Source of the DNA: a virus
Taxonomy: Duplodnaviria; Caudoviricetes
Reading direction: 5' to 3' (one strand)
Virus record (IMG/VR): IMGVR_UViG_3300020577_002599
Location: 1,841 to 65,840 of that record
Length of the DNA: 64,000 nt
Made by a program: the position numbers and the translations under genes
In this document: positions 1 through 64,000 of the stretch, piece by piece
How positions within the stretch are numbered: the first letter of the stretch is position 1
Layout: each line of letters opens with the position of its first letter
The notes under the pieces: model-generated
Databases searched by the model: none
What the model was told of the DNA's origin: nothing
Seen by the model: the letters and a program-made list of their open reading frames with translations, nothing else

Positions 1-165
1 AGGAAAAATATTTTATTATTAACTACAATATTACATCACAAAAAGTATTTACTATTTAAAAAATATTTATTAATTTTGAAAAACAAATAAAGGTGCTTAT
101 CGCTGTTGGGCTTTTCTCAGCAGTATCAGGAATAAGTTAAATGTGAGTTCGTCAAGCCTTTAAAA

Positions 166-310
166 TCCAGAGTGGCGGAACTGGGATTCTGAAATACTGC
201 TAGTCGTTAAAGTAGGAATAACCCATTGGTAGACGCAGGGAAACAGCGACGTGTAGTGTATAATCGAAGTCGAGACACCCTTTTTACAGGTTCGAATCCT
301 GTCTCTGGAA
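166..310 (+). ncRNA. tRNA-like RNA with D-loop insertion and aberrant anticodon arm
   Basis: Perfect 7-bp acceptor stem TCCAGAG(166-172)/CTCTGGA(303-309); T arm ACAGG-TTCGAAT-CCTGT (286-302); D arm GCGGAA...TGGTAGACGC interrupted by a ~44-nt hairpin (182-225); no 7-nt anticodon loop. Confidence 0.7.
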
Positions 311-597
311 CATAGTAGAGTAAGACTGTAAAACGCTTTCAAACCCTGAAATCGAGGACTCCGTAATGGTCGTTTCACTACACTTGTTTTACTCGGTGAT
401 CTCATAATGAAGTGTAAATTGCGGTATGGGTGACTGCTACGAAAGTGTAGTTTTTTTATTATATCCAACAACAGGAACAAGGGTTAATAGTACTTTACAC
501 AAACGAGTAACCCTGAAAGACCCGTAGGTTCAGCTCTTAGGTGTAATTTAGTTGTTGGGTATTTTTAATGTATCTAGTATTGAATATAAATATTTTG

Positions 598-605
598 TAT
601 CTTTG
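598..605 (+). promoter_or_regulatory. Bacteroidota sigma70-type -7 promoter box for the replication operon
   Basis: TATCTTTG matches the TAnnTTTG consensus, upstream of a structured leader and ORF 760. Confidence 0.7.
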
Positions 606-609
606 CGGA

Positions 610-740
610 GTTGATTCGAGGTGAGAGACGAATTGACCAGGAAAATTAAATAACTTATTTTTTGTATAAAAGTCTTAGCAGACTTGGTATCTCTCACACA
701 CCGAAAGGTGTTCTACCAATCTGTTAGGACTTTTTTTATT
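610..740 (+). ncRNA. Two-hairpin leader with complementary loops ending in a terminator-like U tract
   Basis: Hairpin 1 GTTGATTCG/CGAATTGAC with loop AGGTGAGAGA; hairpin 2 arms 670-689/714-732 (G.U pairs) with TCTCTCAC in the loop; T run 731-737. Confidence 0.6.
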
Positions 741-759
741 AACTTAAAATAAGAAAAGT

Positions 760-945
760 ATGAAAAAAATTGGAAGTTTAGAAGTAGTAAAATACAACTT
801 CGAATTTATTGATGGAAATCCTAAAATTGTTATATCAATGATAAAGGTTTTGGACGAAGATGGTAAATATATTAAGTTTGCCAAGCTAGAAAATATATTA
901 CCTTATTTAAGTAAATACCCAATAGAATTTAAAAATATAGAGTAA
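760..945 (+). CDS. Hypothetical protein (61 aa)
   Basis: ATG ORF preceded by an A-rich start region, abutting the next gene. Confidence 0.6.
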   Translation: MKKIGSLEVVKYNFEFIDGNPKIVISMIKVLDEDGKYIKFAKLENILPYLSKYPIEFKNIE

Positions 946-1895
946 TGACAGGTTGGATAAAAATTCATAGAGAAATAAATAATCATTGGATATGGAATAA
1001 TAGCGATTACCTTAAATGGTGGTTAGATATTCTTATAGAAGCTAATTATTCTGAAGGTGATGTACTGATAAAAGGAACTGTTTTAAAGTGTGGAAGAGGT
1101 GAAAAATTATATTCTATAGAGACGTGGTCTAAGAGATGGAATACCAATAAAAGTAAAGCGAATAGGTTTCTTAAATTGTTAGAAAAGGGGAAAATGATTG
1201 TGCTGAAAAACGAAACGCATACTACACGTCTAACTATCTGTAAATACGATGATTACCAAGACAAAGAAACTGAAAGTGAAACGCAAGTGAAACGCAAACG
1301 AAACGCAAGTGAAACGCAAGTGAAATCAATAAAAGAAGAAAAAGAATATAAAGAAATAAATAACTCTATTGTGGTTTCTTCAAAACCAAATAAAAAGATT
1401 CTTTTATCTGATGTTGATATTAATACCCTTAGTGAACAAGACCGAATATATTTCAAAATAGCTATTGGTTTTAGAGATTTATTTATCAATAATAAAAAGG
1501 CTTTAGGTGTCAATGATTTTAAAGACCAAGAGAATGCGACTTACAAAGGTTATGTAGACCCAATAAGATTGGCTTTCACAGAAGATAAAAAAACAGAGGA
1601 AGATTTCAGAAAGGTATATGCTTTTTTAATGAATGATGAATTCTGGATGAAGAATATAATGTCTACATCTAAGTTAAGAGAAAAAATGTCTGATTTACTT
1701 ATAAGATCATCTTCTATTCCGACTAAGAAACAAGTTTTACCTAAAGATTTTTGGAGAAGAGAACTTACAGATGAACAGAAGAAACTTTTATCTCCAGAGA
1801 ATTTAAAACACTGGGAGAGACAGAAATCTGCAATGCAATTAGAAGGAGGTAGATTACTTCCTGTTAAAATAATTTACGAAGGAGATGAGCAATAA
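945..1895 (+). CDS. Phage replication initiator (lambda O / replisome-organizer-like)
   Basis: N-terminal MTGWIKIHREI..HWIW motif typical of phage initiators; internal iteron repeats; upstream of helicase. Confidence 0.75.
   Translation: MTGWIKIHREINNHWIWNNSDYLKWWLDILIEANYSEGDVLIKGTVLKCGRGEKLYSIETWSKRWNTNKSKANRFLKLLEKGKMIVLKNETHTTRLTICKYDDYQDKETESETQVKRKRNASETQVKSIKEEKEYKEINNSIVVSSKPNKKILLSDVDINTLSEQDRIYFKIAIGFRDLFINNKKALGVNDFKDQENATYKGYVDPIRLAFTEDKKTEEDFRKVYAFLMNDEFWMKNIMSTSKLREKMSDLLIRSSSIPTKKQVLPKDFWRRELTDEQKKLLSPENLKHWERQKSAMQLEGGRLLPVKIIYEGDEQ
1275..1329 (+). repeat. Five tandem 11-bp iterons (AGTGAAACGCA), candidate replication origin
   Basis: Exact units at 1275, 1286, 1308; variants at 1297 and 1319; followed by an A-rich tract at 1330-1365. 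Confidence 0.7.
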
Positions 1896-3744
1896 AAAAA
1901 ATAATCAAATGAAAGTAGCAGTATTTAATAACATAAACGATACATCTGAACCAAGATATGCTGAAGTTTCAAAAATACTTGATTCTATAAAAAATGGTTT
2001 CTTTAAAGATAAAATTGAAGCAATACGAAATGAGAACGACAAAGGAACTCAGAGTAGATTAAAGTCATCTCTTACTTCTATTCTTTTTTCTTCTTCAAAG
2101 CAAGATGGTATTAATTCAGGCAGAAACAACAAGGTTTCATGGAGGACAGACAAAGGTGTCGTAGAGCATAGCGGTCTTATCTGTCTTGACTTAGATAAGT
2201 TTGAAGATGAGTTTGAAATAATATCTGTAAAAGAGGATTTAAAAAAAGACCCTTACGTTTACTCTGTCTTTGTCTCTCCGTCAGGAGAAGGTCTTAAAGT
2301 ATTGGTTAAGATACCAAAAGATATTCAAAACCACAGGAAGTATTTCTATGGACTAAAGAATCATTTTAACTCTCCAAACTTTGATGACTCTTGTGTAAAT
2401 GAGGCTAGAGTTTGTTATGTATCTCACGATGAAGATATATATGTGAACGAAAACTCTAAAGTTTTTACTGATATTGTTGATACAAAAGTACCATCAGTTG
2501 AGGTAAAAGAAACAAAAGTACAAGTTAAAGTAGAGAATGACAGAGTTATTGATGGTCTTTATAAGTGGTGGAATGAAAGGTATGGTCTTGTAGAAGGAGA
2601 AAGAAATAGGAATACTTATATACTTGCTATGGCTTTCAATGAGTTTGGAATACCTGAATTACAAGCTAAGTCGTTTATGTCTCAGTTTGAACACACAGGT
2701 TTTGAGATTCAAGAGATAAATTCTTGTATAGAGAGTGCATACAACAAATCACATCTTTTTGGAACTAAATCTTTTACTGATGATGAAGAGATTTTTAAAG
2801 AGTACTTACCTAATGATGTAGCACCAAAGCAAGTAATTTCAGTTAATCTTGAAAATATATACAAGGCTTCATTTGTAGATGTTACAAAGAAAATTGAATA
2901 TCCTCCAGTAGCTGTTTCAATTGGAACTCATAAACTTGGTAACAAGGATTTTCCAATACCATTTGGTACTTATGGAAATTTTAGTTGTATTGTAGGTCCA
3001 TCAAAGTCAAAGAAAACTTTCTTAAAATCATTAATTACTGCTGCATATATTGGAGGTAAAACATCTAACTATACATCTTCAATAAAGAGTCACAGAGATA
3101 GAGAGTGTTTTATAATTGACATAGACACGGAACAGAGTTCGTGGCACGCACAGAATGTATTTAAGAGGGTTACTAAATTGGTAGGTGTTGACAACTATGA
3201 GTTTTACAAGCCTTTTGCTTTAAGACCATACGAACCAAAAGAAAGACTTCAGTTTATTGAGTGGTTGATTTATGAAAGCGAAATGAAAGATAATATTGGT
3301 CTTGTGGCTATAGATGGTTTGGCAGATTTAGTTAATGATTTCAACGACTTAAAAGAAAGTCAAGCTGTAATTCAGAAGGTAATGAAGTTTACCGATGATA
3401 AGCAATTTCATCTTACAACAATCCTTCACTCTAACTTTGGAACTAATAAAGCAGTAGGACATATAGGTTCTTCAATGTTAAAGAAAGCAGAAACAGTTTG
3501 TCAGGTTGGTCCTGAAGGAGATGCTATTAAAGCTCACTTTAGTCACACAAGAGGTTTTCCAATTGAAGACTTTTACTACTCTGTAAATTCAGATGGTCTT
3601 CCATATATCCTTAACGAAGAAGTTAGACTAATAAAAGTTGATGAAAAGAAAGAACCTGTTGATAGTGGAATTATTTTGCCAACACCTACTCCAAACCAAG
3701 CATTTGACTTAAGAGACGAAATAGATAACCAAATACCTTTTTAA
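1885..3744 (+). CDS. Primase-helicase (BT4734/VirE-N-like, PriCT-1-like and AAA_25/RecA-type helicase domains)
   Basis: HSGLICLDLD..VFVSPSGEGLKV N-domain; EGERNRN..LA PriCT motif; Walker A-like GPSKSKKT, IDIDTEQ, Walker B VAIDGLADL. Confidence 0.8.
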   Translation: MSNKKNNQMKVAVFNNINDTSEPRYAEVSKILDSIKNGFFKDKIEAIRNENDKGTQSRLKSSLTSILFSSSKQDGINSGRNNKVSWRTDKGVVEHSGLICLDLDKFEDEFEIISVKEDLKKDPYVYSVFVSPSGEGLKVLVKIPKDIQNHRKYFYGLKNHFNSPNFDDSCVNEARVCYVSHDEDIYVNENSKVFTDIVDTKVPSVEVKETKVQVKVENDRVIDGLYKWWNERYGLVEGERNRNTYILAMAFNEFGIPELQAKSFMSQFEHTGFEIQEINSCIESAYNKSHLFGTKSFTDDEEIFKEYLPNDVAPKQVISVNLENIYKASFVDVTKKIEYPPVAVSIGTHKLGNKDFPIPFGTYGNFSCIVGPSKSKKTFLKSLITAAYIGGKTSNYTSSIKSHRDRECFIIDIDTEQSSWHAQNVFKRVTKLVGVDNYEFYKPFALRPYEPKERLQFIEWLIYESEMKDNIGLVAIDGLADLVNDFNDLKESQAVIQKVMKFTDDKQFHLTTILHSNFGTNKAVGHIGSSMLKKAETVCQVGPEGDAIKAHFSHTRGFPIEDFYYSVNSDGLPYILNEEVRLIKVDEKKEPVDSGIILPTPTPNQAFDLRDEIDNQIPF

Positions 3745-3747
3745 GAT

Positions 3748-4122
3748 ATGGAACAAACATATAGCGTTGAAGAAACAGCTAAATTAGCGAAAGTTGACAG
3801 ATCAACACTTTTTTACAGAATGAAGGTATTAAATATAAACCAAGACGGATCAAGAAAGAGAGGTAAGAAGGTTTATCTATACCAAGAAGATGTAGATTCC
3901 TTAGTTAATTTTAAGAAGAATAGTTGTAAGCTAATTAAATACGAATCTGATTTTTATAGTAGAAGTAAAATTATTATTTGTGAGTATTACTTATCAAATA
4001 AATACAACGACATTCCAACTATATCAAAGCTTTTTAATATGAAAGAAAGTATGGTACAAAGGATGATAAACGAACTTCTTGAAAATAATTTTGAAATTAT
4101 TGTGAAAAGTAATGGTTTTTAA
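3748..4122 (+). CDS. HTH DNA-binding protein
   Basis: N-terminal YSVEETAKLAKVDRSTL helix-turn-helix and a second C-terminal HTH-like segment. Confidence 0.6.
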   Translation: MEQTYSVEETAKLAKVDRSTLFYRMKVLNINQDGSRKRGKKVYLYQEDVDSLVNFKKNSCKLIKYESDFYSRSKIIICEYYLSNKYNDIPTISKLFNMKESMVQRMINELLENNFEIIVKSNGF

Positions 4123-4159
4123 TTACATTTGAAAAAAAAATAAAATAAAACAAAAGATT

Positions 4160-4339
4160 ATGAAGAAAATAATAACAGTAACAGAGAACGAAACTACAAC
4201 AGTAGAGTTTAGAAATGTAGATGTATCATTAGAGCAAATATTTGATGCATTTAAAGGCTTGCTTGTCGCTGCAACTTGGAATGAAGAAACTATAAACCAA
4301 TTTATAATTGAGTGGGCTGAAGAATTAAAAGAAATATAG
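4160..4339 (+). CDS. Hypothetical protein (59 aa, not in the ORF track)
   Basis: ATG..TAG ORF MKKIITVTENE...EELKEI filling the gap between co-oriented genes. Confidence 0.6.
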   Translation: MKKIITVTENETTTVEFRNVDVSLEQIFDAFKGLLVAATWNEETINQFIIEWAEELKEI

Positions 4340-4342
4340 AAT

Positions 4343-4573
4343 ATGGAAAACAATAATTCAATCACAGCAGTAGAATGGTTAGTAGATCTGCTACAAAAAG
4401 CAGAATATATTCCTAAAGATAGTCTTCTTATTGATTATGTAATTAAACAAGCAAAAGAAATCGAAAAGCAACAGATTATTGATTTTGCAGTATGGTTTAA
4501 TAAGAATGATAATTCTTATAAAAGCTATACGGAAATAGTAGAATAATACTGCAACGAACATTATGCAAAATAA
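4343..4573 (+). pseudogene. TAVEWL-type phage protein with premature TAA at 4544-4546
   Basis: The frame continues YCNEHYAK* after the stop, resembling the usual ..QYYNETY end of this family as I recall it. Confidence 0.45.
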
Positions 4574-5366
4574 TATTATGAAAAACATACACGTATTAAA
4601 AACAGATAAACCAAGTAAGTTACTAAAAGATTTAGTTGATGGATCTTATCAATTTAAAAAAGAAGTGTTATATGGGAACAGGTTTGAATTACCTTCAAGC
4701 ATCTACATCACTTCTGATGAAGAAATTAAAGATGTAAGATTACATAATGGTAAATGGCATTTAGAGAAAGGGAATATTTTAAATAAGTTTCCTGATTACC
4801 TAACTGATTTATCAGAATGTAAATTAGTTATAATGACAACAGACCAAGACTTAATCGAAGATGGTGTACAAGCAATTTCTGATGAGTTTTTGGAGTGGTT
4901 TGTTAAGAATCCAAGTTGTGAATTGGTTTATGTTAGATTTTTTTGTTGCGGAGGATATGATGACAAATGTGAACCTAAATGTTTAAGGAAATCCTATGAA
5001 ATAATCATTCCAAAAGAAGAACCTAAACAAGTTGGACAAGTTACTGAAAAAGGTATTATTGATACTATTAGGAATTGTCCTAATTGCGGTGTTAAATTCC
5101 ATATACATAAAAATATCACAGAACCTAAACAAGAAACAATTGAAGAAGCTGCTGAAAGGATGTCTATTGGAATTAGAGAAGAGGATTATAAAGATGGATT
5201 TATTGAAGGTGCTAAATGGCAACAACAACAAATGTATAGTGATAATTTTTATAGTGATTTATCAGACAAATTTTATGAAAGCAAGTTGTTGCACGATTAT
5301 AAAGATTGCAAAATAGATTATAGATTTATTAGAAATTGGTTTATTGAACAATTTAAAAACAAATAA
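4563..5366 (+). CDS. Mosaic hypothetical protein (EPKQ / QETIEEAAE / GAKWQQ modules, Cys-rich inserts)
   Basis: Long ORF in the + operon with repeated GAACCTAAA anchors and CxxC pairs. Confidence 0.7.
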   Translation: MQNNIMKNIHVLKTDKPSKLLKDLVDGSYQFKKEVLYGNRFELPSSIYITSDEEIKDVRLHNGKWHLEKGNILNKFPDYLTDLSECKLVIMTTDQDLIEDGVQAISDEFLEWFVKNPSCELVYVRFFCCGGYDDKCEPKCLRKSYEIIIPKEEPKQVGQVTEKGIIDTIRNCPNCGVKFHIHKNITEPKQETIEEAAERMSIGIREEDYKDGFIEGAKWQQQQMYSDNFYSDLSDKFYESKLLHDYKDCKIDYRFIRNWFIEQFKNK

Positions 5367-5399
5367 ACTCCGATTGCAAGGATAAGTGCTACAAAAGTT

Positions 5400-7499
5400 A
5401 TGGCAAATTTTGATTCAAAATTAAACATCGATAATTTAGTTACATTTACTCCAATGTTTAAACAAGCTAAAAAATTAGGAATTAAACAAGAAGAAATGTA
5501 TGGTACAGTAGTAGCTGTTAGATTTACTAAAGCTAAAGTGTTCTACGACATATTAGACGACTACTATGGTAAAGTGTTTACAAATGTAGATTCTTCGTAT
5601 GTTAGTGAAATAAAAATTTTTAATAAACTTGAAGAAAGTAAATAAGATATGAAAATTAGAAAATTAGAAACAAGACAACCTTGGTTATGTGAAGTTGATG
5701 GAACTACATATGTTAGAACAGAAATACAATGGACACATGATAGGTCCAATGATATAACTTGGCATCTTAATGAAGACCAAGTCGAAGGTAAAGTTTATCT
5801 TACGAATGAACAATTAGAAAAATTATTCTTGGAAAATAACAGAAAAAATAATAAATAAGATGGTAAATACAAAAGAAAATATTGAAGGATTAAAACAAAT
5901 AGGTTTTAAAGAAGTTAATTCTAAAAAATTAATTTACGAAGATATAGTAGCTTATATGCCTTTAGAAGGAGAGTATATATCTTTTAAGTATAATGGTAAA
6001 CAGTTCCCTGTAATAGATAAAGTTGAATCTATTGAAATGATTATAAAAGGTATTTACGAATATAAATTTTTAAAAACAAATAAGTTATGAAAAGTAGATT
6101 AATTATGACTTAAACCGTACACATCAAAAGAGGTATTAGAAATATTTAAAAAAGAAAAAGGATTATGAAAAACCGAAAACTTGAATTAGATATAATAGTA
6201 GATATTTTATCAAAAATAAAAGAAGATGACTTCTATTTTAAAAGTTACTCAAAAGATATAATAAAAAACTATATAGACCAAGAAAGAGAAAAGATATTGG
6301 ATTTCCTATACAACGAGATATGCGAGAGGAGAGACTACTCTGCTTCAAAAATGTGTGAAAAAGTTATAGAGTTTATAAAAAATATTTCAAATGAAAAAAA
6401 AGACAATTAATATCCCAATATATGAATGCAAACTAACTATGATTTTAGATAAAGACTTGTCCTATGTTGAAAAAAAATATAAGACAAAATCTTTGTCTGA
6501 TTATGGTGCTATAACAATGAGAGTACCTAATAAATTTTCAGAATATGTTGTGGCTTTTGAATATAGTGAAGGAACTATAATAGCACACGAAATAGTTCAT
6601 TTGGTAAACTATATCTATCAAGATAAAGGAATTGAGTTAGATAGATATAATGACGAGCATTCAGCGTATTTAACAGGTTGGTTGTATAAACAAATTGATA
6701 AATTTTTAAACAAATAAGATATGAAAGAGTATAGAAAGATAGCAAAAGTTAATGCTAAATTATTTGAAAAAGGTGATGAAGATGGAATGATTCATAAAGA
6801 CGGAATGATAGGAGCTATGGAAGATGCTAAATATGGTTTTCAGCCTGATTTAGTACCATACATTTCTACTCTTGAAAATCAATTTCATCGTGGCGAATTT
6901 GGAAAACATTATTTATGTGTTGGTATAAATGGCGAAAAGTGGTTAGTTGATAAAGATATATTTGAAAAAACTTATGAAGAAATTTAAAAACAAATAAGAT
7001 ATGGAAAAATTAATCATTAAATTAGAAGATTGGGATTATACTTGTGGTGACGGATGTTGCACAAGTTTTGGTACTCATCTATACTTAAATGGTAAACTCT
7101 TAGAGCATCCTAATCCTGAGATACACGATAATGGATATATAGGAATGGATGTAGAAACACCATTAAAAGCAGTATTAAAAGAATTAGGTTATGAAGTCGT
7201 ATTCGAGTATTAAAATACCAGTGCAAATTATAGATGAAGAAGACTATAATTATAGATTGGTTAGAGAAAGAGACGGTTTAACAAAAACATCAATAGCTGT
7301 CAAATGGTTAGAGTTTGATGAAGAAGGGAAGTATAAAGCTGACTTTCAAGACATTGCTGTTGGCAGAAGTTTATTAATGTCCCCTTTTAAAATATCTTTC
7401 ACTTGGCAAACAACACCTGTTACAGAAATATTAAGTAAAACAGATAATTACATTAGATTTGCAACAGAAAATAGTATTTATGAATTATTTAAAGAATAA
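5400..7499 (+). CDS. Block of small accessory genes (5400-5645, 5649-5858, 5860-6090, 6165-6410, 6391-6717, 6721-6987, 7001-7213, 7191-7499)
   Basis: Tightly packed co-oriented ATG ORFs with a shared junction motif; 6391-6717 has an HExxH zincin-like motif (IAHEIVHL). Confidence 0.7.
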
Positions 7500-7502
7500 T
7501 AT

Positions 7503-7697
7503 ATGACAACACTACAATACGAAGATAGTAATTATAGGTAAAAGCAATTACAAAAAGAAAAAGATGATTTTGCTGTTAAATTTTCTGAATGGGTAGAAAG
7601 TTTAAGAAGTAGTGAAATTGACACTATTGACTACGATTTATACTTGAGATATAATACAGAAGAACTATTAGAAATATTTAAAAAAGAAATAAAATGA
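7503..7697 (+). pseudogene. DFAVKFSEW...ELLEIFKKE-type gene with in-frame TAA at 7539-7541
   Basis: A single stop interrupts an otherwise open 65-codon frame. Confidence 0.55.
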
Positions 7698-7701
7698 GAA
7701 T

Positions 7702-8130
7702 ATGGCATATATGATAAAATGTACTAAGTGCAATGTGTTAAAAGAACAATCTGAATTCTTTAAAGATAAACAAAAGAAATCAGGATATAGACCTGACTGC
7801 AAGAAATGCAATACAATCAAAAGTGTAAAATGGGGTAAAAATAATAAAGATAAGAGGAAATGGTATATGTTAAAGAGCTCCACAGGAATAACAAAAGAGC
7901 AATATAATAAAATGCTAGATAGTCAAAAAGGAGTGTGTGCTATTTGTGAAAGATCTTGCTCTATGAGTCTTGCTGTAGACCACGATCATAAAGATAATAT
8001 GGTTAGAGGTTTACTATGCAATAATTGCAATAGAGGTCTTGGTCATTTAAAAGACGATATTGAAAATCTTGAAAGAGCTATTAATTATTTAAAAAACAAC
8101 AATAAAATATATGAGTTTAAAAAAAAATAA
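7702..8130 (+). CDS. Endonuclease VII-family (HNH-type) nuclease with N-terminal zinc finger
   Basis: CAIC...LAVDHDH...VRGLLCNNCNRGLG motif; N-terminal CxxC...CxxC. Confidence 0.85.
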   Translation: MAYMIKCTKCNVLKEQSEFFKDKQKKSGYRPDCKKCNTIKSVKWGKNNKDKRKWYMLKSSTGITKEQYNKMLDSQKGVCAICERSCSMSLAVDHDHKDNMVRGLLCNNCNRGLGHLKDDIENLERAINYLKNNNKIYEFKKK

Positions 8131-8812
8131 ATCTTTAGTAATTTGGCACATATCCGACACCCACACCTATCACGATTTATTAAAAATACCATCAGGTGTT
8201 GATATGATTATACATTCAGGTGATTGTAGTAATCCAAGAGATCCTTACAATAATGAACTAGAAGTTAGAAACTTTATTGATTGGTACAAAGAATTGCCTG
8301 TTAAATACAAGATTTATGTTGCAGGCAATCACGACACCTCAGTTGAGAAAAAACTTGTAACTAAAAAAGACTTCGAAGACGCAGGAATTATTTACCTTGA
8401 GAATGAGTCTATAATAATTGAAGGTATTAAGATATTTGGATCACCACACACTCCTAACTTTGGTAATTGGGCTTTTATGAAGGAGAGAACAAAGCTTGAG
8501 AGATTTTGGAGATTAGCTATTGATGAAGATGTGGATATTGTTGTTACACACGGACCACCAAAAGGAATTTTAGATAAATCTTACGACCAAAGAAATAATA
8601 TGGAATCTTGCGGAGATAAATCGTTATTAAATAGAATATTAGAGGTACAACCTGCTTATTGTCTTTTTGGGCATATACACAACTGCAAGGATATTATTAA
8701 TGCTGGTATGCAAAAATTAAGTATTTGCGATACTTGGTTTAGTAATGGATCAGTAGTAACAGATGGTAAGTTTGGTAAATTAACTAGTAACGGAAATATA
8801 ATAGAGATATGA
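8111..8812 (+). CDS. Calcineurin-like metallophosphoesterase
   Basis: ISDTH, HSGD, GNHD, THGPP and FGHIH motifs. Confidence 0.9.
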   Translation: MSLKKNKSLVIWHISDTHTYHDLLKIPSGVDMIIHSGDCSNPRDPYNNELEVRNFIDWYKELPVKYKIYVAGNHDTSVEKKLVTKKDFEDAGIIYLENESIIIEGIKIFGSPHTPNFGNWAFMKERTKLERFWRLAIDEDVDIVVTHGPPKGILDKSYDQRNNMESCGDKSLLNRILEVQPAYCLFGHIHNCKDIINAGMQKLSICDTWFSNGSVVTDGKFGKLTSNGNIIEI

Positions 8813-9304
8813 AAAAACTAAAACAAAAAATAGCTAAGTGGCTAAAAATTACAGATGAAGATATTAAGGCAAATGATTATTATCATCCTAAGCTTTTTGG
8901 AGAAGGTAAAACGGTTTCTTATGAAATAAAAGGGTTAGCCGAATCATTTTGTCAATTAACAGAGTGGACCAATGGAGAAGGTTACGACATATCCTTTCAA
9001 ACAAAAACAGATACAAAAAATAATATTTGGGAAGACAAAAGAATATCTTTACACACAGATGAACTTGATGTGTTCTTCGCTTGTCTTAATCACTTTAAAT
9101 ACTTTGGGTAAAATGAAAATAAAATTAGAATTTGAAATAGAAGTTGAGGATGGTTTTTGGTTTGATCCAGATTGCCCAGAAGAAACTGAGTGGTTTATGG
9201 GTATTATGAATGATAAAGAAAATACGTTTGCAATACTTCATAGTAATGAGATTGGAGATAGTTTAGGTGAGTCAAATAATTTTAAATACGAAATAATAAA
9301 ATGA
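8809..9304 (+). CDS. Two small hypothetical proteins (8809-9111; 9113-9304)
   Basis: Co-oriented ATG ORFs; the second probably starts at ATG 9113 rather than 8972. Confidence 0.6.
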
Positions 9305-9735
9305 GAAAATTCCGACTTATACGTGAATATCCAGGCTCGCCAAAGCTTGGAACTATAGTTGAAAAAGAATTTGACACTTCATTTATCTATATAATAGAAG
9401 AATCTAAATTTGGAGTCAGATATGGTGTATTAAAATATCACGTTGAAGACAATCCTGAATATTAGGAAGAGGTTATCGAAAATAAGTTTATGGTATCTAC
9501 AAAATATTCATATGCATATGAAGTACATACTGTTTCATTAAACTTTAAATGTAAAGAACACGAGTATTTATTTAACACAAAAGAAGATGCTGAAGAATTT
9601 ATACTTAATCGTAAACCTTGTTTAAGTTATTCTGATTTAGTATGGAACTTTTCAGAGAACACAAAAAAAAATAGGCTTAAGGTAGATATAGATGACTTAC
9701 TTAAACTAGTAAAAGAAAAACAAAATGGAAAATAA
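9301..9735 (+). pseudogene. YPGSPKLG-type gene interrupted by TAG at 9463-9465
   Basis: ATG 9301 is in frame with ORF 9490-9735; there is one stop in context NPEY*EEV, where TGG (W) would be expected. Confidence 0.6.
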
Positions 9736-10060
9736 AAATAGTCAGTATTTGAAACTGATAAGAACTCAGGAGCAAATTATAAAAGAGTTAAAAGAAACCA
9801 ATTGGATGTACTTCTTAGCAGGTATGTCAGTAGGAGTTCTTGCCACATATTTAATTATTTTTTTAACAACTATAATAGTAAAATAAACCATGAGCTGTAT
9901 ATCGCATCAAATCGAATTAGAAAGGCTTCAAAAAGAACTAGAAGAAGTAAAGAAAGAGATAGAGTTTTATTATTTACAAGGGCATAATGATGAAAACCTT
10001 AACATGAAATATCATAAACTACTATCAGAAATAAATGGAACTAAATTAAGTAAATTTTAA
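9725..10060 (+). CDS. Two small ORFs not in the track: 9725-9886 (53 aa, one TM helix) and 9890-10060 (56 aa, coiled coil)
   Basis: Manual translation; they fill the gap on the + strand. Confidence 0.55.
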
Positions 10061-10065
10061 AACGT

Positions 10066-10572
10066 ATGAATCAAACATCAATAAACTTTTTAAAGAATCA
10101 AGAAGGTAAATATCTTAACTTTAAAGACATGAATTCAGTCTATTATACAGATTCGTTCATTCAAGCAACTCCAATACCAAATATGAAAGATGCAATTAAA
10201 TTAGCATCACACTTTAATCTTGAAATTAAATCAGTCGATTTAGAGCTTTTTAAGAAAGAATATTCTTTAGTTGTATCGAGAATGCTAATTGTTGGAGATA
10301 TGTTCTTAAATGAGCTAAAAAGATGGAATAACGAGATTCCTATACTTAAAGTAAATAAGCATACCAGAAATGCAGTTCAAAATGCTTTAGGTAAGTTAAA
10401 AGATTTCCATAAACTTTCTAATGATGTAGCTAAAAATGGTACAGAAGAACTATTCTTTGAGGCTTCAGGTGATTTCGAAGAGATGATTAGAGAGCTTTCT
10501 TTTGCTTTAGACAACAACACCATGAAGGATGTAATTAAGAAAATTAAAGGAAGAAGTAAAAAAACTGCCTAA
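10066..10572 (+). CDS. Hypothetical protein
   Basis: 168-aa ATG ORF in the operon. Confidence 0.7.
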   Translation: MNQTSINFLKNQEGKYLNFKDMNSVYYTDSFIQATPIPNMKDAIKLASHFNLEIKSVDLELFKKEYSLVVSRMLIVGDMFLNELKRWNNEIPILKVNKHTRNAVQNALGKLKDFHKLSNDVAKNGTEELFFEASGDFEEMIRELSFALDNNTMKDVIKKIKGRSKKTA

Positions 10573-10629
10573 AAATTTGTTTCTTATTTAATTTGTTTAT
10601 ATTTTTACCTCAAAGTATAATAAAAAACT

Positions 10630-11097
10630 ATGAAAAAGGTAAGAACAGGAAGAAAAATGATTAACAGTGTTGCTACAACGATAGACGGAGTAAAAATGAA
10701 GTCTAGACTTGAAGGAACTATGTATCAACTTCTTAAGAGTAACAAAATACCATTCAAATATGAGTCGGATAGTTTTATATTATCTGACTCTTTTATTTTT
10801 GATAACGATTACTACGCAAGACTTTCTTCTGGTAAAGGAGATTACTGTAATAGGGGTTACAAAAGAGTTAATACAATAACTTATAAACCTGATTTTATAA
10901 TCAAGACAGACAACTACTTTGCTATAATCGAAACAAAAGGGTATGCTACTGAAGCATATAACATGAGAATGAAGTTGTTTAAGTCTTACCTTAATAGAAA
11001 CAATATAAACTGCGACATATTTGTTCCACAGATAAAGTCAGAGTGTTTAGAAACGGTAGAAATAATTAAAAATAAATTAAAAGCAAATGGAAAGTAA
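10630..11097 (+). CDS. PD-(D/E)XK nuclease (DUF1064 / T7 endonuclease I-like resolvase)
   Basis: KSRLE, FKYE, YKPDF and IIETKG motifs. Confidence 0.75.
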   Translation: MKKVRTGRKMINSVATTIDGVKMKSRLEGTMYQLLKSNKIPFKYESDSFILSDSFIFDNDYYARLSSGKGDYCNRGYKRVNTITYKPDFIIKTDNYFAIIETKGYATEAYNMRMKLFKSYLNRNNINCDIFVPQIKSECLETVEIIKNKLKANGK

Positions 11098-11320
11098 AGC
11101 AACACAACGCCAAATCAACAGGGCTGAATTAGAAAGCGAGAGAGTAATCAATATCAATCGTATTATGAAGAAGGTACATCAAGCATCTGACTTCTTATAC
11201 GAGTCTATGATGGATAGAGAAAAGGCTTATAGTATATCAGCTTGTAATAAATTAATAGAGTATTCTGAAGAAATAAAGAATAACGTAGAAAAATTCACAA
11301 GGGATGGAGAAAACCACTAG
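11087..11320 (+). CDS. Hypothetical protein
   Basis: 77-aa ORF overlapping both neighbours. Confidence 0.6.
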   Translation: MESKATQRQINRAELESERVININRIMKKVHQASDFLYESMMDREKAYSISACNKLIEYSEEIKNNVEKFTRDGENH

Positions 11321-12905
11321 AGTAATAAAAAATGAAGATATTATAAATAGAATATCTGAACTTTACAAGAAAACTGGAAACATAACTCAGTCTTGTATTA
11401 ACGCTTGTAATGAGTTCGAAGTTAATTACAACGACTCTCTAAGAAGGTCTTTTAGCGGGAAGTTGAAGAATCTTGGTATATCTGAATACAAAGAACCTAT
11501 AGAGGCTTCTGATGAGTTTGAGATTGCTAAAAAGAAAGAGCATAACTCAGAAAAACAAAGATTTATAGTATCTTGGGCGCAATCAGAAACAGATGTGTTT
11601 GAGCCTTTTTTAGAGAACATTAAAGCTTATGCTGATTATATTGATGCTGAAATACTTATTGTTGCTGGAAGATATAGAAACCCTGTGTCTTTAAAGGATA
11701 GTCAAAACCTATCTCAGTCTGAGAAAGACAATAAAGAGTCTTATTGGTGCAATAGTATATCTAAGTACTTGACAGCTAACAGACACAATCTTCATCCTCA
11801 TTTAGTAGTAGCTTCTGATGTAAAGATTCAACCTACCGCTTCAACTCCATTATCAGGTCTTAATTCTTTAACTGGATTGGAGAGTTGTATTTTTGGTCAT
11901 CCAAGAGTTCACTTTGATTCTCTACCTGTGTTAGAGGGATACCCAAGTAAGGTTTTATTAACAACAGGAGCTGTTACAATACCAAACTATACAGATACAA
12001 AAAGTGGAAAGAAAGGTGAGTTTCATCATTCTTATGGTTTTGTTGTGGTGGAACTTGATGGAGAATACTTTCACGTTAGACAAGTAACCGCTTCTGATGA
12101 TGGTTCTTTTTATGACCTTGATGTTTTGGTTGACGAAGGAGTGATAGTATTGAATCAGACAGCAGAAGTAATTGTTTTTGGAGACCTTCATATTGGAGAC
12201 CACTGCGAAGAATCTGTAGATTTATCTTTAAATGTAGCTAGAAAACTAAAAGTCAACCACGTTATAGCTCACGATTTATTTAATGGTAAGTCAATATCTC
12301 CACACGACAGTAAGAGTCCTTTTGAATTATTAAGAAAAGAAGAATCTGGTCTTGATAATTTAGTTGAAGAGATATCTGAAGTTGTAGATTTCTTAGATGA
12401 AAATCACGATTTAGATTTTATTGTAGTTCGTTCAAATCACGATCTATGGCTCGATAGATGGTTAAATGATACTGACTGGAGAAAATGTAATAACAAAATG
12501 ACGTACCTAAAACTTGCTTCAGCTATGGCAGATGATAAAGAATGTAAGGGTGCTTTAAACGTTATACTAAAAATGAATGGTGTTAGAAATGCTTATTGTT
12601 TAGATTTGGATGAGTCTTTTAATGTCAATGGTTTTGAGCTTGCCATACATGGACATCAAGGTGCTGGAGGTAGTAGAGGTTCTATGGTCCAATACAAGAA
12701 TCTTAATACCAAGAATATTACGGGTCATAGCCATGTTCCACGCAGAATTGATGGGGCATTATCTGTTGGTACACTAACTAAATTACGACTTGGATACAAT
12801 AAAGGTCTTAGTGCTTGGATGAATTCAAATGTAATAGTTCATCACAATGGAAAGGCACAACATATAAATATTATTAACGGAAAAATAACAACCTTATGGA
12901 AATAA
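11304..12905 (+). CDS. Large phage metallophosphoesterase-domain protein
   Basis: C-terminal GDLH, AHDLF, SNHD, IHGH and GHSH metal-binding motifs; N-terminal HTH-like region. Confidence 0.75.
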   Translation: MEKTTRVIKNEDIINRISELYKKTGNITQSCINACNEFEVNYNDSLRRSFSGKLKNLGISEYKEPIEASDEFEIAKKKEHNSEKQRFIVSWAQSETDVFEPFLENIKAYADYIDAEILIVAGRYRNPVSLKDSQNLSQSEKDNKESYWCNSISKYLTANRHNLHPHLVVASDVKIQPTASTPLSGLNSLTGLESCIFGHPRVHFDSLPVLEGYPSKVLLTTGAVTIPNYTDTKSGKKGEFHHSYGFVVVELDGEYFHVRQVTASDDGSFYDLDVLVDEGVIVLNQTAEVIVFGDLHIGDHCEESVDLSLNVARKLKVNHVIAHDLFNGKSISPHDSKSPFELLRKEESGLDNLVEEISEVVDFLDENHDLDFIVVRSNHDLWLDRWLNDTDWRKCNNKMTYLKLASAMADDKECKGALNVILKMNGVRNAYCLDLDESFNVNGFELAIHGHQGAGGSRGSMVQYKNLNTKNITGHSHVPRRIDGALSVGTLTKLRLGYNKGLSAWMNSNVIVHHNGKAQHINIINGKITTLWK

Positions 12906-13279
12906 ATAAAGCAATTGAAATGGTGTCACAATTTATGATAGCTTGTGACCAAGAAGTAAAGAATAGACCTTCTAATGTAGAAGATAAAACAGCGTCTTTA
13001 AGATATCACCTTATGTCTGAAGAAAATAGAGAATATTTTGTTGCTTGTTTGCAAGATAATAAAGTAGAAATTCTTGACGCTTTAATTGACATGGCTTACA
13101 TCTTATTTGGTACAGTTGCTTCTCACGGAATGACTGAAGAGTTTGTAAAAGGATTTGAACTCGTACACGAGAATAATATGACTAAAGTTCAGGAAGATGG
13201 TAAGGTTATGAAGAACCCTGATGGTAAGGTTTTAAAACCACTAGGATATACACCTGTTAATTTGAAAGGATTGTTATAA
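12896..13279 (+). CDS. MazG-like / PRA-PH family nucleotide pyrophosphohydrolase
   Basis: EENRE...EILDALIDMAY...VHENNMTK...DGKV.KP motif set. Confidence 0.85.
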   Translation: MEINKAIEMVSQFMIACDQEVKNRPSNVEDKTASLRYHLMSEENREYFVACLQDNKVEILDALIDMAYILFGTVASHGMTEEFVKGFELVHENNMTKVQEDGKVMKNPDGKVLKPLGYTPVNLKGLL

Positions 13280-13315
13280 AAAAAGAGGGGATTAATTTCC
13301 CCTCTCTTCTTTTTC
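13279..13315. terminator. Bidirectional rho-independent terminator between convergent operons
   Basis: A6-GAGGGG-ATTAATTT-CCCCTC followed by a T-rich tract. Confidence 0.8.
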
Positions 13316-16300
13316 TTAGTTAGCAGACCTTCCGTTTACCTTTAGGTCTTTGTTTTCGTTATAGCTAGGAAATCTTGATTTTAATTTAGTTTCCTTAACT
13401 CCTGGAATAACCCTTGACTTCTTAAACTGCTCATCAAGACGGTCTTGCTCAACTTTCTTCTTATCTCTAAGAATATCAATCTTGGTTTTAGATATATCCT
13501 TTAAAATATTCTCCTTGTACTTACCGTTTGTTTCTTGATAGATAACATCGTTCTTCATCTTAGAGTTTATTTTAGCAAGGTCGTTTACTCCTAATATACC
13601 CATAGGTGTAAATCTTATAAGATCAGGTAAAGAGTAATCGCTATATCTATACTTATCAAACTTCTGAAAAACAGGGAATAAAACATTTACAGCGTCATCA
13701 ATAAGACTTGCATCTTCCTTTAATTTATACTTAACAGGTGATTGGAATATACCATCCTTGTAAACATCGTAACCTCTCTCTCCTCTTTTAGACTCAGTTA
13801 TAAGTTTATTAGCAAATTCAGCTGAGTAATTAGCTGCTGCTTTACCAAAGTTGTTTGACCTTGAGAACATCATACCCATTAAAAGCTTAAGACCTTCAGT
13901 GTTTCTTACACTTTCTAGAGAAGTATCTGTTCTATAGTCAGATAACGTACTAGCTACCTTAGTTATAAGCAATCTATCTATAGCACCTCCAGACTCTCTT
14001 ATAGCTCTGTTGTTTAGGAAATCTATTTTTGACATATACTCCTCTACTTTAAGAATGTTTCCATCTATTTCTTCTTGAGTAAACATTTTATATCCTTGCT
14101 CTGAGTTTAGGATTCCCAACACCTCTATAATGTCTTCTCCAGACTTACCAAAACCATTGTCTATATCTGTAAAGAATCCATCAACTACAGACCTATCGTA
14201 CTCATAGTTACCTTGATTAATTTGATTTACCTTACTTCTAACTTGTATATCGAATAAGTCCCTGTTTAGGTATCCGTACATTATGTCGTATGCTTTAGCA
14301 AATTCTTTATTACTCATCAACTTATCCCTCATTTCGTTATATCTAGCTAAGTCATCTATGTTAAGCTGAATTATATTTCCTTCAGCATCCTTCTGTATTG
14401 GAAAGTCCAATAAAGAACTATTAACATATTTAATAAAGTCGTCATTATCTGATAGCTTATCAAATGATTTTTTTAATTCGTCTTCATCATCATCATCTCC
14501 TTTAAATGCATTCCATAAAGCAGAAGTTATATAGTTAATAGATGCAGAGTACATAGCTAACCTTACAGCTCCACCAATTAATTTTCTAGCTTCTCTACTG
14601 TCTTGATTCTCTATATAAGTATTAATTGAAGTATTTATTGCATTTCTTGCGTTCATATCAAAGCTACTGAACAAGTAAGCTGCTTTATTTCTAAGTGCGC
14701 CTATAGCACCAGCTAAAGAACTCTTAACTGGTTTCTTTGCAATCTCCATTATACCAACCTTCTTCTCCATTGGGTTTGTACTTCCGTATAAATCAGCGTT
14801 CTCTTGATTAGCTTTATTAGATGCCTTCTTTATAGCATCCTTGTATCTCTTAAGGTACTCAACATCACCTCTAGCTATCTTTTCAACATCAACCTCAACA
14901 CCTGCTTGTTTCTTGAATTCTTCATAGAACACTCCGTTCCAAGACATTCCGTAAGGTTTAACGTCACCAAATCCTAATAGCAAATCAACAGCACCAGATG
15001 TAGCAGATGTTATAGGATCTGTGATTCTGGCTTTTATTTTAGTTCCTATATTAGAAGATGGAAGTCCTTTTGATAATACACCTCTGTTAGCTCCTCTATT
15101 CATAAACTCAGTTCTCTCTGTGCTTATTTTCTTAGAAGAAATCATTTTGTTAATATCAGAAGCCTCTGCGTTCTTGTAGAAGTTTCTAAGAATCTCTGTT
15201 CCACTCTCATCATCTTTCTTTATAGCTAAAAGATTATTCAAAACCCTTCTGTTGTTTGCTAATATCTTAGGACTTATAGTGGCTAATTGAACCATATTTC
15301 CAAGAAAATCGACACCTCTACTTATTACGCTACCTAAAGCTAACGTATAAAAAGACTTATCCATCGCATTTAAAACATCATCAGCAAGAGTCTGCTCTGT
15401 ACCAACAACTCCATTTGTAAGCAATTCGAACTGAGAGTCAACAGCTTTTTTTATACCGCTTAAGTATGATAAAACCTCTTTGTTATTTGTATTCTCAATC
15501 TCTAATTCAGACAGTGCTTGCTTAAGTGCCTGATACTCTGTTCTAAGTTGGTGTTGAAATATAGTACTCTTTATACTTGAAAATGCAGTAGAGAAAGGGT
15601 TCATATCAATTGGATGAGCTGTTCCTGTTTTTTCTTCTAAATTTCCAGATTTTATAGACACAACATTTGAAATTCCAAATCTATTCTTAAGCTTAACTAA
15701 ATCCTGCTCAGCCTGATTTTTAAGACTATTCATAACAGGGTAGTAAGCGTTGATCATTGGAGATGCATTTGAGTTTTGGAAGAAGTTAGCCTCGTAAGCA
15801 TTTATCTTATTATCATCCAATACCTTTCTTATTGCGTTAACAGCATTTAACTCTTCCTTAGTTAATTCTTCTATTTCATTGTTGTTGGCTTTAACTTTGT
15901 TTACAAATGCTTGTATCAATTCTTTAGCTCTGTTGTTTTCAGCTATCTTAGAATTTGGATCTGAAAGTGTTGCTTCGAAATACTCCATAGCAGAAACTTC
16001 TGATTTAGTTCCTACGTTGTTTTTAGCCATAGCATCTATAAGATGATAAACAATCTTCATGTAAGACTCTTGAGGGTTTTTAGATTTCTTATCTAAATCC
16101 TTCTTAACTTTTAAAAGGATTGTTTCGGCTTTCTCTTCAGCAGAAGAAACTCTAGCCATAGCTTTTCCAAATCTTGACATTATATTGTTAAAAATAGGTG
16201 TTTCACCATAAACCTTAACAGCCGCATCAATTGAAGAGAAATTAAAGAACTTAATTCTTCTATCTATTATTTCTTGTTTTAAATTACCGTTCTTTATTCC

Positions 16301-19300
16301 ATTCCATATAGCAGACATAGGAAGACCTATAACCTCTCTAAGTTTTAGTAAAGGTTTAATTAATTTAGCTTTGTATATACCTTTCTTACCTGCCTTAGAT
16401 AAAGTTTCTGTAAAAGTCTTCTTGTGGTCTTGTTTTAACTTGTACTTGTGTATTTCGTTAGCATAAGAAACCAAAACATCATTGTAAACCATAGAGTTCA
16501 ATGCATTAAATACATTGTTAAGCATATTTTCTGGCATAGACTCTATATCCTCATCCGTTAAATTAGATAGATTCTCTAAAATATCCCACTCTATACTTCC
16601 TTTTTCAGCAATAGAAGACGCAAAAACATCAGAAATAAAAGGTAACAATTCTTTTATCTTCCTTTTCTTCTCAGCTATCTCAGCTTGTTTCTTAGCATCT
16701 CTGTCAGCTTTCTTAGCTTCCTTCTCTGCTATAGATTCAGGAGTTTCTCTTTCACTGAATTCAGACTTATTATCCTCCAAAAACTTAGATTCAGCAGAAT
16801 TTAATGTTCCTCCAGCATCTATGATTTGTTGTATTCTGTTTACCTCGCTAACATGGTCTGTGTATGGACTAATTATTCTATCGTATAAGTCATTTATAGC
16901 TTTTAAGTCTGTCTCTTTTATAGCTAAAGACCTTTCAGCTAATCTATTTATGTAGTCCTTGTATTGAGAGAAATCATCATCAGATAACACTTTTTTAAGT
17001 ATATTTGGATCTAACATTGTTAATCCCACAACCTTAGATGACATAACCTTGTCCATATCACCTTCTTTGTCAAGCTTACCTACCTTACCAGACATAACGT
17101 TGCTATAAGCATTTTTACTGTCAGCCTTAGCTTTATTTACATCCCTATTTGTATATAGATTATCTAATATGTCGTTTACTTCTAAAAGTTTTTCTTCGAA
17201 GTTTTGGTCTGTTACGCTTTGAACTTTAGAAATTATAGAAGATATAGCTCTTTTACCTATATCACCAGCCTCTAAATCTTGTATTGCAGATTTTACGAAC
17301 TTATTGACATCCTTCTTAAGACCATCTATAACCTTATTTCTGTCTTTTTGGATTTTTAAAGCCTCTTTTGCTGCGGAAAAAATACTTTGTATTTCTTTTT
17401 TAGCGTCAGATAATTCCTTTTTGTTTGCTTCTTTTGAAAACTTAACATCTACTCCTTTTGTCTCTTTTGATGTTATCTCTTTACCTCCAAGCAATGAAGA
17501 TAAAGACCTATCTAAGAATTGGTTTAAATTTAAATTTTGTAATTCAGTAGCGGACATCTTGTCAAAAGACTTGAAGTTTGATTTAACATAGTTGAATACA
17601 GCATTAAGCCAATTAATAAATTTAGATCTTATACCAGCCTCTATAATTGTTTCACCTTTATTTGCAATTAATTCAGCCATAGCCTCGTCTCTAGCTAATT
17701 CGTTATCTCCAAATTCTACTATCTTATCATTAAGTATACTTGTTCCTTCAAGTAAATCATAGCCTTTTTTAAGTAAGCTTGGATTATTTTCTTTAAGGAA
17801 CGCTGTCCATATGTGTGAGTACTCGTGTATAGCTGTATTTGAATTTGCTTTATCAGGATTTAAAAATACTTTACCATCTTTTGTAAACCCATATACAACA
17901 TCTCCATCTTTAATAAATCTCTTAACATTTGGATTCTCAAGTTCTTTTAAGAATTCTTCTCTAGTATCTACTATAGTAACTGATGGGAATGCAGGTTTTA
18001 ACTTACCAAGAAGTTTCTGAAGTTCAGTCATCTTAGTAGATATCTTTGCACCTCTAAATGCTTTTATTCCAACTACAGCTCCTCCAGCAGCAACAGACTG
18101 TCTAACAGCTGTTTCAGGCGAAGTAGGAACTCCAGATTTATTCTCTTTTTGTAGGTAAATTGATTTACTGTACATTTCTGGAAATACGTCAGCAGCGTGA
18201 ACAGGATTCTCTAAAATCCCTATCAATTGTCCTTTTACTCCAAATGGATAATTTTGATGATCAACTTTAGTGACACTTGGATTTAAAACGTCAACCCCTA
18301 CAACTGAAACTATGTGGCTATCTGGGATAGATGCTGTAGCTGGTTCAGATATTAAATTATTTATAGTCTGTAAATGAACGTATTTATAATCATCTTTGTT
18401 CTCCCTAACTAATGCGCTACCAGCATTACTTTTTGGTTTTCCAGGACTAGTCTTAGCTCCTAACTTTACATCTCCAGTAAAGACAAATCTTGTAATGTCA
18501 GGTCTTTTAGATATACTTAATTCTTTTATATTATCTAAAACCTCATCTATTGTATTCTGTTTTGACACGAAATCAATAACATCTTGATCTATATCTTTTG
18601 CATATTTTAAATCTTTTAATAAACCATTTTTAGATGCAATTCGTTTAGCCTTACTAAATTTTTTCTTAAATGTATCTGATGCAAATCTAAATAAAGCCTC
18701 ATTACTCTTTATAGATGTTTGACCCATTTTAACTACAGCCATAGGAACGTGACCATTAGGTATTTTACCTTCACTCCATAATCTATTAAAAAGATCTTTA
18801 TTTTTAGAGTAAACTTCTGTAGCTCTTTGAAGCATATTATTTGCCTCAGCTTCAGTAGTATTTGCCCAAGCATTACCTTCATTTCCTTCAGTCATATTAA
18901 AACCAATACCACCTTTTACATCTATAGTATTTCCTGTAAATGGATTTTTAATTTTACCAGATGTTAATTGATCAGATATTGTAAATATGAATGGAACACC
19001 ATCTAATTCTGAGATATCTTTTATTGTCTTAACTTTATCATTAAATCTTTCAGTTAAGCTTCCAATGTTTGTTTTCTCTTTAGTAGTCAGATTAGATGGT
19101 ATATCAAATTTAGCAACTTCTTCTGGCATAGAATTCATTTCTTCTGTTATTAAATCAACAGTAGATCCGTCTACTTTTATTTTTGATTTTTGAAACTTAG
19201 GAGCTTGATCAGATATAAGCTTATCTCTATAAGCTATCATATCATCATACCCAGTATCTTTATTGTCAAATGTTTTTTCCTCTATATTTAACTCTCCTTT

Positions 19301-22300
19301 TGGATCATAAACCATAGCTACAACATCTGGAGTTCCGTGTTTCTCTTTGTTCCATCCTTCAGGAGCAAATTCCTCATTGAATGGAGTTTTAGATACAACT
19401 CTAAATCCAGCTTTCTCATATTGTTTTGTTAGGTATCCATCAAAATTATCTAATTTAATACCTCCCAACTCTACGGCTTTCTTAAGTAAATCTTGAGCAA
19501 CTCCTTTAGAATTAGATTCTGGTTTTTTAAATACACCTACTATGTCTCCGTCTGGTTTAACCATAGCTGCGCCATCTTTTGTATCTATAATTTTACCTTT
19601 AGACGCATCTTCTAGTGTTACAGAACTTACATACCAATATGTTTCAGGATCAGAATTCTTAACATCATTCAATTTATCTACATAGTTATTTACTTTTTCT
19701 TGACTTTGTTCGGCAACGACTTGATTGATTTTGTCTCCTTGCTCCATTTCTTGCAATCCCATTTTGGATTGTTCTGGTTGTAGCACGCCTTCATCTGTGA
19801 TTTGCTTTTGAACGGCATCTGTTTCTGTTTTAGGTGTTAATTTTACTTCTTCTTGTGACTGCAACTCTGTTTTTTGCTGTGTTGCGTCAACGGTTTCTGC
19901 TTCTGTAGCGGTTGTAGGCTTTTCTTGCTCGGAAACTTGTCCTGTAGTTTGCTTGTTTGATTCATTTTCTTTGTCTTTTTTGTATAAATCTTTTATTTCC
20001 TCTCTTTTCTTTTCTATTTTTTCATCTATGTCTGAATGAAAAGCTTTGTCTAAATTTTGTTTTTGATATTCTAATTTAGAAATTTCATCTAAACCTTTAG
20101 CTACATCTAGAACTATTTCAGCAGATGTGTCTTTTGGTATTTTATTTTTATTTTGAGAATAAACTCTTAAATCTTCTTTAGACTTCGAATGTTCTTCAGA
20201 TGTTATTACATTGTTAGATAAAAGCTCGTCTAATCTTTTGTTGCTTAAATCAACGTTATTTGAAGCTACATCTAAATTAGATAAATAATCTTTTTTGCTA
20301 AATGTACCTCCTGCGTTTCTAAGCATAATAGGGATTCCTCCAGCAATAAAAGTAGATGGCAACATACTTATTATTTCATCAGCTGTCATTTCGCTTTGAA
20401 GTATTTCTTTACCAGCTTGTTCGTTTATAGATTGGTTTACTCCATAAACAATTCCAGCTTGTTGAATTTCTTCTTGAAAAGTTTCTTTTGTTCCTTCTTC
20501 AAAGAACTCTTTAAGACTGCTTATACCTTTGTTTAAAAATTTAACATATGCAGGTTTTCCTTTTTTAGCATAAATATCTATAGCTTCTTTTATAAGTTCA
20601 TTTTTTTTCTTTACAAAAGATGCTTTTGATTGAGGAGATATTCCAGAAGTAACTAAATAAAGACCAGCTGTTTTTATGGCAGCATCATTAGCTAAGGCTT
20701 TAGCTTCAGAGTCTGATATACCAGCTTCTTTAGCTACTACAAGTGTGTTCTCTAAACCTTCTGAATATCCTAAAAAAGTTTGAGCTGTTGCAGATGAAGC
20801 CATTCCTTGAGATACTGGTACTTTAGACAGTATAGATAGACCTTCTTTAGATAAACCACTTTTTACAATATTACCTCCTGCTCCAGCACCTCTTGTTAAA
20901 GCTATCTGTAAAGCTAAGTCAGCTAATACATTTGTTGTTTGCACAGTAGCCCCTGTCCACGAAAATAAATTGTCATCTTCTCCTTTTTCAGCTGCTTTAG
21001 TTATTAATTTATAATCTGTATTTGTAAATAAATCTGTAACTCTTTTCTTTAAATTGTAATCGTATATTTGACCATTTGAATCAACTAAGTATTCATTGCC
21101 ATCATACATTACTTTTTTACCACTTACATAGCTTATATCTCTGTTTTCTGGTCTTTTAAAAGCATCTTCTTCAGCCGAAAATCTAATTTCTTTAGCAGTA
21201 CCTTCCATTCCTATTAAGTCGTAGACTGTAGATGATATGTTGCTAACCCTATTACTTATTGTTTCAGAAAGACCGCTACCAATCTTTTTTAATGTTTGCC
21301 AACTAAAAAAGTCACCTTTGTTTTTCTTTGTTTCTTCCCATTGCTCCTTTTCTTTTATCTTTCTTTCTTCTATGCTTTTAGCATAAGTAGGAAACGTATC
21401 CTTTATATAGTCTCCAAATTGTTTATCACTAACAAATGTAAATTTAGACACATTTCTATCTATGTCTTCAGAAGTAGCTTTTGGATTTTCTTTTTTATAT
21501 TCTATAACTCTTTTGTCATAATCTCTTTGATTTCTATCAGAAATATACATAGATAAGTAATCCACAAGTCTTTTCTCTTTCATTAATCTTGCGTTGTAGT
21601 TTTCAGAAAAAACACCTCTATCTTCATTGTATAATCCAGAAGAAATATCTTTATTCAAATCTAATAAATACCCTTTTTTTCTTAAAAAACCATCAAAATC
21701 ATCTTTATTTATAGGTAGGTTAGACAAGTTGTCTGTATATAATTCATTAACTTGATTATCTCCACCGTTCTTTGAATTTGAGTAGTAGAGATATGGATTT
21801 GGTAAATTATAATCGTTGGCTAAAATTAAGTTATCATAATTGACTTTAACTGGCTTGTTTGACTCTTTAACTTGATCAACAAACGGTTTTGATTGTTGAT
21901 CTAACATTTCTGTAAAACTTTTTGGTTTTAATAGGTCTTCAATACCACCTCCAGAGTATATGTCTAATTTTATTGATCCATCACTAATAAGTGCAGATGT
22001 AGGTGGAAGCAATCCTTCAGCTTGTTTCATTTCAACCTCTGAAGTTATTCCTTTTGATTTTATTTCTTCTTTACCAGATGTCATTCTTGAAACAGACTCA
22101 TTCATTCCGACCCTATCAGAAAACAATATATTCCCACTCATATCTGTGGAAATTTTACTTGTTTTAGGAACATTTAATTGAGCATCTTTACCAAGAACAG
22201 GCATTGATTTTAATTCCTCTTTCTTTTTAGCTTCTTCTTTTTTCTTTACTTCTTTAAATTCTTGTGTTTTTTGTTCTTGAAAAGTTTGAATAGGAGGACC

Positions 22301-22651
22301 AAAAGGTGATTCTTTTTTAACCTCTTTTCCTCCTACTTTTTTACCTCCTCCAGCAGAAGATGCCGAAGCCCCAGTTTTCTTTGGTTTTCCTCCAACCGAT
22401 AAAGACTTTGTTTTCTTTGGTGGTTGCTGAGATTCCGATTGAGGAGCTTCTGAAGTAGATGTTGAGGTCACATCTGAATTTTTTTTTTCAGGGGTAGACG
22501 CATTCATTGAACCGTACTTTAATTCAAAAGCAGATTGTAACTCTTCATTAGAAGAATAGTTGTTTGAAATGTGGTCAAGCTTTTCAGGTGTAAGTTCAAC
22601 ACCAGCTTGTGAGTATAATTGTTTTACAAAATTTGTATCAATTCTTGACAT
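13316..22651 (-). CDS. Giant internal virion / DNA-ejection polyvalent protein (3111 aa) with GNAT-like and zincin (MPTase-like) domains
   Basis: Last gene of the core-protein block; GNAT-like segment near aa 1000-1120 (KGVAQDLL..AVELGG.KLDNFDG..LTKQYEKAGF); HEYSH...DEAMAEL near aa 1609. Confidence 0.75.
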   Translation of the reverse strand: MSRIDTNFVKQLYSQAGVELTPEKLDHISNNYSSNEELQSAFELKYGSMNASTPEKKNSDVTSTSTSEAPQSESQQPPKKTKSLSVGGKPKKTGASASSAGGGKKVGGKEVKKESPFGPPIQTFQEQKTQEFKEVKKKEEAKKKEELKSMPVLGKDAQLNVPKTSKISTDMSGNILFSDRVGMNESVSRMTSGKEEIKSKGITSEVEMKQAEGLLPPTSALISDGSIKLDIYSGGGIEDLLKPKSFTEMLDQQSKPFVDQVKESNKPVKVNYDNLILANDYNLPNPYLYYSNSKNGGDNQVNELYTDNLSNLPINKDDFDGFLRKKGYLLDLNKDISSGLYNEDRGVFSENYNARLMKEKRLVDYLSMYISDRNQRDYDKRVIEYKKENPKATSEDIDRNVSKFTFVSDKQFGDYIKDTFPTYAKSIEERKIKEKEQWEETKKNKGDFFSWQTLKKIGSGLSETISNRVSNISSTVYDLIGMEGTAKEIRFSAEEDAFKRPENRDISYVSGKKVMYDGNEYLVDSNGQIYDYNLKKRVTDLFTNTDYKLITKAAEKGEDDNLFSWTGATVQTTNVLADLALQIALTRGAGAGGNIVKSGLSKEGLSILSKVPVSQGMASSATAQTFLGYSEGLENTLVVAKEAGISDSEAKALANDAAIKTAGLYLVTSGISPQSKASFVKKKNELIKEAIDIYAKKGKPAYVKFLNKGISSLKEFFEEGTKETFQEEIQQAGIVYGVNQSINEQAGKEILQSEMTADEIISMLPSTFIAGGIPIMLRNAGGTFSKKDYLSNLDVASNNVDLSNKRLDELLSNNVITSEEHSKSKEDLRVYSQNKNKIPKDTSAEIVLDVAKGLDEISKLEYQKQNLDKAFHSDIDEKIEKKREEIKDLYKKDKENESNKQTTGQVSEQEKPTTATEAETVDATQQKTELQSQEEVKLTPKTETDAVQKQITDEGVLQPEQSKMGLQEMEQGDKINQVVAEQSQEKVNNYVDKLNDVKNSDPETYWYVSSVTLEDASKGKIIDTKDGAAMVKPDGDIVGVFKKPESNSKGVAQDLLKKAVELGGIKLDNFDGYLTKQYEKAGFRVVSKTPFNEEFAPEGWNKEKHGTPDVVAMVYDPKGELNIEEKTFDNKDTGYDDMIAYRDKLISDQAPKFQKSKIKVDGSTVDLITEEMNSMPEEVAKFDIPSNLTTKEKTNIGSLTERFNDKVKTIKDISELDGVPFIFTISDQLTSGKIKNPFTGNTIDVKGGIGFNMTEGNEGNAWANTTEAEANNMLQRATEVYSKNKDLFNRLWSEGKIPNGHVPMAVVKMGQTSIKSNEALFRFASDTFKKKFSKAKRIASKNGLLKDLKYAKDIDQDVIDFVSKQNTIDEVLDNIKELSISKRPDITRFVFTGDVKLGAKTSPGKPKSNAGSALVRENKDDYKYVHLQTINNLISEPATASIPDSHIVSVVGVDVLNPSVTKVDHQNYPFGVKGQLIGILENPVHAADVFPEMYSKSIYLQKENKSGVPTSPETAVRQSVAAGGAVVGIKAFRGAKISTKMTELQKLLGKLKPAFPSVTIVDTREEFLKELENPNVKRFIKDGDVVYGFTKDGKVFLNPDKANSNTAIHEYSHIWTAFLKENNPSLLKKGYDLLEGTSILNDKIVEFGDNELARDEAMAELIANKGETIIEAGIRSKFINWLNAVFNYVKSNFKSFDKMSATELQNLNLNQFLDRSLSSLLGGKEITSKETKGVDVKFSKEANKKELSDAKKEIQSIFSAAKEALKIQKDRNKVIDGLKKDVNKFVKSAIQDLEAGDIGKRAISSIISKVQSVTDQNFEEKLLEVNDILDNLYTNRDVNKAKADSKNAYSNVMSGKVGKLDKEGDMDKVMSSKVVGLTMLDPNILKKVLSDDDFSQYKDYINRLAERSLAIKETDLKAINDLYDRIISPYTDHVSEVNRIQQIIDAGGTLNSAESKFLEDNKSEFSERETPESIAEKEAKKADRDAKKQAEIAEKKRKIKELLPFISDVFASSIAEKGSIEWDILENLSNLTDEDIESMPENMLNNVFNALNSMVYNDVLVSYANEIHKYKLKQDHKKTFTETLSKAGKKGIYKAKLIKPLLKLREVIGLPMSAIWNGIKNGNLKQEIIDRRIKFFNFSSIDAAVKVYGETPIFNNIMSRFGKAMARVSSAEEKAETILLKVKKDLDKKSKNPQESYMKIVYHLIDAMAKNNVGTKSEVSAMEYFEATLSDPNSKIAENNRAKELIQAFVNKVKANNNEIEELTKEELNAVNAIRKVLDDNKINAYEANFFQNSNASPMINAYYPVMNSLKNQAEQDLVKLKNRFGISNVVSIKSGNLEEKTGTAHPIDMNPFSTAFSSIKSTIFQHQLRTEYQALKQALSELEIENTNNKEVLSYLSGIKKAVDSQFELLTNGVVGTEQTLADDVLNAMDKSFYTLALGSVISRGVDFLGNMVQLATISPKILANNRRVLNNLLAIKKDDESGTEILRNFYKNAEASDINKMISSKKISTERTEFMNRGANRGVLSKGLPSSNIGTKIKARITDPITSATSGAVDLLLGFGDVKPYGMSWNGVFYEEFKKQAGVEVDVEKIARGDVEYLKRYKDAIKKASNKANQENADLYGSTNPMEKKVGIMEIAKKPVKSSLAGAIGALRNKAAYLFSSFDMNARNAINTSINTYIENQDSREARKLIGGAVRLAMYSASINYITSALWNAFKGDDDDEDELKKSFDKLSDNDDFIKYVNSSLLDFPIQKDAEGNIIQLNIDDLARYNEMRDKLMSNKEFAKAYDIMYGYLNRDLFDIQVRSKVNQINQGNYEYDRSVVDGFFTDIDNGFGKSGEDIIEVLGILNSEQGYKMFTQEEIDGNILKVEEYMSKIDFLNNRAIRESGGAIDRLLITKVASTLSDYRTDTSLESVRNTEGLKLLMGMMFSRSNNFGKAAANYSAEFANKLITESKRGERGYDVYKDGIFQSPVKYKLKEDASLIDDAVNVLFPVFQKFDKYRYSDYSLPDLIRFTPMGILGVNDLAKINSKMKNDVIYQETNGKYKENILKDISKTKIDILRDKKKVEQDRLDEQFKKSRVIPGVKETKLKSRFPSYNENKDLKVNGRSAN

Positions 22652-22682
22652 ATACTTGATTTTACTTTTTTAAATATTTTAA

Positions 22683-24047
22683 TTATAAACCTCTATCTAT
22701 AAATAACGCTTTCTTGAAGTCGTCTATTGTTTGTAGATCAGTTCCAAACGATGAGTTATATACGGTCTTGAACGCATTGAATTCACTACTGTTAGAAGGA
22801 AACCACTTAGTTACTTTATTACTACTTCCTTCACTAGCTCCACTACCGTTATTACCCATAGACTCACGAGATGAAGCATTAAACGCAATACCAATATACA
22901 TTTGGTCTGTATCTGGGTCGTATAAAACCCTATCTAAAGGCATACTATTAACTAATAACGTCTTACCTGTTGAGTTGGATATTGTTGTTGTCTTAGCTTT
23001 ACCAGCTGTAACAGGAACTTTTTTGATACTAGTTCTTCCTGGAGCGCTACCTGGCTCTTCGATATTTATTGTTGAACTATCCCATAAAGTAGGTGTTCCA
23101 ACCTTCATTCCGTCTTTTCCAGAACCGCCTCTTTTTGATTTCTGAGATATAGAATATTCTATTTCGTCTCTATAAGCATTTTTTAATTCTTTGTAGAAAA
23201 AATCTTCAGCATCTTTAATTTGATCCTTATCCATTTTATAAAAATCAAATAAACTTATATTGTTTTCTGATGCATATAAAGCTCTTGCACCTACATCTTT
23301 AGACATTTGTTTTGCTTTTGACCTCAATTCATCCTCTACTCTTTCATCATTTAATATAGTTTCAGCACCTTTTACTCCATACAAGTCTCCTGAGTTTATT
23401 ATGTTTTCTAAAAAGTCTGGTCTATATGTTTTTGCAAAATTCTTAGCTGTATTTGTTAGCATTTCAGGAGTGTACTTAGGAGGTATCTCATAAGATTTTA
23501 ATAATTCTGGAATTGTTTTATCAACAACAATAGGAATTGTTTTTTCTTCATCTTCATATATAGTTATCCTATGCTCCTTTGTTTCCTTATCATACTTTCT
23601 ATCTACTTTAGCTTCGTTTATACTTCCTGTTAAAGCCCAAAATTGATTATAATAATTTTGATTAAGATTTTCTCTGTTTTTTTCTATTTGTTCTGATTTT
23701 CTGTTTGTAAACTCAATAGCATTATTTATAGTTGAGAGTTGGTCTTTAGCTCTATTCATACCTTGCATATCACCTCTATTATATGCATCTATAAATTCTT
23801 GTTTTAAAACTTTTAAGTCTTCATTTGTTTGATTTTCAAGCTCTGTTATGTTACTTATTTTCTTATCTCCAAGAGAAATTTTATCCAACTGAGCTTGCTT
23901 TTTAGCTTTAGCTTCTTCTTCTCTTTTTGCTTTAGCTTTCTTTTCAGCATCAATTCTATCAAACTGGTCTTGAACCATTCCTCCAAAGTCAGGTCCTTGA
24001 ACTGGTTGTACTGTTGCGTATGTTCCTACATTACCTACTATTGCCAT
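22683..24047 (-). CDS. Probable internal virion (ejection) protein
   Basis: Helical 454-aa protein at the T7 gp15-like position. Confidence 0.55.
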   Translation of the reverse strand: MAIVGNVGTYATVQPVQGPDFGGMVQDQFDRIDAEKKAKAKREEEAKAKKQAQLDKISLGDKKISNITELENQTNEDLKVLKQEFIDAYNRGDMQGMNRAKDQLSTINNAIEFTNRKSEQIEKNRENLNQNYYNQFWALTGSINEAKVDRKYDKETKEHRITIYEDEEKTIPIVVDKTIPELLKSYEIPPKYTPEMLTNTAKNFAKTYRPDFLENIINSGDLYGVKGAETILNDERVEDELRSKAKQMSKDVGARALYASENNISLFDFYKMDKDQIKDAEDFFYKELKNAYRDEIEYSISQKSKRGGSGKDGMKVGTPTLWDSSTINIEEPGSAPGRTSIKKVPVTAGKAKTTTISNSTGKTLLVNSMPLDRVLYDPDTDQMYIGIAFNASSRESMGNNGSGASEGSSNKVTKWFPSNSSEFNAFKTVYNSSFGTDLQTIDDFKKALFIDRGL

Positions 24048-24049
24048 AA

Positions 24050-24676
24050 TTATCTAAATATGCTTGTTAATTGTTCAGATAAACTAGGACTTGATATTGC
24101 TTGATTAGCAGCTCCTAAAGCATCTTTTCTTGACCATCCAGTATTTGGCTCTTTCTTGTCATCAATTGATTTTCCCAAAGCGCCAAGACCAGCAATAGTA
24201 CTTTGAGCCACGCCACCAATACCTTGCCACATCATTTGATTTCCTGCATTGTATTGAGAAGATAATCCTGCAATATCAGAGTACTCTCTTTGCTCCTGCA
24301 TTCCTCTAATTGTAGCTTCGTCTTGCGCTCTAATTTGGTCTATCTGTTTTTGTTGCGCATCTAAATCAGCAGCGATTTGTCTATTAACCATTTGATTTCC
24401 TGCTTCAACTCTTCCAAGACCACCGATAACACCTCTTACTCCTATACCTTGTAGTGCGTCAACCTGAGAAGAAGCTAACCTTGCTTGCTCCTCTCTTTGT
24501 AAATCAGCTCCTAAAGTAGAAACTTGAAGTCCTTCAGCAATATTATTAAATTCCTGTCTCTTATAATTATCTAAAGCGTTTTTTGCATCTCTTGCGTCTT
24601 TCGCCCCTTTTATAGCTTGGTATCCTGAACCTAATAGCCCAACACCAGCCATTGCAATACTCGTAGCAGCAGCCAT
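24050..24676 (-). CDS. Probable internal virion / DNA pilot protein
   Basis: Gly/Ala-rich hydrophobic termini flanking a Gln-rich coiled coil; T7 gp14-like position. Confidence 0.6.
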   Translation of the reverse strand: MAAATSIAMAGVGLLGSGYQAIKGAKDARDAKNALDNYKRQEFNNIAEGLQVSTLGADLQREEQARLASSQVDALQGIGVRGVIGGLGRVEAGNQMVNRQIAADLDAQQKQIDQIRAQDEATIRGMQEQREYSDIAGLSSQYNAGNQMMWQGIGGVAQSTIAGLGALGKSIDDKKEPNTGWSRKDALGAANQAISSPSLSEQLTSIFR

Positions 24677-24680
24677 ATCT

Positions 24681-25088
24681 TTATAGTATTTTTATTAATT
24701 CTGTTGTTCCTTTTGTTCCAATAGAGAATCCGTTCTCTATATATTTATTAATTAAATTCTCGTTCTTAATAGATGAAAATATCACTGAGAATCCTAACTC
24801 CTTAGCGGAAGAAGAAAGTTCTTCTAATAGCGTTAAAATAGCATTATTTCGTTCATCAGATGTTGTCTTTGGATTTGTTACAATAAATTCTAACCAAGCA
24901 ATACCTGAATTAGTTTCATACAAGAATCCTGAAGCTAAATCTTTACCTTCTTCTGACACAATAAGACCATTAAACAATCCTTCTTCATATTGAGGTAATA
25001 AAAGAGGTGATGGAGCTGGAAATCTCCAAAAACTCCACCATTCTTTTAATATTTCGTAATCAGTATGTCTTGCTATTCTTATATCCAT
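24681..25088 (-). CDS. GNAT-fold protein (T7 gp13-like position)
   Basis: LASGFLY..AWLEFIVTNP..AKELGF..YIENGF pattern; ATG at 25088. Confidence 0.65.
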   Translation of the reverse strand: MDIRIARHTDYEILKEWWSFWRFPAPSPLLLPQYEEGLFNGLIVSEEGKDLASGFLYETNSGIAWLEFIVTNPKTTSDERNNAILTLLEELSSSAKELGFSVIFSSIKNENLINKYIENGFSIGTKGTTELIKIL

Positions 25089-25106
25089 ATTGCAAAGATA
25101 AAGCAT

Positions 25107-28100
25107 TTATTCAAAGGATTTTGCTACTTCTGAATTTACAGCAAATACTTCTGCATACCCTGTAGTATTTAATTCCATTCTACAGTTCATATAATAACCT
25201 CTAATACCTGATGTCTCAATGTTACTTGGTTTTGAAGCTAATAAGAAAGTACCTACACCTACGACAAATGGTAGTCCTGGGAGTACAGATATTGTAACGA
25301 AATAACTTCCTATAGCAGAAACAGTTCCAAAAACAGCTCCAGTAGATATATGAATAGTATCTCCTACACTCAATTGATTTGGTATTTCAGATAACGTATA
25401 TTCGCTACCAGATATACCCTGAACTTCTCCAAGACCAAATACTGATATTGTACTAAAATCTAAAGAGTTATTTCCTCTAATATAAGCATATTGAACTCCT
25501 TCTTTATTTACATAGTCTGCGGAATATATTATTCCATTCTGTATATCTGTTTTAAGAGTTGTATTCCAAGACATATTACCCTCTATAGATATATTCTTGA
25601 ATATCTTTCTTGTTGATGGCTCTTCGTTGAAATTAAACTCAAAGTAAGATGAATTCGGTGTTCCGTAGAAGTTGTTGTAAGCTCCTATATTATGCTTGTA
25701 AACATCTGCTCCTTTGAATGACAAGAACTCATTGTTAACCTTAAGCATTGAGTCTGGGTCAAATGATTGTTTTCCTAAGAATCCTTGAGCATCATCTGAG
25801 AATGTCCACGTTACATAGTCATACTTAACAGGTAGACTTGTGTAATCTTTTCCTGGAATCTTATACTTGATATTTAAAACGTACAAGTCATAGAATGGAT
25901 CATAACCACCAATAGTATTAAGTATTTGGTTATCTCTAAATAACGTCTTAAAGTACTCCTTCATACCAAAAGCACTAATCTCAGAAAGACCATTAGATTC
26001 ATTGTATCTCAATACCACACCTCTTTTTGTATCTGTAGCAAATGAGTTGGTAGCGTATTCTCTATAAGAGTCTGCAAAAGTAGAAATACCATACTCTCCT
26101 CCATACATAACTTGTTGACCAAGAACATCTTCTATCCTAGAAAGATTCGTAGTAGCGTCTGCATTGTATAATAAATCCTTACCATACAATACTTTACTCC
26201 ATTTATCTTCTTGAATAACCAACAAATCAGTTGCATCTGAATCTAATTTTACAATTTTACCATACTTCTTCTCTAAGTCGTCTTTGTAGTTTGCTAAAGA
26301 AAGGTTAAACCTATTAAGTCTATTTATATTAGTTCCTTCTTGGTAAACGCCAGAGTAAGTTAAATCAGCATATCTATGAATTTGTCTGTATTGGTCTTCA
26401 GTTATACTTGTTGGGTTTGAGTTTAAATAAAACTTCTTACCATTAAAAGAGTCTTTTATAGCATTACTTTCGCAACCATTTCCAAAAGTGAAACAGTTAA
26501 ATGTTTTGTTTAATACGTGTACATTTGGCTGAGAAATACTTCCTGAAAAATGCTGACCATTTACAACATTATATGTTTCAACACTTTCGTAGTAAGGAGC
26601 ATTTAGATTCTCTGCTTTGTAATTCTCAAATATTAATGTTCCTGAAGAAAATTTAACATCGAAAACAATATTTACACGAACATCACTTCTTTGAGTTCCG
26701 TTTCTATTTGAAGCTATATAAAACCTCTTTTCGCCATCCCAATCATAATCTTGAAGTCTATCTGCTGCAAAATTTAACCAAGACTGATTGTCTGCAATTT
26801 CTGCTTCCCACCAAGCTTTTATAGACGGATAATCATCTTCTGCAAATTTTATAATTTCAACACTTTGGTCAAAAGCTCCATTCTTAAACATATACATTCT
26901 TGCAAAGAATCTTATTTGGCTACCATTCTTTACTGGAGTAGGAATAAACACAGTAGGGTTAGTTTCATCATAAGAGCCAAATAAAGGACTTGTATAAACA
27001 GGGTCTGCATAAGCATATCTTCTCTTTAAAAAACCTTCATATTTTACAAAAGTATCTCCATCTATGTTTACATCAAAAGCTCCTTGTTTTATTTTGAAAT
27101 ATAATCCACTGCTTTCTATGATAGGATCACCACCTACAGTTTCATTATCTGGTAAGAAGTCTTTAGTTTGAGTTGTAACCTCTAAAACCTTAACTTGTAT
27201 AGGGTTTTCAACAACTCCAGAGTAATCTGATTTTAATTCAAGAATATCTCCTTCTTTTACTTTATTTTTATTCTCACCAACAAGCTGTATCCATCTATAT
27301 ATTCCATCTTCATAAACAACGTTTCCGTATATAGTATCGTACTCTCTTTTTGTTTCTTTTATAGCAAACTTATAATACTTAGCCCAAGAAGGAGGGTTGC
27401 TTACCGTAGTAACTCTTATTTTGTTTACGTTTTCGCTTTCAGACGTAGGTATATAAACAGAAGTGTTTCCTCCACTTAATACAGTTGTTTTCCTACCTTT
27501 ATCATCTAAATATATTATATCACAAGTGTAATCTCTATTAGAGTGCATACTTGCGAATGCATCTTCACTGTATAGACCAAAATTTAAAGACCTTATTAAG
27601 TAAAAATCATCTTTATCTTCAATTATACCACTATCCTCTGTAACAAGGTATTGTATATATATAGAAGTTATTGTTAGTGTGTTACCAGAATAAGTAGCTC
27701 TAAATGGCTCAACACTTGTTATTGTAGCTCCTGCATTACTTGCTTTTATATTTGCTCCAGAATAAAAAGCTGTTGAAAAAGCACCCTCAAAGTCTAGAAC
27801 AAATCCTGAATTAGTCATAAAGTCAGCTAAATCAGTATATGATTCTGTAAGGTTGTAAAAATAAGTAAACTCTGGAGCTACTTCGTAAACTAAAGATGAT
27901 TGTAATTCAAAATCAAACCTCATTTGAGAGCCGCTGGTGAAATCAAAATCTGTAAAATCAAAATCAACAGAGTAATTAATAATTGTGTCTCCTATTAAAG
28001 TTGAATCGTAACCCCCGCTTTTTGGATATGATAATTGGTCATATGCGTAATATTTATATTTAGACTGATATATCTTGCCTATACTTGTATAATATGCATT

Positions 28101-29564
28101 GTAATCTAAATCAAAGTCATAAATTAAACCATCATCAGAAACAACATATGCTTGTAAGTTATATATAGTTCCTGAAGATATAGGCATTGTGTATGTTATA
28201 TTTTGCTCTCCAGAAACATTTAACGTAGAAAACAAAGTAGTACTTCCGTCTTTTACATACACAGAATATATATTGCTGAAATATAATCCTTTTGGGGATA
28301 CCTTTATTATTAAATCTATATTAGTAGATAATGGAAAGTCTGTAGCTCTATCTACAACAATAGTATTTGTTGTATAGTTCATTTCGTTTACAGGAGCAGA
28401 ACCACCTTCTTCTGTTCCAAATTCAAAATCAACAACGTTTGAATATATTGCAGTGTCAACAACATTATTTATATCACCTTCTTTTTCATCTAATACCAAT
28501 GAAGTAGATTTATAATCAACTTGTAATTTTACTTTTTCATTTATGTCTCTACCTTCAATATAGTTCCCATAAATAAGTCTATTCCCAATCTTAGCCTGAG
28601 TATATGCTCTTAATGGAACGTTATCAAAATTTAAAAAATATTCAGACTCTGGTAATACGCTATAAATTTTATTTCCATAAAAACTATAAGAAACTTGCTG
28701 GTTTTCTATATTCCATCCCTCTTCAGATTTTAATAGTTTATCTATGACATATACTGTACTTGAATCGCTTTCCTTAAATAATAAATCAATACCTATTACG
28801 TGTCTGCTACCTACATTAAAATTGATTACAATTGTATTGGCTAAATTAACCATACCATTGTTCTCGTATGTCTGATAATCTAACTGAAATGAAGAAGGCA
28901 AGAAAGCTACTTGACTCCAAGAAGAAAATGCAGAATAATATCCATCCTCATATTTATATCTGTAAGCAAACTGTAAAAATTTATCCTCAAAGAAGTTTGT
29001 TGTTTCTATAGTGCTTGTTGCCTGTAAAGTAAGTACTGGCGCATATATAGGAGATGGCTTCATTACAGATATTTCATCTTCAGTAAAACCATCAACACCA
29101 TAAGTCTTTGCTCTCTCTATATTTATAATTCTTGGTGGATTTAAACCGTCAGTCCAAGATAATAAGTCTTCGCCTTCAACACTTACAAATATGTCAGAAT
29201 GCGATATTCGATATGCTGAGTCAAAATTTAAAACTCCAGTTCCGTGAGTAGACTGCAACACAATCTCTGTGGTATTATCTGAAAGATTAAACTGAATCAC
29301 ATAATCATATCCTGGAGATGTAACAAAATAAAAGCATCTGTTACTTGCATCGTCATCTATACTTCCTATAGTTTCAGAGCCAGCAATGTTAAGAGATGTA
29401 ACCTTTACATTACCTTTTACGTTCTTTAAAACACCAACACCACCTCCATCTTCAGAAATAACCATTACATTCTCTGCATCAGTCATCTGACCATTAGGAG
29501 TTAGTCTTTCATCGAAGTCTTTATTAACTGTTGCTTTAAGAAAATTATTTTTTATTTTAGCCAT
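25107..29564 (-). CDS. Tail nozzle / stabilization protein (P22 gp10 / T7 gp12-like), 1485 aa
   Basis: Beta-rich; SWTDGLNPPRIIN and TWTFSDDAQGF..KQSF motifs; follows the ring proteins. Confidence 0.75.
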   Translation of the reverse strand: MAKIKNNFLKATVNKDFDERLTPNGQMTDAENVMVISEDGGGVGVLKNVKGNVKVTSLNIAGSETIGSIDDDASNRCFYFVTSPGYDYVIQFNLSDNTTEIVLQSTHGTGVLNFDSAYRISHSDIFVSVEGEDLLSWTDGLNPPRIINIERAKTYGVDGFTEDEISVMKPSPIYAPVLTLQATSTIETTNFFEDKFLQFAYRYKYEDGYYSAFSSWSQVAFLPSSFQLDYQTYENNGMVNLANTIVINFNVGSRHVIGIDLLFKESDSSTVYVIDKLLKSEEGWNIENQQVSYSFYGNKIYSVLPESEYFLNFDNVPLRAYTQAKIGNRLIYGNYIEGRDINEKVKLQVDYKSTSLVLDEKEGDINNVVDTAIYSNVVDFEFGTEEGGSAPVNEMNYTTNTIVVDRATDFPLSTNIDLIIKVSPKGLYFSNIYSVYVKDGSTTLFSTLNVSGEQNITYTMPISSGTIYNLQAYVVSDDGLIYDFDLDYNAYYTSIGKIYQSKYKYYAYDQLSYPKSGGYDSTLIGDTIINYSVDFDFTDFDFTSGSQMRFDFELQSSLVYEVAPEFTYFYNLTESYTDLADFMTNSGFVLDFEGAFSTAFYSGANIKASNAGATITSVEPFRATYSGNTLTITSIYIQYLVTEDSGIIEDKDDFYLIRSLNFGLYSEDAFASMHSNRDYTCDIIYLDDKGRKTTVLSGGNTSVYIPTSESENVNKIRVTTVSNPPSWAKYYKFAIKETKREYDTIYGNVVYEDGIYRWIQLVGENKNKVKEGDILELKSDYSGVVENPIQVKVLEVTTQTKDFLPDNETVGGDPIIESSGLYFKIKQGAFDVNIDGDTFVKYEGFLKRRYAYADPVYTSPLFGSYDETNPTVFIPTPVKNGSQIRFFARMYMFKNGAFDQSVEIIKFAEDDYPSIKAWWEAEIADNQSWLNFAADRLQDYDWDGEKRFYIASNRNGTQRSDVRVNIVFDVKFSSGTLIFENYKAENLNAPYYESVETYNVVNGQHFSGSISQPNVHVLNKTFNCFTFGNGCESNAIKDSFNGKKFYLNSNPTSITEDQYRQIHRYADLTYSGVYQEGTNINRLNRFNLSLANYKDDLEKKYGKIVKLDSDATDLLVIQEDKWSKVLYGKDLLYNADATTNLSRIEDVLGQQVMYGGEYGISTFADSYREYATNSFATDTKRGVVLRYNESNGLSEISAFGMKEYFKTLFRDNQILNTIGGYDPFYDLYVLNIKYKIPGKDYTSLPVKYDYVTWTFSDDAQGFLGKQSFDPDSMLKVNNEFLSFKGADVYKHNIGAYNNFYGTPNSSYFEFNFNEEPSTRKIFKNISIEGNMSWNTTLKTDIQNGIIYSADYVNKEGVQYAYIRGNNSLDFSTISVFGLGEVQGISGSEYTLSEIPNQLSVGDTIHISTGAVFGTVSAIGSYFVTISVLPGLPFVVGVGTFLLASKPSNIETSGIRGYYMNCRMELNTTGYAEVFAVNSEVAKSFE

Positions 29565-30412
29565 TTTTTTCTACCATTTAATAGGATAAGTAACTCAGCT
29601 CCATTTAGATCTAACATTCTAATATTAGCATTCTGTAAGTCTCTATAGTAGTCTTTTTTTGCTCTGTTTATAATATACTCTTGAACACCATACTTATTGT
29701 TTAAGATAGCGTATCTAACATAGCTATATAAAGCCTGCTCAGCAAACTTATGGACCATAATCTCATCTCCATTGTTATACTCAAGACCATCAGAGATATA
29801 TTCTAAAACTATAATTCTTCCTTTGACATTTGAAGAGAAAGACATAACTCCTTTTCTTTTATCTATATAGAAATATCCATTTGCATTTAGATTAGGATTT
29901 ATTCCAAAATTAGGAGAGTGGTATTCATATTCCTCACAAACATCAGAAGTAGTTCCACTAACTAAACTATATCTTTTAAATGTTTCTGTTTCATTTGCCT
30001 CTAAAGGGTATCCATTTTCATCAAACAAGATGTTGTATTGGTGGTCTTGTAAATAAGCAGTACCTATAAGTGTTCTTGAGTCTTGAGATAAAGGTCTTAA
30101 TAGACCATCATCTCCTAGTACTGAAACCCTAACATAAGAAACGTAATCGTGTGGTAAAGTCAAAAGTAAAGCGTCATTAAGTTCTAATTCAACAACCTTC
30201 ACCTCTTTTAGTGTATCGTAATTAAACTCCTGTATTCCTCTTTTAAAGTGTTGTAACACAGTGTATCTCTTAACGTTTGACAATAATCTATCATCTCCAA
30301 TCTGTTCTAACATAAAGTTGTTTACCAATTGAGATAACGGAACATATTGATAATCTCCCCAATTACTCTCGTTTTGGTAGTAATCAATAGGAGGTAATAT
30401 TTGATGTGCCAT
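29552..30412 (-). CDS. Head-tail ring/adaptor protein
   Basis: LTLPHDYVSYVRVS and VHKFAEQALYSY segments; synteny between capsid and nozzle. Confidence 0.65.
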   Translation of the reverse strand: MAHQILPPIDYYQNESNWGDYQYVPLSQLVNNFMLEQIGDDRLLSNVKRYTVLQHFKRGIQEFNYDTLKEVKVVELELNDALLLTLPHDYVSYVRVSVLGDDGLLRPLSQDSRTLIGTAYLQDHQYNILFDENGYPLEANETETFKRYSLVSGTTSDVCEEYEYHSPNFGINPNLNANGYFYIDKRKGVMSFSSNVKGRIIVLEYISDGLEYNNGDEIMVHKFAEQALYSYVRYAILNNKYGVQEYIINRAKKDYYRDLQNANIRMLDLNGAELLILLNGRKKWLK

Positions 30413-30421
30413 ATTTTATTT

Positions 30422-31150
30422 TTATAATTGTTCGTTATTCATTCCTGAAGCCTCTAAAGCTTGACTAACTTGTATTACATCTGCTTCTCTAATTTCAATA
30501 CCACAATACCCTAATATCTTTATTACTAAGTCAGAAAAGAATTGTGCAGGTAATTCAAAGTCTTGATAATCAACAGCAGAAGGATTAAATAATGGTCCGT
30601 TTCCAACTGGAAGATAAGTCCATTTTGGTGCTTTAGGTTTTCTTATATAAGTACCTATAACTTTTACAGCTTGATTGTAAGGGAATATTTTATATTTATT
30701 ATTTATAACAATATACACTGGATATTCACTTGTAGGAGATACCAAGTTATTATTAAGTATTCGATTTATCTCAAGCTTACTAACTTCTTCAACTTCAGTT
30801 CTCCCTGCGTAATCTAAATTACCAGAAGAAGGTAATAATTCTATTTTAATACCTTTATAAAAATCAGATACGCTGTATCTGTATTCTTGATTTATATTGT
30901 CTAATACCAACTCGCTTTCAGAAACAAAAATATCAAAAACCTCTCTTAAATGTTTTGGTATATCAGAGAATTCAGAGTGATACATTCTTGCGTTCTGTTT
31001 TGCTAAAGATTTAGCATACTTGTGGAACAACTCTTCGAATATAACCATTTGAGAAAGTTCTGCATAGGTATTGAATTCCATAGGAGAAACATAACCCCTA
31101 TTGTCTTTGTTTAGTATTGATAATACCGTAGTATATACCTGATTAATCAT
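30422..31150 (-). CDS. Head-tail ring/adaptor protein
   Basis: NKDNRGYVSPMEFN and YIRKPKAPKW motifs typical of Bacteroidota podovirus ring proteins. Confidence 0.65.
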   Translation of the reverse strand: MINQVYTTVLSILNKDNRGYVSPMEFNTYAELSQMVIFEELFHKYAKSLAKQNARMYHSEFSDIPKHLREVFDIFVSESELVLDNINQEYRYSVSDFYKGIKIELLPSSGNLDYAGRTEVEEVSKLEINRILNNNLVSPTSEYPVYIVINNKYKIFPYNQAVKVIGTYIRKPKAPKWTYLPVGNGPLFNPSAVDYQDFELPAQFFSDLVIKILGYCGIEIREADVIQVSQALEASGMNNEQL

Positions 31151-31169
31151 TTGCTTACAATTTTATTTG

Positions 31170-31208
31170 CAAAGATACGAAATAAAAAAAGAGAGGTATT
31201 AACCTCTC
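31170..31208 (-). promoter_or_regulatory. Terminator hairpin fused to a TATCTTTG promoter
   Basis: Minus strand: GAGAGG-TTAATA-CCTCTC-T7-ATTTCG-TATCTTTG. Confidence 0.75.
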
Positions 31209-31231
31209 CTTTCTTATACTTGAAGTGAAAA

Positions 31232-31987
31232 CTATTTTAATTTACTTTGAACGTACTTAACAAATGCTTTTCCGTCTTCAGTATCATTCATCCATCTTGC
31301 AAGAGTATTGAACTTGTCAGACTCATCAAATGGTACTTTACATAACAATGTTTCACCATTAAAGAATGCATTCCCTTTGTACTGAGCAAGACCTAATTCA
31401 GTAGCTCTAACAGCTAATCCTTTAATCTTAGTTAAGTCATCAGAAGCTAATTTTAAGAAGCTTTGTGGGTTTGATTTTGCGTATAAGAAAATATCTCTCT
31501 TAACCTCAGTAGATTTTTTGTCTAATGCTTTACTTCCATAAATAGCAAGAGCAATACTCTCTAATTCTGATGTAGATAAATTCATAGCAACATTCAACGC
31601 CTCCATTTCAAGCTCAATAGAGTTTAACTCTTTTTCAGCAATTTCGTCTGGTTTAAATTCTTCAAATACAATACCATTATCAGGAGTAATCTCTAAGAAT
31701 TTCTGTAACTGTGGGTTTGTTCTTGGAACTGTAAGTTTACCATTCTTAAAAATGATAGCTCCTAAGATTACATCCCCTGTTTGTTCGTCTTCAAAAATTG
31801 ATAACTGATTTGTAGAGTAACATAAACTTCTTAAGATTTTTTCTCCTTCATCATAGTACTGTAATGGAGACCCTTTCTTGTGTCGGTTTCTTAAGAATAA
31901 TTGCATTGGCGGATTCTTTGCCAATAAGACATAAGTCTTGTCTTTGTCTGCATCTTGTGCGACTTTAGTTTTTGCTTTTGTAGCCAT
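31232..31987 (-). CDS. Conserved hypothetical protein next to the capsid gene (probable structural/assembly)
   Basis: 251 aa with its own promoter and terminator. Confidence 0.5.
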   Translation of the reverse strand: MATKAKTKVAQDADKDKTYVLLAKNPPMQLFLRNRHKKGSPLQYYDEGEKILRSLCYSTNQLSIFEDEQTGDVILGAIIFKNGKLTVPRTNPQLQKFLEITPDNGIVFEEFKPDEIAEKELNSIELEMEALNVAMNLSTSELESIALAIYGSKALDKKSTEVKRDIFLYAKSNPQSFLKLASDDLTKIKGLAVRATELGLAQYKGNAFFNGETLLCKVPFDESDKFNTLARWMNDTEDGKAFVKYVQSKLK

Positions 31988-32013
31988 ATTAAATTAGATT
32001 AAAATTATTTCTG

Positions 32014-32051
32014 CAAAGGTACGAAATAAAAAAGAGGGGAATCAACCCCTC
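32014..32051 (-). promoter_or_regulatory. Capsid-operon terminator fused to a TACCTTTG promoter
   Basis: Minus strand: GAGGGG-TTGATT-CCCCTC-T6-ATTTCG-TACCTTTG. Confidence 0.75.
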
Positions 32052-32085
32052 CTTTTGTTTTGACTTATTGAATATTAGTTAATTA

Positions 32086-33444
32086 TCAACCACGAACGAG
32101 TACAAAATTATTTCTACCCATTGTACATAATGCACGCTCTGTCAACATATGAAGTTGGTTAGCATCTAAGTCAGAAGTGTTTGCACCACCAGCTGAACCT
32201 GTTTGCCACACTTTATAACGTCTATCTTCAGAAGCAGATTTGCGGTATTTAACATGTAAGAAAGGTAACGTAGCGTTAGCTCCTAATACTTCGTCTCTTA
32301 CAGTTTTAGTACCTGATGGACACATTACAGCGTTAATAGCTTGGTTTCCTTCAAATAAACCACGAGCTGTTGGGTCATCTAAGTATTTCCACTGAGATTT
32401 GTACAACTCATAACCAGCAACTTTGAATCCTGTGAATCCTAAGTTTAAAGCCATATCTTCGCTGTTGTTGAAAGCTCCGTAAGAAGTTCCTCCTACACCG
32501 TAAGAGTTTTGAGCAGCTAATAAGTAATCAATTGCTCTATCTTGCTCGAAGTCATTCATCATAATGTACTCAGAAATAGCACCTTGTTTGTTTAAACGAG
32601 ATAGGATTTCATCAATATCATCCATAGTAGATATAACACCAGAGAATACGTTTCCTTGAGCTACAGCTTCGAAGAAACCTTCAGTACCTGTATATCCAGC
32701 AGTTGCAGCAGCAGAACCAGTTTCGTAAGAAACACCCTCAATCATACCCATCTCAATGTAGTCATCGAATCTTAGACGAGATTGCGCTCTTGATTTTAAG
32801 TACCATAAGTAACCTGATCCGTTTTCTCCTTCAACTTCAATCCAACCAACTTGAGTCATATCAGAACCATTAACTTCATCTAATTCTTTGATGATGATTG
32901 GTTTGTTCTCAAAGATATCTGGAGTAGCCTCTAAAGACTCTTCACGACCATTAGTTCCTTTTCTGTACTCATTAGAGTAAGTGAATACATTGATTCCTGT
33001 AGCAGCTAAAGCACCAGCACTACCAGCAGTACCAAAACCAGCAGCAGTAGAAGCAGCAACTGTAAAAGTATCAGTAGTAACAGCAGTAATTAAACCTTTC
33101 ATTTCAACAGTACCGTCATTCAAGATAACTGTATCGTTTTTACGGAAAGAGTGACCTGCTAATGTAAACACAGCAGCTGAACGAGTAACACCTGTACCAA
33201 CTGGTCTTAAACGACCTTCTTCAGACCATTTAATTAAGTCAGATTGAATAGGCATCTCTTGACCCATTTTCTCTAAGAATCCTTTGATAGATTGATTACC
33301 ATAACGAGCAAATTCTTTCTCGTATAATTCAGGTAAATACTGATTTGTGAAATCGAAGTCAGCAGCTTCAAAATAGTTTGTAGACAAAATCTCTTTTGTC
33401 GCAGTAGGAGTTAATTTTACTCCTGGAGTTGTTAATAATGCCAT
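32086..33444 (-). CDS. Major capsid protein
   Basis: 452 aa after portal and scaffold, followed by a strong terminator; Gly/Ala/Thr-rich, with IKWSEEGRL and EGFFEAV segments like Bacteroidota podovirus capsids. Confidence 0.8.
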   Translation of the reverse strand: MALLTTPGVKLTPTATKEILSTNYFEAADFDFTNQYLPELYEKEFARYGNQSIKGFLEKMGQEMPIQSDLIKWSEEGRLRPVGTGVTRSAAVFTLAGHSFRKNDTVILNDGTVEMKGLITAVTTDTFTVAASTAAGFGTAGSAGALAATGINVFTYSNEYRKGTNGREESLEATPDIFENKPIIIKELDEVNGSDMTQVGWIEVEGENGSGYLWYLKSRAQSRLRFDDYIEMGMIEGVSYETGSAAATAGYTGTEGFFEAVAQGNVFSGVISTMDDIDEILSRLNKQGAISEYIMMNDFEQDRAIDYLLAAQNSYGVGGTSYGAFNNSEDMALNLGFTGFKVAGYELYKSQWKYLDDPTARGLFEGNQAINAVMCPSGTKTVRDEVLGANATLPFLHVKYRKSASEDRRYKVWQTGSAGGANTSDLDANQLHMLTERALCTMGRNNFVLVRG

Positions 33445-33463
33445 TTTTTAGGTTTTAAGTTTT

Positions 33464-34501
33464 TTATACAATTTTAAATTTTAGTCCAGAGTTAATGCCT
33501 TCTGGGGCAGTTCTAATTCCTTTCATATCAATGTTCTTACTATTCTTTACTTCATCCTCTATTGCTTTAGCTCTCGCTGTTTCATAAACATTAGACAAGA
33601 TTGAATCGTAATTCATTGCTACATAAAGTGCTTTGTGATATCCAACAGGGTCTTTGATAAAACCATTCTCATCTAAGAATTTACTGAAGAATGTCATAAC
33701 ATTTGATTGAGCTTCTTTTACAGCCTGTACATTTGAAGGTTTATGACTTATAACTTCATCTCCAATTTTAAATTCAAAACCTTTGAATTCATTGTTAAAT
33801 AATTTATCTGTCTCATTCAAAAATACTTCAGATTGTTTTGCTGCAATCTCTTGCTGTGCTTTAAGACTTTCTACATAAGCTTTAGATTCTTGATACTCTT
33901 GAGGAATAGCTGTATCGATTGACACCGTCACTGGAACAGCATACTTTTCCTTTTGAGAATTAAAGTATTCTAATGCATCAGCGTGAGCCTTTTTAAATGC
34001 ACGTATTTTTTTCTTAATGTCTTTTTCATCATCAATATCTTCATCGTAAGCAAATGCCTCTAAGAATTCATCTTGAATCTCGTCAGCATCAAACTCAGGG
34101 TTCTTATCTTTAAGATACATTCTAACTAAGTCTTGCTCGTCTACCTTTGTAAAATCTTTTTGGTATTCTTGAAAATCAGAAAAACTTCTTCCTGTTTCAG
34201 ACTTAAATTCCAAATATTTCTTTACATCTTCTGGTAGTTCTACTTCTTGTTTAGGAGTAACAACCTTAGATAATAATTCTTCTTTTGATTTAAGATATTC
34301 TAATACTTCGTCTTCGCTATTAAATTTAAGAACGCTTTGAGATTCTTCTTGTTCTTGATTTACTCCCTCATTTACTCCCTCATTATCTGTTGTAACTGAA
34401 TCTGTAATTTGATCATTGTTCATTTCAGATACCTGTTCATTGTTACTGAACTCTTCGTTAGATTGAACAACTGAATCTCCTTCAATTTTTAGTTTATACA
34501 T
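33464..34501 (-). CDS. Capsid scaffolding protein
   Basis: Highly acidic and helical, between portal and capsid; promoter box TAATTTTG at 34532-34539. Confidence 0.7.
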   Translation of the reverse strand: MYKLKIEGDSVVQSNEEFSNNEQVSEMNNDQITDSVTTDNEGVNEGVNQEQEESQSVLKFNSEDEVLEYLKSKEELLSKVVTPKQEVELPEDVKKYLEFKSETGRSFSDFQEYQKDFTKVDEQDLVRMYLKDKNPEFDADEIQDEFLEAFAYDEDIDDEKDIKKKIRAFKKAHADALEYFNSQKEKYAVPVTVSIDTAIPQEYQESKAYVESLKAQQEIAAKQSEVFLNETDKLFNNEFKGFEFKIGDEVISHKPSNVQAVKEAQSNVMTFFSKFLDENGFIKDPVGYHKALYVAMNYDSILSNVYETARAKAIEDEVKNSKNIDMKGIRTAPEGINSGLKFKIV

Positions 34502-34557
34502 ATCTATTTGATTTAATTAAAATATTTGATGCAAAATTACAAAATAATAAGTTTTAT

Positions 34558-36999
34558 TTATCGTGGCTCAAATTCTGACAAAGAGAATGCATCAAGACTA
34601 TCATTTGTACTTTCAAAATTTATAGATGGAAGGTCTTTTTTACGTTGCTCAATTAACTTTGATTGTTGAGTTGCCTGTAACTTTGTTCTTTCATCTTTTC
34701 TGTCTTCTTTCATAGCTTCTTTACCTTTCATACCTTCTACCTCTATACCTTTTAGTTGCATTTGGTATTGAAACTCTAACGCCATTAATTCTTTCTTAGC
34801 TTGAACTTCAGCCATCATTACTTCGATAGCTTTTTGTTTTTCAGCTTCTACTAATCCTGCTTTACCTTGATATTCAAAGTTTAACAATTCTGCTTTACCT
34901 TGAGACGCTGCTTGAGTAGACTGAATGTTTCCTTGAGTTTGAGCTTGAATTTCTTGCATTTTTCTTTCTTGCATTTCCTTCATTCTCTTCTCTTTCTTAA
35001 TCATAAGGTATTTTGTAGCTAAAGATAAATTCTTAATGCCCATAATTGCGTACTTATCTTCAACACCAAGATTCCCTTGTTGTATCTCAAAAGAAATGTC
35101 TGCTTCAAGTTTAGCCCTCTCTTCTTCGTCAGGAACAAGGTCTATATTAATTGCAAAGTCGTGAAGGTACATATCTTTAATCTTATCTAAAGCAGATACA
35201 TTATTAGCTGAAATCTTTGTAATCAAATCTTGTTTACTTTCAGAGAACTGAAGTACGTCAGCAATTCTAATTGTGATGCATTTAGCTAACTCTCTTGTAA
35301 TAAACATACTACCTTCTAATATATGTCTTGTAGCCACATTAGATGAATATGCTGCCATTTTTTGAATACCAACCAAACTGTTTTTATCAGGGTTACTTGC
35401 ATCAATAGCTTGATTAATACCAGTTGCAGAAGCAATCATATCTAATGAAATCTGAATTGAATTCCATAAAGAACTTATCTTATCTTGAGCTGACGAATGT
35501 CTAACCTCTTGAATAGGAACTTTTGCGTTATTAAATTCCCCTCCTACACTTGAACTTCTACCTAAAATAGTTCCAGTTTGAAAATACATATTTAAAGCAT
35601 TTTCTACAGTGTACTTATTTCCTTTTCCTAAAGAGATACCAACTAACCCTTCTACATCAATGTATTGACCGTCAGGAACTACTCTTTGTTTTATTTGTTG
35701 TAGTTTTAACCAAGACATTTGAATATCATCAGCAAATGGTATCATTCTATTTACTGTAGAGTCAATAACTCCTTTATACATCTTTGGAGCTATACCTACG
35801 TAATTAGGATATACTTTGTTTAGATTGGAATTTTTCTTAACCATATTTTTAGACACTTCCCATTTTAACAAAATGTTTGTACCTAAAACTAATATTCCTT
35901 CGAACCAAACCTCTTCTACTTTTGTAAGCTTTTCGAAATCAGCATCACCTGTTCCTTTGTATATAAAGTCGTTATTCTTCGCTATAACTTTTAATCCTCC
36001 TTTAGAGTTTTTCTTTTTCTTCCAAACTTTCTCTCTTGATGTTTTATAGTTAAAATACAACAAACCTAACTTACCATCTAACACATCTTGTGGTTGACTA
36101 TTAAAGTTTAATTCATAGTAATTATTCCAAGAAGATGAAATACCTTGTAATCTTTCTTTTTGCTCTATAGATAGATTTGGAAACTCCTTATATACTTCTG
36201 ATAAATTTACATTTTTATATTCTCCAAAATAAAAACAATCAGAGAACGTAGGATCTTCAGTATAAGACCATATAAGATTAGCAGGGTCTACATATTCTAA
36301 TTTAATACCATCATTAGGTACATATCTATGTTTTCCAAAACCAACACCAACCTCAATTATATCTCTCTCTATTCTTCTTCTTGTTACTTCGTTGTAATTA
36401 TTCTCATTAAAGATTGCTTCAACAGCTACTTCAACAGCTTGTTCGATAGGCGGTTTAAATTCCAACTCCATCTTAATATCAATCTCCTCTTTACTTTCTG
36501 GTATTTGGTCAATAGGAACTGATGAAACTTCAAAACCTGTTTTTTCTTTGGCTGCTAATATAAAGTCTTTAGCAATCATGTCATCTTCAAGGTTTTTTCT
36601 TTTATTAGCCTTTTCTTCTACAGATGTAGGGTCTACAGCAATAGCCTTAATAGAAAACTCTCTCTGAGCCATTCCGTTAGCTAAAATATCTACATACTTT
36701 GGTATCACAGGAACAACTTTCCAGTCCAAGTTAAGAAAAGACATATCTCCATTTACAGCAAAGAATTCTTTGTACTTACCTACACTCTGCATACCATTAG
36801 CATACATTCTTCTTTTGTTAAACTCGTCTCTTTGTTGATAGAATTTACAAGTAGCTCCGTTTATCTTAAACCATTCGTATTGAATAGCTTCTGCAACTTG
36901 AGTTCCATAATCACTACCCATCTGAACCTCAAATGGAGTGTTTTGACTTGGAAAACTTCTGTAAGTAATGGAAATACCTTCCGTTTTTTTCTTTAACAT
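34558..36999 (-). CDS. Portal protein
   Basis: 813 aa directly after terminase; LDWKVVPVIPKYVDIL motif; C-terminal coiled-coil barrel. Confidence 0.85.
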   Translation of the reverse strand: MLKKKTEGISITYRSFPSQNTPFEVQMGSDYGTQVAEAIQYEWFKINGATCKFYQQRDEFNKRRMYANGMQSVGKYKEFFAVNGDMSFLNLDWKVVPVIPKYVDILANGMAQREFSIKAIAVDPTSVEEKANKRKNLEDDMIAKDFILAAKEKTGFEVSSVPIDQIPESKEEIDIKMELEFKPPIEQAVEVAVEAIFNENNYNEVTRRRIERDIIEVGVGFGKHRYVPNDGIKLEYVDPANLIWSYTEDPTFSDCFYFGEYKNVNLSEVYKEFPNLSIEQKERLQGISSSWNNYYELNFNSQPQDVLDGKLGLLYFNYKTSREKVWKKKKNSKGGLKVIAKNNDFIYKGTGDADFEKLTKVEEVWFEGILVLGTNILLKWEVSKNMVKKNSNLNKVYPNYVGIAPKMYKGVIDSTVNRMIPFADDIQMSWLKLQQIKQRVVPDGQYIDVEGLVGISLGKGNKYTVENALNMYFQTGTILGRSSSVGGEFNNAKVPIQEVRHSSAQDKISSLWNSIQISLDMIASATGINQAIDASNPDKNSLVGIQKMAAYSSNVATRHILEGSMFITRELAKCITIRIADVLQFSESKQDLITKISANNVSALDKIKDMYLHDFAINIDLVPDEEERAKLEADISFEIQQGNLGVEDKYAIMGIKNLSLATKYLMIKKEKRMKEMQERKMQEIQAQTQGNIQSTQAASQGKAELLNFEYQGKAGLVEAEKQKAIEVMMAEVQAKKELMALEFQYQMQLKGIEVEGMKGKEAMKEDRKDERTKLQATQQSKLIEQRKKDLPSINFESTNDSLDAFSLSEFEPR

Positions 37000-37001
37000 A
37001 T

Positions 37002-39632
37002 TTATTTATTATAAGTCCTTAAATTAATAACAACATCTTTTATTTGTCTTTGAGCTGGTGTGTACATTTTTCTGTTTACAGCCATGATAGCTAACCCAGA
37101 ACTAATAGCAGCATCAAATTTAGTTCTATTATTCACATCAAAATGTTTCCAATCATTTAGCGTATGATTGAACAACATATTCTGTGGTATCTCTCCATCT
37201 TCTCCTATAAGACCAACATACCTCTCTATCCAACTCTCTATAGCTGTCGCATGCATTTGTTTAACGTCTTCAGATGAGTTAGGCATACCTCCTAATTCTC
37301 TTTCAGCTGGTGAAAGCCTATTCTCTGCTTTATCAAAACGAGTAATACTGAAACCTCTGTATCCTCTATTCTTGAAATGATATAACAAACGCGGCTTGTT
37401 ATTCTCTGCTAATATAGGCATTCCATAAAACACGCACGCCATAAGAACATCTTCAAAGAAAATCTCTGCTGTCTGTGGTCTTGCTACATATTCTAAAAAG
37501 AACGTATTGTTTGGTGCATTGGAAAAACTAAAACCTGTTAATCCATGCAAAGCTCCTTTAGAAGCTCTATTATTATCTTGGTCATAAGACCCATCTTTTC
37601 TAACTCCTTCAACTGTACCTGATATATCATAGCTATCGCAACCGAAAGCACCTATATCATCATTCAATGGATACTTAGACATTCCTCCTGGACCATTCCT
37701 TAACTCGTGTCTATTCTGCATCTCTACAGGTGGTATCCAAGATATTAAGAATCTTCCTTTTTCATTAGGATGCCATTCAACTATTGTATCCTTAATACCA
37801 TCCTTCCATTGAAAGTTTCCTCGAACTAAAGCTTTATCAGCTTCGTGTTCTTCGTTTATTTTTAATTGTTCTAATATTTTCTCTATGTTAAAAGTAGACT
37901 GAAGTAACTCATCCCTGAATGCTTCATCAATTGTCATTGGAAATGCTCTAAGCTCTTCATTGTAAGCAATATCACTTTCTTTTCTTTTACTGCTTCTTTT
38001 TGCTTCTAAGAACTGAACACTACCTACGGTTTTCTTTTCTCCATGAACATTTATAAAAGAATCTCCTTTCTCAACCACCTCATGACAAACACCATACTTA
38101 TCTGTAAACTCCTCCATATTCTTATGAGCAGGAAGGAAGTAACAATAAAGACCAGATGGTGTGCGACCTGTAATCTTATTCCTCTTATTAATCTTAGATG
38201 CTTTATAAAGTTTGAAGAATTCTTCACCACCTTTATTCATTGCATTTACTGTACTACCAATAAAAGCCTTACCTACAACCTTACCTCCTGTATCGAATGT
38301 TGGCGATACTTGACCCCAGTGTTTTTCATAATTAGCAGGTTTTGCCCATTTTGAAGCCTCGTCTCCAAGATATCTATACATTCTCTGTCCGTCATAAGAA
38401 GCGTCTTTTGTAGGCTGATAGTCTATAAAGGTGTTTAGATAGTCATCTGTATTTGTGTCTTTATTTTTCTTAGCAGTTTTACTTCTGTCAGTTGGTTTTG
38501 CGAACTCTAAAAAGTTCTTACTATCCTCAGAACCTTTTACAATTGGTTTAAAAAAGAATGGTAGGTTTAAATATCCGTATCTTAACTTAGAGAATGCCAT
38601 CTTGGCATCTTCATCTGATTTAGATGTCATACCAATACGAGCATTTGCTGTTGATGTTGCATCATTAAGTAGCTGACATATAATCTGATAAGTAAAACCT
38701 GTACGTCTTGATTTTACAAATAATTCTCCTAAACATCTTGGATCTACAATACAAGCCTCTGTAAAGTAAAACATATCTCTTTGAGCTACTCTAAAATCCA
38801 TATAAGAACCTGTATCCTCCATCTTTACCCAATTAAGAGCAAAGTAATGAGTCCCAGTTAGATATTCAGGTTTTCCATTATTCATAAACCAAATACCCTC
38901 TCTTCTTCTTCTAAATTCCTCAATTATATATTCAGTATATGCTTCTGCATTGTCTTGAGATAATCCTGTAGGTGGCTCTTGTCTTCTCCAATATTGATTT
39001 TCTTTTTTCTCATTCCAGAAAAGTATATCTTTTTTATATGGAACTTTAGGAAGTGTAATCTTTAAATCACCAACATTAATTACCTCACCTTTACTACCTT
39101 TAGGGTCAATCATTACAGAATCATTATCTGCGTCATACCATTCTTTATAGTAATCTTTCTTTGGTAAGAATTCACCTGTAGCAAACTTCTCAGGATACCC
39201 TCTCTTAAACTCATTCTCTTTAAGGTTAATCTTGTCAGCATCAATCTGCATTCTAAGCTCAATTAAAGAAGAATCAATCTCGATAATAGCTTGATGAATA
39301 GATGGTTTTACAGAAATAGCAAGGTGATGTTTAGAAGGATCAAGTTCATCATAATTAATCGTACTCCTCAAAGCTTCTCTAAGCACGTTTAAGGCAACAT
39401 CTCCTGCAACAACTAATCTCTTTACGTACTTCTTAAAAGTATCCTCAGAAGGAGCGTTAGCACTATTAGACCACCTAAGTAATAATTCTTTTCCATACTT
39501 AAATGAATCTATCTTAGCTTTTACTACGGTTTTAACTTTATCAGGCTCAATTAAAGACATATCGGTGTTGTACTCTAATCCTTCGATTACAGTTTCAACA
39601 GCAATTTGTATATCCTTACTTAATCCTATCAT
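37002..39632 (-). CDS. terL: Terminase large subunit with long N-terminal extension
   Basis: Walker A FVKSRRTGFT, Walker B LGDEASK, RNase H-type GCDSYD and FDAAISSG nuclease motifs. Confidence 0.9.
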   Translation of the reverse strand: MIGLSKDIQIAVETVIEGLEYNTDMSLIEPDKVKTVVKAKIDSFKYGKELLLRWSNSANAPSEDTFKKYVKRLVVAGDVALNVLREALRSTINYDELDPSKHHLAISVKPSIHQAIIEIDSSLIELRMQIDADKINLKENEFKRGYPEKFATGEFLPKKDYYKEWYDADNDSVMIDPKGSKGEVINVGDLKITLPKVPYKKDILFWNEKKENQYWRRQEPPTGLSQDNAEAYTEYIIEEFRRRREGIWFMNNGKPEYLTGTHYFALNWVKMEDTGSYMDFRVAQRDMFYFTEACIVDPRCLGELFVKSRRTGFTYQIICQLLNDATSTANARIGMTSKSDEDAKMAFSKLRYGYLNLPFFFKPIVKGSEDSKNFLEFAKPTDRSKTAKKNKDTNTDDYLNTFIDYQPTKDASYDGQRMYRYLGDEASKWAKPANYEKHWGQVSPTFDTGGKVVGKAFIGSTVNAMNKGGEEFFKLYKASKINKRNKITGRTPSGLYCYFLPAHKNMEEFTDKYGVCHEVVEKGDSFINVHGEKKTVGSVQFLEAKRSSKRKESDIAYNEELRAFPMTIDEAFRDELLQSTFNIEKILEQLKINEEHEADKALVRGNFQWKDGIKDTIVEWHPNEKGRFLISWIPPVEMQNRHELRNGPGGMSKYPLNDDIGAFGCDSYDISGTVEGVRKDGSYDQDNNRASKGALHGLTGFSFSNAPNNTFFLEYVARPQTAEIFFEDVLMACVFYGMPILAENNKPRLLYHFKNRGYRGFSITRFDKAENRLSPAERELGGMPNSSEDVKQMHATAIESWIERYVGLIGEDGEIPQNMLFNHTLNDWKHFDVNNRTKFDAAISSGLAIMAVNRKMYTPAQRQIKDVVINLRTYNK

Positions 39633-40180
39633 ATACTAAATAATATTCTATTTGAGTTAATCATATAAAGTTTTTCGCCAAACAGATTGAATTCGTACTC
39701 TGAATCTTTCTTAACACCAACTACATCTCCTTCGTTAAAAGATTTCATTTGGTCATTCTTATACTTTAACCAACACATCTGCTCTACTTCTTTTTCTCCT
39801 TCTCCAAACTCATCTATTTCAAACATAGGTTGTATAAAACAATATGGAGCAATAGCTTTAACTTCGTTTGTATCTTTCTTGATAACCATATAACTTAATG
39901 GAGTTTCAACATAAAACAAGTCATCTTTAATGTGATATTTACTCTCCAAAGGAAACCCTTGATTGTTATATTGAACCCTGAAAGTATTATGATGTACTAC
40001 TATTACATCTCCAGGCTCTACATCTCCTTCATATCCAATAGGAGTAGAAATAACTTCCGCCAACCTTTGAGTGAAAGAGTGGTCCTCGTATGATACGTTT
40101 AACACCAATCCTGATTCAGACAAGTTAGAATACCTCTCTGAATTAAGAGGTTTTACAATGAAATAATGTGGACTTCTCAT
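39629..40180 (-). CDS. Tandem (two-domain) GroES-like co-chaperonin
   Basis: Domain 1 FIVKP..SESGLVL..AEVIS..GDVIVV; domain 2 CFIQP..EGDVVGV..FGEKLYMINSNRI. Confidence 0.65.
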   Translation of the reverse strand: MRSPHYFIVKPLNSERYSNLSESGLVLNVSYEDHSFTQRLAEVISTPIGYEGDVEPGDVIVVHHNTFRVQYNNQGFPLESKYHIKDDLFYVETPLSYMVIKKDTNEVKAIAPYCFIQPMFEIDEFGEGEKEVEQMCWLKYKNDQMKSFNEGDVVGVKKDSEYEFNLFGEKLYMINSNRILFSI

Positions 40181-40185
40181 GCTAC

Positions 40186-40413
40186 TTAATTTTCAGTATC
40201 GTATTCAATATGAATTACGTTATTGCAATTAAATGATTTCCAAATTGTCTTTACATTTGTATCTACTTCTTTTACATAGATGTCAAAGAACTTTTCGTCT
40301 TTTTCTATAATGTCAGAAACAACCTTGTTTCCTCCAAATACTTTACTTTCTACTTGGTAGTGCATAACATTTTTATTGTCAATGTTAACACTTATTTTTC
40401 TTATTAAATTCAT
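40186..40413 (-). CDS. Conserved small protein
   Basis: 75 aa (LIRKISV..MHYQV..WKSFN..IEYD); promoter box at 40438-40445. Confidence 0.6.
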   Translation of the reverse strand: MNLIRKISVNIDNKNVMHYQVESKVFGGNKVVSDIIEKDEKFFDIYVKEVDTNVKTIWKSFNCNNVIHIEYDTEN

Positions 40414-40446
40414 ATTAAATTAGATTAAATTGTAATGCAAAGATAA

Positions 40447-40989
40447 TTAAAATAAAGGAACACCTATTCCAACTGAAATATAAGGCTTCAATGTTTGAGT
40501 TTCATACCCTACTCCTCCTTTAAGTAATATCTTATTCTTTATATTCCAATCAATACCTAAGTTCAATTGATTATTGGTATTGTATGAAAAAGAAGCAAAA
40601 GCCTTGCTTTTATTTCTATACTTAGTAATCGTAGTTTCTATAATACTGTCTTTAGTTTCTATTTCTGCACACAAATCTAAAAGCTCTCCTGTTGTTGTAA
40701 CGTGTACTACTCCTTTCATTCTTTTTCCTGAAACTTCTTGAGAGTATTTTCTAGCTTCAATAGAAGTAGAATCTTGTCTATCAACGTAAACTATTGATGA
40801 GTCTGTTTTATGTATATAAACCTTTTTGAATTTAGTAGTTATAGGTCCTTTTACTTTCAAAGTATCCACAACTTTTATGATTTTTATTTTTGTTAAAACT
40901 TTGTCTTCAGGTTTTTTACCTTCACAAAAGTGTAATATGGCTGCACAAAGTACAAACCCTATTAACATATATATAAAATTATTTTTCAT
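40447..40989 (-). CDS. Putative spanin-like lysis accessory protein
   Basis: N-terminal hydrophobic helix with Cys (start ATG 40989); C-terminal amphipathic beta strands ending in Phe; near the endolysin. Confidence 0.45.
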   Translation of the reverse strand: MKNNFIYMLIGFVLCAAILHFCEGKKPEDKVLTKIKIIKVVDTLKVKGPITTKFKKVYIHKTDSSIVYVDRQDSTSIEARKYSQEVSGKRMKGVVHVTTTGELLDLCAEIETKDSIIETTITKYRNKSKAFASFSYNTNNQLNLGIDWNIKNKILLKGGVGYETQTLKPYISVGIGVPLF

Positions 40990-40990
40990 A

Positions 40991-42190
40991 TTAAGTCCAA
41001 ACATTAAAATATTTAACCTGAGATGATGGAGCGCAACCATCATAGTATAATCCATCTTCAGATATTAAAGTTCCTTGATATAGATTTATTTCAACAAAAG
41101 AAAGTCTTTCTCCTGGAGTTGTGTTCCAATACGTAGCTAAATCAAACTTAACTCTCAATGTATCACCACTTATTGATGAGCCTAAAAATTCGATAGGAGC
41201 TATAGAATTACTTCCATCTTCGTAATGAAAAGCATAAAAACCATAATCAACTCCATTTGATGTTATATTTCCATTAAACTTAAGGTCTATTCCATTTATA
41301 GGGTATAATGTTTCATCATAAGAAAAAGACCCTCCGTTTGAGAAGTAAGTAGTGTTAGTTATACTATTCAATAACTCAGACCCAATTAACTTAACCTCTG
41401 TCTTAGGAGTATAAACTATTGTTGTTTCTCCTGTTACTGTTGTAACATCTAACTCGTCACTAGGACTTGTTATGCTTGATATGTAATTAGTAGGAATATC
41501 TGATAAATAAGCAACTGTTCCTGATGCATTTTGAAACGTAGCTGTTCTATTATCAGTAAGAGTCTCGGTATTTAATTTAAAAGAAAAAGGGTTTGATGAA
41601 TTAAATACTGAAATAGAGCCATCTCTTAATAAAAATAAATCTATATCTTCTTTGTTTTTAATAAAAAAATCTCCATCAGAAACATAAACCTTCCAATATC
41701 CATCTTCAAATGCATCAGAATCATAAAGGCTCAATTCTCCTATACTTGCATTTCTTTGAGATATGTTTCCCTGCTCTAAAACGGAATCTAAATCTTGTAA
41801 GTTAGCATTTATTACAGAAGTAATATCAATCTCTGTGAAATCATTGGCTACAGCTTGCGATTCTCCTACACCATAAACAGCATTATTCTTTCTAAATATG
41901 TATGTTTTACCATTTAAAATTAAGAATATTATTTCGTATTGTAATACCTCAATAGCAGGGTCTTGATTATTTATCCAAGATTCAGGAGTCAAGTATGTTT
42001 CACTTGTTTCTGTTATCGTAGTAATCTTTAATGTTCCTCCAGTTTCAGGTTCAAGACCAGATAATACATACTGTCTTAAATTAGCTACGTTGTAATTCTT
42101 TGTCTGAGATAGGTTGTCAGCATCACTACCAATTACAATGTCATTATCTGATATTTGATTATCTACGCTATATGTTTTTATTCTTGCCAT
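40991..42190 (-). CDS. Tail fibre/appendage protein
   Basis: N-terminal MARIKTY..D..IG.D..TKNY module shared with the next gene; beta-rich. Confidence 0.55.
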   Translation of the reverse strand: MARIKTYSVDNQISDNDIVIGSDADNLSQTKNYNVANLRQYVLSGLEPETGGTLKITTITETSETYLTPESWINNQDPAIEVLQYEIIFLILNGKTYIFRKNNAVYGVGESQAVANDFTEIDITSVINANLQDLDSVLEQGNISQRNASIGELSLYDSDAFEDGYWKVYVSDGDFFIKNKEDIDLFLLRDGSISVFNSSNPFSFKLNTETLTDNRTATFQNASGTVAYLSDIPTNYISSITSPSDELDVTTVTGETTIVYTPKTEVKLIGSELLNSITNTTYFSNGGSFSYDETLYPINGIDLKFNGNITSNGVDYGFYAFHYEDGSNSIAPIEFLGSSISGDTLRVKFDLATYWNTTPGERLSFVEINLYQGTLISEDGLYYDGCAPSSQVKYFNVWT

Positions 42191-42200
42191 ATTTTTTTAT

Positions 42201-42794
42201 TTATATTGATTTTTGAGTTCTTTGAACAAAGAATATAATGTCCCAAATTAACATTGTATGACTAGGATTTATAACTACACTTAAACCATTAGTTACAACA
42301 TCTTCATCAGAATAATATTGGAACATTTTAGAAAAAGAATGTTCAACACCGCTTCCTTTTGGAAAAGTAAACGTATCAGTTACTCTTTCATAAGGCGTTC
42401 CATTACCTCCTTTTAATTTTATTTCAGCATATCCATTTGCGTTAGATATAGAAGCCTTAAATGCAATGGTAACGATATAGCAACTATTTGCTTTTTCAGA
42501 AAATATTTTACTTCCGTTGTAAAAAGAAAAATCTCCAACTTCAATAATATTAGAAGCATTATTTGGAACTACATTATCATTAGATTGTATTAATACTTTT
42601 TTAATACCTGAGACGTATTGACCATCATCATATCTTCCCCACCCTAATTGTTGATTTATCCCACTAGTGAAATATGATTTTAATTCAGATAACTTATAAT
42701 TCTTTGTTTTTTCAGAATCATTTATATCTGTCCCAATTAGTTTGTCATTATCATTTAAAGATAAGTCGTTTGTGTATGTTTTTATTCTTGCCAT
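42201..42794 (-). CDS. Tail fibre/appendage protein (paralogous N-terminus)
   Basis: Same MARIKTY N-terminal module. Confidence 0.55.
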   Translation of the reverse strand: MARIKTYTNDLSLNDNDKLIGTDINDSEKTKNYKLSELKSYFTSGINQQLGWGRYDDGQYVSGIKKVLIQSNDNVVPNNASNIIEVGDFSFYNGSKIFSEKANSCYIVTIAFKASISNANGYAEIKLKGGNGTPYERVTDTFTFPKGSGVEHSFSKMFQYYSDEDVVTNGLSVVINPSHTMLIWDIIFFVQRTQKSI

Positions 42795-42797
42795 AAT

Positions 42798-43262
42798 TTA
42801 TTCTTTTATCTCAAAATGCATCCAGTCGTAATTTTTTTCAACTCCTAACGAGATAAATCCGTGTTTATAAAAAATATCTATCATAGGTTTATATTCAGGT
42901 CTTGCAAATCTAGCTGTTCTTGATGTTTCTTTTAATTTATTTCTTGCAGGATCTAAATCTATTGCCACAGCCCAAGAGTGAGTACTCCAATCGTCACCAC
43001 CTCTCATTTTTCTAAAATTAAAACAACCGCCAAACAAATCAATTCCAAGCTCTTTTATTTTATTATATCCATACACTCTATGAATCTCATTAAACACAGC
43101 TAAAAATTTATCAGCAACTAATTTGTGGCATCTCATTTTATTTACAGATGTATCTACATCCCAAGCAAGCCTCATTGGATATGGAAGCTGTATTGTAACA
43201 AGATAACCTTCTCCTGTAACGTTAGGTTTTCCGTATTTAGCTATCAGCTGTTTTGTTGTCAT
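42798..43262 (-). CDS. Endolysin, M15-family peptidase (L-Ala-D-Glu / D-Ala-D-Ala type)
   Basis: [20 protein letters not shown] and DWMHFE zinc-ligand motifs. Confidence 0.9.
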
Positions 43263-43839
43263 TGTTATTTTTATTTTTAATCAATTCAATTGTTTTCATA
43301 ATAGTATATACAATAGAAGCGCATAAAAGAATTATCTTTAAAGTAGCCTCTACGTTACTAAAACTTATTGCAAATGTCAAGCTATTAAATCCGTATATCT
43401 TCAAATCATTAATTGTCATTATTTTTTACTTTCATTAATCGTTCAACAATGTTCGTTGCGCCCTCAATAGCAATGTAGGAAGTTGCAATAATTACCCAAT
43501 CAGTCGAAGTAATAACACCGCTAAATAAACCAGCAGAAGCTACTACAAAAACTGTTAATTTTCTACTTACCCATTTTGATAAGAATAAGTCTATTTTTTC
43601 TTTTCTACTCATAAAATTAAACCAATTATAAGACCTCCTAACATAGTTAGTAAAATGTCTCCTTGTGAATACTTTGCTTTTAAGTGAGAAACTAAAGCAC
43701 ATAACCAAACGCCAATAATTAAACCTGTTAAATTGCCTAAAATTAAGTTTGGCAAAAAAGCAATTAGAATACCTCCTGCAATATGCAAGAGGCTTCTATT
43801 TTTCCAGTTCTTTGTAAAATCAATTAATTTCTTCAACAT
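43237..43839 (-). CDS. Three small membrane proteins, holin/antiholin candidates (43237-43419, 43409-43612, 43609-43839)
   Basis: Each has 1-3 hydrophobic helices; directly upstream of the endolysin. Confidence 0.6.
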
Positions 43840-44029
43840 AAGGAGTATATTCTATTTTTTCTAATTTCTCTAATTGTGATTTTATTTCTGAAAAGTTAGG
43901 GTCATCTAAAACTTCTAAACCAACTATCCATCTATCACTTCCATCTTTTACAAATATAAGTTCAGAAGTTTTATTTTTGTAGCCATTAAGACTATTATAT
44001 TGTTCTGTATTTGGGTGTAGTACTAACAT
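43820..44029 (-). CDS. Small protein following the head-fibre gene
   Basis: 69-aa ORF in the operon. Confidence 0.5.
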   Translation of the reverse strand: MLVLHPNTEQYNSLNGYKNKTSELIFVKDGSDRWIVGLEVLDDPNFSEIKSQLEKLEKIEYTPYVEEIN

Positions 44030-44030
44030 A

Positions 44031-45077
44031 TTATAAAGAAGTTAAGTAAGTATCAAAAGCATCAACAAAATTATTATTTTCAGAAACCAAAGAAGCACCC
44101 ATTGCATACATAGATACTTTTGACGTGCTATATATAAAACCTTGTCTTAATATAAATTGACTTGAATTAGGTAAAGCAGTTGAAGTTGAAGTTCTTGCTG
44201 CTGAAGTTTTATTGTTAGCTAAAGTTAAGTTAGTAGAACTTGTCCTATGAATTGACTTCATACCTCTTACAGAAGTATATTCAAAAGCTGTATTCAATGT
44301 ATTGCTACCTGAGTTTAATCTTTGAGTGTTAAAGCTACCTAACCTAATACCATTAGTGTCTATAAGATTTCCATCAACCCTATCATTTGCTACAGGTGCA
44401 AAAATATAAATATATCTACTTGCATTGTTTAACTGATAATTTGAAGCATTTAAAAATGGTGTAAAATTAGTGTTTATATGACTACTTGTACCATTTCCAT
44501 TAAAACCTTCATTTGTTGTAAAAGTTGGACTATTTACAGCGGTTAAAAGTGATAATCTTTTCCAATCAATTAAAGCAAAATTTGAACTTCCATCAGTAGC
44601 GAAATTTGCAAAAGTGTCAAGTTTTGACCACACGCCAGCAGTTTTCAAACTACTTAATAAAACACTTTGTTTTAATCTTTGTGATACACTAGGCAACGTA
44701 TAGTTTTGCGTAGTAGCGTAATCTAATACAGCTTTATAGTCTGAATCATAAATAACTAAAGAATTGCTATTTACATAAGCACTCGTTCCATCTGTATCAG
44801 TTGCAGCTACTTTACAAATTATACTTTTATTCAAATCAGCACTTACTAAAGTATAAGTGCTATTTGTAGCTCCTGAAATATTTACGCCATCACGTGTCCA
44901 TTGATATAAATACCCTATAACACCTGTATCACTTGTCCAAGTTCCTGTTGTAGAAGTAAGAGTGTTTCCTACTAATGCAGTTCCACTAATTACAGGAGCA
45001 ATAGTATTTACAGGAACTAATTTGTCAGTCCTTATTCCACCATTTCTTCCTATTGCATTTGCTATAGCTATAATCAT
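44031..45077 (-). CDS. Head fibre/spike protein with Ig-like domain
   Basis: MIIAIANAIG N-terminus; VNTIAPVISGTALVGNTLTSTTGTW..YQW Ig-like domain; follows the spike-base gene. Confidence 0.6.
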   Translation of the reverse strand: MIIAIANAIGRNGGIRTDKLVPVNTIAPVISGTALVGNTLTSTTGTWTSDTGVIGYLYQWTRDGVNISGATNSTYTLVSADLNKSIICKVAATDTDGTSAYVNSNSLVIYDSDYKAVLDYATTQNYTLPSVSQRLKQSVLLSSLKTAGVWSKLDTFANFATDGSSNFALIDWKRLSLLTAVNSPTFTTNEGFNGNGTSSHINTNFTPFLNASNYQLNNASRYIYIFAPVANDRVDGNLIDTNGIRLGSFNTQRLNSGSNTLNTAFEYTSVRGMKSIHRTSSTNLTLANNKTSAARTSTSTALPNSSQFILRQGFIYSTSKVSMYAMGASLVSENNNFVDAFDTYLTSL

Positions 45078-45078
45078 A

Positions 45079-45336
45079 TTACCAAAGAGCTATGATGTTA
45101 TCTGCCGTTGTTCCAGAATTTAAAACCCTAACTACTTGAACTGGAAAAAAAGTTCCATCAGGTATGTTATAGAAAGTTTCTTCATCTCCTCCAACAGTTA
45201 ATACTGTTAAATCACCTCCTGTTCCAATATACAAAACAACTCCACTTTTAGGTGCTTCTGTACTTTCTGATATGTTATTTGTATCACTTGGACTTACTTT
45301 TGCAGCTCTATTCGCTTGTAATTTTTGATATGACAT
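45079..45336 (-). CDS. Head spike base protein (RcGTA Rcc01079-like)
   Basis: A..VSPSD..LYIGTGGDL.V..F..IP.GTFFPVQVVRV..SGTTA..I.AL pattern. Confidence 0.7.
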   Translation of the reverse strand: MSYQKLQANRAAKVSPSDTNNISESTEAPKSGVVLYIGTGGDLTVLTVGGDEETFYNIPDGTFFPVQVVRVLNSGTTADNIIALW

Positions 45337-45354
45337 TTTTTATATTTTTTAAAG

Positions 45355-45699
45355 TTATTTCTTTTTTACGCTTTTTACTCTTTTACCCATTCCTACTCTA
45401 GATTTCTCAGCCTTCTTTTTAGATAATAAAGAAGAAGACATTTCTGATTTAGTTACTGGTGTTTTTGAAGACACTCTTTTACTTGGTCTACAATACTCAT
45501 TCTTTCCTCCTGCACCGCAAGCTTTTCCACTTTTAGTATCTATCCACTTCTCTTTTTCCCATCTTTTTAAAGAACTTCCTTTTTCAGTCTTCTTAACATT
45601 TCCTGAGGCTTTTCTGCATTTAGCTATTGCTTGAGATGCTCTTGCTGATGGAAAAACTTCGTATGATGCTTTTACTTTTTTATAACAAGAATCTTTCAT
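45355..45699 (-). CDS. Small basic protein (DUF5872-like)
   Basis: CY.KVK..PSA.AS..KCRK and L.RW.KEKW motifs; Lys-rich. Confidence 0.55.
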   Translation of the reverse strand: MKDSCYKKVKASYEVFPSARASQAIAKCRKASGNVKKTEKGSSLKRWEKEKWIDTKSGKACGAGGKNEYCRPSKRVSSKTPVTKSEMSSSLLSKKKAEKSRVGMGKRVKSVKKK

Positions 45700-45702
45700 A
45701 GA

Positions 45703-45951
45703 CTACCATAATTTAGTACAAGCAAGGTGTCTTGGTGTTCCAGGTTTAGCTGTATCACAATTATGTCTTGCGTGAAAATTCTTTTTTCTTTTAGGGTCTT
45801 TATGTTTTGTAAAGTCAGAATACCCTTTTGCTCCTGCGTGAACTAAAGTTTCTTTCCCATTCACACAATACTTCTTCATTATTTTCTTTCCTGGTCGAGT
45901 AGATTTTCTTACCTCTCCACATTTCATACTACTCTTAACTGACTTTGCCAT
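45703..45951 (-). CDS. Small basic protein (DUF5754-like)
   Basis: VHAGAKGYSDFTKHKDPKRKKNFHARH motif. Confidence 0.6.
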   Translation of the reverse strand: MAKSVKSSMKCGEVRKSTRPGKKIMKKYCVNGKETLVHAGAKGYSDFTKHKDPKRKKNFHARHNCDTAKPGTPRHLACTKLW

Positions 45952-45977
45952 AAAAAATTATTTTTATTAAATCTCTG

Positions 45978-46009
45978 CAAAGATACGAAATAAAAAAAGT
46001 GTATATTTG
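45978..46009. promoter_or_regulatory. Back-to-back divergent promoters (late operon / groEL)
   Basis: Minus-strand TATCTTTG at 45978-45985 and plus-strand TATATTTG at 46002-46009. Confidence 0.7.
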
Positions 46010-46033
46010 CAATATAAAAAAATGTAATTTAAT

Positions 46034-47590
46034 ATGATTGTAAAAGAAGTTAAATTTAATTCAGATGCAAAAGACCCACTAATTAAGGGTATCAACACTG
46101 TATGTGACGCAGTAGCATCCACAATGGGATATCGAGGAAGAACTGTACTAATTGAAAGTGCAGGAGGTCTTCCAATCGTAACTAAAGACGGAGTTAGTGT
46201 TGCAGAGAGTATTTTCCTTGAAGACGCAACAGAAAGTCTTGGTGCAGAGTTTGTAAAACAAGCTTGTAGAAAAACCGTTAATGAAGCAGGAGATTCAACT
46301 ACTTGTACAGCAGTACTTACAAAAGCAATATTAAAGTCAGCGGAAAGTGCTTTAGCTTTAGGTGTTTCTGCTATTGATGTAAAGAATGGTATTGATTCTG
46401 CTGTAAAAGATGTGGTTGAACATTTAAAATCAAATGCAAGACAAGTTGATGATTCTTACTTATATGATGTAGCTCGTATTTCTTCTAATAATGACGAGTT
46501 CTTAGGAGGAATCATTGCAGACGCTTTTATTAAGGCAGGAAAGAATGGAGTTGTGTCTTATGAGGAGTCAGACACTTCTGAAACCTATGTTGATTTTATT
46601 AATGGTCTTCCAATTGCAAGAGGATATGAATTTGAAGGTTTTGTGAATAAACCAGAGAATAGAAGCATTGAGTTTGCTAATAATCCTTACATCTTATTAT
46701 CTAACAGAAGATTCCAAAATATTAGAGAGCTTTTGCCTGTGATTGAGTTTTGTCACAAGTCAAACCGAGAGTTGTTGATTGTTTCTGAAATGGAATTTGA
46801 GGTAATGAAGGTTTTATACGCAAACAAAAAGAATGGTCTTAAAGTAGCTGTAATTATACCACCAAGTATAGGTGAGAAAAGAAGAGATTACTTAACAGAT
46901 ATTTCTTTAGTTACAGGGGGTTTAATTGTGGACCTTGACACATCTACAAACATTGAAGGATATGACATGAATCAACTTTTAGGTTCTTGTAGTCGTCTTA
47001 CTGTTACAAAAGAGGATACTGTGCTATTCTTTAATGAAGAACAAAATAAAGAAGGTGTTGAAGCAAAAATTAAAGAACTTGAAGAAGTAATTAAGAATTC
47101 AAACAACAAACTTGAAAAAGAATACTTGAAAGATAGAATCTCAAAACTTGCTTGTGGTGTTTCTGTAATTAAAGTAGGTGCTTCTACTGAAGTTGAACTT
47201 AAAGAGAAGATTGATAGGGTAGATGACGCTATAAATGCAGTTAAGAGTGCTTTGTCTGAAGGAGTTGTTTCTGGAGGAGGATTAGCTTTGTATGAGGCTT
47301 CTAAAAACCAAAAAGTAATATTATCTGCTGGATATCAAGCATTATTATCTGCTATTAAAGCTCCAATTAAAACTATATTATCTAATGCTGATGTTAATTT
47401 AGAAGATGTAGACTACAAACTCGGAAATGGTATTGGATATGATGTAAAAGAGTATGAAACCTGCAATATGTTTGAGAGAGGTATTATTGATCCACTTAAA
47501 GCAATTAGATTAGCTTTAGAGAATGCTGCAAGTGTGGCTACAACAGTTTTATTAACCAACACAACAATTACAAATAAAAGAAGTGTATGA
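46034..47590 (+). CDS. groEL: Phage-encoded chaperonin GroEL
   Basis: VTKDGVSVA, AGDSTT, AGKNGVV, VIKVGASTEVELKEKIDRVDDA, GVVSGGG and GIIDP motifs. Confidence 0.95.
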   Translation: MIVKEVKFNSDAKDPLIKGINTVCDAVASTMGYRGRTVLIESAGGLPIVTKDGVSVAESIFLEDATESLGAEFVKQACRKTVNEAGDSTTCTAVLTKAILKSAESALALGVSAIDVKNGIDSAVKDVVEHLKSNARQVDDSYLYDVARISSNNDEFLGGIIADAFIKAGKNGVVSYEESDTSETYVDFINGLPIARGYEFEGFVNKPENRSIEFANNPYILLSNRRFQNIRELLPVIEFCHKSNRELLIVSEMEFEVMKVLYANKKNGLKVAVIIPPSIGEKRRDYLTDISLVTGGLIVDLDTSTNIEGYDMNQLLGSCSRLTVTKEDTVLFFNEEQNKEGVEAKIKELEEVIKNSNNKLEKEYLKDRISKLACGVSVIKVGASTEVELKEKIDRVDDAINAVKSALSEGVVSGGGLALYEASKNQKVILSAGYQALLSAIKAPIKTILSNADVNLEDVDYKLGNGIGYDVKEYETCNMFERGIIDPLKAIRLALENAASVATTVLLTNTTITNKRSV

Positions 47591-47838
47591 AAGTAGTATT
47601 AAGAAATATTCTTGTAAAAGAAATTAAGGAAGATATTAAGACTCAAAGTGGTATTTATCTTGGAGATGGTCAAGACGTTAAGTTTCATAGAGGTGAAGTT
47701 ATCGCTATAGGTGAGGATATTGATAAGGTTAGTATCGGAGAAACAATTTGGTTTGATAGACATAGGACATATCCAATCAATTATCAAGGAGTAGAGTATT
47801 TGGTAATGAACTACGAGAATGTAGTTATAATAGAATAA
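47587..47838 (+). CDS. groES: Co-chaperonin GroES
   Basis: ILVK..KTQSGIYL mobile loop, GEVIAIG, G.EYLVM; overlaps the groEL stop. Confidence 0.85.
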   Translation: MKVVLRNILVKEIKEDIKTQSGIYLGDGQDVKFHRGEVIAIGEDIDKVSIGETIWFDRHRTYPINYQGVEYLVMNYENVVIIE

Positions 47839-47859
47839 ATTTTAACCAATAAAACAAAA

Positions 47860-48331
47860 ATGACTTATTATCCTTTTAATAAAGAATTTAGATTTGCAAA
47901 AAAAGAAGAATCTCCAAAAAATTCAGCTATCTTTAAAGAAGTAATTGAAGATAAAACACATCTTTTGGAAATTGATTTAGATTTGTTACCTAAAGAATTA
48001 ACAGAAGAACAAAAATTAAATTTTGCTAAAAGTATTTACAGAATTTTAATATATTAATCATAATGCTCTGGGCGAGCTTTGTAAAACCCAAATATATATA
48101 TATATGGCTATTAAAGTAAATGGATTAAGTCAAGAGCCTAATAAGAATAAGGCTAAAAAAAACACAATGTTTGATTATCAAAATGTACACACTGGTAGTA
48201 GTTCTACTCATCCAGGAGTTAAAAAAGCTAAAGAAGACAAGAAAAAAGCTGATGCAAACTTAAAAACTTACAAAGAAAAAATTCAAAAACAAAAAACTGA
48301 AGCTATTAAAAAAGCACAAGTAAAAAAGTAA
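47860..48331 (+). CDS. Two small proteins (47860-48057; Lys-rich 48104-48331)
   Basis: ATG ORFs before a terminator. Confidence 0.55.
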
Positions 48332-48335
48332 GAAT

Positions 48336-48370
48336 AAAAAAGGAGGGTTTAATTGCCCTCCATTTTTTTT
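48336..48370. terminator. Bidirectional terminator
   Basis: A run-GGAGGG-TTTAATTG-CCCTCC-A-T run between convergent genes. Confidence 0.75.
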
Positions 48371-49002
48371 ATCATTTCTTTTTCAAGTAATAGCTCTGAC
48401 CTCCTTTTGTTATACTCAATCATAATGTTTGCTACAACCTCATTCTTTAAACCAGATTCATAATGTTTAGCCACTCCTTCAAAGTGCCTATCCTCAAACT
48501 CATTAATCATTAGTAACTTCTTATAAATATCGGAAACTTTCAAATTTGCTTTTTTCGTCAATCTATAAAGCTTTTTAGTTGAGGTTTTAATTTTATCATT
48601 TCCAGGCATTGCTTCTACAAGACCAAGTTCTAAGAATCTATGAAGTTGTTTACCTCTTCCCATACAAGCCTTGCAATAAATATCAAACTCTTTCTTTGTA
48701 AAGATTGGCTCTGAGTAAAAATACATCATCATTTCTATCTCATCAAAAGTAAGACCATTTACAATTGCAAAGTATCTCTTAACAATACCATAGTACTTTA
48801 AAATATCAAACTCTCTATCTACAAGAATGGTTTTCCTATCTATAGTACGCTTTTGGTACTTTCTCTTCATAGGTCTATACTTCTTCTTGTTGTCAACAGC
48901 TATCTTTGAACTTTCACGCAAGAAAGAAGCTATTTCAGACACTATCTTTTCAGAGTTGACTGTTTGTTCGTTTTCTTTTAGAAAGTCCTTAAAATCGCTC
49001 AT
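48349..49002 (-). CDS. Winged-helix (MarR-like) protein
   Basis: Helical core followed by LELGLVEAM..KKLYRLTKKA wing. Confidence 0.5.
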   Translation of the reverse strand: MSDFKDFLKENEQTVNSEKIVSEIASFLRESSKIAVDNKKKYRPMKRKYQKRTIDRKTILVDREFDILKYYGIVKRYFAIVNGLTFDEIEMMMYFYSEPIFTKKEFDIYCKACMGRGKQLHRFLELGLVEAMPGNDKIKTSTKKLYRLTKKANLKVSDIYKKLLMINEFEDRHFEGVAKHYESGLKNEVVANIMIEYNKRRSELLLEKEMIKKMEGN

Positions 49003-49005
49003 AAA

Positions 49006-49284
49006 TTACTTTTTACCTCCTCTCGCTCTTTTATCTCCAGGTGAATCTGATTTACTTCCACGATTTGCTGAAGCTTTTTTGAATCCTACAATTTTTTTAC
49101 CTTCGTGTTTTGCATCAAGACCATCTCCGTTTCCATAAGTACCTTTATCTCTATTGTACTTGTTCAACTCAGCTCTTTTTTTCTTCTGCTCTGGTTTTTT
49201 ATTAAATTCCTTATTATAGGCATTTTTTTTTGCCTTGCTTTCGGGATTTTTGTCGTAATACTCTTTTGATTTTCCTTTAGGCAT
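49006..49284 (-). CDS. Small basic protein, degenerate HNH-like
   Basis: KRAELNKYNR..GNGDGLDAKH..ASANRG resembles small phage HNH-derived proteins. Confidence 0.45.
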   Translation of the reverse strand: MPKGKSKEYYDKNPESKAKKNAYNKEFNKKPEQKKKRAELNKYNRDKGTYGNGDGLDAKHEGKKIVGFKKASANRGSKSDSPGDKRARGGKK

Positions 49285-49288
49285 CTTT

Positions 49289-49675
49289 TTATTCGTTTTT
49301 AAGTTTTTGTATTTCGTTTAATAGTTCGTATCTTTCTCTTTGTATAAGTTCATATTCAATGTAGGGAAGAATGTCATCCTCTTTACAATCAAACCACAAA
49401 TCATATATTGCATCTGAAAATACCATTACTTGTGATTCGTCTGAAGCAAAACCATCATCTCCAAAAAAAACATCATCTTCTTGGTCGCATACTATTGAAG
49501 CGATAACAGACACAGGCATAGTTAGCTTTAATATGTCTTCTTCACCTAGTAAAGAATTGACCATATCTACAATAAATATAGCTTGAGAAACCACATCATC
49601 TTCCTCTATTATTTTATCTACCTGATTGAAGAATGCTTCATCTACGGTAGTAAGTTGTATAAAATTGTCTTCCAT
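49289..49675 (-). CDS. Acidic hypothetical protein
   Basis: 128-aa Asp/Glu-rich ORF. Confidence 0.6.
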   Translation of the reverse strand: MEDNFIQLTTVDEAFFNQVDKIIEEDDVVSQAIFIVDMVNSLLGEEDILKLTMPVSVIASIVCDQEDDVFFGDDGFASDESQVMVFSDAIYDLWFDCKEDDILPYIEYELIQRERYELLNEIQKLKNE

Positions 49676-49992
49676 TCTTTATCTGTTACGTTAATTACTT
49701 CTGTGTATGTTCCTCTTGAAATGTTCCTTAAATCAGATTCATCGTTATCTATGTGAATATCAATGCCTTGCATAAAGAATTCTTTTCCTTCTCCGTTAGT
49801 GTAAACAATTTTGCTTATACCAAGTCTATCTGTTATTTTTATTAAGTCTTGATTAAGATACTTATTATGTCTTGTTGTTGTAACAATTACATTGAAACCT
49901 TTATCAATTAAATCTTTAGCTACATCTTGAACTGAAGGTAATGACAAAGTGGCATCAAAATCAAAACTAATTATAATTTTTTCATTTTCCAT
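49642..49992 (-). CDS. HAD-superfamily hydrolase-like protein
   Basis: ISFDFDATLS motif I, VIVTTTR motif II, HIDND motif IV. Confidence 0.7.
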   Translation of the reverse strand: MENEKIIISFDFDATLSLPSVQDVAKDLIDKGFNVIVTTTRHNKYLNQDLIKITDRLGISKIVYTNGEGKEFFMQGIDIHIDNDESDLRNISRGTYTEVINVTDKEWKTILYNLLP

Positions 49993-49996
49993 AAAT

Positions 49997-50332
49997 TTAA
50001 TTTATATCATTATGGTATAATTGGTCTTCACACTCTTCATTTATAAAAGACCACTTGATGTAATGGTAAAACCTAATATCTGCTAACAAAGATAAAGTAT
50101 CTAAAGCTTTATAATCTTCTTTAGTTATGAGATATCCATCTATAACTCCAAAAATGTCATAGTAATTATCTTCAATTAAAACCACAACATCTGGTAGTTC
50201 GTCATCTTCTGATTCTTTTATAAGTACCTTTCCTTTGAATTTATTTGACAGCATTAAGCTAAACACAAAAGGAGAGATACTCGAAACACTTGATATAAAG
50301 TCTTCTATATATTTTTCTACTTTTTCAACCAT
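49997..50332 (-). CDS. Hypothetical protein
   Basis: 111-aa ORF downstream of promoter box 50350-50357. Confidence 0.6.
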   Translation of the reverse strand: MVEKVEKYIEDFISSVSSISPFVFSLMLSNKFKGKVLIKESEDDELPDVVVLIEDNYYDIFGVIDGYLITKEDYKALDTLSLLADIRFYHYIKWSFINEECEDQLYHNDIN

Positions 50333-50349
50333 AAAATTAAAACTTTTTA

Positions 50350-50389
50350 CAAATGTAAATAAAAAAGACCAATCTAATGACTGGTCTTA
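50350..50389 (-). promoter_or_regulatory. Terminator fused to a TACATTTG promoter
   Basis: Minus strand: AGACCA..TGGTCT hairpin, T tract, then TACATTTG. Confidence 0.65.
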
Positions 50390-50411
50390 ATTCTTATCTA
50401 TAAAGTAGGTT

Positions 50412-51167
50412 TTAGTTGTATATTCTTATCTCTATTTGACAATCTATAACTCCATCTGTTGCATTAACATTGTTAGTTAATGTGGTTATTCTTACTTGAG
50501 AGTTAGAAACTCTACCAATTTTTGTTATATTGTCGTTTGCTCCAAAATACATAGGCGTTGCAAAACAAACTGTTTTTCCACTTGTAAAAGTAGCTCCAGT
50601 TATGTTTGCAGCATAAACGCCTGTTTGAATTCTACTAAAAGATATTGTACCTCCTGTGTTATTAAAAACAAGGCTGTTTATATTTGGTGGGTCAGTACTT
50701 AACGCTCCTGGACCAAGTATTGCAACATAAGATTTATAAGGTGTAGATCCAGAAGGTCCTTGAGGTCCTGCTGGTCCTTGTATTCCTTGCGGTCCTGTAG
50801 ATCCTTGTGCCGCTAATAAAGCCCAAGATACTGTATCTTCTTCTGGGTTAGAGTTTCCTGTTCCTGTTACATCTGATATACAAAACCAAGAAGCCCCATT
50901 AAAACCTACTGCGTCATTTACTGCATAAGAAGAATTTGTATCCCAAGCTCCTTGCCATTCTAATCCTGCTGGTCCTACTGGTCCTGGAGGTCCTGCTGGT
51001 CCTTGTATTCCTTGCGGTCCTTCCGAACCAACACCAACCGTAGCTGTTATGTCTTCTAAACTAAAGTATTCTGTTTGTCTATCTACCTTAGTTCCTTTTC
51101 TTTCTTTTAGGTCTGTAAAACTAGGGTCTACACCTAAAAATTTTGTTCCTGCTGGTACTTGTGCCAT
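50412..51167 (-). CDS. Collagen-repeat fibre protein with CBM5/12-like module
   Basis: Two GXY runs (GPQGIQGPAG) flanking WQGAWD..Y.VND.V.FNGASW. Confidence 0.75.
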   Translation of the reverse strand: MAQVPAGTKFLGVDPSFTDLKERKGTKVDRQTEYFSLEDITATVGVGSEGPQGIQGPAGPPGPVGPAGLEWQGAWDTNSSYAVNDAVGFNGASWFCISDVTGTGNSNPEEDTVSWALLAAQGSTGPQGIQGPAGPQGPSGSTPYKSYVAILGPGALSTDPPNINSLVFNNTGGTISFSRIQTGVYAANITGATFTSGKTVCFATPMYFGANDNITKIGRVSNSQVRITTLTNNVNATDGVIDCQIEIRIYN

Positions 51168-51185
51168 TTTTTATATTATCTTTTA

Positions 51186-51869
51186 TTATTTCTTTTTCCA
51201 TTCTTTCTTAGATTGCTTTGAAGCAGCCTTACTAGTTCCACACTTTGTTGACTTAAAGTTTGGATCAGCAGTATCACAAGAAGGTTGGTCTTCTTTTTTA
51301 CTTTCTTTTCTTGCAGTTTCTCTGTATGTATTAACATCCATACCTCTTGCGTTAGCATTTCTTTCAATGATAGAATCTTTTTTTCTAACAATCTCAGCTC
51401 TTTTGACCGCTGTTATACTATCTAATTTTTTTCTGTTATTTAGTATCTCTTGTTTTTTCTTTGCAGCAGCATCTTTTTTAGCTTGAAGAGGATTTACTTT
51501 GTTAGTTTTAACTGTATCTTGTGCTTTTACAGAATCGTCTACTAATTTGAATTTTGTTTTTCCGTTTAAAATCATATTAGTTTATTTTTTCTTCATTGTT
51601 TTAGGTTTCTTAGTTTCGAATGGAGGTACGTTTCCTGGACCACCTACTGGTTTTCCCCAAGCATCTTTCATTCCTTTGTAAGGATCATTTGACTTTGTAG
51701 TTGTTGTCTTCTTTGGTTTTTGTTTTTGAATTGCCATAACTTATTTTTTCTTAAACATTAATTTTTCTTTTTTCTCCATAGCCTTACCTTCTTTTTTCTC
51801 GTGTTTAGCCATAGACGCTTTAGAAGTGTACTTTTCTTTTCCTCCGTATTCTTTAATCATTTTTTTCAT
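51186..51869 (-). CDS. Three Lys-rich small proteins (51186-51575; 51582-51737, 51 aa; 51741-51869, 42 aa)
   Basis: The last two are manual translations; promoter box at 51898-51905. Confidence 0.6.
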
Positions 51870-51909
51870 ATTGTTTTTTTAGTTATTATATTTTCCGCAA
51901 AGATACAAA

Positions 51910-52122
51910 TTATTTAACCACCTTTATAAATCTTCCTTCTTTATCGTGTAATGTAGTAAGACCAAAGTCTTTATCTAACTTACTTAAAACAGAATCGTCT
52001 ATATGGAATACCAATTGAAATGTATTGAAGTCTAACTTACCTCCTTTTTCTATGTAGTATCTGTAAAACCAATTAATATCGAATTTACCTCTGTTTCTCA
52101 TTTGGATATATTGCTCTTTCAT
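51910..52122 (-). CDS. Hypothetical protein
   Basis: 70-aa ORF coupled to the RepL-like gene. Confidence 0.6.
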   Translation of the reverse strand: MKEQYIQMRNRGKFDINWFYRYYIEKGGKLDFNTFQLVFHIDDSVLSKLDKDFGLTTLHDKEGRFIKVVK

Positions 52123-52691
52123 AATTTATTCATTTTTATATACATCATTTTATACTTAAAAAGATAGTCATCATCATGAAACGCTTTTTCGCAGTGTGTA
52201 CCAATAAATAATTTAGCTATATCAGATTTTATTAACCTACCAGCAAAAGACAAGTAAGGATTAAATATCCAATTCTTAGTATATGGTCTTTCTGGTTTAT
52301 ACACTTCGAATTTACCATAAACACCTAAGTCAAACAATTTATTCATTATAGGTTTTACTTTATTTATAGACATATCCAATACAGACATTAGTTCTCTTAA
52401 TGTACTTTCATCACTCAAAGGTTCTAAAGAGTTTGTGTTAGCTTTAGCCATCATAGCTAATGTATGAGCTGCCTTGTATTCAATTGGTGTTAAAACCTCT
52501 TTTAAGAAAAACCAACTATTCTGATAGTCTTTTCTAAATATCGCCTTATCACCAAATAACATTGAATCATCTGGAATGTTATTTCTTCTGTTTGTTGAAA
52601 CATCTCTCATTTCACCTGTTTCTTGATCTACAGCAATCAAAGTTTCATTGTGATAAAGAGAAACCTCTTTTTTATAACCCTGTTTTTTCAT
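52119..52691 (-). CDS. RepL-like winged-helix protein
   Basis: VDQETGE N-terminal motif; HTH region; WIFNPYLSFAG C-terminal motif. Confidence 0.55.
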   Translation of the reverse strand: MKKQGYKKEVSLYHNETLIAVDQETGEMRDVSTNRRNNIPDDSMLFGDKAIFRKDYQNSWFFLKEVLTPIEYKAAHTLAMMAKANTNSLEPLSDESTLRELMSVLDMSINKVKPIMNKLFDLGVYGKFEVYKPERPYTKNWIFNPYLSFAGRLIKSDIAKLFIGTHCEKAFHDDDYLFKYKMMYIKMNKL

Positions 52692-53470
52692 ATAAAATTA
52701 ATTAAAATATTAATATTTTTCACATTTGTGATACAAATCTTCACATTCCGTGTGAAAGTAATCTTTGTAAACACCTGATAAATAAGTAAGTAAGTAAATC
52801 CTGCTCTTTATCTTATATAATCCAAATATACTACTTTTTATTTACACCACAAAGGGTATGTTTTTTCTTTTCCAATATACTTTATACCTCATTTTGTTTT
52901 TGTTGGTATTCTAATAACTTAGTTATGTTGTTTAGTAATTTAGTTATGTTGTTGGTATTCTCCCCCCACATTACACTCACCTCTCTAAATCGAAAACAGT
53001 CCCTAACTTGATATGGGGTGTTAATTTGGTTTTAATTAGTTTAAACTTTTTAGGTTTTTTTAGGCTACTTAAATAAATTTATTTTTTGCCCTTGTTTTAT
53101 TCTTCATCTGGATAGGTACATTTTATTTAACGATTTTAGTACATGTACTTTTTTGAAACCAAGTTGCAAAGGTTTATTTTTTTACTGGGATGAAGTTTTT
53201 AATTTGTTGTTTTGGTTGATGGTATTATTAAAAAAACACCATCTTAACACCTTAATAAATTAACCTTAAAATGTACTTTTGAAACTTTGCACAAAAAATA
53301 AATAAAAAAGATAATATATATTTGTTTGATTATCAGATAGTTATAAATTATTTTTAAAAAAAGATAAAAAAAGTTTCTAAATTGTTTTGTTATCTAAATT
53401 TAAATAACTAATTTTACCACGTTGAAAGTTCAAAGATTCACCCTTTTGACGTAAGTTCTTAAAATTTAAA
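52692..53470. other. Long non-coding divergence region, candidate genome terminus / leading end
   Basis: About 780 bp without ORFs at the strand switch; short repeats, C-rich and G-rich patches, T-rich to A-rich skew change. Confidence 0.5.
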
Positions 53471-53499
53471 ATGTGAATCAAATCAAAATTTTATATATC

Positions 53500-54219
53500 A
53501 TGAAATCAAATGTAAAAACTCCAGTACAAAAAAATTCAGTAGTAATAAACAAAGTTAACTTAATTGTTGACGCTGAAAAAAACACAAAAGAACTAAAAAA
53601 ACTTGATACAATAACAGAAAAACAAAAAGAAAGAAACCTAAAAGAAATAATTAAGCAAGCACGCAAAAACAAAAACGAAAGTAAAAAAACTATTTCGGAC
53701 GCTTGGAAACTTGCAACGAAAAGTAAAAGCGCAATTAAAAAATACATTTCAGATAATAGCGAATTAATATTGCCGTATTTAGATGATATTAACACCATCT
53801 ACAACACAAATTTTGATATTAACGTATTTAACGGTACTTTAGAAAACTTTTCAATTACCTCAGATGATTATAAAACTGATATTGACGGCAACGAAATAAA
53901 TGATAAAGATGATTTTAGAAATGTAACTTGGTATTTAACTTTATTAGAGCGAAAAGCAAAATACAAAGATTACACAAGTACTGAGTTTTTAGAATATGAT
54001 AAAAAAAGATTGACGGCAAAGTGTAAAAGTATGTTAAATTCTGAGGTTTCAAAAATTGATACAACGGCGAAAATAGAATTAAACAAAGTTGAATACAAAA
54101 AATTTAGTAAAGAGTTTAAATTGATTGAAACTAATTTATATAAAGAAAGTGAAAACGTTTTAAATTCTGAAATTTTAGAGGCTTATGAAAATTTATTAAA
54201 AACTTACTTAAATAAATAA
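53500..54219 (+). CDS. First early protein (hypothetical, Lys-rich helical)
   Basis: 239-aa ORF from ATG 53500. Confidence 0.7.
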   Translation: MKSNVKTPVQKNSVVINKVNLIVDAEKNTKELKKLDTITEKQKERNLKEIIKQARKNKNESKKTISDAWKLATKSKSAIKKYISDNSELILPYLDDINTIYNTNFDINVFNGTLENFSITSDDYKTDIDGNEINDKDDFRNVTWYLTLLERKAKYKDYTSTEFLEYDKKRLTAKCKSMLNSEVSKIDTTAKIELNKVEYKKFSKEFKLIETNLYKESENVLNSEILEAYENLLKTYLNK

Positions 54220-54695
54220 TATACTTTTGTTTCAGCCTTGTTAGTTGCTTGAAAATAAAGTAATGTACAAAATTGAATTTTGGCAAGGCACTAAAAAAAC
54301 TTTTGTTATTTTGGTTTTAAAATAAAAGTAACGGCAAAAAATAAGCGTCAAAAATAACTTTTTTGAGTTGTTTTATTATGCTACTTGTTTGAGTAGTTTG
54401 CGAGTTTTTTGTTACGTTCAATCTACTTTTTTAAGTAGTGAAATATTGATAAAAAAACTATTAATAAAGTATATCAAAACTTTATTTTTTACAAAGGTAT
54501 TTTAAGCCTTGAATAATTAATTATTCTAAAGTTACGCAAAGGTATTTAATAGTTTTCTTTGCAGGGTCAAATAAGTATAATGTACCGAAGTTGACACGTA
54601 TAAACATATAAAAAAATATGTAAGCGATTATACGTAAACAAAGCCAAGCGGCAAAAATTAGTATAGGTATTTAGTACCTACAATTATATAGAAAC

Positions 54696-54732
54696 TCAAG
54701 GCAATTAATTAATTTTAGTTGCCTTGTTTTAT
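54696..54732 (+). terminator. Rho-independent terminator
   Basis: CAAGGCAA..TTGCCTTG followed by TTTTATTTTT. Confidence 0.65.
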
Positions 54733-54862
54733 TTTTAAAAATGAATTCCACCATCACGTTTTAGAATGGTGCAAAAACACGTTTGAAGTAGTAGTACTTA
54801 TTCAATTCATTATTGACAAACGTACAAAGTAAAAAAGAAGTTTAACCAAAAATTATAAACAA

Positions 54863-54997
54863 ATGAAAGCAATTTTGATAATTTTAGCGAGTTTAGGACT
54901 TGCTTCAGACAATTTATACTTCATCACTGCAATTGGAGTACTGGTTTTATTATTAAGCCACAGAGAACTAAAAAAAGATAGTAAAGAAAACAATTAA
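54863..54997 (+). CDS. Small membrane peptide (44 aa, not in the track)
   Basis: MKAILIILASLGLASDNLYFITAIGVLVLLLS.. two hydrophobic stretches. Confidence 0.5.
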   Translation: MKAILIILASLGLASDNLYFITAIGVLVLLLSHRELKKDSKENN

Positions 54998-55433
54998 GAA
55001 ATGGAAACTAAAATTAAATTTATAGGTCAATACAATGCGTCAATTTGTGGCACGCACACAACAGAAACAATAGATGTATTCTGTAACGAAAACAAAAATA
55101 AAGTGTATTTATATAGAAGTTATAGCAATGGTGGTTTTGATTTTGAGGTGATAAGTAGAAATTCATACAATTCTCATCCAAATTATAACAAATTCGACAG
55201 CCTATTGGAAGACCCTAATTCGTATATAGGAATTCAATTATTTGTAGCTTGGAGAACAAAGTATGTTCCAAATCCAAATCTTATGCCTGAAAGATACTAC
55301 TACGACATATTAAATCTACATTTACAAAAAGAAGCTATTCTATTTAATAAGACAAACGAAGTTAAAAAAGAATTGAGTAAATCATTAGACAGAATTATAA
55401 ATGAATTAGAAAGATAGTAAAGAAAACAATTAA
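54974..55433 (+). repeat. 24-bp perfect direct repeats flanking ORF 55001-55417
   Basis: AAAGATAGTAAAGAAAACAATTAA at 54974-54997 and 55410-55433. Confidence 0.9.
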
Positions 55434-56429
55434 AATAAAAGTAAAAGTTATGATACAACTTACAGAAACTCGAATAGAGAACGGAACTAAAACAATAGAG
55501 AATAAAACTATTGATTTTAAAACATACAACAACATTACAGACACGAAAATCCTGCAATGGTTTAGAAGGATAGGAGGGAGTGAAACGGCACGTAGAAACT
55601 ACACATCTCAAGGCTACCTTGTAACTAAATTAATCAGTACAAGTCCAGACAAGAGTATAAAAGTGATTAGAGAATTTAATTTTGATTAGATTATGAAAAG
55701 ACCAAGAATAAAAGCAAGAGTAAACGTTCAAATGGTAGTAGAATCATTAGAACATAAGAGAAAAGTATATTCAGAAGCAATTCAGAATGTAATGAAAGAA
55801 GAGAATTTGAATTATTCAGAAGCAAAGAAACTTTTGAATCTAAGACTAAGAGAAAAAGCAATGTTTAAATTTTAAGAGATATGCAAAAGATTATTATTTT
55901 AGACTTCTCAGATGCAGAAGTATATATAAAAGATTACGATGCAACACAATGGGATGATGCAGAAGATTTTTTAAGCGAACACGGATTCGATGAATCAAAC
56001 TGTCAATGGATGATTACAGATGTAATAAAATTCAATATAGATTAGACATGAGTAAACTATTAAAAGTATTAAGAGAGCTGGCATCTAACTGCCCTAAAGA
56101 AACACGTTGGTAAAAAAAATAAAAACATTATGAGAGAATTAATAGTACCAGTTGTATGTAAAAACAACAAAAGAATTGTTTGGTCTGAACAAGAATACAA
56201 AGATATTTTCTTTGAATTCAAATCAGAAGTAAGAAAGATTTACAATTCTATACCGAACATTCAAGTAGAATTTAAGAAGGTTTTATCAGACGTATTACTA
56301 AGTAACTATACTACAGAACATTATGTAATAAGTGTAAATGGTGTTTTAAAAATAGCTTTTGTAAACGTGAATAAAATACCAATGTATCATAGTATTGAGA
56401 CTATTGGAAAATCAATATTAAAAGATTAA
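55001..56429 (+). CDS. Early small genes (55001-55417, 55450-55689, 55693-55875, acidic 55881-56045, 56130-56429)
   Basis: Co-oriented ATG ORFs with A-rich starts. Confidence 0.65.
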
Positions 56430-56468
56430 AAATAACAAATAAAAAAACAACTTAAAAATTATACAATT

Positions 56469-57194
56469 ATGAAAACAACAGACGTACAAAGATTAGTTTA
56501 TAAGCTATTAACACAAAACACTGGCATTCACTTCTTAGATTCAGGAGGTGCTTATGGTAGAGCGTGGCAACGTAATCAAAAGAAAACCATTAAAGACTTT
56601 ATGAATGAGCCTGAAGAATCGTATCAATTTGATATGAAGTACAATGAAATATATAGAACCGTATCTGTATTCCATTACCTTAGCGGTTTAGAATTAGATG
56701 ACACTTGTCTAAAGTTTAATAGACGAAATAATAATCCAGCAGATTGGGAAGGAGAACTTCCAGGAGAAGAAATATACGGAGTATCAAAACGTGCAGCAGA
56801 TTGGCTAAATGAGAACCACGAAGTAGAAGTACAATATACTTTCAATACTTACAATAGTGATTCAGATCTATCACAGATATTACAAGGTAGTAGGCTTGAA
56901 ATTGACGGAGATACCTACTACTTAATACAAGTACATGGATGTGCGGATGCTCGTGGAGGTTATACAGATGCAAAGTTATTTAAAACCGCAATGTATAGCG
57001 AAGGAATTCACGAATACTTATGGGAATACAAGCACTCAAGTGAGATAGAAGATGATTTGAGAGAAGGCTATATAGAATCTATGACAGACTATTGGGACTC
57101 AAGTATAGTATATGATAACGAGACTATATTAAAACGTTTAGATGGTCTTATAGATGCTGATATGAATGAAGTTGAAGTAATGCAGGAGGTATAG
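56469..57194 (+). CDS. Conserved phage early protein of unknown function
   Basis: NTGIHFLDSGGAYGRAWQRNQ and QVHGCADARGGYT motifs. Confidence 0.7.
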   Translation: MKTTDVQRLVYKLLTQNTGIHFLDSGGAYGRAWQRNQKKTIKDFMNEPEESYQFDMKYNEIYRTVSVFHYLSGLELDDTCLKFNRRNNNPADWEGELPGEEIYGVSKRAADWLNENHEVEVQYTFNTYNSDSDLSQILQGSRLEIDGDTYYLIQVHGCADARGGYTDAKLFKTAMYSEGIHEYLWEYKHSSEIEDDLREGYIESMTDYWDSSIVYDNETILKRLDGLIDADMNEVEVMQEV

Positions 57195-57300
57195 TATATG
57201 ATTCAAGGGTTAGTTAACAGAAGGGTTGAGGTTGTTAGCCCTTCTAAATTAGTAATCACAAGTAAATTGTTTAACCTTATAACAATTAGAAGAGAAGAGT

Positions 57301-58447
57301 ATGACACAAAAAAGAAAAGCAACATTACATTCAAGGCTCGTACATATCAATAGAATAGACAACGAGTACTGGCAAATGAAACTGTTTGAACCATCAGATA
57401 ATATGTGGTTTGAACTATTAGCCTTTGATTTAGATTCATTGGTATTACAAGCAAACATTATTCATAACATAGACTTAAGAGAGTATTTAAACTAAAAACA
57501 TTATGGCAATGCGAATAGAAGATTGGACTACAAGTGAAATTTTTGATTATTTAATTTTAAATTATTTAATACCTGAAGAATCTTGCTTTGAAGACTGGAA
57601 ACATGATAGAACAGATATGATTAGTATTTTAAAAGAACACTTAGGAGAATAAAAACATTTTTAATATGAAAAATAATTTTAAACACACAAAAGGAGAATG
57701 GTTTTTTGAAGAAAAAATAAATTCAGAAGGTAATATATCTATAAATATGTTTAGTGCAAAAGGTGGATTATTAACCAAATTAATAGATGATGATTCTAAA
57801 ACATTTGAAGAAATAAAAGCCAATGCTATACTAATGACTAACGCACCAAAACTTCTTGAAGCAATAGTTGAATTTTGTGAAAGGGTAGAAAAAGGAGAGA
57901 TTAGAAGTAAAAAAACTTATTCTAAATTTAAAACAATAATTGAAAAAACAACAATTCTTTAAGTATGGAACCAATATCATTTAAAATATTTATTAATAAT
58001 TACATAAAAATCAACTATGCAAGATAAAAAATTAATAGAGCAATTCAAACCTTTTGTTAATGGATATGTAGGAAGTTCAATGCTTACAAATACAGAATAC
58101 CCAGAAACAATTTTAGCGAATGCAGAAAAATGCGTTGAAATATCAAACACCTATATTTGTGATTTCCTAAAGTGGTTAAATATTAATGATTATACTTTTT
58201 TTGAAGGAGGAATTATCAGGCATGGTGTAGAAAAAACAGTGTTGTCTTATGAGCAAATATTAAATATTTACGACCAAACTCAAAAATGATTTGGCACTTA
58301 TTACCAGTAGATGATTTAGAAGAACATTTAGAAAAATCAACTTGTAAATGTTTACCTAATGCAGAGATATTAGAAAATGGAGATATTATAATTATACATA
58401 ATAGTTTTGACAAAAGAGAAGTAATAGAGAATTTACTTGAAAATTAA
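57301..58447 (+). CDS. Early small genes (57301-57495, 57503-57652, 57666-57962, 58017-58289, 58286-58447)
   Basis: Co-oriented ORFs; 57666 has the HTKGEW...KANAILMTNAPKLLEA pattern common in phages. Confidence 0.6.
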
Positions 58448-58518
58448 AACAAAGTTTTACCAAATAACAATTATAGATTACCAAGCGTAATATTAAAACC
58501 TTAAAAGAAAATAACATT

Positions 58519-58944
58519 ATGAGACAAGATTACATTGACACAAGAGACTTAATTGAGAAAAGAGATGAACTTAAGCAACAGATTTTAGATTCATTTTTAG
58601 AAACATTTAAACACTACGAAGACCAAACAGAGTGTTTCGATGATATACTATTTGAAGAGGAGGAAATACAGAACTGGAAAGAAGATTGGTTAGATGAGAT
58701 AGCTGAAATCTGTGAGATAGAGAAGATTGAAGATGAACTTGGTAGTGAGTTTGAGTATGGAGTTACACTTATACACGAAGATTACTTTGAGGAGTATACA
58801 GAAGAACTATTAATTGACTGCGGTTACATATCAAAAGACTTCCCTTCTTGGATAGAAATTGATTGGGAAGCTACCGCAAACAATGTAAAACAAGACTACA
58901 CAGAAGTAGAGTATCAAGGAGAAACTTATTACGGAAGAATTTAA
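58519..58944 (+). CDS. Highly acidic ArdA-like antirestriction (DNA mimic) protein
   Basis: Very Asp/Glu-rich; C-terminal YTEELLIDCGYI..FPSWIEIDWEATA resembles the ArdA C-domain. Confidence 0.55.
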   Translation: MRQDYIDTRDLIEKRDELKQQILDSFLETFKHYEDQTECFDDILFEEEEIQNWKEDWLDEIAEICEIEKIEDELGSEFEYGVTLIHEDYFEEYTEELLIDCGYISKDFPSWIEIDWEATANNVKQDYTEVEYQGETYYGRI

Positions 58945-58955
58945 TTCAATACATT

Positions 58956-59318
58956 ATGAACACAACAGAAAACAATAAACTAATAGCAGAGTTTATGGGT
59001 TATGAATGGTTTGAAGTAAATAAACCATACATAGCAGTAAGAGAAATAAACGGAGGTATAAAACATTTTCAAACCGATTGGAATGATTTAATGCAAGTAG
59101 TAGAAAAGATTGAGAGTTTAGGTTATAGAACCCTTACTGAAAATGAATGTTTTATGATTACTAAAAATAAATTAAAACCTTTTGATGTTAGAAGTAAAGA
59201 TGATTACAGTATTATATTTTCAAATAATTATGAAATTAACCGTTATGATAATACAAAGTTAAGTAATACTTATATGGCAATAGTAGAATTTATTAAATGG
59301 TATAACGAACAAAAATAA
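58956..59318 (+). CDS. Phage ABA-sandwich-like domain protein
   Basis: NKLIAEFMG..DWNDLMQVVEKIE pattern; start ATG 58956. Confidence 0.5.
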   Translation: MNTTENNKLIAEFMGYEWFEVNKPYIAVREINGGIKHFQTDWNDLMQVVEKIESLGYRTLTENECFMITKNKLKPFDVRSKDDYSIIFSNNYEINRYDNTKLSNTYMAIVEFIKWYNEQK

Positions 59319-59324
59319 AATGTT

Positions 59325-60062
59325 ATGGCACAAGTAAGCGATTGTTGTGGTGCGTACTCAGAGTATGCAGGAGATGTAGATATATGTCCAGAATGTTTAG
59401 AGCATTGTGATTTTTATGATGATGAGGAAGACGATGATAGTGGAGATGATTAAAACTTAAAAATAAATAAGATATGAACAAAACACAAATTATCAACGAA
59501 ATAAAAGACCTTATGTTTGTTGCAGAATCAACAGAAAATGTGTACTTTTATCATTCCTTAGAGCGAATTAAGAAAGCTTTAGAGGAAGAATGGACAAACT
59601 CAGATATGTATATGGAAGAAATAAAGTCCGTATTAGGTTATGAGCAAACAATGGAAGACTTAAATCAAATTAAACTATGAAGATAAGGTGCAGAGAAATA
59701 AACAAGGCATTAACTAAGAAGTACTTAACACCAAACAAAGAGTACGAGGTTAAATTAAAGTTAGATGGAATGGTTGTTATAAAAGATGATCAAGGAGATG
59801 ACGTATTAGTAAAGTTAAAAAATTGTAATCACATTAATTCAAATTGGGAAGTATTATGAGAGTAAAGTATAGAGGAGAAGAGATTGAAGTAACATATGAA
59901 ACTTATGGATTTTATTCTCCAGCAACACGTTTTCAGCCAGCAGAATATCCTGATATATTTATTGAAGACGTAGAATATCAAGGAGTTAGCATTTTTAAAA
60001 TATTATCTGATAATGATATAGAGGAAATATTGGAATCACTTATTTCTGAGTTAGAGTGTTAA
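59325..60062 (+). CDS. Small early genes (59325-59453 Cys/acidic, 59474-59680, 59677-59859, 59844-60062)
   Basis: Co-oriented ORFs; the first has SDCCGA..ICPECLEHC plus an acidic tail. Confidence 0.6.
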
Positions 60063-60188
60063 CGTTCCCTCAGCTTGTTGCAGTTGCGGATAATTAAAAA
60101 CTGACAATTCAAATATACACTAATTTTTAAATTAAAAAACAAAATGGAAAAAGAAACACAAACACCGCAATTGCCACAAACGGCTGTT
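60061..60188 (+). repeat. attC-like hairpin 1
   Basis: AAC-GTTCC..CAGTTGCGG / CCGCAATTG..GCT-GTT imperfect inverted repeat with A-rich loop. Confidence 0.8.
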
Positions 60189-60590
60189 AGCGGTTGTATT
60201 GTCACATTTGACTTTGATGGCACGCTTTCAAGAAATGATGTTCAAGAATATGCTTTAGAATTAATATCAAAAGGCGTTGATGTTTGGGTAGTTACTTCAA
60301 GATATGACGAATTACATAAACATCGTTATCAAATTAATCCAACGAATGACGATTTATGGGAAGTTATAGATAGACTGAATATTCCTAGATGGAAAGTTAG
60401 ATTTACTTGTATGGAATGGAAAGCATCATATTTATTTCACACAAATTCAGTTTTTCATTTAGACGACAATAACGAGGAATTTTTTGAAATGCGAAAATTA
60501 AAATGCAAAACAAAAGCAGTTCAAGTAAGTTCTGGCGGATTTCAAAATAAATGTAATCGCATTCTATTACGTTCTGTAGATAACCGCTAA
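60144..60590 (+). CDS. Cassette 1 gene: HAD-superfamily hydrolase-like protein
   Basis: VTFDFDGTLS, WVVTSR and FHLDDN motifs; the start codon lies inside hairpin 1. Confidence 0.75.
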   Translation: MEKETQTPQLPQTAVSGCIVTFDFDGTLSRNDVQEYALELISKGVDVWVVTSRYDELHKHRYQINPTNDDLWEVIDRLNIPRWKVRFTCMEWKASYLFHTNSVFHLDDNNEEFFEMRKLKCKTKAVQVSSGGFQNKCNRILLRSVDNR

Positions 60591-60713
60591 CGTTCCCACG
60601 CTTTACGATGTTGCGTAATTAAGCAATGAACACAGCAAACAGAAAGAAATTATTAAATTAAAAACAAATTATTACTAACAATACCAAAACCAGCAATATC
60701 GTAAACGTGTGTT
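60589..60713 (+). repeat. attC-like hairpin 2
   Basis: AAC-GTTCC-CACG(C)TTTACGATGTTGC / GCAATATCGTAAACGTG-T-GTT. Confidence 0.85.
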
Positions 60714-60744
60714 ATAGTTAGTGGCGGTTTTAAAAACTTAAATT

Positions 60745-61085
60745 ATGAAAATTATAAAAAAATTAGACAAATTATTTGATAAATATTATTCTAAACAATT
60801 AGAAATACAAGACGCTGAAAATCCTGAATATTATTTATATATGGGAAAAGCAAACGGAATAAAAGAATCTATTGATTTAATTGAAAAAGATAAAAAAAAT
60901 ATTAAAAAACTCTTACAATTTAAAGCAAATGAATATAAACTAAAAAGAGATTTTGCTAAAAAAAATGTGATAATCAAAATAAGTTCGATATTTCTTTTGA
61001 AGCAGAAGTTGAAGATGAAATGTTATTATTAGCTGAAAGGGAATATAGTGTTGTTTTAGATATTTTAAACTATATTTCAAAGTAA
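60745..61085 (+). pseudogene. Cassette 2 gene, apparently frameshifted at A8 (60958-60965)
   Basis: The annotated frame ends at 61032; the -1 frame continues CDNQNKFDISFEAEVEDEMLLLAEREYSVVLDILNYISK* to just before the cassette boundary. Confidence 0.55.
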
Positions 61086-61109
61086 AAAATAAACGTAGCT
61101 ATTAACTAT

Positions 61110-61225
61110 AACGTTTTGCAACTTGGCATCAGTTGCGGATTATGAAAACAGATTTTCATATTTATAACAAAAATAACTTAAAAATTAGTATTAACAAAAT
61201 ACAGCAATTGTGCCAAATTGCTGTT
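61110..61225 (+). repeat. attC-like hairpin 3
   Basis: AAC-GTTTT-GCAACTTGGCATCAGTTGC / GCAATTGTGCCAAATTGC-T-GTT. Confidence 0.85.
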
Positions 61226-61239
61226 ATAAGTAGCTTTTT

Positions 61240-61497
61240 ATGGACACAAAATTAAAATTCGTAAGATTAAAACAATACAATGAAGTAATTATATTTCCTT
61301 GTGTTATTGAACATTCAAAATTTAAACATCTTAATCCTATTTCCGCTGGTTTTTGCTATATTTTAGGCGATGAGCAAAGAGTAACTTGTTTTGGCGAAAG
61401 TTATTCTTTAGGGCTAAAGGCAGACGAAAAACAAGACACTATTGAAGCTACTAAATGGGTGTTTGGAATAGATGCAATGTTAAACGTAATGCGTTAA
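61240..61497 (+). CDS. Cassette 3 gene: conserved phage hypothetical protein
   Basis: IIFP..IEH..ISAGF..CFGESYSL pattern. Confidence 0.7.
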   Translation: MDTKLKFVRLKQYNEVIIFPCVIEHSKFKHLNPISAGFCYILGDEQRVTCFGESYSLGLKADEKQDTIEATKWVFGIDAMLNVMR

Positions 61498-61507
61498 AGT
61501 TACTTAT

Positions 61508-61632
61508 AACGTTCCCACAGCTTTGCGAGGTTGCTGAAAATATAAAACTTCGCTTCGATTTAAAAAGTGCATTGCAAGTACACACTAAACATCAAATTAA
61601 TAAATTACCAGCAATCTTGCAAAACTGGTGTT
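61508..61632 (+). repeat. attC-like hairpin 4
   Basis: AAC-GTTCCCA-CAGCTTTGCGAGGTTGCTG / CAGCAATCTTGCAAAACTG-GT-GTT. Confidence 0.85.
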
Positions 61633-61647
61633 AACAACAGTAATATT

Positions 61648-61968
61648 ATGAAAACAACATTTTGGATTTTATTTACAGTATTTATGGTTATTTATAGTGC
61701 TGAACCAAACATTAAATTTAAACCTTTTTCAATTTCTTTTGAAAGTCCTTACATTCCTTTTGCTTTATTTTTTCTTGTTTTATCAATTTCTTTTTTTGGA
61801 ATACATTATCAAAAAAAAGGAGAAAAACAAGGTAGAATAGAAGGATTAGAAGAATACTATCCAAAAGGATTTAAAGAAGGTTCTGACTTTATTCTTGAAG
61901 AAATAAATAAAAAAATAAAAGAACAAGGAAAAGATTGTACTATTTCAGTTAAACGCAACGATGATTAA
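61648..61968 (+). CDS. Cassette 4 gene: membrane protein
   Basis: Two hydrophobic helices; ATG at 61648. Confidence 0.7.
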   Translation: MKTTFWILFTVFMVIYSAEPNIKFKPFSISFESPYIPFALFFLVLSISFFGIHYQKKGEKQGRIEGLEEYYPKGFKEGSDFILEEINKKIKEQGKDCTISVKRNDD

Positions 61969-61979
61969 TTATTGTTGTT

Positions 61980-62098
61980 AACGTTCCGAGTGCTTGCCGT
62001 TCGGTGGCATTTTGAACACTAAAGATTACAAACACAAAAACACTATCCGAGTGATTTCGGACACAAACCAAGCCTGCCACTCACGGCAAACACTTGTT
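61980..62098 (+). repeat. attC-like hairpin 5
   Basis: AAC-GTTCCG-AGTGCTTGCCGTTCGGTGGCA / TGCCACTCACGGCAAACACT-T-GTT; inner TCCGA/TCGGA hairpin. Confidence 0.85.
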
Positions 62099-62129
62099 AG
62101 TGGCAGTGTTTCTCATAAATTTCAATAAA

Positions 62130-62483
62130 ATGCGGAAAATAGAAGTAAAAATCAGACAAATTATTTGGGCTATCAAACAATCATTTAAGCCCACAACTTA
62201 TGACCTTGTTATTTATCAAGGGAAAGAATATTATATTAAATCAAGCCTTACAGGTGAAAATGTTTGGAATCTTTTTGAAAAAGGAGAAAAAGAACCAACG
62301 TATAGACGTATCAAAGGTCAAGATTTAAAAGTGGTTCAATCAATAAAAAGGTTTACCAATGTTTTTAAAAATCATTTAAAATTCCAAAAACAAAGTTGGG
62401 ACTTAATTGATTGTGGTAATCCGATTGGAACAAGGCTTAGTTACAATAATTCCGAAGACATATATTTTCGGAGGTCGTTCTAA
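62130..62483 (+). CDS. Cassette 5 gene: hypothetical protein
   Basis: ATG at 62130; the stop abuts the closing inverted repeat. Confidence 0.7.
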   Translation: MRKIEVKIRQIIWAIKQSFKPTTYDLVIYQGKEYYIKSSLTGENVWNLFEKGEKEPTYRRIKGQDLKVVQSIKRFTNVFKNHLKFQKQSWDLIDCGNPIGTRLSYNNSEDIYFRRSF

Positions 62484-62542
62484 CATTGCCACTAACTATT
62501 CGCTTGACGAAACAAAACAACACTATAACTAATTGATTTACA

Positions 62543-62776
62543 ATGAAAAACTTTGAGATAGCAACTATAAATTACAGGGTGTATTGGAGATTCAAAGAAC
62601 ACCAAGAATATAAAGTAACAAAATGTAAGAAAATAATAAATTGTAAAAGAGGCGTTTTAATAAAGCAGTCAGTAAAAGGTGGTAGTATTGGGTATTATAT
62701 ATCAGGAAGATTCATAAAAAGAAAAGATTTAAACAATCACATAGAAGCAATACCTAAAGAAAAATGTCCATTCTGA
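62543..62776 (+). CDS. Small basic protein, NUMOD4-like
   Basis: W.FKEHQEYKVT..IIN.KRG..IKQ pattern. Confidence 0.45.
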   Translation: MKNFEIATINYRVYWRFKEHQEYKVTKCKKIINCKRGVLIKQSVKGGSIGYYISGRFIKRKDLNNHIEAIPKEKCPF

Positions 62777-62800
62777 TTTGGTATTCTAAAATAAATACCT

Positions 62801-62808
62801 TACATTTG
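62801..62808 (+). promoter_or_regulatory. -7 promoter box for the SSB/ERF genes
   Basis: TACATTTG followed by C. Confidence 0.65.
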
Positions 62809-62870
62809 CAAAAGGAGTTAGTCGAAAATCCTATAAAGAGTAGACATAATTAAATTTAATTAAATTAAGT

Positions 62871-63191
62871 ATGGCAAGTTTAAACAATTTGTATTTAAAG
62901 TTAGAGACATTAGAGACTCTAGTAAAAAGAATTAAGTCTAAAGGAGAAAATGGCATTAGCATAGACATCTCTATTAATGACGAAGCAAATCAGTACAATC
63001 AAAATGTATCTGCTTATGTAACTCAATCTAAAGACGATAGAGACAACAAGAAGCCTCGCTACTATGTGGGTAATGGTAGAACATTCTGGACTGATGGAAC
63101 TATTACGGCATTCAAGAATGAATCTAATGATAGTGGAAAGAAAGATATGAAGAAAGAGCTAGAACCACAAACAGATGACTTACCCTTCTAA
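62871..63191 (+). CDS. Putative single-stranded DNA-binding protein
   Basis: 106 aa, beta-rich, acidic C-terminal tip TDDLPF; adjacent to ERF. Confidence 0.65.
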   Translation: MASLNNLYLKLETLETLVKRIKSKGENGISIDISINDEANQYNQNVSAYVTQSKDDRDNKKPRYYVGNGRTFWTDGTITAFKNESNDSGKKDMKKELEPQTDDLPF

Positions 63192-63275
63192 CAATCAAGC
63201 ACTTAGATTACTAATAAAAACATTCGATTTAGAGTTTTTCATTGAGTAATAACACTAAAAAAGCACACACAACTA

Positions 63276-63307
63276 CAAGGACTATCTAAAACAAGGTAGT
63301 CCTTTTT
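63276..63307 (+). terminator. Rho-independent terminator
   Basis: AAGGACTA..TAGTCCTT followed by a T run. Confidence 0.7.
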
Positions 63308-63327
63308 AATCTAATTAAAATTAAATT

Positions 63328-63912
63328 ATGGCAACAACAAAGAAAACACAAGAGACGCTAGAAGAGAAATTAAATCTTATTCAAACAACACTTAATGCAC
63401 CAAAGAATCTATACAACTCTTTTGGAAAATACTCTTACAGAAATCTTGAAGGGATATTAGCAGGTGTAAAACCACTATTAAAAGAAACTGGCTGTACATT
63501 TGTATTGTCTGATGATATGGTAGACATAGGAGGCAGAATATATGTAAGAGCTTGTGCTACTATTAGTTACGGAGGAGAGTCAATTGATGCTTATGGTTGG
63601 GCTAGAGAAGAAGAAACTAAGAAAGGTATGGATGCTTCTCAGTTAACTGGTTCTACATCTTCTTATGCTCGTAAATATGCCGCAAATGGTTTATTCGCTA
63701 TTGATGACACGGTTGATGCGGATGGATACAATACTCACGGAAAAGATGAAGTTGTAAAACCTAATAACTCCACAACTCAAACTCCTAAGAAACCAACAAT
63801 AAGCGACTTATCAAAGGTTAAGGATGCACTAAAGAAAGATAGAGATGCAACACTTAAGATGCTTGAGAAGTACGATATTACAGAACAACAAAAGAAAGAG
63901 CTTGGTATTTAA
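63328..63912 (+). CDS. erf: ERF-superfamily single-strand annealing recombinase
   Basis: APKN.YNSFGKYSYR.LE.IL..VKP and Q.TGSTSSYARKYA..GLF.IDD motifs. Confidence 0.9.
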   Translation: MATTKKTQETLEEKLNLIQTTLNAPKNLYNSFGKYSYRNLEGILAGVKPLLKETGCTFVLSDDMVDIGGRIYVRACATISYGGESIDAYGWAREEETKKGMDASQLTGSTSSYARKYAANGLFAIDDTVDADGYNTHGKDEVVKPNNSTTQTPKKPTISDLSKVKDALKKDRDATLKMLEKYDITEQQKKELGI

Positions 63913-63923
63913 TATATTTTTCA

Positions 63924-64000
63924 TATCTTTGCGTTGCATTTGAAATCTCGACAATATAATGCAATAAAAATATTTGCCTTGCGATACGGATAGGAGTCGA
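63924..64000 (+). ncRNA. Promoter plus truncated two-hairpin leader
   Basis: TATCTTTG 63924-63931; hairpin GTTGCATT/AATGCAAT with TCTCGAC in the loop; a second arm followed by GAGTCGA at the window edge. Confidence 0.5.

Follow-up and report, generated by a model that had tools for sequence, protein, structure and literature searches.

A phage RNA gene with the body of tRNA-Leu and no anticodon, and its viral relatives

Non-decoding RNAs built on a tRNA body

Phage T4 encodes, within its tRNA cluster, two small RNAs of 119-139 nt, RNAC and RNAD (species 1 and 2 RNAs), the roles of which are still unexplained (PMC3014915). YrlA (RF02553), a tRNA-like Y RNA of bacteria, does not decode and mimics the tRNA elbow with its D and T arms (PMC4201824). 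In the engineered tRNA scaffolds of Ponchon and Dardel, the acceptor, T, and D arms are kept and the anticodon stem-loop serves as the insertion site, and in E. coli the resulting chimeras undergo exact processing and are shielded from decay (PMC3753655). The tRNA-like domain of tmRNA consists of an acceptor stem and a T arm, with a large insertion between them and no anticodon. In tRNA punctuation, which operates in animal mitochondria and on the tRNA-linked small RNAs of murine gammaherpesvirus 68, marks for RNase P and RNase Z free the neighboring RNAs. We know of no description of tRNA punctuation for phages or for a Leu-type chassis without an anticodon.

Here we analyze a stretch of 64,000 bases (the window) from a complete virus genome of 65,840 bases with direct terminal repeats. 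The original prediction placed at 166-310 a tRNA-shaped RNA with perfect acceptor and T arms, an insert in the D loop, an irregular 43-nt arm in place of the anticodon arm, and no encoded CCA, and direct reading bears out each of these elements. The features are as follows.

166-310 (+), the whole tRNA-Leu-shaped, anticodon-less RNA gene, a full-length match to covariance model R1
166-172 (+), 5' strand of the acceptor stem, TCCAGAG, pairing with 303-309; all seven pairs covary across the family
173-180 (+), U8 and G9 (173-174), the 5' strand of the D stem, GCGG (175-178), and A14 and A15 (179-180), identical to bacterial tRNA-Leu
181-225 (+), D-loop insert of 45 nt between positions 15 and 16, closed by TGGG/CCCA
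226-237 (+), remainder of the D loop, UUGGUAGA, with G18, G19, and A20a, then the 3' strand of the D stem, CGC, and A26, identical to bacterial tRNA-Leu
238-280 (+), irregular arm of 43 nt replacing the anticodon arm, with no 5-bp stem carrying a 7-nt loop and no U33
281-285 (+), linker TTTTT of 5 nt, the last base of which, U48 (285), is the Levitt partner of A15
286-302 (+), T arm, ACAGG-TTCGAAT-CCTGT, with 286-290 pairing with 298-302 and a loop, TTCGAAT, of the TTCRANY type; four of the five pairs covary in the family
303-310 (+), 3' strand of the acceptor stem (303-309) and discriminator A73 (A310)

The acceptor stem (TCCAGAG at 166-172, CTCTGGA at 303-309) is made of seven Watson-Crick pairs, pair 1-72 being U-A and pair 3-70 C-G, and A310 is directly followed by CAT, so that CCA is not encoded. 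The D arm, TGGCGGAA and TTGGTAGACGCA with 45 nt between them, resumes after the insert with TTGGTAGA (226-233), CGC (234-236), and A26 (237). Its sequence had been called class II-like, and this holds to the letter: once the insert is taken out, the arm is exactly that of true bacterial tRNA-Leu genes (TGGCGGAAYTGGTAGACGCA), and the insert thus falls cleanly in the variable part of the Leu-type D loop. The 43-nt arm is closed by GGG/CCC, contains CGAC (247-250) opposite GTCG (269-272), and has an 18-nt loop (251-268). Since the RNA has no anticodon, it is unable to read codons. ARAGORN, run over the window, reported neither a tRNA nor a tmRNA, and Rfam gave no tRNA match at 166-310 even when E values up to 10 were allowed; these standard annotation programs overlook the gene altogether.

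The RNA shares with bacterial class II tRNA-Leu the D arm (minus the insert), A15-U48, G18 and G19, the T arm, a 7-bp acceptor stem, and A73, whereas it has no anticodon arm, only the 5-nt linker 281-285 where the long variable arm would precede the T stem, a 45-nt arm in the D loop, and a U-A instead of a G-C pair at 1-72. The engineered scaffolds are man-made, have one insertion site, and use tRNA-Lys3 or tRNA-Met bodies; the RNA at 166-310, in contrast, is natural, is built on a tRNA-Leu body, and offers another insertion site within the D loop. The resemblance to YrlA does not extend to the Rfam score at 166-310, 14.8 bits against a threshold of 69, and the phage genome encodes no Ro60 (TROVE) domain. 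Moreover, the ends of YrlA lie in its Ro60-binding stem and not at an acceptor. As for tmRNA, none was called by ARAGORN or Rfam, G3-U70 and a tag reading frame are absent, and the full D arm is kept; in addition, the pseudoknotted RNA that lies inside the insertion of tmRNA is located outside the tRNA-like part in the window, in the trailer described below.

A family of tRNA-Leu chassis RNAs in viral contigs

Viral contigs were scanned for a split D arm with a gap of 35-62 nt. Among the 74 matches, which include locus L019, 29 also possess a T loop and, correctly spaced, fully paired T (5 bp) and acceptor (7 bp) stems; the other 45 have no tRNA features and look like chance hits. Shuffled loci yielded no chassis units. 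The D-insert subfamily comprises 26 distinct members including that of the window, all with a hairpin of 35-59 nt at the identical point, and their acceptor stems differ widely yet pair in every one. Across 24 aligned relatives, 7/7 acceptor pairs and 4/5 T-stem pairs are changed on both sides. Because these sequences were picked for perfect pairing, the figure of 100% paired holds by construction, and it is the diversity of the pairs that counts. The T that precedes the T stem, at the position of U48, was not demanded by the search and is nevertheless present in all 24 (and in 115 of the 135 units of an independent set). The discriminator varies in this subfamily (A in 16, G in 7, C in 3, and T in 2).

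The independent set comes from a second scan, for which the T arm and a single widespread 3' strand of the acceptor were the sole anchors and which was blind to A15-U48. It returned at least 135 distinct units of 69-182 nt in at least 120 viral contigs, with up to 6 units per locus. A14, A15, and U48 occur jointly in 103 of the 135, four units show a switch to G15-C48, and a D-loop insert is rare (3/135, about 2%).

A covariance model, R1, was built from 54 relatives with the window excluded. Its alignment with 166-310 covers the full length of the model (positions 1-120 of 120) at 63.8 bits and an E of 9e-15, well outside what chance would give, and this is its sole match in the complete 65.8-kb genome. 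R1 also gives 50-60 bits to bacterial tRNA-Leu, 35 bits to T4 tRNA-Leu, and 27 bits to T4 RNAC; the scoring of true tRNA-Leu genes indicates that the chassis is a tRNA-Leu body. T4 RNAC resembles the family in its acceptor-like closing stem, its canonical T arm, and the long hairpins that stand for the other arms, but its 27 bits come mostly from the T arm, it has no Leu-type D arm, its acceptor contains mismatches, and no common descent is detectable.

Among the matches listed, the distribution of the family appears almost wholly viral. One true member was found among the 120 bacterial-genome pattern matches listed, and three others of these 120 are duplicated tRNA-Leu 5' pieces, as at integration sites. 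The common, AGTCAGG-type chassis is absent from 50,697 cultured phage records at the sensitivity of blastn. Closer relatives, sought with the pattern of the T arm plus CATAGTAG, were limited to L019 in viral contigs and, in metagenomes, to two unrelated normal tRNAs. The family loci share no neighboring proteins beyond those of close relatives, and no defense, anti-defense, or tRNA-related gene is a shared neighbor. A search of the literature found no description of an anticodon-less tRNA-Leu chassis family. Judged from its sequence, the RNA at 166-310 belongs to a large, apparently almost wholly viral family of non-decoding tRNA-Leu-shaped RNAs.

These data bear on the reading that 166-310 has no function as an RNA, being instead a tRNA-Leu pseudogene in decay, a scar of recombination, or what is left of an attachment site. 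Remnants of this sort exist, as the three duplicated 5' fragments at bacterial integration sites illustrate. At 166-310, however, 12/12 stem pairs are perfect and all the bases engaged in tertiary contacts are kept, the R1 match is full length, the gene is present in a single copy in a complete genome with terminal repeats, and the homologs display compensatory changes and not random decay. We regard a relic as very improbable. The chassis is under selection, and the identity originally proposed, that of a tRNA mimic, stands in the form of a selected, non-decoding tRNA-Leu look-alike.

Hardly credible to us is the proposal of a true tRNA-Leu gene interrupted by two introns and spliced to a decoding tRNA. 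It would explain why the removal of 181-225 restores the tRNA-Leu D arm exactly, but no deletion within 238-285 produces a 5-bp stem, a 7-nt loop, U33, and a Leu anticodon, and likewise in nearly all relatives. ARAGORN labels 32 of the second-scan units as tRNAs, and these calls, with malformed arms, scatter over unrelated anticodons, which also argues against splicing. Furthermore, the inserts have no common sequence or boundary motif, 45 nt is far under the size of group I introns, and the phage has no RNA ligase gene.

A few family loci deserve mention on their own account. A unit found at L070:6146-6270 and in L172, a Fibrobacter succinogenes metagenome-assembled genome, combines a Leu-type chassis and a 35-nt D-loop insert with a regular 5-bp/7-nt arm, the anticodon GUA (Tyr), and a long variable arm; it may decode, as a tRNA that has gained an arm in its D loop, and among the matches listed no other member was seen in a bacterial assembly. 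Of 131 chassis units, 8 (in L290, L308, L316, L317, L344, L347, L361, and L369) have, exactly 5-6 nt upstream, TGAC followed by a hairpin of the form NNNN-GAAAGA-NNNN, which was not found in shuffles. In L334, another family-bearing contig, about 25 tRNA genes and a tmRNA gene adjoin the chassis RNA.

The two inserted regions behave differently from the chassis. The domain at the place of the anticodon arm ranges from 30 to 144 nt in the relatives and is of unrelated sequence, and the inserts differ almost wholly even between members with a common chassis; members that do have a common insert show compensatory changes within it (e.g., GCGTG...TACGC versus GTGTG...TACAC). D-loop inserts fold as hairpins across the family (mean z of -2.46, compared with -0.88 for that of the window), and the anticodon-replacing domain is less regular, often forming two hairpins (mean z of -0.84, compared with +0.22 in the window). 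When the whole fold was constrained, the window gave a z of +0.16 against a family mean of -2.25, its inserts being the least structured in the family. The original prediction had spoken of inserted stems; the TGGG/CCCA and GGG/CCC closures are indeed present, but the word overstates the weak folding of the two inserts. Plain folding of 166-310 did not recover the cloverleaf and was no better than that of shuffles (z of -0.51). The case for the RNA rests on its relatives and not on folding energy.

Such a contrast between a conserved chassis and hypervariable inserts of 30-144 nt suggests that the inserts might be the working part, as aptamers, sponges, or protein-binding arms directed at a host or phage factor, with the tRNA body as an expression scaffold. 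The hairpin folding of the D-loop inserts, the compensatory changes inside common inserts, and a design like that of the engineered scaffold (PMC3753655) all speak for this reading. A role as cargo carrier fits the family well but the window member poorly, since the window inserts are the least structured and have no look-alike among 160 other units, and their complementarity to the genome does not exceed chance. We consider cargo rather unlikely as the explanation of this gene. An antisense role was rejected: the longest exact complement in the phage genome is 11 nt, and shuffles give 10-14 nt. The window inserts could pair with one another over the D stem (-22.3 kcal/mol, equaled by 5.5% of shuffles), but this pairing is marginal and was dismissed as a family trait, the mean z of the family being near 0. 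When 22 family loci and 3 related slot loci were compared with known RNA families, tRNA and tmRNA were the only matches, and none of the inserts was recognized.

The leader, the slot, and the trailer

Within window positions 1-800, short stretches match 68 records of cultured Flavobacterium phages (vB_FspP_elemo) at 84% identity. The host of these phages is Flavobacterium sp. BAL314, the one record inspected is assigned to Elemovirus, and the gene order is common to the window and the elemo phages. No credible protein gene is present in window 1-760; an antisense ORF at 160-480 (106 aa, TTG start) has no match in PHROG and was taken as non-coding. The gene at 166-310 is flanked on both sides by structured RNAs.

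86-165 (+), conserved 5' leader RNA of about 75 nt, with a closing stem, a long hairpin, and a short hairpin
311-457 (+), pseudoknotted 3' trailer RNA of about 145 nt, defined by a sequence profile and covariation
319-326 with 386-393, trailer P1 (pseudoknot)
337-351, trailer P2
361-367 with 418-424, trailer P4
379-385 with 410-416, trailer P3
401-407, trailer loop CUCAUAA
437-450, hairpin at the end of the trailer, followed by U7 (451-457)
945-1895, DnaD-like replication initiator, 3' of the non-coding stretch
1885-3744, primase/helicase

Ahead of the leader, TAATTTTG at 71-78 (+) fits TAnnTTTG, which we take to be the Bacteroidota -7 promoter motif and for which the sigma-70 scan is not made; a motif of the same type, TATATTTG, is found at the equivalent place in the Flavobacterium phage L001. 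The leader is conserved at 81-86% identity in 8 viral loci, with a consensus fold containing 5 covarying pairs, and it precedes the slot in the window and in 7 of 10 related loci. It has no match in Rfam. The leader also fronts protein genes in unrelated viral contigs (L040:6925-7010, L035:510-595, L028:1320-1404, and L005:6254-6330) and looks like an independent 5' element.

The trailer is recognized by its profile in 10 related loci (E of 1e-33 to 1e-37). Its fold has five helices, a pseudoknot among them. In this fold, 87% of cells are paired (64% in shuffles), and both partners have changed in 19 of 31 pairs, a covariation drawn from six sequences of which four are clearly distinct. It begins exactly 1 nt past the discriminator of the tRNA-shaped gene in 10/10 loci, whatever the occupant, although these loci come from related phages and are not independent observations. 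The terminal hairpin with U7 was not accepted by a simple terminator scan. The trailer could be a processed small RNA or a self-cleaving element. A candidate interaction between GTGTAGTG (251-258) in the 18-nt loop and CACTACAC (377-384) in the trailer, for which L019 has a similar match, was dropped because L243 has an L019-type trailer with a different occupant and because the trailer segment sits in the covarying helix P3. Two further observations concern the trailer: its loop CUCAUAA (401-407) equals the anticodon loop of tRNA-Met(CAU), and a hairpin of the GAAAGA type with U7 also closes it (431-450).

The leader, the tRNA-shaped RNA, and the trailer together form a unit of about 380 nt, the central slot of which accepts different occupants. 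Besides the RNA of the window, the slot holds a relative of 177 nt in L019 and L247; in L244-246, a relative of 118 nt without a D-loop insert, upstream of tRNA-Met; in the cultured elemo phages, a normal tRNA-Met alone (as annotated, for the matches listed among the 68 records); and, in L243, L248, and L250, a 76-nt tRNA-shaped RNA in which the anticodon arm consists of 8 bp under a GCAA tetraloop. This GNRA-capped RNA (L243:3061-3136, L248:3149-3224) falls below the Rfam tRNA threshold and is mislabeled tRNA-Ala(GGC) by ARAGORN. It has no cargo and occurs in the closest relatives of the window, and the use of a cargo-free unit by sister phages is a further argument against the inserts being the working part. 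The tRNA top half is the sole thing that the five occupants have in common. Most family members, in other phages, are found without this leader and trailer.

Several observations in and around these loci are recorded here. L244:2688-2790, between the chassis RNA and tRNA-Met, is a further small unit that lacks a D arm, has a T arm and is closed by a stem of 7 bp, and scores 27 bits with R1. L247 and L250 both lie on contig IMGVR_UViG_3300046002_004363 (99.6 kb), where the replication module occurs twice with different occupants; either the assembly is chimeric, or two related phages have been joined. In the window, the stretch just past the trailer (475-558) contains an extended inverted repeat (CCAACAAC ... 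GTTGTTGG) and then a T run, and is not seen in elemo phages. At 562-627, ahead of the replication genes, stand a second TAnnTTTG promoter-like site and a leader hairpin, with 86% identity to elemo phages. Far away, at 62812-62846, a DUF805b RNA motif (RF02914) scores 37.1 bits against a threshold of 35.6. A match to ARRPOF was dismissed (16.3 bits against 127).

Proposed processing and possible roles of the RNA

The reading that we favor, tentatively and at slightly less than an even chance, is that of a working, non-decoding gene derived from tRNA-Leu, whose RNA is excised by host RNase P and RNase Z and whose tRNA top half does the work. Transcription of the + strand would produce the RNA as the middle part of the leader/tRNA-shaped RNA/trailer unit. 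Host RNase P would cut at the 5' end and RNase Z after A310, CCA would then be added, and a stable tRNA-like RNA of about 145-148 nt would be released; the same cuts would generate the 3' terminus of the leader and the 5' terminus of the trailer. Such an RNA would keep the upper tRNA body, with the acceptor stem, the T arm, the D stem, the D-loop/T-loop elbow, and the U8-A14 and A15-U48 contacts, and would have exchanged the anticodon and variable arms for the 43-nt arm and gained a second, 45-nt arm in the D loop. At this locus, the top half would be a handle for processing and stability, and both inserted arms would be passengers. The phage genome contains no gene for a CCA-adding enzyme, RNA ligase, Leu/Phe-transferase, Ro60, or reverse transcriptase, and the phage must therefore rely on host tRNA enzymes.

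The exact trailer junction, the interchangeable occupants, and the behavior of the engineered tRNA scaffolds support this processing model, and the fact that both flanks of the slot are real structured RNAs also counts in its favor. The original prediction had raised a signal for RNase P and RNase Z that matures neighboring RNAs. This idea is indirectly supported by the fixed arrangement, with the trailer junction invariant in 10/10 loci and the leader present in the window and 7 others, which cleavage by the two enzymes would turn into a tRNA punctuation. However, since most members occur without the leader and trailer, punctuation cannot be the purpose of the whole family. Also, if the top half alone mattered, the inserts would be expected to shrink; elsewhere in the family they persist, fold well, and covary, which points to functional cargo, although those of the window do not surpass shuffles in folding. 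Finally, the 45-nt arm next to G18-G19 may disturb the recognition of the elbow by RNase P.

Another possibility is that the RNA acts as a mimic of the tRNA-Leu top half on proteins that bind tRNA-Leu, either as a substrate or sponge of LeuRS or as an uncleavable competitor of a tRNA-directed defense enzyme. The competitor would be bound via the elbow and the acceptor and would offer no anticodon loop for cutting. As far as can be read from the letters, all the leucine-identity essentials of E. coli are present, namely A73, A15-U48, G18 and G19, A20a, and U8-A14 (PMC9976931), and in E. coli leucylation persists in variants that lack the anticodon arm as well as the variable arm (PMC9976931). 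The single true member among the 120 bacterial matches listed, the fast turnover of occupants between close relatives, as in an arms race, and the arrays of up to 6 units in which some members occur are compatible with a mimic or decoy. Against both forms of this reading, the discriminator varies in the D-insert subfamily, G73 works against LeuRS (PMC9976931), and the D-loop insert, which may hinder charging, alters the spacing from A15 to G18 G19, itself part of leucine identity. Furthermore, no defense, anti-defense, or tRNA-related gene is a shared neighbor, and the slot elsewhere takes an ordinary tRNA-Met or a chassis of another type than Leu. Altogether, we find this possibility rather unlikely.

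A bolder version, which we put forward as a speculation with a small chance of being right, is that the family is an RNA weapon of phages, in which the top half of tRNA-Leu, uncuttable and of no use for decoding, captures tRNA-directed host enzymes and swappable inserts tune the target. If this were true, the captured enzymes would be defense nucleases, transferases, or LeuRS, and the window variant would be a two-armed version, the arms of which may pair together.

The second insertion site in the D loop is new in the window, as is the leader/slot/trailer context that it has in common with cultured phages. T4 RNAC and RNAD pose a comparable puzzle. The tRNA-Met found in the same slot of the cultured elemo phages (host BAL314) provides a laboratory system for occupant swaps and for studies of processing and fitness. 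The genes for tRNAs in phages are usually viewed as serving codon usage or as replacing tRNAs cut by the host, and neither view fits a widespread and apparently almost wholly viral family that keeps the features by which tRNA-Leu is handled and discards the anticodon. The members of this family must act on the tRNA-handling machinery or ride it as a vehicle.

Follow-up and report, generated by a model that had tools for sequence, protein, structure and literature searches.

Five imperfect hairpins of the form TAACG...TGTTA lie on the + strand near the right-hand end of the window (the whole stretch of phage DNA analysed here, 64,000 nucleotides), and five ORFan genes alternate with them. The sites start with TAAC at 60060, 60588, 61109, 61507 and 61979 and end with GTTA at 60189, 60714, 61226, 61633 and 62099, measuring 130, 127, 118, 127 and 121 nt from TAAC to GTTA, respectively; a first-pass annotation made from the sequence alone had recognised all five but had put their lengths at 116-128 nt, which is to be corrected to 118-130 nt. 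Each hairpin consists of an imperfect stem of about 20 bp round an A-rich loop of about 70 nt. Every cargo gene is bracketed by an inverted repeat of 12-15 nt unique to that gene, the first pair reading GTTAGCGGTTGT and ATAACCGCTAAC when both members are read directly. An 11-nt match with at most two mismatches at a fixed position outside the GTTA/TAAC core is expected by chance at about 1e-4 per pair, and it is seen five times. These repeats had been described earlier and were all found in place, and cutting at AA|C yields the five hairpin-plus-gene units that had been proposed. The features of the array are as follows, with the scores of two covariance models, R1 and R2, given for each hairpin.

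60052-60063, + strand: left junction; the stop codon TAA of ORF 59844-60062 is that of TAA|C in the first site
60060-60189, + strand: attC-like hairpin 1 (R1 86.7 bits; R2 66.4 bits, E 2.6e-14)
60186-60591, + strand: cargo module 1, GTTA...TAAC with a 12-nt terminal inverted repeat; ORF 60144-60590
60588-60714, + strand: attC-like hairpin 2 (R1 78.3 bits; R2 55 bits)
60711-61112, + strand: cargo module 2; ORF 60745-61032, an ORFan, possibly frameshifted at an A-run
61109-61226, + strand: attC-like hairpin 3 (R1 88.2 bits; R2 73 bits, E 5.9e-16)
61223-61510, + strand: cargo module 3; ORF 61240-61497, an ORFan
61507-61633, + strand: attC-like hairpin 4 (R1 75.8 bits; R2 68.5 bits)
61630-61982, + strand: cargo module 4; ORF 61648-61968, a small predicted membrane protein, an ORFan
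61979-62099, + strand: attC-like hairpin 5 (R1 81.3 bits; R2 34.2 bits, E 2e-6)
62096-62496, + strand: cargo module 5; ORF 62130-62483, an ORFan
62493-62540, + strand: right junction and candidate attI-like insertion site; TAAC followed by TAyTnGATTGrCGAAAC

None of the five cargo proteins has a significant family in Pfam or PHROGs. ORF 60144-60590, which carries a DFDGT motif, begins inside the loop of hairpin 1, and DNA methyltransferases are among the cargo of related arrays. At the left end, a different backbone gene in two relatives (L086 and L088) likewise ends in the TAA of the site, where homology stops at TAAC. The right end of the array (62496) adjoins conserved backbone, and the motif TAyTnGATTGrCGAAAC is kept in relatives irrespective of the cassette that precedes it; this conserved flank is a candidate for the part of attI in the window, standing there without a recombinase gene. 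In classical integrons attI adjoins intI, and the cassette nearest to it is the newest. At 62812-62846 lies the sole Rfam match, a DUF805b RNA.

An attC site is an imperfect hairpin of about 57-141 nt, constant in structure and variable in sequence, with AAC...GTT end boxes, and the sites of the window fall within this description, although the full consensus RYYYAAC/GTTRRRY is matched only loosely. The TAACG/TGTTA ends are invariant, and invariant bases total only about 9. Thermodynamic support for the hairpins is weak because the loops are long (folding z-scores 0 to -2.8), and single-strand folding energies did not discriminate between the two strands, so that the strand assignment relies on covariation and conserved G.T pairs. 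Among 12 hairpins compared, compensatory changes occur in 13 of the 21 consensus pairs, and G.T pairs are conserved in all 12 where the opposite strand would have A.C. The covariance model R2, built only from 31 bacterial sites that adjoin an Xer/IntI-like recombinase in Bacteroidota chromosomes, matches all five hairpins at full length on the + strand (34-73 bits, E 6e-16 to 2e-6) and nothing else in the 64-kb window, which bears out the earlier identification of the hairpins as attC-type sites. The first model, R1, also gives only these five sites on the + strand. Since R1 misses versions with short loops (50-90 nt), a heuristic scan was added; with the window as control, it gave five matches, all of them on the + strand.

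Hairpins of this family also fill chromosomes of Flavobacterium and other Bacteroidota, where they lie beside an Xer-like tyrosine recombinase without the IntI-specific insertion. Sites adjoin a homologous recombinase in 43 of the 80 Bacteroidota loci that hold one, and only two of the four possible layouts of array and recombinase are seen in such loci, so that it is invariably one particular array end that is turned towards the recombinase gene. Sites at E<=1e-18 are present in 39 of the 61 sampled Flavobacterium genomes, one of which holds at least 110, and in five Flavobacterium genomes chromosomal sites match one phage site (L096:6043-6169) from end to end at 85-90% identity. No cassettes are common to any two of the sampled bacterial arrays. 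The two kinds of array differ in the orientation of the cargo: in viral arrays the ORF is on the hairpin strand in all scorable intervals (41/41), whereas in bacterial arrays it is opposite in 34/36 and on the same strand in 2/36. The mirror-image geometry suggested by the first-pass annotation is thus upheld. In a classical cassette a single promoterless ORF is opposite the recombining (bottom) strand and attC comes after it; here each unit has one ORF and the site is upstream.

A tyrosine recombinase (PF00589) was not found in the complete 65.8-kb phage genome, which extends to the whole genome what had been claimed for the window, and two complete relatives encode none either. Because the phage has no such enzyme, its array, with five sites within 2.4 kb, is CALIN-like, a CALIN being a group of two or more attC sites in a few kb of DNA with no integrase close by. 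In at least eight viral contigs, arrays lie directly upstream of a tyrosine recombinase gene on the same strand (L092/L103, L105, L106, L108, L109, L110, L112 and L113), the array ending 36-117 nt before the start of that gene, with an ATATAT-rich motif, in five of them. In a quick tree, the recombinases of array-bearing viruses form a phage clade of the Xer-like enzyme. In more than 50 loci the enzyme associated with the arrays belongs to the tyrosine recombinases. A serine recombinase as the array enzyme was rejected, the only one seen being an Mpi-like invertase (L095:1807-2451) carried as cargo in a single contig. Against TIGR02249, the IntI model, array-linked recombinases score 146-210 bits, below the cut-off of 265, and for most of them the best-matching stretch stops at about position 176-181 (at 205 in L110). 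The array recombinase has 12 aa where VchIntIA has 54 aa, the IntI-specific insertion being missing, and its closest solved structures are XerA proteins. In classical integrons, this insertion of IntI reads the extrahelical bases of the site. A classical integron has an IntI with this additional domain, which the array recombinases lack, and the present genome has no PF00589 match. The earlier idea that the phage borrows an integrase agrees with the matching recombinase in relatives and hosts, but the enzyme is a short Xer-like one and not a canonical IntI, and some phages encode their own.

Cassette content differs among relatives, as a comparison proposed in the first-pass annotation was expected to reveal. 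Five of them (L006, L086, L087, L088 and L091) share the flanks, between which they carry other cassettes, with breakpoints at TAAC. On either side of the array the backbone homology is interrupted precisely at TAAC, and backbone-to-cassette breaks at this sequence are seen in six relatives. Module 1 recurs in L095 (94.6% identity) and L096 (90%), and module 5 in L092 and L093 (86-88%), where it lies in arrays ending at a recombinase gene; all copies are bounded by GTTA and TAAC. In classical integrons strands are exchanged at 5'-AA|C / G|TT, where cassette boundaries are then expected. Homology between shared cassettes begins at GTTA, and TAAC and GTTA bound them alike. The hairpins are mosaic, with crossovers within the loops and at both ends: hairpin 2 of L006 is a chimera, the downstream hairpins of L095 and L096 have a common loop and different stems, and cassette 1 of the window has unrelated hairpins both upstream and downstream when compared with its 94.6%-identical copy in L095. 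The shared cassettes are few and disagree as to whether a hairpin travels with the preceding or the following gene. The hairpin and gene were earlier taken for one complete unit; this part of the claim needs correction, the hairpins not being inherited cleanly with either neighbouring gene, so that homologous recombination inside the sites must be at work as well. The phage has genes for Erf and endonuclease VII, and a BLAST search against cultured phages matched the Erf region only. No match to a common host-type site was found among cultured phages, and in the cultured relative elemoC_14-1A the 9 kb on either side of Erf contain no site.

Taken together, the array is probably a recombinase-less (CALIN-like) member, with five cassettes, of an integron-type system common to Bacteroidota chromosomes and phages, a reading to which we give a probability of about 0.78. 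The hairpins would act as attC-type sites that fold in single-stranded DNA, here from the + strand, and once a cassette is free and circular, the inverted repeat specific to its gene would lengthen the stem of its site; the complementary ends unique to each unit would be the only footprint of such circles in the sequence. An Xer-like tyrosine recombinase presumably exchanges strands at 5'-TAA|C, whereby circles may be inserted at the conserved right-hand site (62496) and units excised or reshuffled. As the phage lacks this enzyme, the reaction would depend on a recombinase from the chromosome of a Flavobacterium host or from a co-infecting phage carrying one. The array would be read through from phage early promoters towards the insertion site, and each site heads its gene because the cargo is on the recombining strand. 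Points against this reading are the lack of a recombinase in this genome and in two complete relatives, the missing IntI insertion of the enzyme, the mosaic inheritance of the hairpins and the failure of IntI1 to recombine a site of this family from Polaribacter phage P12002L (PMC9892861). The flipped phage genes point to a little-described integron variant common to Bacteroidota and their viruses. A wider proposal, for and against which the case is about evenly balanced, is that an integron-like system based on the short Xer-like recombinase without the IntI domain is common to Bacteroidota and their phages, that phages have evolved a branch with its own recombinase clade and its own pool of same-strand cassettes rich in methyltransferases and small early genes, and that recombinase-less phages such as this one tap the pool during infection via the enzyme of a host or co-infecting phage.

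The mosaic hairpins are also what would be seen if the array were a fossil, in which genuine attC-type sites no longer recombine site-specifically and relatives differ by phage homologous recombination (Erf and others) for which conserved hairpin segments serve as short stretches of homology, and the presence of Erf and endonuclease VII without a tyrosine recombinase fits this explanation. It is nevertheless unlikely, since six relatives have their backbone-to-cassette breaks precisely at TAAC, the invariant ends of only 4-7 nt are too short for annealing proteins, and hosts bearing matching sites together with the enzyme are common.

The hairpins are transcribed because they are on the coding strand, their conserved G.T pairs would become G.U in a transcript, and several ORFs start within a hairpin loop, so that they might work mainly at the RNA level on the early transcript (in processing, or as terminators or translational regulators) as mobile regulatory cassettes similar to the PeSLs of T4-type phages, whose stem-loop cassettes are able to drive shuffling (PMC2839356, PMC4122927). 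The bacterial sites, on the non-coding strand of their cargo in 34/36 intervals, and the fixed geometry of sites relative to the tyrosine recombinase gene speak against this, and no Rfam family matched the hairpins in a search of the window; we consider this explanation quite improbable. Least credible of all is a non-autonomous single-strand transposon of the IS200/IS605 type, the units being inserted 3' of TAAC by an HUH (Y1) transposase in trans. In its favour, insertion is strand-specific, invariably 3' of TAAC and without target duplication, the target being recreated as each unit ends in TAAC. This idea was dropped: no Y1 transposase (PF01797) was found in the whole 65.8-kb genome, each unit has one long hairpin instead of two subterminal ones, and the array-linked enzyme of more than 50 loci is of the tyrosine type.

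Integrons are usually viewed as bacterial devices, mostly proteobacterial, and are defined by IntI. If the integron-type reading is correct, an abundant system of this type operates in Bacteroidota on a simpler Xer-like enzyme, which would be relevant to the evolution of IntI from Xer recombinases. Site-specific recombination would give virulent phages a means of gaining, losing and rearranging early accessory genes, likely anti-restriction methyltransferases among them. The flipped cargo would be a natural experiment on cassette orientation, in which the site heads the gene and appears in the mRNA. The system is open to direct testing with standard attC x attI assays.

Among the closest known systems are sedentary chromosomal integrons (IntI, attI and attC cassette arrays) such as the Vibrio cholerae superintegron, which likewise have single-gene cassettes between imperfect hairpins about 120 nt long, in which structure rather than sequence is conserved, AAC/GTT ends, complementary cassette ends, one strand favoured for folding, a tyrosine recombinase, and an insertion site at the recombinase-proximal end, the last of these being a probable feature of the present arrays. 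Unlike them, the present system has an Xer-like enzyme without the IntI-specific insertion (12 aa against 54 in VchIntIA), an asymmetric bulge (GTTCC vs T) adjoining the cleavage box, and phage cargo all on the recombining strand, with the site heading the gene and the insertion site at the downstream end. An Xer-type tyrosine recombinase acts on a folded single-stranded DNA hairpin also in the case of CTX-phi attP and XerCD. There, a whole phage genome is integrated at dif, with neither cassette arrays nor a dedicated recombinase beside the sites. The PeSLs of T4-type phages are repeated stem-loops that flank small accessory genes in plastic early regions and mark breakpoints of gene gain and loss, but they are short promoter-terminator motifs working via homologous recombination, with no dedicated recombinase and no bacterial array counterpart (PMC2839356, PMC4122927). 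Prior art on phage arrays is partial. CALINs were reported in phages, including Polaribacter phage P12002L, by use of IntegronFinder and HattCI (Qi et al., 2023; PMC9892861). As here, they are integrase-less attC clusters in virulent phages with methyltransferase cargo, whereas the hairpin family, its recombinase, the bacterial arrays and the flipped cargo were not recognised there. One of those sites, P12002L_attC1, which was not recombined by IntI1 and is the one site of the present family tested in the literature (PMC9892861), proves to be a short member of this hairpin family (TAACG...TGTTA), lying on the gene strand between two methyltransferase genes.

The cassette array of this phage is confirmed as an observation, and its interpretation as an integron-type system is supported, with corrections. 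The window is a viral record of 65,840 bp minus 1.8 kb; the record ends overlap, and the genome is therefore complete. Among cultured phages, BLAST indicates kinship to the Flavobacterium 'elemo' podophages in the surroundings of the Erf gene only. Five small plus-strand ORFs are interleaved with five hairpin elements between 60060 and 62496, all of which start with TAACGTT and end with TGTTA. Re-reading of the hairpin, repeat and array-end positions left the coordinates and units of the first-pass annotation unchanged.

Features of the array (window positions)
Left end of the array: TAA stop of the ORF at 59844-60062
60060-60189, plus strand: hairpin 1, TAACGTT...TGTTA
60588-60714, plus strand: hairpin 2, TAACGTT...TGTTA
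61109-61226, plus strand: hairpin 3, TAACGTT...TGTTA
61507-61633, plus strand: hairpin 4, TAACGTT...TGTTA
61979-62099, plus strand: hairpin 5, TAACGTT...TGTTA
62493-62496: TAAC, right end of the array

Each hairpin has an A-rich loop of ~70 nt on an imperfect stem of ~20 bp, with 3-5 additional bases (GTTCC) in the 5' arm immediately 3' of TAAC. An inverted repeat of 12-15 nt, peculiar to each gene, lies at both sides of that gene, starting with GTTA and ending with TAAC. The ORF of cassette 2 (60745-61085 region) stops at 61032, ~50 nt short of the terminal repeat, and an A-run at ~60958-60965 may be a frameshift or a slippery site. The cargo ORFs of several cassettes begin in the hairpin loop and continue through the 3' arm (window 60144-60200; L087:401-454 and L088:9650-9710 in related viral contigs). 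Their N-terminal peptides are alike (..PQLPQTAVS.., ..TPHCSKHVLA.., ..MPQCVQTDVS..), because the conserved 3' arm sequence is read through.

The minimum free energies of the hairpins are unremarkable on both strands (z-scores 0 to -2.8), as expected from the long loops. The predicted hairpin structure is supported by comparison between relatives, not by folding energy: in a consensus fold of 12 hairpins, taken from relatives as well as from this phage, 13 of the 21 pairs are preserved through two-sided changes. Two G.T pairs are nearly invariant, which the opposite strand would read as A.C mismatches. A heuristic scan of the 64 kb for AACG, TGTT[AG] and complementary arms found the five array sites only, all on the plus strand, and no Rfam family covers the five hairpins.

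Viral contigs with the right-hand 77-aa gene or the Erf gene (L006/L008, L086, L087, L088, L091) carry one to three like-built units at the same place with other genes inside, including two DNA methyltransferases and a YopX-like protein. On the right side, homology to the window restarts exactly at the terminal TAAC, which is followed by TAyTnGATTGrCGAAAC irrespective of the preceding cassette. On the left side, the backbone is common to L086 and L088 as far as TAAC, immediately beyond which the two diverge. Thus, comparison of related phages, which had been proposed as a check, finds different cassettes at one spot with breaks at TAAC. Copies of cassette 1 occur in L095 (94.6% identity) and L096 (90%), and copies of cassette 5 in L092 and L093 (86-88%), with homology spanning GTTA to TAAC in every case. 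L087 has a second array of two units (4535-5911), one a Dam-type methyltransferase, at another backbone position after a homologue of genome ORF 1629-1862; no site is found at the matching place in the genome of the window phage, nor in the region of the cultured relative elemoC_14-1A that corresponds to the array. An apparent cargo of the L095 array is a master DNA invertase (L095:1807-2451; Mpi-family serine recombinase, 318 bits), which lies with three small ORFs between two hairpins.

Profile searches for tyrosine recombinases, Y1 transposases and resolvases found none in the complete genome of this phage, which extends the earlier statement about the window, or in the complete relatives to which L006 and L008 belong. 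In contig L092, an array of six units ends with CCTAAC; a tyrosine recombinase gene (276 aa) lies 51 nt beyond, on the same strand. Arrays precede homologues of this gene on the same strand in L105, L106, L108 and L109 (matches to the first covariance model, R1) and, as the heuristic scan shows, in L110 (8 sites), L112 and L113 (7 sites); the distance is 36-117 nt in five viral contigs. Catalytic residues are intact in all these array-linked recombinases. Their top model is XerA/'integron integrase', with scores under its cut-off, and their nearest solved structures are XerA proteins. The best-scoring stretches with the IntI model end at about position 176-181 in most of them, and 12 residues take the place of 54 in VchIntIA; the IntI-specific insertion is therefore missing. 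In a recombinase tree from a quick, unfinished search, 11 of the 12 phage recombinases and two contigs from MAGs form one clade (SH-aLRT 96), L113 being the twelfth on a long branch, and the two bacterial layouts described below fall largely in two further clades.

A search with the recombinase alignment against one genome per species gave 80 bacterial loci, almost all in Bacteroidota (38-48% identity), and hairpins of the same build adjoin the recombinase gene in 43. A recombinase of ~345 aa heads a series of cassette ORFs in Flavobacterium limicola, Flavobacterium sp. CAN_S2 and an uncultured Flavobacterium; after each of these ORFs comes a site whose opposite strand reads TAACGTTCC...TGTTA. 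Only two of four conceivable layouts occur: sites 3' of the recombinase gene on the opposite strand (32 loci) or 5' of it on the same strand (11 loci), so that the recombinase is always faced by the same array end. R2, a covariance model built from 31 recombinase-flanking bacterial sites only, matches exactly the five window hairpins on the plus strand (34-73 bits, E 2e-6 to 6e-16) and nothing else there, which bears out their attC-type identity. Along its entire length, the phage site L096:6043-6169 matches chromosomal sites in five Flavobacterium genomes at 85-90% identity, and 39 of 61 sampled Flavobacterium genomes have at least one R2 site at E<=1e-18. In Flavobacterium sp. CAN_S2, R2 finds at least 110 sites, a lower bound from 150 scored candidates, and the chromosomal arrays of this genome are very large (e.g. 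C4:409892-439224 and C5:756-25979).

When the longest ORF per strand was compared in intervals between adjacent sites, it lay on the TAACG-to-TGTTA strand in 41 viral intervals and on the other strand in none (3 ambiguous), against 2 and 34 bacterial intervals (7 ambiguous), in agreement with the proposed mirror-image geometry. Judged from the sites and the insertion end, the order in phages (array, insertion site, recombinase 5' end) agrees with that of a classical divergent integron, except that every gene in it is turned round.

From this anatomy and established integron biology, the plus strand would fold, the recombinase would cleave at TAA|C, and circles would insert at the right-hand site; in such a circle, the inverted repeat of the unit would extend the stem of the circle's own site. 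In the window phage, the enzyme would come from the host chromosome or a co-infecting phage. The idea of a borrowed integrase accords with the matching recombinases in relatives and hosts; however, the enzyme is not of IntI type as regards the insertion, and some phages encode their own. Transcription from early promoters would pass through the array toward the insertion site, and the hairpins would therefore be present in mRNA too.

On the other hand, under a simple cassette model each site should be passed on together with one of its neighbouring genes, and the shared cassettes disagree. The hairpins on both sides of cassette 1 are unrelated between the window and L095; the downstream hairpins of L095 and L096 share the loop but not the stem; the upstream hairpins agree between L092 and L093 in the 3' half alone; and hairpin 2 of L006 is a chimera with poorly pairing arms. 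The sites must therefore undergo internal homologous recombination as well. For the supposed hairpin-plus-gene unit, turnover at TAAC is seen, but the hairpins are mosaic and do not go cleanly with the downstream gene. The sampled bacterial arrays have no cassettes in common. Two cargo genes of L006 (248-514 and 2569-2847) are paralogues that do not differ in their 3' ends and terminal repeats. The latter is without an upstream hairpin and comes after ~2 kb of small genes of the ordinary kind, a sign that cassette and non-cassette copies may have recombined.

The nearest phage analogue is the PeSL cassettes of T4-type phages (PMC2839356, PMC4122927). Seventeen CALINs have been reported in phage genomes, including Polaribacter phage P12002L with methyltransferase cargo, whose site P12002L_attC1 was the only one that IntI1 failed to recombine (Qi et al., 2023; PMC9892861). 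As read from its primer, P12002L_attC1 is a short TAACG...TGTTA hairpin belonging to the family found in the window; it maps to ~30.0 kb, on the same strand as the genes, with a methyltransferase gene on either side. Neither arrays with Xer-like recombinases nor flipped phage cargo were found described in the literature searched, which included few subscription journals.

The 77-aa gene (62543-62776; 81% identity) adjoins the array on its right in every relative with this insertion site; its product matches no Pfam or PHROG family and, judged by eye, resembles the DNA-binding N-terminal part of HNH/NUMOD4 homing endonucleases. An Rfam DUF805b RNA motif (62812-62846; 37.1 bits, barely above the gathering score) is located 5' of ORF 62871-63191, between the array and Erf. 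Past Erf, just outside the window (genome 87-749), there is an ORF of 220 aa with the motif of an HNH-type endonuclease (HLDHIIP...N).

Follow-up and report, generated by a model that had tools for sequence, protein, structure and literature searches.

Recombination of single-stranded DNA by integron integrases is thought to need extrahelical bases in the site and an IntI-specific segment in the protein. At classical attC sites (59-base elements), IntI recombines folded bottom strands (Bouvier 2005; MacDonald 2006; Nivina 2016, PMC5027507), and in a set of 263 sites one strand was more stable, by 2.12 kcal/mol, and richer in G:T pairs (Nivina 2016, PMC5027507). Clusters of attC sites without an integrase (CALINs) occur in virulent phages such as Polaribacter phage P12002L, where classical attC models and IntI1 tests were applied to two to three sites per phage (Qi et al. 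2023, PMC9892861). The dif and pdif sites of the Xer system are duplex sites of 28-30 bp, which have neither long co-varying hairpins nor repeats that close cassettes. Integron attC sites and phage CALINs are the closest known counterparts of the site family described here, with its fixed mispairs; strand-biased G:T mispairs have already been published for classical attC sites.

We found this family in a window of 64,000 nucleotides from a Flavobacterium phage of the Caudoviricetes (IMG/VR record IMGVR_UViG_3300020577_002599). Five junctions between small genes carry the sites A to E, and each cassette has a 15-bp terminal inverted repeat (R' and R'') and a bulge of 4-5 nt after AAC. We estimate a probability of about 0.7 that these five intergenic elements are folded single-stranded DNA recombination sites of an integron-like cassette system common to Flavobacterium chromosomes and phages. 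The R' and R'' repeats were read directly from the sequence and were also found as inverted repeats by a separate computation. The array consists of the following features.

60060-60189, + strand: site A; TAAC, GTTCC(CT) unpaired from 60064, L stem, AT-rich loop containing the ATG (60144) of ORF 60144-60590, L' arm, GTTA
60186-60200, + strand: R' of cassette 1, GTTAGCGGTTG..., G11 at 60196; partner R'' 60577-60591, T11 at 60581
60588-60714, + strand: site B; TAAC, GTTCC bulge 60592-60596, 4-bp stem, unpaired or mismatched C 60601, upper stem with a G·T within GTTG/CAAT, GTTA
60711-60725, + strand: R' of cassette 2, G11 at 60721, second G·T at 60723; partner R'' 61098-61112 (T 61102 and T 61100, respectively)
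61109-61226, + strand: site C; TAAC, GTTTT bulge 61113-61117, C 61122, L stem, GTTA
61223-61237, + strand: R' of cassette 3, G11 at 61233; partner R'' 61496-61510 (T 61500)
61507-61633, + strand: site D; TAAC, GTTCC bulge 61511-61515, C 61521, L stem, GTTA
61630-61644, + strand: R' of cassette 4, G11 at 61640; partner R'' 61968-61982 (T 61972)
61979-62099, + strand: site E; TAAC, GTTCC bulge 61983-61987, C 61993, L stem, GTTA
62096-62110, + strand: R' of cassette 5, G11 at 62106; partner R'' 62482-62496 (T 62486)
62482-62510, + strand: array end; last R'' ...CACTAAC, then backbone TATTCGCTTGACG, no hairpin

The first-pass annotation had claimed that the eleventh base of the repeat is G opposite T in all five cassettes, and direct reading of the sequence confirmed this; repeat positions 5-10 vary between the cassettes with complementarity kept. 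It had also described the G·T at 60723 as the only other mismatch. The pair itself is correct, but cassette 1 has additional non-pairs at repeat positions 13 and 15, so the statement is true only for the arms as drawn. The left arm, as reported, is 4-5 nt longer after AAC in all five cassettes, and four bases of this bulge are unpaired when sites B, C and D are folded. Site A has a larger and less regular unpaired region than the other sites of the window. A conserved C, said to be unpaired or to face A, is indeed present at position 10 or 11 after AAC (sites B to E), but it mostly forms a C·A mismatch and is not an extrahelical base. Site E shares about 80% identity with sites of roughly 90 Flavobacterium siphophages in GenBank. 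In two relatives (L009 and L011), homology to the window begins at 62482, and each has one different cassette at the identical backbone position.

The wider set comprised 314 non-redundant cassettes, 151 from phages and 163 from chromosomes of Flavobacterium and related bacteria. Position 11 was G·T in 272 of them (87%) and a Watson-Crick pair in 7 (2%), a few of which may be noise, as the hairpin finder gives false positives in GC-rich genomes. The R'' base at this position was T in 307 cassettes (98%) and the R' base was G in 87%, otherwise C or T. T11 of R'' is therefore more constant than G11 of R', and the T itself rather than the wobble may be what is read. An A in R', which would pair with the T, was present in only three cassettes. 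R positions 5-9 and 12-14 formed Watson-Crick pairs in 89-98% of cassettes, compared with 28-58% when R' and R'' were taken from different cassettes. Thus, the claim that position 11 is conserved while its neighbours co-vary freely carried over from the five cassettes of the window to the larger set. The pattern is far beyond chance, and the position-11 G·T is a near-universal mark of this integron-like cassette system. Because A is avoided in R', the pair state at position 11 is under selection.

The hairpin proper shows a similar mixture of free and fixed positions. In 49 phage sites the L stem was paired at 89.9%, compared with 65.2% after shuffling (none of 500 shuffles was as high), and its covariation score was 0.563, compared with 0.145 for shuffled stems and at most 0.147 when the partners were slid. 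The G after AAC faced the T before GTTA as a G·T in 49 of the 49 phage sites, and the upper-stem pair at stem position 19/20 was G·T in 42. The GTT of the bulge was conserved in sequence. Across 216 canonical sites, L-stem position 10 was a fixed C·A mispair. There were no conserved single-base bulges in these 216 sites; the C·A at L10 and the 4-nt bulge on the AAC arm were present instead. An arrangement like that of attC aadA7, in which a bulged C and a bulged A are separated by six bp, was rejected because aligning the two arms symmetrically gave mostly mismatches (C·A at 10, variable at 15-17).

It could be argued that T11 of R'', G11 of R' and the GTT after AAC are base-specific contacts in duplex DNA, which tell the left from the right half-site, much like the XerC and XerD arms in dif, and that wobble geometry is irrelevant. 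A nearly invariant T11 facing G, C or T, a bulge GTT that is conserved in sequence and the Xer-like nature of the linked enzyme (see below) would all fit such contacts. However, 15 R positions and about 20 L positions co-vary over 300-1000 nt or across variable loops, which is sensible only if the arms pair, and the A that would give a Watson-Crick pair is the base avoided at R' 11. We therefore consider this explanation unlikely. Duplex contacts and arm pairing may also coexist.

The folded sites are strongly asymmetric. When each hairpin was joined to its own R' and R'' arms, the + strand of the reconstituted site folded better than its complement in 308 of 313 cases, with a difference of about 4.2 kcal/mol. 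The folding strand had 3.45 G·T per site and the complement 0.9. The whole of the difference was due to G·T pairs, as it was gone once these were changed to A-T; position 11 alone accounted for about 1.1 kcal/mol. G·T pairs turn into C·A mismatches on the complement, and therefore only the + strand folds stably. The asymmetry was seen only in these joined forms. When the hairpins of the window were folded in their array context, where the R stem is missing and the loops are long and AT-rich, they were thermodynamically ordinary (z -0.1 to -3.4), and their top and bottom strands came out near equal, the bottom one being slightly ahead at site E. Both this result and the C·A at L10, which on the opposite strand would become a G·T, count against our reading of the sites.

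Comparison of closely related phages located the exchanges. Phages of 96-100% identity differed by at least nine distinct events in which a cassette was gained, lost or replaced, and all resolvable junctions lay inside TAAC|G(T), on the 5' arm of the folding strand. Crossovers stayed within the 4-6 nt TAACG(T) even when the flanks differed, with a resolution down to the four invariant bases TAAC and no finer. Some insertions occurred at the array end (TATAAC|TACAAT). The indel junctions led us to reject a crossover at G|TTA, on the side of the hairpin nearer the gene, and to place it at TAAC|G on the other side. Selection of one strand, the + strand, is well supported because the fixed G·T pairs are on one strand, these pairs explain the stability gap, and the TAAC in which the crossovers fall belongs to the 5' arm of this strand.

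A candidate enzyme is linked to arrays in the hosts. Three Flavobacterium chromosomes have arrays of the identical site type, one of more than 100 kb, and these arrays, which also show the position-11 G·T, end 0.6-2 kb from the 3' end of an Xer/IntI-like tyrosine recombinase gene. The best family for these recombinases was the integron-integrase model TIGR02249 (193-218 bits; cut-off 265), which matched in two stretches and skipped model positions of about 180-240. One of the enzymes attained the XerA_Arch cut-off, and they resemble XerC, XerD and XerA. Of 173 viral loci, two had a recombinase homologue beside the array. The sequence at array ends is AAC|TA...; the recombinase that adjoins the array in the three chromosomes is absent from the window array. 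No recombinase was found in the window phage, including in a Pfam search of ten of its larger early proteins, and no phage protein matched IntI at the TIGR02249 cut-off.

The first-pass annotation had left it open whether the selected strand acts as single-stranded DNA or as RNA. As RNA, the structures would serve early phage transcripts, for instance as leaders, terminators or processing elements, and cassette boundaries would coincide with them only because conserved sequence favours homologous exchange. The folding strand is the coding strand in phages (cargo sense in 111 of 112), start codons lie inside the loops, and G·U is an ordinary RNA pair. In chromosomes, however, 125 of 134 cassettes have their cargo antisense to the folding strand of the same asymmetric sites. 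An RNA substrate is thus unlikely, because the strand asymmetry is the same whether the cargo is sense or antisense. The confinement of crossovers to TAACG(T) and the termination of arrays at a tyrosine recombinase also argue against it, and Rfam covariance models gave no match to the five window sites at E up to 1. A role in RNA is therefore very improbable.

We give equally little weight to IS200/IS605-type 'peel and paste' transposition of single strands by an HUH Y1 transposase, inserting 3' of TAAC. The insertion 3' of a fixed tetranucleotide, a unit ending in the same tetranucleotide and hairpin ends with strand asymmetry recall such elements, but Y1_Tnp (PF01797) was not found in the phage, and the gene that adjoins arrays, at their ends in three chromosomes and likewise beside them in two phages, encodes a tyrosine recombinase. 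Finally, the sites are plainly all one family, but that the position-11 G·T is the heritage of a common ancestral site, kept without selection, is hardly credible when the neighbours have wholly turned over with compensatory changes and position 11 is non-Watson-Crick in 98% of cassettes drawn from phages and several bacterial genera.

Based on these results, we propose a model for recombination of folded sites. The mobile unit would comprise, in order, G and a TTYN bulge, the L hairpin with its variable loop, T-GTTA-R', the gene, and R''-TAAC. On the + strand, the 15-bp pairing of R'' with R' would always include a non-Watson-Crick pair at position 11; the G after AAC would wobble with the T before GTTA, and the four bases TTYN would be bulged. 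The L stem has two mispairs, C·A (position 10) and G·T (position 19/20). We suggest that the folded + strand is bound at its R and L boxes by an Xer/IntI-like tyrosine recombinase, which would come from the host or a co-infecting phage and not from the window phage. The enzyme would cleave within TAA|C, and strands would be exchanged with a second site or with the end of the array (AAC|TA...). The position-11 mispair may form the outer edge of an 11-bp recombinase arm, as an arm of the length found in Xer/dif would place it there, and the one-sided 4-nt bulge may be an asymmetric central spacer that sets polarity.

The likeness of these sites to attC is extensive: they are imperfect hairpins that have both R boxes (AAC/GTT) and L boxes, leave a central spacer unpaired and end in a variable loop. 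Their imperfect inverted repeats R''/R' and L''/L' can fold as a hairpin, and the sites lie in cassette arrays. Cassettes are gained and lost at a point compatible with AA|C (G|TT) of one R box, within the TAAC resolution, and the strand bias in stability comes with an excess of G:T mispairs. The cargo of host chromosomes is, like that of integrons, on the complementary strand; in phages it is flipped, so that the hairpin heads its gene. The Flavobacterium-type sites differ from attC in their 15-bp R stem with a fixed mispair at 11 and in a stability bias that is about twice as large and comes entirely from G·T. On the arm facing the cleaved AAC, the 216 canonical sites had no conserved extrahelical bases to set strand choice; fixed G·T, C·A and G·T pairs are present instead. 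The spacer is one-sided (4-5 nt on one arm and 0-1 on the other), and the bulge is on the arm bearing the cleaved AAC, unlike classical extrahelical bases. G11·T and the bulge may reasonably be regarded as recognition determinants equivalent to attC extrahelical bases, as the first-pass annotation proposed. The linked recombinase differs from integron integrases in lacking the stretch that marks IntI in TIGR02249. Like the phage CALINs, the array of the window phage lacks an integrase and belongs to a phage of Flavobacteriia, and DNA methyltransferase cargo, present in the related siphophages, is a further point in common. The site family, fixed mispairs, 15-bp R stem and Bacteroidota recombinase are not in Qi et al. 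(2023, PMC9892861), and the P12002L sites found in our analysis differ in their spacer (GGACG).

It is possible, at somewhat less than even odds in our judgement, that in Bacteroidota and their phages a one-sided 4-nt bulge and fixed purine-pyrimidine mispairs (three G·T, at R11, L19 and the AAC/GTT junction, and one C·A, at L10) take the place of the attC extrahelical bases. A short Xer-like recombinase without the IntI-distinguishing segment would read them as a code for picking and orienting the folded strand. Phages would have flipped the cargo, and the hairpin would double as leader and start of the gene. Across hundreds of cassettes, in arrays that can exceed 100 kb, the hairpin logic is kept, the strand is marked by fixed mispairs, and a recombinase without the IntI segment lies alongside. 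The site set suggests simple mutations for probing how strand choice is encoded. Flavobacterium phages and their hosts share one cassette pool, which includes DNA methyltransferases, found as cargo in related siphophages, that probably counter restriction.

The window (~30% G+C) covers nearly all of a phage genome that is 65.8 kb long and carries terminal repeats; the phage's kin are Flavobacterium Elemovirus phages. At 60060-62496, five small + strand genes alternate with five elements of ~120-130 nt (sites A-E) that follow a common plan: TAAC, 4-5 unpaired bases (GTTCC in four elements, GTTTT in one), a stem whose arms have an AT-rich loop of 60-90 nt between them and, usually, T, then GTTA. 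Each gene lies between 15-nt inverted repeats, R' (GTTA...) to its left and R'' (...TAAC) to its right, which close one cassette. The array ends at CACTAAC/TATTCG (slash at 62496/62497), an end of the same type as that of siphophage arrays. In two further loci, L009 and L011, the backbone is that of the window from 62482 onward, and each carries one different cassette, again with G·T at the 11th base from the G of GTTA (position 11). These are the closest relatives (ERF 91% identical); they have one unrelated cassette (L011:1852-2330 and L009) versus the window's five, and its R'/R'' is two compensatory changes apart from the window's last pair. Elsewhere in the window, we observed an Rfam DUF805b RNA motif (62812-62846, +; 37.1 bits, E 3.8e-8, above the gathering score), 3' of the array and immediately upstream of ORF 62871-63191, and a Cpn60/GroEL-type chaperonin (46034-47590, +; Pfam E 1.8e-53) with neighbouring genes on the opposite strand.

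At position 11, all five window cassettes have G in R' (60196, 60721, 61233, 61640 and 62106) opposite T in R'', as the first-pass annotation had claimed, and positions 5-10 vary among them with complementarity kept. The second G·T that it reported, at 60723, is present, but this is not the only other mismatch: in cassette 1, positions 13 and 15 do not pair either. Site A falls short of the regularity of the remaining window sites; in all else the annotation is accurate. The phage hairpins do double duty. In site A, for example, the ATG of the cassette 1 ORF (60144-60590) lies inside the loop at 60144, and the frame passes through the hairpin arm L' and through R'. An FDFDGT motif, typical of HAD phosphatases, was spotted by eye in this ORF. 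In another locus (L007), several methyltransferase genes likewise begin within loops.

The family occurs in ~100 GenBank Flavobacterium phages, and a pattern scan added 87 IMG/VR stretches and 120 bacterial genome stretches, the latter strongly enriched for Flavobacterium. Running a hairpin finder and comparing R' with R'' without gaps yielded 314 non-redundant cassettes (151 phage, 163 chromosomal). In these, the R stem has GTTA/TAAC at positions 1-4, 89-98% show Watson-Crick pairs at positions 5-9 and 12-14 (28-58% when the R' of one cassette was set against the R'' of another), and pairing ends beyond position 15. At position 11, 272 cassettes had G·T, 32 had C·T or T·T and seven had a Watson-Crick pair; the R'' base there was T in 307/314. 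These counts indicate that the mispair is obligatory, that T is nearly invariant and that A opposite T is avoided; the conservation seen in the five window cassettes thus holds in the larger set.

Joining each hairpin to its cassette's R'' and R' gave the circular-cassette junction that the first-pass annotation had suggested folding, and both strands were folded with DNA parameters. Of 313 sites with a difference between strands, 308 had the more stable fold on the + strand, by a mean of 3.8-4.7 kcal/mol, in agreement with the proposed strand asymmetry. G·T pairs numbered 3.45 per site in the + strand fold and 0.9 in the complement. When all G·T pairs were changed to A-T, the strand difference was gone (+0.48); position 11 alone accounts for ~1.1 kcal/mol of it. 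Reconstitution was possible for four window junctions, which gave -19.3 to -22.2 for the top strand and -15.3 to -20.4 for the bottom strand. Folded as in the array, with long loops and no matching R arms, the five window sites were not thermodynamically unusual (z -0.1 to -3.4); their strands were about equal, with site E slightly better on the - strand. The case comes from conservation and covariation, not from single-sequence energies. Classical attC sites have strand-biased G:T mispairs with a bias of 2.12 kcal/mol (Nivina 2016, PMC5027507), whereas the bias here is larger and arises from fixed positions.

The two hairpin arms were aligned in a strand-neutral way, counting from the base after AAC.

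Hairpin features in 216 canonical sites
G-T-T-Y: surplus on the 5' arm
Position 5: opposite the T preceding GTTA, then four Watson-Crick pairs
Position 10: C·A in 64%, else Watson-Crick, then four Watson-Crick pairs
Positions 15-17: small irregularities
Position 19 or 20: G·T in ~85% (conserved GTTG/CAAT)
Terminal loop: variable, 5 to >100 nt

Fixed mispairs are therefore more numerous than position 11 alone, and the C·A at position 10 bears out an earlier description of a conserved C as unpaired or opposite A. From 49 diverse, aligned phage sites, RNAalifold predicted 22 pairs, 17 with compensatory changes. In this alignment, 89.9% of cells were paired compared with 65.2% after shuffling (0/500 shuffles as high), and the homologous sites covary, with a score of 0.563; shuffling gave 0.145, and sliding the partners no more than 0.147. 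Because the G after AAC forms G·T with the T before GTTA in 49/49 sites, a four-base bulge, TTYN, is an equally good reading.

Among loci 96-100% identical apart from indels, one to several cassettes had been gained, lost or replaced in at least nine distinct events. The junction was inside TAAC/G(T), on the 5' side of the hairpin, in every resolvable case, and the moving unit was a hairpin with its downstream gene, closed by its own R''-TAAC. In siphophages, new cassettes were located at the array end ...TATAAC/TACAAT. Intersecting the microhomologies narrowed the crossover to the invariant TAAC, which is compatible with AA/C cleavage, as in integrons. A tyrosine recombinase on a hairpin R box can cut solely the arm running from R box to spacer, which is the 5' arm. 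As the crossover is in TAAC of the + strand, we infer from the general chemistry of this recombinase family that the + strand is recombined. The strand with the TAAC crossover on its 5' arm is the strand favoured by the G·T pairs. In one replacement (L162:1666-3319 versus L105:3384-3438), the downstream sequence looks alike and R' differs (GTTATAGGCTG versus GTTAACCGCTG); the two loci may share one gene while differing in their cassette ends.

We found no tyrosine recombinase or Y1 transposase in the phage and no recombinase among ten of its larger early proteins; none is annotated in Hemulen6-1. In three Flavobacterium genomes, the best integron-integrase model match lies where an array of such sites ends.

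Recombinases at array ends
L297:4897-6075, Flavobacterium sp. 5N022
L298:3548-5326, F. celericrescens
L301:8943-10697, Flavobacterium sp. W1B

The sp. 5N022 array runs from L297:6711 for >100 kb (G001:C4:2596711 to beyond 2705706; L297, L221, L197, L186, L299) and is similar in size to Vibrio superintegrons. On TIGR02249, which has a cut-off of 265, the three host recombinases reach 193-218 bits, with the alignment in two pieces and model positions ~180-240 left out; XerA, XerC and XerD models score about as well, and N-terminal extensions are present. The last cassettes beside them have G·T at position 11 and end AAC/TA. Homologues (42-45% identity) adjoin arrays in 2/173 viral loci, namely two IMG/VR phage contigs (L112:238-981, -; L149:4224-4775, -). 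There the recombinase is on the sites' own strand; in chromosomes the arrangement is convergent instead.

The longest cassette frame is on the folding strand in 111/112 classifiable phage cases, whereas in chromosomes it is on the non-folding strand in 125/134. As the site asymmetry is the same under both cargo orientations, it is a property of the DNA strand, not of a transcript. The sites had no match to any family in Rfam. The proposal that one strand is selected as ssDNA or RNA is thus supported for single-strand DNA, and a role as RNA is unlikely.

The system has the architecture and behaviour of integron attC sites and their cassette arrays. Clusters of attC sites lacking an integrase have been published for virulent phages, one of them a Polaribacter phage whose cassettes carry methyltransferases (Qi et al. 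2023, PMC9892861). We observed a related, distinct subtype in Polaribacter phage P12002L (L302:38880-38935 and 32492-32694, -), with the spacer GGACG after TAAC and R' GTTACC. For the Bacteroidota variant present in the window, our literature search found no earlier account. In contrast to classical attC, the R stem of the window's site family spans 15 bp and has a constant mispair at position 11, conserved extrahelical bases are lacking, the spacer is one-sided and sits on the arm that is cleaved, and cargo is flipped in phages. Compared with integrons, the recombinase is below the IntI cut-off and is without the IntI-distinguishing stretch. In sum, the initial observation is confirmed and its interpretation partly supported: the mispairs and the bulge may plausibly act as recognition determinants.
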